A stretch of DNA of 64,000 bases from positions 368,517,252-368,581,251 of the forward strand of contig NC_085841.1 of NCBI RefSeq assembly GCF_035594765.1, given 5' to 3'. This document shows, piece after piece, positions 1 through 64,000 of the stretch. Numbering within the stretch: position 1 is the stretch's first letter; every line of letters starts with the position of its first letter. Made by a program: the position numbers and the translations under genes. A model generated the notes under the pieces. That model made no database searches, had not been told where the DNA came from, and worked only from the letters and a program-made list of their open reading frames with translations. This stretch comes from Anolis carolinensis. Taxonomy: Eukaryota.

Positions 1-179
1 TTTAGGTAGCATCTCGTTTCCTGCCATTTGGATCCGTTGTCCCCTTGTGTCTCCGGAACAGCAGAAAACTAGCTTGCCCCTTCCTTCCTCCTCAATGGGA
101 CATCCTGCCAAGGATTCCAACATGGCCCTAATGCCCCTGCTTAACCTTCTCGTCTCCAAGATAAACATCTCCATCCCTA

Positions 180-375
180 GGTTGCTGTGAGTTTTCCAAG
201 CCGTGGCCATGTTCCCTCTTGACGTTTTGCCCACATCTGCAGCAGGCATCCTCACAACCTCTGAGGATGCCTGCCATAGGTGTGGGTGAAACGTCAGGAG
301 AGAATGGTTCTGGAACAGGGCCGGAAAGCTCACAGCAACCCAGTGATCCTGCCATGAAAGCCTTCAACCACACAT
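180..375. mobile_element. Penelope-like element terminal repeats, inverted pair
   Basis: A minus-strand copy (~180-254) abuts a plus-strand copy (~251-372) of the repeat that is attached to GIY-YIG fragments elsewhere in the window. Confidence 0.75.
258..298 (+). ncRNA. Minimal type I hammerhead ribozyme motif in a Penelope terminal repeat
   Basis: cct-CTGAGGA(261-267)-t-gcctgc/gtgggt helix II-GAAA-CGTC-agg. Helix I is cct/agg and helix III is the palindrome ACGT. Predicted cleavage after C295. Confidence 0.75.
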
Positions 376-685
376 CTCCATCTCCTTTAGAGGGATTCCA
401 GTCCAACCAGTCTGGTGCCTCTTCTCTGGACACCTTCCATCTTCTCAAGCTATTTCTTGACTTGCTTTCTCCAGAAACAAACACAATATTACAGGCAAGG
501 TCCAGGAAAAGGACACTAGAATGGGACTGTGACTTCCTTTGATCTTGACTCTAGATTCCTGTAGATCAGACATAGGCAACTGCAGCCGTCCAGGTGTTTG
601 GATGCCTGCCTAGAATCGCATTGGCTTTTTCAGCTCACGCATCACGCTATTAATTCCTGTTCAGCTTGTGACCTACCAAAATTCC

Positions 686-1118
686 TTGCTTAGGTGATTC
701 CCTCATTGTCCAAGTACCATGGCCTTCCAAGTGCAGTGTCTTGGCGGTGGGTACATAGGTGACTGTGAAGCCCTATTCCTGACCCGCATGTTCTTCTACA
801 GTGAGGGCATCTGTTTTCAGGCGGAAGGCGGCCCCGGTTCCTGGCTTGATGTGCCTTCCTCTTGGCATGTTCCTCCCTTCTGCCCTCCATTTGTGCCTCT
901 TTGAATTCCACAGCACTGCTGGTCACAGCTGACCTCCAGTTAGAGCACTCAAGAGCCAGGGCTTTCAAATTCTCAGTGTCTATGCCACAGTTTTTGCAGT
1001 TAGCTTTCAGCCCATCTTTCAATCTCTTTTCCTGCCCACCAACATCCCGTTTTCCATTCTTGAGTTGGGAGTTTTGGGAGACAGTGATTTTTGGGCATTC
1101 GGACAATGTGGCCAGCCC
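686..1118 (-). mobile_element. RTE-clade LINE 3' fragment inserted in a CR1 relic
   Basis: WAGHIVRMP...QLKNGKRDVGGQEKRLKDGLKAN...CPHCRRTCGSGIGLHSHLCTH is a typical RTE C-terminus. CR1 sequence resumes on both sides (aattcct/aactcct possible TSD). Confidence 0.8.
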
Positions 1119-1419
1119 AACTCCTAGGTCCCTTTCACATGGACTTTTCTCAAGCCAGGTGTTCTGCTGCTCCAGAGACAAGGACACAATGGAGCCATGG
1201 GTTCAAATTCCAGGGAAAGACACTCTGCCTAAATGTAAGGAAGAACCTCCCAGTGGAATAATACTATGTAACAACTTCGGAGAGACTTCCTGTCCCTGGT
1301 TTGAAAGTGTTATTTCCTGTTTAATGGTGTGGTCCTTACTTTGTTGGTGGTTGTTCTACTCCAGAAACATTGTTTTTGTGGCTGCCACAAACTAGGTTGA
1401 ATTGGTTGAGACTCTATCA

Positions 1420-1480
1420 CAGGCATGGGCAAATTTCAGCCTTACCTCCAGGAGATAGGGCTCAAATTTGCCCATGCCTG
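1420..1480. mobile_element. 61-bp hAT mini-MITE
   Basis: TIRs CAGGCATGGGCAAATTT / AAATTTGCCCATGCCTG. Perfect 8-bp TSD CTCTATCA (1412-1419, 1481-1488). Confidence 0.9.
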
Positions 1481-2115
1481 CTCTATCAGATATTCATTGA
1501 AACACTGTAGCAACACTTTTTGTAATTCAATACACTTTTCCCTTAAGCAGTGGCTGGACGGCTCTCTCTTGAGACAGATTGGATTGTGAGTCGCATGCTG
1601 CAGAACTGGGATGGATTGGAGGGTCTTGATGGTCTCTATGGTCCCATGGCCTGCAATATGACCACAAGTGACCCTCTCCTGGGCAAGGGCACAGACTGAC
1701 CCCAGAGCCCCCGATTGCACTGCAGCCTCAGCCGGATGCTACGAAGGGCTCAGCAGCCCTGGTTGGGGCCAGGGAAACCTCCGAGCAGAAAAGGATGATA
1801 AATATTTAAGTGCAAGCCTACAAATATCCTTGAGTGCCTTATTCCATGTCTTTGGCCAAGTAGAAAAGCCACCCTGACATTTCTGCAGCTGTTCAGGCGG
1901 ATAAATCTTTGTTTCGTCGTCCCCTGGTTTCAACTGTTATGAAAGAAGCAACAAGACGTGGTGCTGCCATTCGGGTCTTGGAAGAGGTCCCATGGAGGAA
2001 GACCAGGGTTCAAATCCCGCCTCCTCCTCCGCCATAGAAATCCCTGGGCAATGGACTACATAGGGCAGCAGCCATGTTGGGGGGAGGTAGGTCACAAATC
2101 CGTTGTTATTATTAC

Positions 2116-2152
<37 letters not shown>

Positions 2153-3316
2153 GGAGGAGGATCCTGAGATTTGTAGTTCTGGAAAGGAACTTTTCCAAAC
2201 TGGAACTCTGCTCAACTCTTTCAAGGCATCTTTCCTCTGGTTTTCTGTGAGTTTTCTGGGCTGTGTGGCCATGTTCCAGAAGCATTCTCTCCTGATGTTT
2301 CACCCATATCTACGGCAGGCTGCCCAGATGGTTCAGCCACAACCTCCACATCCCCTTCTTAGTGACACAAATGAAGCATTCCTCCCAAAGCCTTTGAAGG
2401 ACAGGCCAGCCCAAACGGTGCATTTCCCCCACCGAAAATCTGAGACATTGAACCGGGAGTGAATCTTTTTCCTTTTGCAGATGAAGCCTTGCTTGGCCTT
2501 CTCCTCCTCCTCCTCCTTCTCTCTCTCTCTCTCTCTCCATCCCCAAAGGCAACAGGTCAATTCCTCATGGTGAAAACTTCCTTTGCTGCTTCTCTAAATG
2601 CACAGCATGGATAGGGAGGGTTTTCCTAAAGCCATTTCACCATTGATTTTTGCAAAATACACTGCAAAAAAAACCCCTCACATTTTTGGCTTTAAGGAGC
2701 TTTAAAAAGATCTATAAGTTATAAATTCCCAGCAAAAGAATGACTCTCTTAGGAAACAAGGGTTGAGACCCCGCAATGAAGGGATAAAATGTCTCTTTAG
2801 CATTGGTGAGTTGAGTGAAGCTCATGCAACTGGACAAGACCCATTCAGGGCCATCCAGTCCAGATCCATTTCTCCCAGGCAGAAAGACACCATCCAAGCC
2901 CTCCAGGCAGATGGCCATACTGCCTTTGTTTACGAGAAGGAGGCTCCACCAGACTCCAAGAAAGCAGCACATTCCACAGTTGAACAGCTCTTACCACCAC
3001 CTACCATTTAAATGTCTTGCTCCCTTGTGTCCTGGTCTCCAGGGAAGCAGAGAGGACTCCAATGGGACCCCCTTTCAGACAGTGTTAGAAATGGTGGGAC
3101 CTGAAGTCCAAAACACCTGGAGGGAAAGCCCAAGTTTTCCCTAAGTGACCTTCTGGGGATTGAGCCCCATCATCATCCAATGACCCTCCTCCCTCATTCA
3201 TGGATTGTTCAAAAGGACAGAAACCACGGAGGGTGCAGACATTCAGCCAGCAGCCCCAGGGAGGCTGGGAAACACCTGGGAATTGGAGAAATGGAAGTGA
3301 GGTGAAATGTAAAGCT

Positions 3317-3675
3317 TGTTGAAGTGGGAATGATTGTATATAGAGTTGTTTAAATGTAATTGGGTTATAGTGGTGCAATGTGAGCTGGAGATTGCATCAT
3401 GCACTGTCTGCTGTCCACTATGCGAGTGTGTAAAGAGTTAACTGTGTATTGCATCAGACAGCAGAGGTGGTTATAAATAGCTCCCTGTGTTATCTCCTCT
3501 GCCCTCTGCTCTCTGCCTCTCTACACTCTGTATGTATATATCGTCTTGAAAGTTTTCCGTTTGTTAGTAAATCTTTTGTAGAAAGCCAAACAGGCTTCAG
3601 CCTCTTTATTGGTGCCAGTGATTCTTCGTTGATCTTCTGCTGCATGTGTGTTTATCCAAACTTCGCACTCTGACA
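3317..3675 (+). mobile_element. Solo LTR (359 bp), LTR retrotransposon
   Basis: TGTT...TGACA termini, perfect 5-bp TSD AAGCT, internal TATAAATA (~3472) and AGTAAA (~3566). Confidence 0.85.
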
Positions 3676-5074
3676 AAGCTGCTCTTGCAACAAAACCAGC
3701 TGAGATCAACTGGGAAGAAGAGGCAAATGTCAGAAGCAATTAGGGCAATAAATGTGTGAGCAAAAGATGGTGGCAGGTGGATTTAAAGTGGATCCATGCT
3801 TTAGTCACATGTGATGAGGTCCTGAGATTTCTCTCAATCTGGACACTATATTGATGCGGCCAAGGAGTGCCTTGTCTGGGGTCATCATTGCCCACCCCCC
3901 CCACACACACACACACACACACGTACACAGTGACAGGAGAGGGCGGGTGGAGGAACCATCAGCCTTAACTGGAATTTCTGAGGGAGGCGCGTGGCTCTTG
4001 GGGCGGCTGTTGAGAGCGCCACATAAAATGATCTGATGGCCTCCCTCAAAAGGCAGCTCCGGAGACCGTAATTCAGACCAATCTCATTTTGCCATGAACT
4101 TTTCTGCCCCTTGGAATGACAATCATGGCAGGTTTTGCTGAGCTGTGAAATGTGTTTGAGATGAGAGCTCCCCAGAGGAAAAGGCAGAGAGATTTGCAAA
4201 AGTGCTGAGGCTTCGCATTCAGCCTTGGAGTGATGCAGGGGGTGAAGAGGTGGACGTCCAGTGGCTGGAGAGGGGCTGCACCCCCTTTTCCCCTTGAAAG
4301 AGACCCCCACAAACCGCCTTCGTGCACCCCTTACATTGCTAAATGTCTTTATTCATCACAACTACAAAAACATTTTTGAAATATACAATGTATATATTAA
4401 TACTAATAAACAACCATCCTAACCTCTACTCCATAAAAAACAACAGCTGGAGAGCAAAAAGAAAAGCAAAATAGAGCCTGGCTTCCAGTCTCCCAGCCAG
4501 AGATGTGACTTGTCTCGAGTGCTACCTGGGAAACTCTCTTCCTCAGTCTGGGTGATGCAGGCAAGCGTCTTCTGAACGTGATTTCGGCTGTGCCTCAGAG
4601 GGTTGGAAGAGACCACAAGGGCCATTCAGCCCAAACACTAAAACTGATGATCTGCTTCCATTTTCTCTCAAATGTGTTTTTAAAACTTTTCCTATATTGG
4701 ACTTTTGATTACAAAGAAAAACGTAAGAGGGAAGAAGATGGCAAAGAGAAAAGATATGAAAATGAGCTCAGGCCACACATGGCTAACCAGGCATTTCCAG
4801 AAAGGCCTTTTCCTGAGGCAGGTGGCCCTCAAATCCACCTCTGTGCCTGGCGAATGCAGGACACTGAAGGACGGGGAACGGAAAGGTCCCTTTTTCCAAC
4901 CTTGTGGCTCTTTGTGCAGCTACAGATTCCTGCGGGATCCAGACTTTTCCACTGATGGCAACGTGGTGCTCTTCCTATCTCACTTGGATGCCATGCCATA
5001 GGAAGGCCGTTGCCCCGCTGAGGAGGGTGCAGGAGGCTTTGGGATCCTTTCTGGACCTGAGGATGAGAATAGAA

Positions 5075-6097
5075 TTGAGAGATGGGCCAAAACTAAAAAA
5101 TGAACTTCAACAGGGAGAAATTTATGGAATTACCTTCAGGCAATCAAAATGCAATGCACAGATATAGGATAGGTGGCACCCGGCTTGGAAACAGTCCTTG
5201 TGAAAGGGATCTGGGAGTCTAGTGGAGCATAAACTGAACATGAGCCAAGAGTGTGATGGGGCAACTATAAAAAGGCCAAAGTAATACTAGGCTGCATCAA
5301 GCGGAGTCTAATGTCGAGATGGAGGGAAGTCCTGGTGCCTTTCTCTTCTGCTTTGGTCAGGCCCCCTCACCTGGAGTAACAGTCCTGGGTCCAGTTCTGG
5401 GCAAATACATTCAAGAAGGATATTCTCAAATAGAAGGGTCCAGAGAAGGATGAAAGATCTGGAAGCCACGAAGCATGGATCCCTCTGAGGAGCGGCTGAG
5501 GAGATGGCAGAGATTCCACTCCAAGGACACTCTCCAAGGTGCTGAAGCTTCAGGGCAAGAAGAAAACTGGGGCTGCAATTCGGCAGTTCAAGGCAAAGCA
5601 ATTCAAGAAAGAGAAGGAGAAGGTGAAAGTTGTCCTGAGAAGGGCCACCAAAACGGTCCAATGTATGGAAACTATCATTCATCCCCACAAGAAACATCTG
5701 AAGGAGCTGAGTATGTTTCGCTTTGGAGGAGAGAACATTGAAAAGGGACGAGAGAGCCAAATTTCAATATCTGAAAGAATGTCATATTGAGGAGGGGGAG
5801 GGATTTATATTCTGGTGCTTCAAGACTAAGACATAGTCAAGTAATTGATCCAAATGACAGGAAACAAGATTCCAATTCATCATTAGGAAGAACTTCCTGA
5901 TGGCAAGAAGAACTGTTTGATGTTGGAATAGTCTTCTGCCCTGGAGTCCGATGAGGCCTCCCTCCTTCTCTGGAGGTTTTTAAGCAAAGGCTGGGTGGCC
6001 ATCAGTCTGTAGAGCTTGGGTTGTGCCTTCCTTTATGGCAGAAGGAGCTTGGACTGGATGACCTTTGGAGGCCCCTTCCAGCTCTCTGATTCTATGG
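5075..6097 (+). mobile_element. Degenerate CR1 LINE 3' portion
   Basis: Matches the CR1 ORF2 C-terminal region and 3' UTR seen intact at 55274-56242. Ends in a ...tgattctatg tail. Confidence 0.8.
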
Positions 6098-6944
6098 TTC
6101 ATTGAGAGAACCTTTCATTTGGCTTATACCAGGCTGCATCACTGAGTGATCCTGGGGCCACCCTGAGAACCTTACTTAGAGAACAAAAGAAGGGCCTGAG
6201 TGTCTTGTTTGCCAACACCACACCCACTTTCTCTGTGGCATCAGGGCGAGAGGAAGGTCAAAGCGGTTCTTCAGCTGAGTCACACTGCCAGCAGGCTTTC
6301 CATGTGCACCACATCACTGCAAAGGGCTCTGAAGGTTTTTGACTTTGGGCAAACATATGTGGCACCGTGCTCTGAATCATGATTGGATCTGAAATGCTCT
6401 TCTCCAAGAGGAGAAAAGGCCTCAGTAAAGTGATGAGGATGATGGCCCCATCTGGCTGCAGCGGTGGGTGGCCCAGGACCAGTGAGGGCGGGGGGCGGGG
6501 GGGAGGCCACGCTCTGGGAGAGAGAGAGACAGGCTGGGACCGAACATCAGTCTGGATTGGGGTAAGCCACCCGTGCAGTTACTCAGGGGTTGTGCTGCAT
6601 CCTGTTGTGCCAAATGTTGCAACTGCACAACTGCTCTTAGTGCCTCTGCCCCAGTGTGCCACTTGAGATAGCGATGCATGGGCTCTGTTTTGGCAAGGCA
6701 TCCGACGGGGCACTGAAGGCACTGAGGAAGAGCTGCATGCGCCATCCAGGAATGCACAGCTGCATGTGCCACAACTACGCTTGTGTAGTCTTGTTTCTCC
6801 CAGCATGAATAGTATATATTTGTTGCGTAAATGCCCAAAACGGTACAGTTCATGTGTGCATTTGACACCAACAGGGTTTGGCCACAGTTGCCACCCTCCT
6901 CTGCTTCTCCTCCGCATGGGCACCTTCAGGACAATGCAGCCAAA

Positions 6945-7230
6945 AGGTTGTTGTGTGTTTTCCGAGCTGTATGGCCATATTCCTCACAACCTTTGAGGAT
7001 GGCTTGATGTGCATGTGTGCATGTGTAGGAGTGCATGATGCAATCTCCAGCACACATTGCACCACCATGACTCAATTACATTTAAACAACTCTATATACA
7101 ATCATTCCTACTTTAACAATAGATGTGGGTGAAACATCAGGAGATAATACTTCTGGAATATGGCCATACAGCCTGGAAAACACACAACAACCCTGTGATC
7201 CCGGCCATGAAAGCCTTCGGCAACACAGTG
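6945..7230. mobile_element. Penelope terminal repeats interrupted by an inverted 5' fragment (~7030-7118) of the LTR family at 3317
   Basis: 7030-7118 is the reverse complement of the first ~90 bp of the 3317 LTR. The Penelope repeat resumes at 7119 (atagatgtgggtgaaacatcagg). Confidence 0.75.
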
Positions 7231-8089
7231 CAGCCAAAGTCTCACCTGAGCCTATGCACACTTCTGCAGGGACCCCACTCACCCCCTCCTCCTCCTCCTC
7301 CTCCTCTTGCTCTTCCTCCTTGGAGAACCACTGGCAGCCTGGCACAAGGAGGCTTTGCATTTAACAGCCCTGCCAGCCAGCTGTTTCAATTCTTCCAGCA
7401 ATTAAATGGATTACAGTGGAAAATTAGATCTAATATTTGTTCAGGGTGAAATAAGCCAAAAATTGGCAGCCTGTGTGGCGTGGCAAAGTTGGAACTGGCT
7501 GTGCGAATGGACAGAACGAGGAAGGAAGGCAGAGAGAAGGGGGCAGAAAGGGAAGGCAAACTGGGAATGGGGTGCGGAAGGGGCCAGGCACCATCCACAG
7601 GCAGCACTCCCCTCGTCTTCCTCCTCCTCTTCCTCTTCCTCCTCCTCCTCTTCTTCCATCTGCCCCCAGGAGAGCGCATCCACACACACAAACCCGCAGG
7701 ACCCCTGGAAAAGGCCCCAGGCCGAGCTTCCGTGTGAGCATTGCACACAAAGGTCTGCTCCATTGACACATTTGGTGTCTGGTTCAGTTGAGCTGCATTG
7801 CCATTCAGCACAAGCAGTGTGTAGCACAATTAAGGCATTATTCTATGTTAGAATATTCATACCATAGTTTTGTGCTTTGGGCAAGTGTGTATATTCATGT
7901 GTTTAATTTCAATAGGTGCTTAGTTCTAGCCTTTGTAGTTGGAGGTGAAATGTAGATGTGTCGTTCTTAAAAACATAGAACTTTATTTTTAAAAAGAAGA
8001 TTCATATCATGGATCCTTGATGTAGTATTTTGGTGAGATAGAGATGTGTTTGTGAGTGTGTGTATATATATCAGACACACTACACACAC

Positions 8090-8380
8090 AGAGTAGACTC
8101 TCGGTTAACTGGAGCTCAAGCAACCAAAACTCTCAAACAACATGGGAAAATTAAAATTGCCTCCTGCCTTCACAAAGCTGTAAAACTGTATTAGGCTAAA
8201 TTATGTTTCTCTTTATTTGTCTTAATGTGCTTTAAATAATTGTATATCAATATCAAATCAATACAGAGTTATGGTATGGCATAGCATAGGATATAGTGTG
8301 AGTTAGGCTTATTTCTAAGATTCACTCTCAGGCAACCATTTATCCGGCCTCTACCCAGGCATCAACAGAGAGTCTACTCT
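8090..8380. mobile_element. Tc1/mariner (pogo/Tigger-like) MITE
   Basis: 17-bp TIRs AGAGTAGACTCTCGGTT / AACAGAGAGTCTACTCT (1 mismatch) around an AT-rich interior. Confidence 0.65.
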
Positions 8381-8660
8381 CCTACGTGTACAAACACAGA
8401 CACATATAGACAGAGCCATTGCAAAACATGGATGAATGGCTAGTCTCCTGTTTCTCAAAATTGGTTTCTCCTTCCCAACAGCAGCAGCCGAGTGACAAGG
8501 AGAGCCCTGGCACAGGGACCAGGAAGAAACGTGGGCTGGAGCTGGATGGCCATGTGCTGAATTGGGTTGATAATGCCATGATGCCGGAACCATTCCTCAA
8601 ATACACAATTCCACAACATGGAAGCACACACACACACACATTCCTCCTGGTTGTTCTAAC

Positions 8661-8704
<44 letters not shown>

Positions 8705-9850
8705 GGACCCCTGTAATGGAATGGCAGGGAGTGACTGGGAAAGGGGGGGGCTCCCCTTCTGCCCTTCCTTGCCAAAGCCATTCTGCCTCCCAGTGAAGAG
8801 CATCTAAGGCAAGGCGGGCACAGAGCGGAGCATGTCTGCGGTGGGTGCTCAGCCCTTTGCTGATGAGAATCAAATGGAAATGACAATTAGTCACTTACAC
8901 AAAGATAGCGAGAGGAGGAGAAGGGACCCCCCTTCCCCATTACACCAAATTTAAGGGGGGGGGGGGGTAATGGGCTAGATTAATTAGCCAGCTCATCCTG
9001 ATGCCAACTGGCAGGCAGGCAGGCAAGGGGGGGGGGGGGAGGCTCCTCTTTGCAAACCACTCTGGGACCAACAGCTGGAACAGCTGGATTTGGGTGTCCT
9101 TGCCTCTCCTGCACGGGGCAGCCAGATGTGAGCAACACAATGCCAACTGGCCTGTCGGAAGTTCCCCCAAGGAAGCACTGCTTCTGGTGAAGTCTAGAAG
9201 TTGTGTATGAGGTGGTTTTGTGCATTAGGTTCCAAGGGTGAAGGATCTGCACATGGATGGGCACACTGAGCGCCCTCGTTCAGTGGCTCATTGTTGCCAT
9301 TCAGTAGGAGCGCTGCCTCCCGAAACCTATGCACAAGTCTGTATGCAAAGATGTTCCACAAGAAGGTCCCATCCATCAAGGCCAAATAAGTAGAAAGGCA
9401 GTATCAGCTTCACTAGAAGCGCCAAGCCACGTGCCCTTTGTGCATCCGGAGGAAGAAGGTGCTATTCAGGACCTTTATCCTTTATGACTTGGACAATGAT
9501 GGGACAAAAAGAACCCTCACATACATCTGTTGTGTGTGCTTCAATTGTGCTTTTCCTGCAAGGCAGAAGTGGGTGGGACCAGATGGCCCATGTGGCCTCT
9601 TCTAGGATTCTTTGACCTGGGCAAGTCTCTCTCTCTCTCAGCCTCAGAGAAAGGCAAGGGCAACTGTCCTCTGAACAACAGCATTGCCAGGAAAACTGAT
9701 TTTATGTTTTGTCCTCTTGCAATGTCATTGATTTTATTGAGATATGCTTTAATCTATGTTTGATTTTAATCTTTGTTGGGTCCCCATGTAAGCCTCCCTG
9801 AGTTCCTTCGGGGAGATAGAGGCAGGATATAAAAATAAAGTAGTTATTAG

Positions 9851-9972
9851 TAAAAGGTAAAGGTTTCCCCTGACATTAAGTCCAGTCATGTCCATCTCTG
9901 GGGGTTGGTGCTCATCTCCATTTCTAAGCTGAAGAGCCGACGTTACCCATAGACACCTCCAAGGTCATGTGG
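9851..9972 (-). mobile_element. Sauria SINE 3' part, cut by the assembly gap
   Basis: ggtaaaggtttcccctgacattaagtccagtc..., the same as the complete copy at 58196-58518. Confidence 0.85.
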
Positions 9973-10104
9973 NNNNNNNNNNNNNNNNNNNNNNNNNNNN
10001 NNNNNNNNNNNNNNNNNNNNNNNNNNNNNNNNNNNNNNNNNNNNNNNNNNNNNNNNNNNNNNNNNNNNNNNNNNNNNNNNNNNNNNNNNNNNNNNNNNNN
10101 NNNN
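9973..10104. other. Assembly gap (132 N)
   Basis: Run of N. Confidence 1.
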
Positions 10105-10698
10105 GCCTTAGGGCCTCTCACCCTCCAGTTCTTCCCAATGTCTTTTGCCAACAACGTCTCCTTTCCTATTTCTCCTCCCTTCTTGAGTGCCTCCCCCCCC
10201 CCCCCAATTTCCTCTCAGGCAGAAAGACTTATTACATTTCCCTTGCGAGAATTTCCCTTGCTAGAATTTATGCCGCCATTGACTTTCTCGACTGTTTGGA
10301 TCACCTTTCCGATTTCCACCCTAAAATATTCCTATTCCAGTTTTAATGGCTTGTTAAATCACTCCTCTTTAATTGAGGCCCTGTCCTTCCAGGGCCACCC
10401 TCCCTCCCTCCCTCCCTCCCTCCCTGCCTCTGCTCCAGGGAAGGTTTCTCTTAAAGGAGCCTCCTGCAAGAACCCACCCCCTGTTCCCTGAAGCAAAGTT
10501 GGAGCCCTCAGCCATGAGGGATAGAAGCTCCTCTCTCCACCATTGGGATCTCCTTGACCTCTAGGGTGGGACTCGGGCCCATGGAGCCCCTGTGCCCACA
10601 GGAACCGCCCTGAAAAGGGAAGGGCTTTCAGACTTTGGTGGAAGTGCAAGGGCCCAGCAGAATCCCAGGGTTGGAAGGGACTTCCAAGGGGCAACTAG

Positions 10699-11037
10699 TA
10701 GACATGTGCATTTCTTTTCTTTGTCCTCGTAAGTTGTATCAAATTTGTTTCATTCGTACTTATGAGACGATATCCGATGCATGGACTTAAGAATTGAAAC
10801 TTCCCTAATACTTTTTTGTTTGCATTTTGTAAATCTCAGAATCCTTCCAAAGTCAGTTTCATTTTCAGTGCAATTATAGTATTATGCGCAATGACTATAA
10901 TGAAAAAGTTACAAAATTTCGCTCCTCTCGTTATAGTAATGACATTTTCACTAACTATACTTTAGAAACAAAATGCCAGCGCCCCCTAATTTTGTAATGA
11001 GCTTTGAAACATTTTTTTTATTTATTGCACATGCCTA
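10699..11037. mobile_element. hAT MITE with TAG-type TIRs inserted in a CR1 3' UTR
   Basis: TAGACATGTGCA...TGCACATGCCTA termini. 8-bp TSD GCAACTAG/GTAACTAG (7/8). Confidence 0.75.
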
Positions 11038-11337
11038 GTAACTAGTCTAACCCCCACCCCACCCCCACCCCCCGCTTCCATACAGACAATGCTCTTTCAG
11101 GAATTGGACCGCTGTTGCAAAATGCCTCTGGCCAAGTCTCTGGGCAGGAAGGTCTTCCCTTGAGTCCTCTCCAGTAAGACTGCCATGGAACCAAACTATC
11201 CTTGGAAGAAACTGACATGAACCCAACTGTGCCTATCAAAGGAAAGAGGCTTAGCAAAGCCACTCTTGACCTCTGCCATGAAGGACGGTGAATCCAGTGC
11301 CAGCTTCAGAGCCCAGAGTCAATGGAAGGGCAGGACG

Positions 11338-11398
11338 TCCTTCCTTCCTTCCTTCCTTCCTTCCTTCCTTCCTTCCTTCCTTCCTTCCTTCCTTCCTT
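11338..11398. repeat. (TTCC)n microsatellite
   Basis: Seen directly. A similar tract lies at 55214-55273. Confidence 0.95.
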
Positions 11399-11984
11399 CT
11401 TTTTTTCCTTCCTTCCTCCCACCCTCTCTTTGCCCCCTCCCTCCTTTCCTTGGGGACCACAGCACTCCATTTTTATTGTTGTTGTTTCTTGTTTGCAATT
11501 CCAGGAGACAGGGATGCTGAATCAGAATTTGGGTTTTACTTACTAATCCCATTTTTTTGTTCCGCACGAAGGCAGAGCGGAGTCTCCAGTGAGCCGTTGG
11601 AGCGCCATGAAAATGTGAGCATTTATTAAAGGCAATAATAAAAACAATTCATGCCAGGAAGAAGAAGAACATGAATAGAGGAGAGGCTGCAAACACATGC
11701 CGGGCGGCAATCTGCCATCCTCACAGCAAGGGCACCAGAGAAGGGGGTCGCAAGGGTATCCTTATGGGGCAAAATGGGGACATTGCCCCACAAATAGGAA
11801 TTCCGCCCTCCTCTCTGCCAGGTGTCTTCATTCCACACACGTCTACCTTGGCAGAGTGCAGAAGAACCAAAAGCATTGCCAACTAGACTTCCTCCTCTAT
11901 CTGTTGTCCCCACGACTGCCTCTTTGGATGCCTCAACCATATTTCAGTGCCCAATTGAAGTTATAGCTGCAATGCTCATGTTCT

Positions 11985-12735
11985 TACAATTGGAAGAGGC
12001 CCCAAGGGCCATCCAGTGCAACCCCTTTCTGCCAGGAAGGAAGACACCACTAAAGCCCTCCTGGCAGATGGCCATCCAGCCTCTGCTTAAAAACCTCCAG
12101 AGAAGGAAGGAGACCCCATTAGATTCCAAGGCAGTCTACATTCTGTGGTCTAACAGCTCTTACTATCAAGAAGTTCCTTCCTAATGTGTAGGTGGAATGT
12201 CTTTCCTTGCAGTTTGAATCCTTGACTCCGTTGTGTCCTAGTTTTCAGATCAGCAGAAGCCAAGTCTTTCCCTCTCCTTAAAGGGACCTCCTCAACATGC
12301 CTCTCGTGCCCCCTTCTCCCAGCCTTCTTCTCCCAAGCCAAACACTCCCACCTCCCTTAGCTGCTCCTCAGAAGGATTCAGGGTTTCCAGACCTTTGGCC
12401 ATTGTGGTGGCCCTTCTCTGGACACCTTCCAGCTTGTCAACATCCTTTTTGAGTTCTCTTGCCCAGAACAGGACACAGGGTTATTCCAGGTGAGAAGGTC
12501 TGTCCAAAGCAGAAGAGAGGGGGACTAGAACATCCCCTGATCCAGACATTATACTCCTATTGATGCAACCTAGAATTGCATTGGCATTTCCCCCTATTGC
12601 ATCACACTGTGGGTTCATGATCAGCCTGTGGTCCACTGAGACTCCTACATCCCTTTCACATGGACGGTTTTCAGGTCAGGTATCCATCCTATATCAGTGC
12701 ATTTCATTATCTGTGTCTAACTGGAGCAACATGCA
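11985..12735 (-). mobile_element. Degenerate CR1 LINE 3' portion
   Basis: Reverse complement of the CR1 ORF2 end and 3' UTR (e.g. GFKLQGKTFHLHIRK). Confidence 0.8.
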
Positions 12736-13040
12736 TTTCTCAAACTCGGTTTCTTAAAGGCTGAGGGTTGAGTTATGCAGGCGGATGTCACGACAACCAG
12801 GAGCCAAGCCTCAATGTTCTGAACTCCAGGTGCATAATTCAGCCCCCAGCCCTAAGGAAGAAAGCAAATTGGAGAAATGTCGAATCAAGTTTCATGTTGA
12901 GGGGTTCCCTGGATGGTAGGCTTCATTTGCTTCAGACACACAACGCACGCCCTCTTCATTCATTTGGGGCTTCACTCCTTTGTTTCATTAGGTCCAGGGA
13001 GACCCCAAGTCAAGGTGAGGGTGCCTCTGACCCTCAAGAG

Positions 13041-13903
13041 TGTTGTAGCCCAGCCTCCATCTGAGCTGTCAGGTGAGCCTGAGGTTGGCCCCATTCAGCC
13101 TGTGATTGTCCTGCACCTGCCTTGTCAGAGATGCAGCCAGAGTTCGTTCCCCCACTTGCCTTGCCAGAGGACTCTGGGTTTGGGCCTGAGATGCAGCCAG
13201 AGTTTGTCCCAGTGGATTCTGGGACCAGGGACAGAATGGTTGCAAGCAGGCAGTTTGAACCGCATTCCTCACAGCAGTCAAGGTCACAAAGGGGACTCGG
13301 TGATAATGAGCTACCTTCTCACGGTTTGGGACCTTGAATTTCCCATAAGAAGCCTTGCTTTCTCTGACACAGCCAGAGGTGGTAACGTTGCTAATTCAAG
13401 AAGGAAGATCTTTGCTTCGTATGTATTTCTGCAGCCTTGTATCTTGTTTGTCCCTGTGTTTCCAGTTGATTTTGCAGTTTGGATTTGTGTTCCAGCCAAG
13501 ACTTTTGCCTTGTGTTCCAGTCGAGACCCTTGTGTGATCCAGCTTGGACTCTGTACCTTGGGCTACCTTTGGAGTCTTGTTCCTGCATTCCAGTGTACTT
13601 TCCTGTGTTTCCAGTCTGATTCATGCCTTGGATTAATCCTTGAAACTCTTGTTTGGACTATTAGTGATATCTTTCATGGGACTTACTTTGAAATCCAGTT
13701 TGGACTATGTTCTTTGAGTGACTTTTATAGACTCTTGCTTCAGGATTATCAAGTACTTTGTTCCTGTGGATTCAAACCCATTTTATTGACTCTGAACTTT
13801 AATGTGCTTTTGCATGCATATAATCTTCAATGAACAGCTTGCTTGCCTACATCCTGGGGCTCCAGTGTGGTTTTGAGGTGCTTCGCGGCCTAGGGGTGCA
13901 ACA
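13041..13903 (+). mobile_element. Probable solo LTR (~860 bp)
   Basis: TGTTGTA...TGCAACA inverted termini. Flanks AAGAG/GAGAG (4/5 TSD). Internal short tandem duplication and a T-rich U5-like half. Confidence 0.6.
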
Positions 13904-16689
13904 GAGAGTAGGATCCATTTGGTTCCCATTCCTCAGTGGCAGAGGGACACCCCCCTCCCATGCGCGCACACAGAACAGGGGATGCCTGTCTGTATTTGTG
14001 CAAAGAGGGGAAGAAGGAGAGAAGTGTGGCCAATGTAATTTCACTCCTTTCCTCCCCGTTGAAGGGAGAGCGCCGCCGCCTTCGGAGACACTGCGTGTGG
14101 AGGCACGCAGGAGGAATATCTTGTAATGCAAATGGCCTCGGATGGAAAAGTCATGTTGCAAATGCATGTTGGAGATGCCCCGGCGGAGCGAGGCTGAAGC
14201 GCTCTCCTCTGCAAACATGAATGTTTTAGGCACTCCTCTTCCGCCGAGTGCTTCTCCAGGAAGCTTTTGGAGAATGGCAGGTTCTGAAATACAAAATATT
14301 TATGGATGTTCCTTCAAAGGAGAGGCAAAGAAGCGCTCTTCCTGCTCTGCCTGAGACGCTTAAGTGCGCCTGCATAACGAACCCGTGTCTCTGCTGGGCC
14401 CCATTTGCCCCAATTCCCACATTACGTGGGGGTCTTTTGGTGTCAAGGCTCAAGCAGACCTGCCTTCCGGAATCACAGCTTTTCCCCATCAATATTAAAA
14501 CAGTGCCGGAGGGATTCTGCTCATCACCGACCATGCGCACTTACGCAAGCCAGGGCTGAGATTACAGGCCCAGTTCTGCCTCAAGCAACAAAATGCCCCC
14601 CAACACAACACCACAACACACTCCCAATATCCTAGCATCATTTTCACAATGAAGGGGAGAAGGAGGATGTTCATTTGTGTGGGGAGGAAAGATGTTCAAG
14701 ATGCCACAAGGAGCTCACCCTGGCAAGGCCAGAGAGAAGGCTACAACCACAAACAGGAATCACAAGAACGGGGTCTGTGCAACCAATGGCTCCAGGTGCT
14801 TGACCCACTGAAGGGTCTGAAAGGCACTGACTGACTCCAGAAGGTTGTGTCCAGTTACTGGTTGCTGCCTCAGGTGTGCAAAACACTCCCCCCCCAGAAG
14901 CAGAGCTGGGTGTGTGGTGCTACAGAGCCTGCATCTGGACTACACCATGTGCAATGTAAAACATGTGGACTGCATGTTGTGCATTGCACATTGTGTATTT
15001 CGCATGCCAGGGACCATGGTGCATGTGCATTTGTGTTCTCATCCACTTGCACACCATCGCAGGTCACGCGTGAATATTCCAGAGCTCATGTTGAATAATA
15101 ACCCTGTGTCCAGTTCTGGGCAAAACAATTCAAGGAAGAGATGGGCAGGAGGGAAGGTGTCCAGAGAAGGGCCACACAAAATGGTCAAAGGTCTGGAAGT
15201 TACCCATACTTCATTGCATAATAGCTGCCATCACATAGTAGTCAGCCTTCTTTTTCCTTCTCTGGAGATTTTGAAGCAGAGGCTGGATGGGCATCTGTCA
15301 GGAGGGCTTGGATGATGTCTCTTCCCTGGGAAAAGGAGGTTGGACTGGATGGCCTTTGGGGGATCATTCCAACTCTGGGATTTATTCTTCTAGGGTTGTG
15401 CATGACCATTAGGCTGCACATGCAGTTTTACGCCATCACAGTTTGCTCATGAATTGGCTCTGGGTGATCCCTGTGTGGTTCTGTGGGTCTAAATGTCTGG
15501 CCCATCTCCTCCAGGTAGGATCTCAGGCAATAGGGCCACCTGGAAATCATCCCCAGTGCATCCATGGCCTGCTCGATGTACACAACCAATGGAGGTTGCT
15601 CTTTCTGTCAGAACAGAACTGCTCAAACCCAAATATGAACCAGAGCTTTGACTTCATGCCAGAAATTTTCCATGTACTTAAGACTGTTTGAAAGGGTCTT
15701 GAGAGAGAAAGAGGGGGCAAATTCCATCCAAGGGGACCGGGCAGGACCATTCATGAGTAGTGCTGCTTGCAGAGATGCACTTTGTATAAACGCAGCCCTA
15801 TGGAGGATTTTCACAGCATTCCTTTGTGTCCACTCCCAACTAAACGTTTTCCTCCTCCGTTTTAAATACTGGCCATGCACTGGGGAAAGGTGTGTGAGGG
15901 CTTTTTCACTTTTCACTCTGCTCTTGTCAATCCCTGAAGGTCCAGGTAATTTCCCAGGTCTCATCTTTGGCAGGCCTTGTGGCTCCTGCAGGCAGACGGC
16001 CATGTCCTCTCCTTTGGCAAACACTCCCCATGGTGACGATGGGCTCTCTCTCCACAGGTGGATGCATGGTGCTCAGAGGGAGGGAGGGAGGGGGGAGGGA
16101 GCTGGAGATGGGGCCTCTCAGGGGAGCACATGCCTGTCATCACACCCCTCCATTCGTCCATCCATCCACCTGCCAGCCTATCTGTCTGGAACAGCCATGA
16201 ACTCAAAAGGCGGCTGGGATGAAGACTGCAGGAGCAGACAGATGGTTCTTGTTTGTTGTCCAAGGCACAGTGTTGCATTTCAAGCTGAAAGTCTACGCTG
16301 CGTCTGCCGGTCGCAAAAACATGAGACCATGCGGATGCCTCAAAATGTGATCGAGAGCAGAATCCATTGGATTTCTCTCCATGCGTATGTGTTCCCTTTC
16401 AGATGTGGTTGGGCATTTCAGTAGCATGCACAATTTCCACACTAAGTTCAAGATTACCTGAGCAAAGGGTCCCACTGCAAATGTGTGTGTATTGTGCATG
16501 GATGAGCATTGCACAGGGGTGGGCATGGCACACATCACAGGGACCTGGTTGGATGAGGCCCTGGCTGTGGGGGGTTTCCCCCAGGTTTACCAATCAAGAA
16601 AAACCAAGGACAGCAGGAAGGTGGTGCTTCCCCAAGCAGTTGCCCAATCCGTCTCCCAAACACTGATGGACAGGACAGGACAGGACAGG

Positions 16690-17110
16690 ACAGGGGTGCT
16701 GTTGGTGTGCCTGCCACAGTCTCCTTTCCTGAGCCAACTCAGTGGTCTCGGGACTGCCATTAGAATCTCAGCTGCAACTCTATCATTCTCTGATATGGTG
16801 CTGGGCGACTCCAACATCCAGGCTGAGGACTTTATGGCCTCTATAGCGACCATGGGTCTGCTCCAAATGGTGCCCAGCCCTACTTATGCTTCTGGGCAGG
16901 CACACTTTGACCTTGTTTTCTGCGTAGGATGGGATGATCACGATGGTGGTGGAGAGGAACTTTCTAAAGCTCCGTTGTCATAGACCGGTCATTACCTGGT
17001 CAGGTTTAGATTCAAAACCTCCTCAGGGGTGGAGGCTTTTTAGCATGTCTCCCACAGAGACTTATGGATCAAGGTGGATTCCTGATGGCTGTTGAGGATC
17101 CTGTTGAAGC
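16690..17110 (+). mobile_element. L2 LINE endonuclease-domain relic
   Basis: VLGDSNIQAE-DFMASIATMGLLQMVPSPTYASGQAHFDLVF resembles the AP-endonuclease GDFN and PTH..G..LDL motifs. Confidence 0.7.
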
Positions 17111-18149
17111 CTATGTTGAGCTAGGCTTTGTGAAGAAGGTGTCTCCTGATACAAATCAGGCCAAGCCTAAAGATCTTGGCCTTCCCCGTGGCCCTTCGTG
17201 TGGTGGGTGGGGAGATGAGAGGCAGGGCCTTCTTGGAGACTCCGTTGGGCCCTTTCCTGCTCTTTTTTCCCCCCCTCGGGCCTTTGGCTGCCTACAAGCC
17301 ACCAAAGAAGTTCTTTGAAACTGGCCATTTTTGCAATCTCCAGGTTACAAACAACATACGTAAGAACAAGGGCCAGACAACAGGAAGGGAGAGGAATCTT
17401 CCCCTCAGAAGAAAGGGAAATTCAGTCCTGGAAGAGTTATTATCGGGGGGAAAGGGTGTCTCCACTGAAGCTTTCCCTCCAAACCTTGTTTCCACAACAA
17501 GCCCAGTTTCCCAAAATCCACTTATCACAAGGCAGACAGTGAGGTCAAGTCTCCTGAAGACAGGCAGAGGCCACACGGATGCTCACCATTGCCGATGCCA
17601 TCCAAACCTAAATGATAGATAGATAGATGGCTGGAGTTACACTTAATGTCCCTGTTCCGACTTAGAAACAAATCCAACTGAAGACCAAACCTACAGAACC
17701 TCTCTTGTTCATAACTTGGGGACTGACGGTGTTCCTTTATTTTAATTGCCTCTTAAATCCATTTCAAATTAATGTTTTAAAAATGAGTGTATGGTTATTT
17801 CCTAAAAAAAAAAAACCTTTTGGCTTACTTAAAAATCTATTTATTTTCCCCTTTGATCACCAGCCGTCTTGGCTCTCATTTTGGGAGAAAAGCGGGAAGC
17901 ATCCAAGAGAGAGCTATCTGTATAGCGTTGTCCTCTGAGGCCATCAAAACGCAGGATAGAAATCAAATGTAAAACTAGAAATGAATTGGAAGCCTGATGT
18001 TATGTCGCTCCTGGGCACCATTTGGGCTGGTTGTTGTTGTTTTGTAGGCTTTGTGTGGAGGGGGATGTAAACAGGCACATTTGCGAGCGGGCTGGTTTGC
18101 ATGTGGGGCTGCCTGGGAGCTCAGAGGAGTCTCAAACATGGGCAGGATT

Positions 18150-18425
18150 GTGTTGTCGAAGGCTTTCACAGCTGGAATTACTGGGATGCTGTGTTTTCCA
18201 GGCTGTCTGGCCATGTTCCAGAAGCATTCTCTCCTGAAATTTCACCCACATCTATGGCAGGCGTCCTCAGAGGTTGTGAGGTATATTGGAAAAAACTAAG
18301 CAAGGAAGGTTTATATATCTGTGGAAGGTCCAGGGTGGGGGAAAGAACTCTTGTCATTGAAATCCACAGAAATCCACAAGGAGCATGTGGACAATTTCAA
18401 CAGAAAGGAGGAAAGCATGAAAATC
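18150..18425. mobile_element. Penelope inverted terminal repeat plus a GIY-YIG C-terminal scrap
   Basis: Minus-strand repeat with a degenerate hammerhead at ~18230-18275, then plus-strand EIHKEHVDNFNRKEESMK. Confidence 0.75.
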
Positions 18426-21400
18426 TTTGCACCCCTCAGCCATCATTCAGGCATCTTCCAGGCCACTGTCCCAACCCAGAGCTGTCCACAGGGAGACCAG
18501 CACATCCGTGGTCATTTGCGAGCCCATTTCTCAGCCATGCGCTGCCAAAATGAACTTGAAGCAGTCTCTTGAGGCGTCACATCAGCTGGCATGCATGCGC
18601 TGCCCTGGAGAGCAAAACCACGCCAGGCCCCTTCCCATAACAGACTCATTGTGGCAGCATTGAATGGACCACCAAGGCTCCTTAATGGCCCAGGGCAGAG
18701 CCAGGGACACAAATGACACACAACAAGGCACATGCTGGTATTTAAGTGGGACGCCAAGCAACGACATGGAAGGAGGATGGGACTCTCACTCCAGCGGCTC
18801 TTTATACTTTCCCGTGTGAGCCAGAGTTCAAGAGGCAGGAAAAGGGAGAAGGAAATGAAGAGGAACGAGCAGCGCAAGGGCCGGCTAAGCTCCTCTTGAG
18901 GTGCAATAATGAAGCCTGCGATGGCTGAAGGAGATACGGAAGCTAATAACGAGAGCGAATATTAAAAGATCCGAAAAAGGAAGCCCAGCACGGCCTGGCT
19001 GTGTCCCTATTAGATGCCCCTGATAGAAGCAGCCTTCTGAAGGAATAATTCAGGGAGCTGCAGGGAAGCCGGTGGAGGCAGGGAACGTTGAAAGGGCCCT
19101 GCGCTTGAAGCCGCCGCTCTGCAGAACCCGGCTCCAGCAAAGGGACAACGGGACAGCGTTACGGAAAGGACAAATCAAGAAATAATGAGCCAAGGAGGCC
19201 AGAGGGCACTTCTCATCTCTTGAGCCCGTTTGCAGGCAAAAATGTGAGCTACGGCTCATCCAGTTCCTCTCAAATATGCAGCTCAGCCTCGTATCCAGTC
19301 TCATTCAGCTGCAAGATGGAGGAAGGCTGAGGAGGCCCCGAACCAAGGAGACCCACAACCACCAGCTCAGGTCCCTCCTGGGCAACAGCCTCCACGGGGC
19401 TTTGCAGAACATCTGGGCACAACCAGGATGGGAGGACGGGGGCTCCTTGGCCAGAGAGGAGGCTCGGACAAGGAGAGGAGCAGCAGACCCCTTGAGATTC
19501 CATAGATTTGCAGGACACCCTCTTCCACCTGCCAGACCCACAGAAGCAGAGTCAACCTGCGCAGCCCAGGGCCAACGGGGCCAGGAAGGGCAAGCTGGCA
19601 GCAGAGTCCACCTGGCCGTCCACCAATCTCAGATTCTCTTCTCATGTAGCTTCAGTCTATGGGCTCTAGAGCAGCAGAAGACAAAATGGCTCTCATGGAT
19701 ACGCCTGCTGTTGTTGGAACATCAGAGCTTCCCCGTGCCAGTTTTGAGGCCAGAGAGAGGAAGACGTATACATTTGGACACCTGCAAGTGTAGCATGAGA
19801 ACAGACTGATAAGAAAGGACTTGGCCTGTGAAAGGAATGAGAGTGAGAACTGATTCAAACTGGCAAACAACTCTAGCGAACTCAAAAAGAGAGGGTTCAA
19901 AAGGTAGAAAAAGAAGGGTTTCCACAAGCGTTCTTTGTTAGCAATTTTGCTGAGCTGTAGCAACCAGGCATGAAAGCTGTTATTCCCAGGAATCATTGTG
20001 AGAGACTTCAGCTGCCAGAGGGGTTCTGCAGACCCTCACCATGGCTCCACCTTCTGCCAGGCATCCTTTCAGGTATATAGGGACGGCTCCATCATGTCTC
20101 TCAACCTCCTCCTCTCCAGACAGAGTGGGCCTATCTGCCTAAGCCGCTTGCTGGGGTCAGACCTTTTGCTGTCTTCCTTGACCTTGCCTGGGCTCCTTCC
20201 AGAGGCGAATGCTCACTGGGGTTGGCCTTGAGTTGTGCCATGCCTCCACGCAGTCACAAGGCTGTGCCGCACAACTACCCCAAGGGTGTGACACTGTGCG
20301 GTCGTCTCCAGAGCGCAGGAGCCTGGCTGGTGGGTGGGTGGCCCTTCTCTATTTCGGGCTGGGCTGGGAGTCTATTTTGGGCAGGAGCCTCCTGAGCCGC
20401 CTTCCCAGTGTTGTTCCTTCAGCACAGAAGGCTGCCTGCCCACCACACGCCCACAAATGGACCGCTGAAACGAGGGAAAGAACTATCCTCATGTCCTTCG
20501 CTGCTACAGCTTCTGCCACCAAAGTATCATTGCACAGGAAGCCCTCTCCTGGGGTCACGTACGTCCTCCTGCCCTGAGCCAATGGCTAGCCTGGCCATCG
20601 CTCTCTAAGCAGCAGCCCAAGCCCCTCAGCCTTGCCTTGGACGTCCACGGGCTGCTTTCAGCTGGGTTTCATAGAATCATAGAGTTAGAAGAGACCACAT
20701 GGGCCATCTAATCCACTCCCATTCTGCCAGACAGGAAGAAACAATCAAAGCACTCCCAACAGATAGCCATTTGGCCTCTGTTTAAAGGTTCTCATAGACA
20801 GAGGTTTCACTGCCTCAGGTCAACCCTTCCTCACCTTGAGGTGACATCTCCCTTCTTGAACAGCGAGGGGATTCCCACAGACAGGCCTTGCGCACTCTCT
20901 CTTTCTTCCTAGAGACCTTGAGTGGGGCCAATCAGCACGGGATGTGGGAGGCGCTCTTGAGCTTCTGGCCCTTGGTCCAATGCAGGACTGTTTTCCAGAT
21001 ATGGGCCCAGGTCTCAGAGACTCCACTGACTCCATGCCTCACAAACCTCTGCAGCCCAGGCTCCTCAGGGGCACAACCCTGGGGCCCAGTTTGGCCCCTG
21101 CAGGCTGTATGGGTATTGCCATGGGGGGGGGGGGGGGGTGGAGTCTGAGAAAGAAGAAGCATGCTTGACACCCCCCCACCCCCATCACCACCCATTTTGT
21201 CTGGAGAGACTTTGCTGCAAAGCAAATGTCTGCCCTTCGCAAGGCTTCCTTGGGAGACAGGCGTCCTTGTTGTCAAGACGATGGTGATGCTCCGAACGAG
21301 GTGCCATCTCCACTTTAGAGAAGGAGCAAGAAATGGGAACATCGGTGGCACAGCAGGGCCTCCCATCACGGCAGGTGGGGAGGAGGAGGAGGAGATGAAA

Positions 21401-21669
21401 GGGAAAGGCAGGGAGAGGAGGGTGGCAAGAAGGGACAGGGAGTCAGGAGGGACCAGAAGGGCCAGAGAAGGGGGCCCTGCAAAGGCCCAGTGCATGGATC
21501 TGACTTCTGTGGGGTGCTATGATCCTATGATGACCCCACAGGGAAATCAGGGCCACCATGCGACCATAGAGTCCTAGATTTGGGAGGGACCTCTAAAAGC
21601 CATCTAGTCCAACCCATTTCTGCCTGGGGAGGGGGCTGCCATACCCCTTCGCTCCCCAAGAACATTATC

Positions 21670-21815
21670 CCTGTCATTAGTATCTTTGCACAAACCCTGT
21701 CGGTGCTGAAGCCAAACCAAACGGCAGCATTCTGCATTGAAAATGTTTCTTCTGATATGGAAAACAAGATCTTCCTCTCTGCACAGGTAGATCTCTCTCC
21801 TTGGGATCAATGAGG
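21670..21815 (-). mobile_element. DIRS-like (tyrosine-recombinase retrotransposon) RT relic
   Basis: Across frames: ASLIPRREIYL...FPYQKKHFQCRMLPFGLASAP-RVCAKIL, resembling the DIRS RT ASIDL.EAY...HYQYRALPFGL.SAPRVFTK region. Confidence 0.6.
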
Positions 21816-23269
21816 CCTCTCCTTGGCTGGAGGCCCACCTTGGTGGCACCAGAGGGTTGGACTGGATGGCCTTTGGGTGCCCCTTCCTGTTCCCTTTGAG
21901 GCCCACCCAGCCCCCCTGGCCTCCATGGGTCAAGAGGCACACAGTTCCAGAGGTCATCCCAGTCCAAAAGGCAGGGGGTTACTGAAATCCAGTGCACTTC
22001 CGAACATGGCTGGAAACTTCGGACTGCAATCCAGAACAGGCAGATCCAAGATGCTGCCGCCAGCCTCCTGGCAAGACCCGCAAAAGGCATTTGGGGCTGA
22101 GACAATATCCTCTCTCCCTGAAAAAGAGGAACAAGCGTGGTCCATTGGTGTGTGCATTGACTAGACTGGCGTCCCTCTTCTGCCAAAAAGAAAGAAAAGG
22201 AGAGAAAAATGGGACTCTGGAATAAAATCCTGCCAAAGCAGAGCACTAAAAACCAGGCTAGAGCCCAATTAAAAGCTCATCAGAGACAAATAAATGGGGA
22301 TCCAACTGGTTAAGCGGCAACGATCCAGCTGGGATCCAAACCACCTGCCGCACCTCCCTCTGGTTTCACTGGGAGCCCCTGAGCACAACAAAGGCCAGAA
22401 GAGGAGGAGCCCTTTGCGACCTGGGAAGCGAGTGCAAGTCACACCGTGCTGAGGGGAGAGCTGCCATACGGCACAAGGCAAGCGTGCCTCAAGGGCTGGC
22501 CACGGCAATGGGCACCACGGAAGACTGGCCCTCCTGGACCCATCAGAAGGGGTCAGATGGCAAGACTTCCCGCTCAGCCAAGGAAACCCACCCGGGGGTG
22601 GAAGGCAGACCCCTCTCTCAGCCTCAGAGCAAGCCAGCCATGTCAGAATAACACAATCCCCAAGGAAAGCATGCTTTTTTGGAGTCAGAGTGGAGTTCTG
22701 TTTGGAGTGTTGGACTAAAAGTCGTGGCGCTGATGCTGGATTCGGACCCTGGGAGATTTCGGATCTCTGCCCAAACATGCAAGCCCATGGGTTGATTTTG
22801 AGAGAGTCACGCTCTCTCAAACTTTGAAAGCTACTGCTCAGGCCATTGGTGGTTTTGTTCAATGGTGTTATGTACTGTGTTATGTTGTGTGTTGTATTAT
22901 ATTGTTCTATTATGTTGTTTTATGAATTTTAGTATGTTATATTTTAACTATTTGGGCCTGTTTCCATGTAAGCCGCCCTGAGTCCCTTCAGGGAGATGGA
23001 GGCGGGATACAAAAATAAAGGGATTATTATTATTATTATTATTGTTATTATTATTATTCGAAAGCAGCAATGGCAAGCCTCCTCTGAAGATAACTTGCCA
23101 AGAAAAGTCCAAGTCCGCCCTTCATTGTAGGCATATAGAATCACAGGGTTGGAAGTGTTCCCTGTCCACTATCCATGCAGACCCCATTCTGCCAGGCAGG
23201 AACACACAATCTGACCTCTCCCAACAGATGGATGGACATCCGGTCTCTGCTTAAAAACCAAGGAAGAAG

Positions 23270-23905
23270 AGGTGTTGTCAAAGGCTTTCATGGCTGGAAT
23301 CACTGGGTTGCTGTGATTTTTCCATGCTGTCCAGACGCATTCTCTCCTGATGTTTCGCCCACATGTATGGCAGGCATCCTCACAGGCTGTGAGGTCTGTT
23401 GGAAACTAGGCCAGCGTTCTTACCATACATCTGGGAACCACTGAACGCAGAGGGAAACTAGTGAAGAAACACAAGCTAGAAAACATCTCCAGACCCACTA
23501 AGAAAATCCAACAAATGCTACGCTCATCAAAGGACAAGACTGCAGGAGTCTACTGCATACCATGCAGCTGTGGACAAGTCTACACTGGGACCACCTAACA
23601 CCACAGTATTGCCCAGGCACGAATCAAGGAACACGAAAGGCACCGCAGACTAAGCCAAGTAGAGAAGTCAGTCATCGCAAAGCCCTTGATGAACCAACCT
23701 GGACGCAGCAGATTATCTGAGAACACAAAAATGCTGGATCACTCTCACAACCACCACGTCAGGCTACACAGAGAAGCCATTGAAATCCACAAGAAGCACG
23801 TGGGCAATGACAACAGAAAGGAGGAAACCATGAAAATGAACACAATCTGGTGATTATGCTTCTGGAACATGGCCAGACAGGCTGGAAAACTCACAGCAAC
23901 CCAAG
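23270..23905 (+). mobile_element. 5'-truncated Penelope-like element: inverted terminal repeat followed by GIY-YIG endonuclease relic
   Basis: From ~23419: LPYI..TTER..KL.KKH...RPTKKIQQMLRS.KDK..AGVYCIPCSCGQVYTGTT...RIKEHERH...REAIEIHK...NRKEETMKMNTIW, with frameshifts. Confidence 0.85.
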
Positions 23906-24192
23906 TCAGAGTCTCAGGCCGAAGCATACTTGGCTCTTGTCAAGGAAGTCTTTCCTCATACTGATATGAAATCTCTTTTCTTGCCATTTGAATCCATGAC
24001 TCCATGATGCCCAAGTCTCTGGATCAGCAGAATCCAACCCCGCCTGCTTCTTAAAGTGACCTCCTTTCCAGAATCTAAGCCTGGCTCTTGCGTCCCCTTC
24101 TCGCTGCCTCCTCTTCTCCATAAAAAGACGTCTATAAAGGACCGGGACCACATGCAATTAGTTTTGAGTAATATATTCAAGGACTTCCAATG

Positions 24193-24356
24193 GTTTTGGA
24201 CTGCAACTCCCACCATTCCTAACAGCCTCAGGCCCCTTCCTTTTCCCCCTCAGCCGCTTAAGCGGCTGAGGGGGAAAAGGAAGGGGCCTGAGGCTGTTAG
24301 GAATGGTGGGAGTTGCAGTCCAAAACAACTGGAGTGCCCAAGTTTGCCCATGCCTG
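24193..24356. mobile_element. Palindromic hAT MITE (left TIR lost) with a perfect ~134-bp palindrome
   Basis: Arms are identical around GCCGCTTAAGCGGC. Right end GTTTGCCCATGCCTG. Confidence 0.85.
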
Positions 24357-24788
24357 CATTAGGACCAATTCGTAAGGCAAGGGCTTCCGGAAAGGAAGAC
24401 ACATACACACTTGCACGCTTGTGTGCTCGCACTTGCACACCTGCCACCGTTGACACTGCCTGCAAGCGCTCCCAGCTGCTGCCTCTGCCGAAGGAACTCC
24501 TCCCGGAGGAATCCCGACATCTGGTTTGCATCTCCACGGGACGCTTCCCTCCATTATTTTATGCATGAGCACATTTATTATTCCATCCTCTCCCAAGGTT
24601 TCCAGGGGCAAATTAGGAAATTAAGAGCAATTGACAAGCAATTTGGGAAACAAAACAGTAGTGGGAAGCATTGGCACAAACATATGGTGGCGGAGAGGTA
24701 AAAGCAGGCGCGAAGCCAAGGGGCAAACTTTGCTACTATGAGGAGGAGGGTGGCTATCTGCTGGGAATAGCAGCCCTCCATGGCCTTC

Positions 24789-24829
<41 letters not shown>

Positions 24830-24831
<2 letters not shown>

Positions 24832-24927
24832 ACAACGACATTGTATAACACAGCAAACAAGATAGGTACACTGGATTTCGTATCACAAAATCACAAGTCG
24901 AACACTTCCCAAGTGTCTAGGACTGTG
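24830..24927 (-). mobile_element. R4/Dong LINE, 98-bp 3' stub between (TAA)n tracts
   Basis: Near-identical to the 3' end of the adjacent copy (cacaagtcgaacacttcccaagtgtctaggactgtg). Confidence 0.85.
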
Positions 24928-24981
<54 letters not shown>

Positions 24982-26786
24982 TTATTGTGACACAGCAAAC
25001 AAGATAGATATGCTGGATTTCGTTTCACAAAATCACAAGTCGAACACTTCCCAAGTGTCTAGGACTGTGTGATGTATTTTCGGATGATGCGAGCAGATCC
25101 CAGTAGGGTGGCCTTTTGCAGCTGGCAGATCGTAATTTTGTCAATGTCTATTGTTTCCAAATGCCGGCTGAGATCTTTTGGCACGGCACCCAATGTGCCG
25201 ATCACCACCAGGACCACCTGTACTGGTTTCTGCCAGAGTCTTTGAAGTTCAATCTTGAGGTCCTGAGAGCGGCTGAGTTTTTCCTGTTGTTTTTCGTCAA
25301 TGCGACTGTCACCTGGGATGGCGACATCAATTATCCAAACCTTTTTCTTTTCCACAACTGTGATGTCTGGTGTGTTGTGTTCCAGAACTTTGTCAGTCTG
25401 GATTTGGAAGTCCCACAGTATCTTTGCGTGCTCATTTTCCAATACTTTTGCATGTTTGTGATCCCACCAGTTCTTTGCTGCTGGGAGGTGGTACTTGAGG
25501 CATAAGTTCCAATGAATCATTTGGGCCACATAGTTGTGCCTCTGTTTGTAGTCTGTCTGTGCGATTTTCTTACAGCAGCTGAGGATATGATCAATGGTTT
25601 CATCAGCTTCCTTGCACAGTCTGCATTTTAGGTCAACAGTTGATTTTTCGATCTTGGCCTTAATTGCATTTGTTCTGATGGCTTGCTCCTGGGCTGCAAG
25701 GATCAGGCCTTCTGTCTCCTTCTTCAGTGTCCCATTTGTGAGCCATAGCCAGGTCTTCTCTGTATCAGCTTTTCCTTCAATTTTGTCAAGGAACTTTCCA
25801 TGCAATGTTTTGTAGTGCGGTTTTCTTGTACTGGTTTTTTGTCTGCTGTGTTTTGAGGAGTTTCTGTTTTTTGACTTCAATCAAAGCAGGTTCTTCACTT
25901 TACTTTACATATTCTGCCAGGGCATGTTCTTCTTCTTTGACTGCTTGTTTTACTTGCAAGAGTCCTCTGCCCCCTGATCTTCTAGGCAGATATAGCCGGT
26001 CAACATCTCTGCGAGGGTGCAGTGAATGATGAATGGTCATGAGTTTTCTTGTATTTCTGTCCAAATTGTCCAGTTCCGCCTGTGTCCAATTTATAATGCC
26101 AGCAGTATATCTTATGACAGGTATGGCCCAGGTGTTTATGGCCTTGATGGTGTTGCCTCCATTGAGCTTGCTTTTGAGAATTTTTCTGACCCTTTGTGTG
26201 TTTTCTTTGCTAACCACAGTTTTCACATGTTCATGCTTGATGTTGTCCAGCTGTAATATGCCCAGATATTTATAGGCCTCTGGCTGGTGACACTTTATTG
26301 TTTGGTCATTGGGCATATTTATGCCCTCACTTTCAATTATTTTTCCCTTCTTCAATGCCACTGTCGAACATTTGTCCAAACCAAACTCCATGTTGATATC
26401 AGTGCTAAAATTTCGGACAGTGTTGGTCAGAGACTGGATTTCAGTTTGCGTTTTCCCATATAGCTTCAGGTCATCCATGTACATCAAATGTGAAATTTTG
26501 TGAGAATTCTTAGATGTGTGGTAGCCGAGATTTGTTTTTTGTAAGATTGTTGACAGAGGGATCATGGCAATAATGAAAAGCAGAGGGGACAATGAATCTC
26601 CCTGGAAAATTCCTCTTCTGATGTTGACAAGTCCATAGCTTTCATTTCCAACAAACAGTTCAGTTTTCCAGTGCTCCATCATGTTTTCAATGAAGGTGCC
26701 AACGTTTTTACTAATCCGATGGCGTCCAGACACTTGATGATCCAGCTGTGTGGGAGTGAGTCAAAGGCCTTTTTGTAGTCAATCCA

Positions 26787-26787
<1 letters not shown>
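24982..26787 (-). mobile_element. R4/Dong-clade non-LTR retrotransposon, 5'-truncated (RT, CCHC knuckle, restriction-like endonuclease), disabled
   Basis: WIDYKKAFDSLPH, GIFQGDSLSP, YMDDLKLY, CRLC...ETIDHILSCC, RHN, PDITVV...IIDVAIP. Broken by frameshifts and a stop at 25900. Flanked by (TAA)n on both sides. Confidence 0.93.
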
Positions 26788-26844
<57 letters not shown>

Positions 26845-27675
26845 TGATACACAACAAGATTAGTACAACAGCAAACAAGATCCCTATGCTGGCTGTTGCA
26901 TTGGATCACACGTCGGACATTTCCCAAGTGTCTAGGACTGTGTGATGTATCGGCGAATAATGCGTGCAGATCCCAGTAAGGTGGCCGTCTGCAGCTGGTA
27001 GATGGTAATTTTGTCAGCGCCAATTGTGTTAAAATGCAAGCCAAGGTTTTACGCCACTGCACCCAGGTGTGCTGATCACCACTGGGACCACCTTGACTCG
27101 CTTGTGTCAGAGTCTTTGCAGTTTGATCTTTAAATCCTCATATCGTGTCAGTGTTTCCAGTTGCTTCTCATCAATCCTGCTGTCACCTGGGATTGCAACA
27201 TCGACAATCCATACTTCGTTTTTTAGCACAATTGTGAGATCAGTAGTCTTGTCCTTCAAAACTCTGTCCGTCTGAATTCAGAAGACCCAGAGCAGTTTGA
27301 CGTGTTCATTTTCTGTAACCTTTTTCAAGCTTGTGATCCCACCAGTTCTTTGTCCCAGGCAGATAGTATTTGTGGCACAAGTTCCAATGGATCATCTGAG
27401 CAACAGTGTTTTGCCTCTGCTTGTAGTCCGTCTGCACGATCTTCTTTCAACAGCTGAGAATGTGATCCATTGTTTTTCCTGCTTCCTTGCAGTGCCTACA
27501 TTTGGGATCTGTAGCGGACTTCTCAATTCTGACTTTGATGGTCTTTGTCCTAATGGCTTCCTCTTGGGCTGCAAGAGTCAGGCCCTCCATCTCCTTTTTC
27601 CAAGTTCCATTTGTGAGACACATCCATGTTGTCTCCTTGTCAATTTTGCTCTCAATTTTCCCCGGGACAGATCTG
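26845..27675 (-). mobile_element. Second, more diverged R4/Dong 3' fragment
   Basis: Homologous to 25000-25800 with many substitutions and a different 3' UTR. Begins immediately after (ATT)n 26788-26843. Confidence 0.88.
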
Positions 27676-28004
27676 TGGCATTTGGTACCTAAGTGTCTCC
27701 TTCTGCCAAACAGATACAGACAGACACACAGTTGATGCTTTTCCTTCAGCTAAGCCAAACTGCGGAAGAATCTGCCGGAAGGGATTTCCCAGCTCCAGAC
27801 ACTATCTGGGTTTAAATCAGCAGAAAAGAACAGTCTCTTCTGGCAGGTCTATCCAGATTATTCTGTAATTATGCTTTTAAAGTATTGGTTTCATATACTC
27901 TTTTAGCTGATATTATGTGTTGTGTAATTTGTTGTTGATCCCACACTTGATTCATAAAGGGGGGGGGGGGGAATAAGATGATAATGATGATGATTATTAT
28001 TATT

Positions 28005-28180
28005 TCCCAGCTAATTTCAAAAAGTTTGTCGGGTATTATTTAATTCATTTGTTGAGTCATTGGGGTTTTCTAAAGTCAGCACAATATCATCGGCAAACAC
28101 TTGAATTTCGTAGTCTTTTCCTGCTGCCCAAACACCCTTTAACTCCTTATTCCCATGTATTTGTTTTTAAACACTTGTAT
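28005..28180 (-). mobile_element. L1-clade RT relic
   Basis: The minus strand reads ...VFADDIVLTLENP. Confidence 0.6.
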
Positions 28181-28941
28181 ACAGAGTCTTTGGGGATAGA
28201 GAGACCCCCGAGGACATTCCCTCCTGTCTTGTTTTCACCTCCGTTTCCTAGATTTATGTAACTCAAGGTGTTTTGCTTCCTGCCTAATGAAGAGGTCACT
28301 TCCCCCATCGTCGTCTTCTTCCCAAAAGTCTTTATTGTGTGCTTTTGCCTTTGTGTGAAAAGGGAGCATCTTGAGACATCGCTGTCTCAAGATGCCTTAC
28401 AACACAGACATGAGTCAGCATCAGGGACTCTTCAACCAGAATTAGGTAATCTTCTTTTATCTGCTCTTTTATCTGATATATATTACCTGACACAATAATA
28501 GTATGTTTTTACCTTTTGAACCACATCTGAGAATCATCCAGTGTACTTTTTCTCCTGTTTCCTCCCATTATATAGTACTGGCTATGCTCCACTCTATTCT
28601 ACTGGAGGTACCCAGTATTCTTCCTACTGGTTATGGGCTCAGCATGGCTCTACCTCACTCCACTTTGCCACAGATGCCTAATATTCCTGCACCAACCTCA
28701 TTACCCTGGACCCGATTGCTCCCCTGCCTGGAGGTTTGATGGTAGCATGACTATTTCTGACTTAAGCATGGATGACCACTAACATTGCAACAGGGCATTT
28801 TAGGGCTTCCTTTTTGGCCACCTTTCGCAACACAAGAGTGCCTTGCTTTTTGGACTTTTCTGGAGCTCCAAAGCACCCCCTTCCTCTCCTCAAAACAAGA
28901 AGGGGCTCCTGCTGGGCATTTCCTCCACTCTTGGTCTACAT

Positions 28942-29314
28942 CAGGCATGGGCAAACTTTGGCCCTCCCTCCAGGTGTTTTGGACTTCAACTCTCACTGTC
29001 CTAACAGCCTTGGGCCCCTTCCTTTTCCCCCTCAGCCCCCTCAGAAGTTCGTTGTGAGAAGCAAAGAAGGAAGTATAAATAACTTCATTTGTTCTTGTAA
29101 ATAGTGCAACCATATTACTTTGCTATAAATAAAAGCATCCAAAGGAAGAGATAGCATTGGTCTGTGTGTTTTGTTCTTTTTATCTCTTTTGGCTACTGGT
29201 GCTGGGTCACACTGCTGCTAATAAGTTACTATATGTTTATAGGAAGGGTTTTTTGTTAATAAGCTCACTCACCCAACACAAAACATCTGGAAGGCCAAAG
29301 TTTGCCCATGCCTG
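28942..29314. mobile_element. hAT MITE whose centre is replaced by ~230 bp of unrelated LTR-U5-like sequence
   Basis: CAGGCATGGGCAAAC...GTTTGCCCATGCCTG, TSD GTCTACAT/GTCTACAG (7/8). The insert has AATAAA and ends ...CAACA. Confidence 0.8.
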
Positions 29315-30579
29315 GTCTACAGCCTATAGTTATTCCCAATGAGAGCAGTCACTGCTTCCATTGCATTTACCTATTTGTTGATCCTAAAGGATTCGCCAAG
29401 AGCGCTGAAGCCACCGGTTCCTGCATCAGGTGTGCCATCAGGACCCAGTCAATCAAACTCTGTTATTAAACCATTTATTTCTGCAGAGTGGTGGGATGGA
29501 ATGGAGCATTGGGTACTCAGTGACATTCCCCACCAATTGCACTGGGAATCATGGCTGGGAGCAGTGATTTTTCCAGCGTCCTCTCTGGCCTCGTTGGGCC
29601 CGCGATGCAGTCTGGAGGCACGAGGTGCAAAGTCCCTGCTGGCAGAGCAGAATCTGGCCCTACCGCTCTTCAGAGAGTTGGAATCGGATGGACTTTTTTG
29701 GTGTACGAACGAGAGAGGCCCCAGTTTTGTGGGGCAGAGGTGGAGGGCAAGCGCTCTTCAGGCTACATCTGGTTTCTGTGTGGTGGAAACAGAAACAGAA
29801 AGAACTATAAGGAGATCCAGCCAGACCCCTGCCTGCCCACCCATCCTCCTGCCCACCCTTCAAGCCCGGAAGCCGAAGACCTGGCCTTGGGGCAAAGAAG
29901 AACACCCCCCCCCCCCAACCAGGCACCCTGGCCACCCTGGGCATGGGGAACTCTGCACAAGCAGCAGGTTGAAAGAACAATGGAAGCCAGGAGGGGAGTC
30001 ACTTTTGGCCTCCCCACTGCAACACATGTGTGCGTGCACACAGACAATAGAGAGTCACTAGAGACGCATCAGAATAGACCTCTGTGCCCGACAGACTTTC
30101 TTGCCACAAGGCACCAGCAAAGACATTTGGCTAATCTATAGACCCCTTCACTTGGAAGAGACCCCAACCCTCTTCTGCCAGGTGGGAAGGCATAACCAAA
30201 GCCCTCTTGATAGATGGCCACCTGGTCTCTCTTTAAAGAGCTCCAGGTGCCAGCATATTTCCAGGCAGCAGTGGATTCAAATGGATCTCACAATCAAGCA
30301 TTTCTTCCTGATGGTTAGGTGGAACTGCATTTCTTAGAATCTGAATCCATTGCCCTGTGTCCCAGTCAGCCTCTCTGTGCCAAATTGTCAAGGAAGGCCG
30401 CTTGCAACAGAGGGGCAATTGCCTCCAACCTCCCCAGCCCTCCCCAAAGGCCCTTTCTTATGCTCCTGAGCATGTGTGGAGTCCATGGATGGATGGGGGG
30501 CTGACACCAGAAGGGGGGAGGAGGGGCCCACCCTTTTCATAGGGACAGCACCAAGAAGAGAACTGCAGGCAACCGCCAC

Positions 30580-30960
30580 TGCCTCCTTGATCTAAGGAAA
30601 GGAAAGCTAGACACCAATGGATAAGGTAAGAACTTATTTGGACTGAGGCGCAAAAGAGAAACAAAGAGCTTTGATAACCATGACAGAAGTGGTTAAGAAG
30701 GTCAAAACAGGAAAAACACCAGGACTAGATGGCTTAACTGCTACGTATCACAAAACTCTAGAAGACAAATTGCTTATGCCATTTCCACAGAACACAAATT
30801 CAATTTTGAATTCTGGAAGTTCACCAGACAGCTGGAGTGATGCTAATATAACTTAATACCAAAAGAAGATTGAGATTTGCGGGATCCCAAGGAGGACAGA
30901 CCTATCTCTGTGTTGAACAAGCATTATAAAATATCTGCATCGATGTTAATGGACAAAACT
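30580..30960 (+). mobile_element. L1/Tx1-clade RT N-terminal relic
   Basis: KTGKTPGLDGLTATYHK...PDSWSDANIT-IPK...RPISVLNKHYKI. Confidence 0.8.
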
Positions 30961-33900
30961 AAGCCATAACACCTGGAATCCCATAGCATGGAGCCACGGC
31001 TGTTAAAAGTGATGTCAAATGGCATTCATTCTGCAGTGTAGATGCACCCCATGATAACGAAAGCGAAAGCAAGGGGGAGGGAGTTGAGAAGGGAGAGGGA
31101 GGGAGGGAGGGAGGGGCTCTTCAGCCCTGGGTTCCCTCCCTGAAGAACCATAGAATAATGGAGTTGGAAGAGACCACATGGGACATTTAGTCCAACCCCC
31201 TTCTGCTATGCCTGGTGAAAGTGGCCTCGCAGTGTTGTAATCCTATGCCGTGAACACACTCCAAGCAGAGAGACCCCTTTGTGCTCCTGGGGGGCTTTGC
31301 TATTTGGTTTTAAAGCTCTCTCTCCCTGCTTGTTTGTGCGTGTGTGTGTTTGTGCATAAGTGTGCTGTGTGTTGAGATCAATTCCCTGCTGCCTCCTGCT
31401 CCTGGCTTGGCTTTGGTTTCCTTCTGTGGCTGTTTCAGATTTTATGCTCTTTTACAGCATCATATGCAAGTTTTATGACTTAATCTTTATCTCGGCAGCA
31501 GCCACTTGCAGAGCTCCAGCTCCTGGGCATTGCGGAAACGGAGGCATCTGATGCATGGAGTCACCCCTCGCCTGCAAAAACGGGGGCAGAAAGATGCATT
31601 TGGAGAGAGGAACAGGGGCCCACCAGCTGGAAGAGACTCAACCTTATTAAACACAACACCCCCTCAATGCCACAGGTGCAGCTCTCCCCAAAGCCATCTA
31701 GTCCAGCCCCCAACACAAAGGAATGCCCAAATGAAGCCCAGTCACATGGGAGGCCCCCAAGCCCCACCTTTCCCCTTGGCACTCTATCGCTCCCCCCCCC
31801 CCCCTTATATCACATAAAATACATTGGACACCCCTCTCTCAAGCACAGGATAGTGAGACTGCATTAACTGAGCCAGGCGACCATTGTGCTGGATAGCAAC
31901 AGAACATACAACCCAAGAAGAATCAAGTACATGTGCCACTCAGGCGCATCTGCTGTGCAGGCGCACCTTACGGGCCTGCGCACTGCCTGCATGCACAGTG
32001 ACACCGACCTTCAGTTGAACGCAGGCCTTCCTCCCCACACAAAACATCTCCAGCTGCTTCTGCAGGAAGACCTCTGCAGATGCCTGGCACCTACAGGATT
32101 CCAGTCAAGTGAACACATTTGGTTGAAAGACTGCTGTTCCTGTCACTCCAGTGTGACTCCAGTGAAGGAGGCCACAGTTTAGGAAAGCCAAGACTGGCCA
32201 GGACTGGCCACTTCCCTCTGGTCTCTGGCGGTTGAAGGGAGTGATGGATGCACATCCTCATCAGCCCCGCACAGCCCACACTTCAGTGGAGACACCAGGC
32301 AGAAAGAAGCCCAGATCAGTACGAAACCCCAAGGGCACAAGATGCAAGAAGGAAAGGTGAAACTCAAAGCCTCTCCAGCCACACTGCAAAGCAACCTTAG
32401 TCTGGGACCTGTAATTGGACCCCATCCCTGCAGGACCGAGAGACACACAAGGCTTGCAAGCACAACAAGCAGCTTCCGAAGGGAGTCGAAACCGCAGCAT
32501 GCCTCCTCTGCCGTCACGAGGTCCAAAAGCATCAGGAAGGAGAAGGCCTTTGCCAGCCCTCTCTTCGCCTGCAAGGGCCCCACAAAAGCAGCAAACACAG
32601 ACTCTCTTGGGGTGGGGAGAAGAGAGCTTTAGAAGCCCCCACCCCGGTCTTGACATAAGAAGAGCCCAATCTTCTGCCACCATACCTTTGCCTCGCTGGG
32701 AACACCATCCCATCCACACAGGAGCCCTTCTCTGGGAGGAGGCCTCAGAGTGGCCTTTTGTCTGAGTTTCACAGCAACATAACCCAAAAGGACAGCAACA
32801 CAACCCCCAGAAGAGGATTGTGGGGGGGGGGTGCATAAAGGCCATAGAAAAGAGAGGGGGAACAGCCCCTGCATAGAAGACGCCTGAGCCAGGGCTGGGC
32901 TTGAGCCTCCAGAGCCAGGCAAGTGAGAAAGGAAATGCCCCATCCATCTCCCCACGGACTGGGCTCCCTTCCTCAGCTCCTTTTGCCAGAAGGAGTCAAG
33001 AGACAAGCAGGTTGCCCACATTTAGTAACCACTCTGCTGGATTTCCCATTTCTTTAGTATCTGAACTGGATTTTGCAAATGGGAGCTGGCTACAGGGAGT
33101 ACACGATTCTCTTCTTGCAATAGCTGCAATGGCTAATGGTCCACCGTTCAAGGTGCTGGTTTGACCTGCAAAGCCCTATAAAAACGTGAGTCCAGGCCAA
33201 TTGAAGTGACGCATCTCCTTTCATGAGACGCTTTGGCCTCTGAGATCTTTTGGGGCAGCCTTTCTCTCCATCGACCACCTTCCAAGGCTCATTTGATGGC
33301 AACAAGGGGGGGCAGCGCGGCCTTGTTGACTCTGGAGTTCCCTCCCCAGAGAGGCCCGCTTGGCCCCATCATTACTCTCCCTTCAATAGCCTGGCTTTTA
33401 AAATCTGGGCTGGGTTTTAACCTGGAGCAGAAGTGTTTTCAAGGTCTTTCAAGGTAGATGGCCTTTAAATGAACTTTAACTTTTTACATATGTCATGTTG
33501 TCACTTTAGATATTAATAGTTTTTGAATAACTTTTATATTCATACCTTTGTTAATGGTTTTATAGATTTCTCATCTGTACTGTTTTTCAAATATGTTGCC
33601 TTCCACTTTAGGGGAAAATTGGGACAGAGTTAAACACATCAGGAGACCTCCTTGCGCCGAGGCTCAGACATGTCCCTCCTCCGTCCTGGATGCGCCTCAG
33701 CCTCCTCTTGACAGAAGAAGCACCAACACAAACAAAACAACAGCGGCCCAGCTGTGTATTTGGAGAACACAAACAACCCCTCAAACTCAACCAGAGAAAC
33801 AGCCAGTAAAAAGGAACTGCTTTGGGCCAATTCCAGAAAAGGAGAGGAGCAACCTGGATGAGAAATGCACACGGCACCAAGGGTGAACCTCACCGGCATT

Positions 33901-34516
33901 CCAGGATAGCTCCACTTCCATTCAGAGCTGTCTCCTTCCCAGCAGCTGAAGGCACAAGGAAGCCCCCCAGAAATGGGCTGGCCTTAAGAGACTGACATTT
34001 CCTAGGCCACCACGATCAAGGAGGAATCGTAGGGTCATATACAGTTGGTCCAGCCTCCTCTGCAAACCAGTTGACACAGTCCAAGCACTCTTAACAGACT
34101 CTGCTTGAAAATCTTTTAAACTTAGAAACAGGCTTCTCCTCAATGTGGCATCCCTTAAACTATTTCTCATGCCCTTCCTTCAGCCTTCTCTTCTCTAAGC
34201 TAAACATCCCCAGTTTCCTATTCTGTTCCTCAGAGGGATTCATGGCTTCCAAACCTTTGATCTTTTGGATGGCCTTCCACAGACAGCTTTCCAAAGCCCC
34301 TTCCATGGACAGCAATGTGCAAGAACAATACAGCACCAAAAAGGGGTGTCAGATCCAGCTGTGCCACAAACCGCCCCAGAACCCTCTGTCTCCCTCTGCC
34401 CCATTGCCCCCAATGCAGACAGGGCAAGCAGCCATAGAGGGGCCCCTGCTAAGGCTTATTCAAAGAGGGATCAACCATTCCCCCGTCACACCAACTGCAT
34501 GTATGGATGGAATAAT

Positions 34517-34522
34517 TTTATT
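34517..34522 (-). terminator. Likely LRFN5 polyadenylation signal AATAAA (3' UTR ~35099-34500)
   Basis: TGTAAAATAAA on the minus strand ~580 nt after the stop. An upstream TGTA lies at ~34555 and a GT-rich element (GTTGGTGTG) follows. The intervening UTR lacks recognisable TEs. Confidence 0.65.
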
Positions 34523-35099
34523 TTACACAACATAACAACACAGAGTTGTTGGTTTTGTACAGCATCTGCCTGGAAAACGAAGGCAACACCATTGTCAATG
34601 GGAAAGGAAAAGAAAAAGACACTCAACCGCTTTTGAAAAATACTCTTTTCTTCCCCCTTTTTTTTGCGTACTGACAGATCCGTTGTTGTTGTTGTTGTTG
34701 TTTGGCGCGGGGGGAGCCGATCCCTTGCCCAGGCCCCGTTTGTTCCCAATCTGCCAGCGAGGGACCAGAATGCCAATCCAAGGGGAGGGGAAGGCACTGG
34801 TGCTGTTTTCATGCTTTTTCCCTTTTTAGATAAGGATCTGCCTTCATTGGGAAGATTAAACCAAACGAAAACCCAAACGGAAGAATGTGGAGGTGCTCAG
34901 TGGCTTGTGCACAACTTTGCACGGACACGAGGGGAGGGCGGGAAGCCCCCCATGGACAGCTCAATCGGGCGGGAGTCCTCGGGCAATGTTTGGAAAGGGA
35001 AGGCGGTGGCGGTGGGGGGCCGCCTCCGTACTCCCCCCTGCCCGTCCCCCCTTTTGAATCAATTAGAAAAACCCATCACCACACACCGCAGCAGACCGG

Positions 35100-36144
35100 T
35101 CACACAGTGCTTTCCAATATCCACTCAGAACTGGAAAAAGTCGCTTTGCCGCTATCTGACTCTGAGCCTCCCGTTGCCGGCAGGAGCAGCATCCCGTTCA
35201 TGGAGAGGCTCCGCTTGGACCAGAATCCGCCCGGCTGCTGCGCGGAGGGGGAGGCGCTCACGCGGCAGTAGTACTCCACCGCCTCCCCTCCGTTCAAAGA
35301 GTACCGGCGCTTGGCCCGGGAGGGGTCGGCCGGCAAGGTGAGGAACTTACTTGGCTTGGCTTGTGCTCTTCTGTACATGGAGGAAGGCGTCACCCGGGCG
35401 CAGTCCAAACCCCGGGCCCCGGCCAGCTGCAGTGCTGTGGAGTTGTTCCGGTTAGTGTTCTGGGACTCCAGGCCGGTGGAGGAGGCGGCGGAGGCGGAAG
35501 CGGCACCGGCACCCTCGCACGACTGCACCAGCAGCTCGCTACCGGGCTTTGGCATGGACTTGCGCTTCAGCTTCTGAGAGCCGGAAGGGCCCGCAGTCCA
35601 CGTGTGAGGCAACGTCGCAGAGGTAGCGGCAGCACCAGCTCCTGAGGAGTCCTGGCCGGAAGAGTCCGAGGACGAGGGCACAACCACCGTGCTGTCGCCT
35701 CCAACTTTGCAGCACTTCAGTTCCTCCTCATGGCCCACGGCAGCCTGCTTGGACCCAGACGGCCCCTGCCCCTGGGCCCCGTTGGTCTGCGAGTACACAT
35801 TGCTGACCTTGGTGGCCTTGTGGTGCCCGCCTCCGCTGCCCCCACCGGGACCGCCACCGTTGTTGCACACCTTGTACCGGATCATGAGGATGATGATGAA
35901 GACCAAGACGGAGGCCACGATGATGCCCCCGATGATGATGATCATGGTGCCCCCCAGGAACTGCGACTGCATAAAGTGGCACCGGACATAGTCCTGCTCC
36001 GTGGCAAACTGGATGCAGCCCACCACCCGCGTGGCCGTCAGGGAGGTGATGCCGTCGTCGTAGATGGCCAGCACGCACAGGTCGTAGGTGGTCCCCGCAG
36101 CCAGGTTGTTCACCAGGAAGGTCTTGCTGGTGGGAGGGATCATC
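35100..36144 (-). CDS. LRFN5: LRFN5/SALM5 second coding exon (rest of FNIII, TM helix, cytoplasmic tail ending EWILESTV)
   Basis: Acceptor ctctcccccccacag|G at 36144 completes the Arg codon, in frame with [17 protein letters not shown]...[30 protein letters not shown]. Stop TGA at 35102-35100. The spliced CDS is 2451 nt = 816 aa. Confidence 0.95.
35345..35354 (-). other. LRFN5: Internal consensus 5' splice donor CCAA|GTAAGT inside the last coding exon (after ...AQAKP)
   Basis: The minus strand reads GCC AAG CCA A|GT AAG T, with the exon boundary after 35351. This matches the point where canonical mammalian SALM5 diverges (...AHIKP-NALL...). Use in this species is not shown. Confidence 0.6.
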
Positions 36145-39100
36145 CTGTGGGGGGAGAGAAAGAGAGCGGGTCAGCACTGGGCCTTACGCTCTGGGCCCAA
36201 CAGGAGTCCCTCTGGGGCCACACAAAAGGAAAAGGAAAGGGCCTGAGGCTGTTGGGAATGGTGGGAGTTGAAGTCCAAAACACCTGCAGGGAGGGCCAAA
36301 ATAGGATCAAAATTGATCGAGAGCAATTAGACATAGGGAACCTTGGGGTTGGGGCTACTTCCTTGTTATTCACCTCTGCTTGTTAGGCATATTCAACCCA
36401 AGGTATTTTGCTTCCTTCCTGCATGTAGAGGACTCTTCTTCCCAAAATGTGTTTCAGAAGGGAGCATCATGAGGCCTCTCTCCGCATCAATCAAGATGCC
36501 CTGCACACACTCAGTGAGAGTCTGCATTAGGGACCCTTCTGTCAAAGTTAAGTCACTTTCTTTTTCTCTATCCAATCTTTGATTACTAGCATCTATTGCA
36601 GTGGGTTTTTGCCCCTTTTCAAGCCATAGCCTCCTGTGTTATTTCCTCTCCTATTTCCTACCATAAGCTCATATATAACACAGGCTACACTGCACTCAAC
36701 CCTGCTACGGATATCAAATATTCCCTACCCTTTCTTCATCATACACACAGAAGTCAAATTATTTCTTGCTCCTTGTTGGAAATAGCTACGTACCAAGCCA
36801 CTCACTATTTATTTGTTAATGTGTATATTTGGTAACTTGTTTTCTATGTGTATGTTGGTTTGACTCTTTGGTGTGGGAGGAGTTATAGACATGTGATTAT
36901 ACTGAGCATGTGCAGACTCAGGACTCCATTTTATATTCAGTATCTGTTTAGACCTGAAAGTAGGTGCGTGCATGCAATTATCTGTTTGGACTTCAGTTGA
37001 AAAATCAGTTTAGAGACTTCAACATTTGCTTATGGACTTCAGTGAGCACAACTATACTCAAAGACTATGGACTATTGATAAAGAATTATATCCTGTGTTC
37101 TCAACACAGAGAGAAAGAACTATGGTATATTGTTTCTGAAACTGAACTTTTTAAATAAATGTATGGTGAATTAACACAAGATACATTATTTTTCAAAGTA
37201 GACTTTGTTTTTATCTCTGAGTGCATATTTTAACTACGGTAAGAGGTTTAAAGGGAGTGTATATCTTTTGGGCAACTTCAACTGCAAAGAAACAACCATC
37301 CTCTGCTAACTAAATATATTTTTGTAGTGGCATGTCTTTACTCTTGGCAGTCTAACAACATGGTTTTTCAGTTTAACAGCTGAGATACCTGTGTGCCATT
37401 ACATGAATGCTTATGAATATCACTTGTTCAAAGAGTTGACTTTTAACAAGGTCATGCTTTCCTTGACTAGTGGTTTTCCAAAGGTGGTCTCCACATATTC
37501 ACGCCTACCTGTATTTTATAATGTGTTTTATGAATACTGATAATAATGATAATTTTTAACTGATTAATATTGCACTGTATAATTTTTATATATGTGTTTT
37601 ATTGGAAGCCGCCCTGAGTCCCCTGTTGGGTGAGAAGGGCGGGATATAAATATTGTAATAAATAAATATTATAATATTCATGGCGATTCACATTTGTCAA
37701 AAGGACATGTGCCCATAGACTGGGTGCAGTTACGTTCTGATAGCTTATGTAATAGGTTAGGTTTTGCAATAGGTTATGGAAAGTCAATCCTCCCACACAT
37801 CCTGTTCTTCCAAGATGAACAAATCAGGCACAAACACACAAAAGGGAAGCCCCGCCCCCTTTTTAGAAGGCTGGGTACATGTTAATTAATTTTGAGCCAT
37901 TTGACAGAGGCAGAAGCTGAAACATTTTGCTAATATGTTTATAAAGTTCTGCCTGCTCCTCTCCCCCCTCCCTGTGCATATATATTATATTCAGAGGACA
38001 AACATATGATAAATCACATCAAGTGTGACTCTTCATCAGCAGCCTCAGAGAAAATCCACTTAGCAATTCCAACGCTTGGTCCACACAACTCTGCCCCTGT
38101 CTATCTCCCTGCAACGTTGGCTGGGATTTGGGGGGGGGGGGGCTATGGACGTGACCTCTGGGCCTGAGGCCCCGCCCATGTCGCCCCCGCAGACACACAC
38201 GCATACATGCACATATGCGCACACATCGTCCAACACATGGAGGGTGTTAATGTCCTCTTAGCTGGGCTGACTCTGCTAAACAGATTACCTTGGCGGATTA
38301 AAGGTCAGCACGGATTATCCCAAAATAAGCACAAATCAACATTCAGCAACAGCAATGGCACTTGCCTGCCACCCCACCGGCGGCAACTGACCCTTGCCGT
38401 CTCCAACTGGCCCCAAACCGGACCGGGCAGCCCCCTCCCTTGCATTTGCATTGCATTTTATCTCCCTCCCCCCCCCCACCCAACACATCCTGCAAGGCGC
38501 TGGATTTCCCAGGCCTGTTCCTGTGTTAACACCTTTACACCTGAAAGCGTTCACATTTCTCAGAGTGATACTGAGAACAAACACGGCAGCACGAAACAGC
38601 AGGAAAAAAACTAAAACCTTGAAGGAATATATTTAGAAAGCAAATGGTGGTGCCAGGAGAACATTTCTGAGGAAGGGGCTCCACAGACACAGCGTCATCG
38701 TCCTGTCCCCCCAGACATACACACACACACACATATTCCACCTTCAAAATATACTAATATTAATATTATTAATAATAATTTTATTTTTATATCCCGCTTC
38801 CATCTCCCCAAGGGGACTCACTGCCAGCCAGCCACGTTGCTTCGGCCTTTGGAGGCACCTCAAGAGCCCGTCTTGAACTGGATTACATGGCAGTGTAGAG
38901 TAATATAGTCCAGTTCAAAGCAGATCACCTGGGTTTTATATGGCAGTGCAGAAGGGGCCTGAGTCTCCACTATCACCACAGATATCTATATATGGTCCCA
39001 AACAAAAGTTGTTTACACTTGTAAATACTGATTGAAATGGTTATAATATCTAACAACTAGTTTAACTGGTGGATAAATATTATAACCGTTTCAATCAGTA

Positions 39101-39210
39101 TTTACAAGAGTAAATAACTTTTGTTTGGGGCCCCGAGTCTCCACTGCCATATAACCTGGGACAAGCGGATGGTCTGGGATCGGTTCCTGGGATTTACGGC
39201 AGTGTAGAAG

Positions 39211-39535
39211 GGGCCCCGGTGGCACAGTGTGTTAAAGGGCTGAGCTCCTGAATTTGTGGACCAAAAGGTGCCAGATTCAAATCCCGGGAGTGGAATGAGC
39301 ACCCGCTGTTAGCCCCAGCTCCTGCCAACCTAGCAGTTCGAAAACATGCAAATGTGAGTAGATCAGTAGGTACTGCTCTGGCGGGAAGGTAACGGCGCTC
39401 CATGCAGTCATGCCAGCCACATGACCTTGGAGGTGTCTACGGACAATGCCAGCTCTTCGGCTTAGAAATGGAGATGAGCACCAACCCCCAGAATCGGTCA
39501 CAACTGGACTTAACGTCAGGAAAACCTTGACCTTA
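39211..39535 (+). mobile_element. Full-length Sauria SINE in the LRFN5 intron
   Basis: tRNA-derived head with A/B-box-like motifs and an (acctt)-type tail. TAGAAGGGGCC is duplicated at 39205-39215 and 39534-39544. Confidence 0.9.
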
Positions 39536-62858: not shown

Positions 62859-64000
62859 GGACAGATGCCAGAAAGGTTGCCATGGGTAAGACTGGGGCAC
62901 CTGGGTTTCAAATGGATCTGAAGGGCAGGGAAAGAGACTCTCGAAGGAAGGAGTTGCCCCAAAGAGAGAGGAACCCTTCCTCTTGAATCACTGCAGAAGC
63001 CCTATGGGGAATGCTCAGCTGCAAGAAGAGAGGGGTGAAAGGGAGTATGGAAGATCCACCTCGAAAGGGCTCAAGGGATGCTGGCTCTCTTTCTGCTGCT
63101 CTGGAGGAGAGGCAGCCCATGAACCAATGGACTCCAACTGCAGGGAAAGGGATTCCACCAAAACATGAGGGAAAGCATCTCCATAGAGGGAGAAGCCTGA
63201 GAAGAGAAGGCAGGATTCCTGCTGCCTGACTTTGGGGGGCCTTGTTCTGGAGCAGGGGTGCATGTGCCAGCACTCCCTGCACATGCAAGCGCAACACACA
63301 TGACTGCCTGCACGCACCCCGCTCCATTCTCCCACCCTCCCAAGATGCATCACTCAAAGCCTCCCTTCTGAGTCGGCGGCTGAGCTCTGGGTGCAAGAGG
63401 AGCCTCCTCCTCCCCCTCCCCTCCCCTCCCCTCCCCTCCCCTCCCCTCGCCCCACCCGGCCATGAGGCAGCAGCAGGCAGATGGTGCTGCTCACGAGGAG
63501 GAAGCGCAGGCAGGAGCAGAATGGGGTGGGTGGGGGGACAACATGTATGTGCATGCCACCAACCCCCCTCCCCAAGCCCCACGCCTTCCTCTCACAGCCC
63601 TGGATCCTTCCCTGTGATGGGGATCTGGCCTTTCTCTGGTCCAAATCTGGCCCAAGAAGAGTCAGTGCGCACGGGATCAGGCCAAGTCGGTGCCTTCCTG
63701 GCACGGCTGCTTAAACAGGAAATTTGGCTCCAGAGGCAGAAGCAACCTCTGCGCCACAAAAAAGGAACAGCGGCTCCGACACATTTCAGGCCATTGGTGG
63801 TTCTACACTGGCAACAGGCAGGACAGGATGCAAACGCAAGGACCAGGCCAGGAAAAGGCTTCTTCCAAATGCATCCAGGGCCACTTTGGGGTTTTGCCAC
63901 TCTCCACTTCCCCCATGGCTTCCGTTTTGGTGGCCAGCCTGGCAAGGCTCTGCTCTTTCAACAGACTGGGCATGGCTCGCCCTCCCTCTCCTTTTCTCCC

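Follow-up and report, generated by a model that had tools for sequence, protein, structure and literature searches.

A probable composite terminal exon in anole LRFN5 that would keep or remove a putative PDZ ligand on SALM5

The 3' end of LRFN5 in Anolis carolinensis is very probably a composite terminal exon, in which an internal donor would compete with a proximal poly(A) site. When the donor at 35351 is ignored, cleavage would follow the proximal AATAAA and an 816-aa SALM5 ending in a class I PDZ ligand would be produced; when it is used, 5,575 nt would be removed, a distal last exon would be joined, and the product would be a 771-aa SALM5 without the PDZ ligand. Because the choice between splicing and proximal polyadenylation removes or keeps the terminal ESTV, it would decide the PDZ-domain scaffolding of SALM5, for which the binding is predicted. 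The use of this switch may be regulated, and the toggle is seen here as two co-existing RNAs. Positions are those of the window, a 64,000-nt stretch of the anole genome (contig NC_085841.1, 368,517,252 to 368,581,251).

In the SALM family, SALM1-3 have a C-terminal PDZ motif, and SALM4 and SALM5 are described as being without it (PMC5895706). This division into PDZ-binding (SALM1-3) and non-binding (SALM4, SALM5) members underlies models of how SALM5 reaches synapses. The present analysis suggests that for SALM5 the division holds only in placentals, and the textbook view of a SALM5 without PDZ motif would describe placental mammals, not vertebrates in general. The annotation itself is not new, the sequences and both isoforms being already present in RefSeq and UniProt for this genome and many others. 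LRFN5 would be a fourth SALM with the family PDZ tail plus an on/off splice option, of which current reviews state the opposite for the family; no paper on an ESTV-ended LRFN5 or on its splice option was found in open-access full text.

Gene identity and inventory of the 3' end

The gene was identified as LRFN5/SALM5 on the minus strand, a paralogue being excluded by identity and by exact match to database proteins. It has the LRFN5 exon structure, in which two large coding exons meet in phase 2 within FN3 (AG^GT ... cag^G, the caret marking the splice boundary). The first coding exon ends with AG^GTGGGG in phase 2, matches the Pfam families LRR_8 (1.6e-40) and I-set (3.8e-17), and in the protein search reaches 91-94% identity with LRFN5-named proteins of squamates, birds, turtles, crocodilians and mammals. 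The second begins at 36144, behind the acceptor ccacag^G at 36146-36145, and contains the ORF 36143..35100 (minus strand) of 347 aa, which comprises the FN3 end, the transmembrane helix and a long cytoplasmic region. No Pfam family was found in the second-exon product, FN3 being split by the intron and the remainder disordered; its single TM stretch is invariant in the 9 species of the second-exon alignment. The gene has the LRR and Ig ectodomain, the single TM and a best similarity to LRFN5, not LRFN1-4, of an LRFN5 orthologue.

The window exons were searched piece by piece, and full-length comparisons were made via database proteins instead of joined exon models. By exact comparison, XP_062824816 (isoform X1, 816 aa) corresponds to exon 1, an R and the entire 347-aa ORF, and XP_062824818 (isoform X2, 771 aa) to exon 1, the R, the first 264 residues, a K and a different 37-residue end. 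The exact match of the window pieces to both proteins identifies the gene as LRFN5/SALM5 and shows that RefSeq already has both forms as automated models. This agrees with the suspicion of the preliminary description that the tail might already appear in automated sauropsid annotations: isoforms X1 and X2 are in RefSeq for this genome, and X1/X2 pairs are found in many sauropsids. The features, all on the minus strand, are as follows, with the evidence in parentheses.

40908..42313, minus: first coding exon, with signal peptide, LRRs, Ig and FN3 start (ORF, Pfam, protein search)
35351..36144, minus: second coding exon, part common to both isoforms, with FN3 end, TM helix and cytoplasmic region to ...RRAQAKP (ORF, acceptor, alignment with 8 orthologues)
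35345..35353, minus: internal 5' splice site CAA^GTAAGT, last exon base 35351, phase 1 (sequence, RNA-type contig junction, 9-amniote conservation)
35100..35351, minus: read-through tail of 83 codons (S734 to V816 of the 816-aa product) and stop TGA at 35102-35100 (ORF, contigs of 4 studies, dN/dS, conservation)
35103..35114, minus: E-S-T-V codons, class I PDZ-ligand motif (x-S/T-x-V at the free C-terminus), putative in binding (sequence)
34472..35099, minus: proximal 3' UTR of the ESTV isoform, with AATAAA at 34522-34517 (sequence, contig ends)
29776..35350, minus: intron of 5,575 nt removed in the spliced isoform, including the tail ORF and the proximal 3' UTR (contig junction)
29660..29775, minus: alternative last exon, coding part, with stop TAG at 29662-29660 (tblastn, sequence, junction, XP_062824818)
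29474..29479, minus: candidate distal poly(A) signal AATAAA of the spliced isoform (sequence only)

An ORF running 83 codons past CCAA^GTAAGT to ESTV, followed by an AATAAA, had been reported for this locus and is borne out by the window sequence. The reading frame across the donor is gcc aag cca a^gt aag ttc, with the GT at 35350-35349; the site is perfect at intron positions +1 to +6 (GTAAGT), and the exon base at -1 is an A where the consensus is G. The protein of the read-through form ends in ESTV directly before the TGA, which is the x-S/T-x-V/L/I terminus of a class I PDZ motif. A GTAAGT is expected by chance about 0.25 times per 1-kb exon, so that the hexamer is not rare and is weak evidence when taken alone; a chance match was set aside given the junction contigs, the conservation of A^GT AAG and the conserved in-phase acceptor and exon. 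The donor was accepted as real because it has RNA junctions, because A^GT AAG is present in 9 amniotes and because a conserved in-phase exon lies 5.6 kb downstream.

The alternative last exon was located at about 29764-29666 by tblastn with the snake and lizard isoform X2 tails (6e-10). It starts at 29775 behind the acceptor ...tttccaccacacag^, and the pyrimidine tract together with the acceptor reads ...tgtttctgtttccaccacacag^. The phase-1 base of the donor and the first 'aa' of this exon form a K codon, after which the exon encodes TRCSLKSACPPPLPHKTGASLVRTPKKSIRFQLSEER. The spliced product has 38 other residues in place of the tail, ending ...KSIRFQLSEER, and with its 771 aa it lacks a PDZ ligand.

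Turtle, bird, crocodilian and mammal share 74-86% identity over the first 600 nt of the proximal 3' UTR. In the anole, this UTR also has a (CAA)n run at about 34675-34710, beside which all four RNA-type runs described below carry 3 extra letters (TCA on the plus strand) behind window position 34726, owing to a polymorphism or a minor assembly difference. Other features seem particular to the anole or lie outside the gene. In the cytoplasmic region, GC-rich insertions after ...KVCNN (window 35820-35850, minus strand) and an Ala/Ser-rich run (window 35480-35530, minus strand) are absent from the 8 other amniotes aligned, and the GC content of the anole tail is 63%, compared with 39-56% in the other amniotes aligned. 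Retrotransposon-derived fragments of reverse-transcriptase ORFs are located at 25059-26733 (minus strand), downstream of the gene, and at 50848-51504 (minus strand), upstream of it, with Pfam RVT_1 matches of 1e-13 and 4e-15 plus a weak zf-RVT match below the cut-off.

Read-through and spliced forms in RNA-type contigs

For the RNA check, the contigs, not the raw reads, of four runs from four different studies were aligned to 29630-35619. The runs had been labelled 'RNA?' by guess and their RNA nature is deduced, which appears safe because of the contrast in depth between exon and intron, the canonical GT..AG joint and the fact that contigs terminate at the poly(A) site. Contigs representing the read-through form cross 35351 unbroken in all four studies, and in 3/4 runs a single contig extends from past the proximal AATAAA into the upstream exon, starting at 34481, 34508 or, in a longer form, 34231. 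In run X1 the assembly graph splits exactly at 35351, the contigs covering 34472-35380 and 35351-35619, which is the pattern expected from two continuations. The contig ends at 34472-34508 are situated 10-45 nt past the AATAAA at 34522-34517. Contig depth is 20-186 in the exon and UTR, compared with 0-5.6 over 29830-34229, bar a repeat at about 31.0-31.2 kb. This repeat (31030-31229), inside the removable intron, has a contig depth of up to 875 and many loose ends in 3/4 runs, and is a short interspersed, transcribed repeat family outside the gene model.

The spliced form was found in two of the four studies. A contig of run X1 joins 29775 to 35351 and skips 5575 nt, whose ends are CT..AC, that is, GT..AG on the minus strand; in run X7, a contig ending at 29775 continues as the 12-letter TTGGCTTGGCTT, which is the plus-strand sequence from 35351. 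Contigs with the junction 35351^29775 were absent from the other two studies. The ratio of read-through to spliced contig depth is about 4:1 (46 vs 12.1 in run X1 and 19.7 vs 4.3 in run X7), indicative only, as depth is a poor measure of ratio, and on this indication the ESTV form was the more abundant RNA in the four samples seen. At the level of contigs, a read-through polyadenylated RNA (four studies) and a spliced RNA (two studies) are both present, as in a composite terminal exon. The comparison of read-through with junction at 35351, which the preliminary description had proposed, thus returned both forms, and its supposition that the internal donor could be used was confirmed by the junction in contigs of two studies, alongside the read-through in four.

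Conservation of the tail, the donor and the alternative exon

About 70 of the LRFN5 clusters that the searches returned, from chimaera to marsupials, end with ...SEWI(L/M)ESTV, and the LRFN5 tail hardly varies between sharks and marsupials. They include chimaera, sharks, rays, bichir, sturgeon, gar, bowfin, many teleosts, caecilian and frogs, as well as turtles, alligator/crocodilians, birds, squamates and marsupials. Further upstream in the tail, the WSKRS(L/M)SMNGML block is conserved as strongly as the terminus. This distribution shows the tail as ancestral to jawed-vertebrate LRFN5. An ancestral PDZ tail had been proposed earlier for this locus, and the proposal stands, with ...SSEWI(L/M)ESTV found in LRFN5 from chimaera to marsupials and the core also found in cyclostome LRFN-family proteins and fish LRFN2; the implication that the tail is a lizard peculiarity does not stand, the ESTV tail being general from sharks to marsupials with placentals as the odd ones out.

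The codon analysis used genomic DNA of eight orthologues and the anole (without Pogona), with the second exon aligned codon by codon and the method of Nei-Gojobori. The dN/dS values for the three parts of the exon were as follows.

83-codon tail, Anolis vs six sauropsids: dN/dS 0.05-0.18
cytoplasmic region just upstream of the tail, Anolis vs other sauropsids: dN/dS 0.20-0.43
FN3-TM part, Anolis vs other sauropsids: dN/dS 0.01-0.04

The test of dN/dS on the tail, advised in the preliminary description, gave values below those of the upstream cytoplasmic region, and in squamate pairs synonymous change in the tail exceeds non-synonymous change with a Fisher p of 2e-9 to 2e-6. By this codon pattern, the tail is protein-coding sequence under purifying selection.

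The synonymous sites of the tail (window 35103-35351 and orthologues) also change far less than synonymous sites elsewhere in the exon when turtle, crocodilian, bird and mammal are compared in pairs: the proportion that differ is 0.07-0.25 in the tail vs 0.34-0.68 outside it (Fisher p 1e-3 to 7e-8). The tails of turtle and ostrich are 94% identical in nucleotides. The pattern was not significant in the opossum-warthog pair and does not hold among squamates. It suggests an added constraint at the RNA level, for example splice or poly(A) control.

The junction at the donor reads (C/T)(C/A)A A^GT AAG TT in 9/9 amniotes, with the Ser codon always AGT, of six possible, and the Lys codon always AAG. 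Annotated isoforms that diverge exactly after ...KP are found in geckos, skinks, cordylids, anguids, snakes, emu, tortoise and mammals, the KP^ splice point being the same in mammals, birds, turtles and squamates. The alternative last exon is present 5.4-17.4 kb beyond the ESTV stop in Podarcis (lacertid), snake, gecko, turtle, alligator and ostrich, and its end is conserved as ...TR(Q/P)KSIRFQL(T/A)(E/G)(D/E); the 22-nt acceptor tract hardly differs between anole, lacertid and snake. These alignments show that donor and alternative exon are conserved across amniotes, which would give amniotes a conserved splice option removing the ESTV tail. In the leopard gecko Eublepharis, for which one isoform is annotated, the alternative last exon (...CPSLPLENTATHACTWPESIRFRL...) follows the ESTV stop at a distance of 5.6 kb (L003 20858-20975).

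Other tail-less ends occur in the annotations. A second splice point lies 16 codons further, after ...SRAKR(R)^ (window about 35304-35310), and is used in annotated tail-less isoforms of newt, carp, rattlesnake (isoform X3) and one further species, and Characiform fishes have another tail-less end, ...DIDVL. It seems that the splicing-out of the ESTV tail recurs across vertebrates.

Other SALM tails, alternative readings and the mammalian end

The anole tail resembles those of SALM1-3 (LRFN2, LRFN1 and LRFN4) in the last four residues, ESTV, in the pre-terminal SSEW(I/V)(L/M)ESTV shape, in the upstream WxKRSLS(M/V)NGML block and in the overall architecture of LRR, Ig, FN3, TM and tail. It differs in being located on the SALM5 paralogue and in being optional, as the internal donor can remove it; the residues before ESTV are I/L in the anole and V/M in LRFN2. 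The tail-only word search returned LRFN5 orthologues only, and the LRFN2 and cyclostome tails came from an exhaustive HMMER search with the whole second exon. By BLASTP, the last 97 aa of the anole protein and the last 110 aa of fish LRFN2 are 34% identical (E=1e-12) with both conserved blocks aligned: the upstream block WTKRSLSVNGMLL of fish LRFN2 pairs with the anole tail block, and SADWVMESTV pairs with the anole EWILESTV end. Mouse Lrfn2 ends with GTFGSSEWVMESTV, according to an immunogen peptide (PMC5472790). A likeness to the LRFN2 tail had been put forward earlier; its terminal part GTFGSSEWVMESTV matches this mouse peptide, and its upstream part WTKRSLSVNGMLL was checked against fish LRFN2, not mouse. 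Similarly, a lamprey 'LRFN4-like' protein ends with SSEWVMESTV and hagfish LRFN-family proteins with SSSDWILESTV. Because the tail core is common to LRFN5, LRFN2 and the LRFN-family proteins of lamprey and hagfish, the tail is older than the LRFN paralogues.

The tails of LRFN1/2/4 bind PSD-95 via the C-terminal motif (PMC5895706). SNX27 is bound only by the LRFN1/2/4 tails, and only with their last three residues, and is not bound by the human LRFN5 tail (PMC8296521). Because its motif is identical to that of these paralogues, the anole SALM5 tail is predicted to bind PDZ domains, and PSD-95-type docking is probable by this analogy.

Splice control of PDZ ligands is known from the C2/C2' cassettes of GluN1 (NMDA receptor) and from the 'a' and 'b' C-terminal forms of PMCA. 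As in these systems, one gene would yield both an isoform that has a C-terminal class I PDZ ligand and one that lacks it, through a choice in the 3' coding region; however, anole LRFN5 would use a composite terminal exon, with an internal donor set against a proximal poly(A) site, and not a cassette exon.

The ESTV terminus would be nothing unusual if the gene were a SALM1/LRFN2-type paralogue, normally ESTV-ended, mislabelled as SALM5, a reading to which the tail core common to LRFN2 and anole SALM5 lends some colour; however, dozens of species have a protein named LRFN5 to which the extracellular exon is 91-94% identical, Anolis LRFN5 XP_062824816 contains the coding pieces unchanged, the tail search at E<=1e-3 gave LRFN5 orthologues only, identity to LRFN2 over the second exon is merely 41%, and the KP^ junction with its preceding sequence matches mammalian SALM5. 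The LRFN2-for-LRFN5 mix-up was rejected by the ectodomain identity, the tail search, the LRFN2 identity and the XP_062824816 match, and its probability is negligible. Somewhat less improbable, yet still very unlikely, is that the read-through RNA is a retained intron or unprocessed pre-mRNA and the ESTV ORF an untranslated relic, the real lizard protein being the spliced PDZ-less form as in mammals. The tail stretch is indeed intron in the spliced isoform, and placental mammals show that the tail ORF can decay, but the contigs cover the tail and UTR as deeply as the upstream exon and far more deeply than the remaining intron, and they stop just past the AATAAA. The low dN/dS of the tail (0.05-0.18), together with a block invariant over >400 My, is also unlike an untranslated relic, and the annotations of many fishes, amphibians and sharks contain the ESTV form alone.

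A third possibility accepts both isoforms and concerns the function of the tail, which would mainly serve something other than PSD-95 docking, such as SNX27/retromer recycling, other PDZ proteins or a role of the conserved upstream block. It may be raised because in LRFN1/2/4 this motif binds both PSD-95 and SNX27 (PMC8296521), because the WSKRS(L/M)SMNGML block is as conserved as the terminus and because the synonymous constraint on the tail in turtle, archosaur and mammal pairs hints at an additional role at the RNA level. It is considered improbable as the main role, and would refine the composite-exon reading rather than replace it.

Here the composite terminal exon with a predicted PDZ ligand is the preferred reading. 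Under it, chicken, zebrafish, frog and anole would lend themselves to asking what SALM5 gains from PDZ docking, and placentals would be an evolutionary 'natural knockout' of the SALM5 ESTV motif. A broader joint reading, which is offered tentatively as a possibility, is that the PDZ-less SALM5 is a derived placental state; the ancestral and prevailing vertebrate SALM5 would carry a PSD-95-type ligand, switched by a deeply conserved competition between splicing and polyadenylation, and the synonymous constraint on the tail could be the RNA code of this competition.

In mammals, the seven marsupial models end with SEWILESTV. Among placentals, the few models whose read-through frame is still open end with SKWILESTV, SECILESTV, SECILESTM or SEWILKSAV, and a lemming model and one primate-like fragment no longer reach ESTV; human/primate-like proteins were compared at their C-termini only. 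The dN/dS of the tail is 0.5-0.7 on pairs with warthog vs 0.34 for turtle-opossum. In these few species, the placental tail appears to be drifting or broken, which fits a relaxed coding constraint after the spliced form took over.

The canonical mammalian SALM5/LRFN5 (719 aa, ...HIKP^NALLTNVDQIVQETQRLELI) is the product of the same gene with the same donor position and phase after ...KP, and is the counterpart of anole isoform X2 (771 aa); the anole samples differ in having the unspliced ESTV form as the main RNA. The preliminary description had noted that mammalian SALM5 changes sequence right after ...KP, and the same donor point was indeed found in mammalian LRFN5. The mammalian exon NALLTNVDQIVQETQ, when read on into the intron as VRFLL, aligns with the sauropsid ENVATNVCTRQKSIRFQL exon; these short alignments suggest that the canonical mammalian end derives from an alternative exon of the sauropsid type to which one more donor was added.
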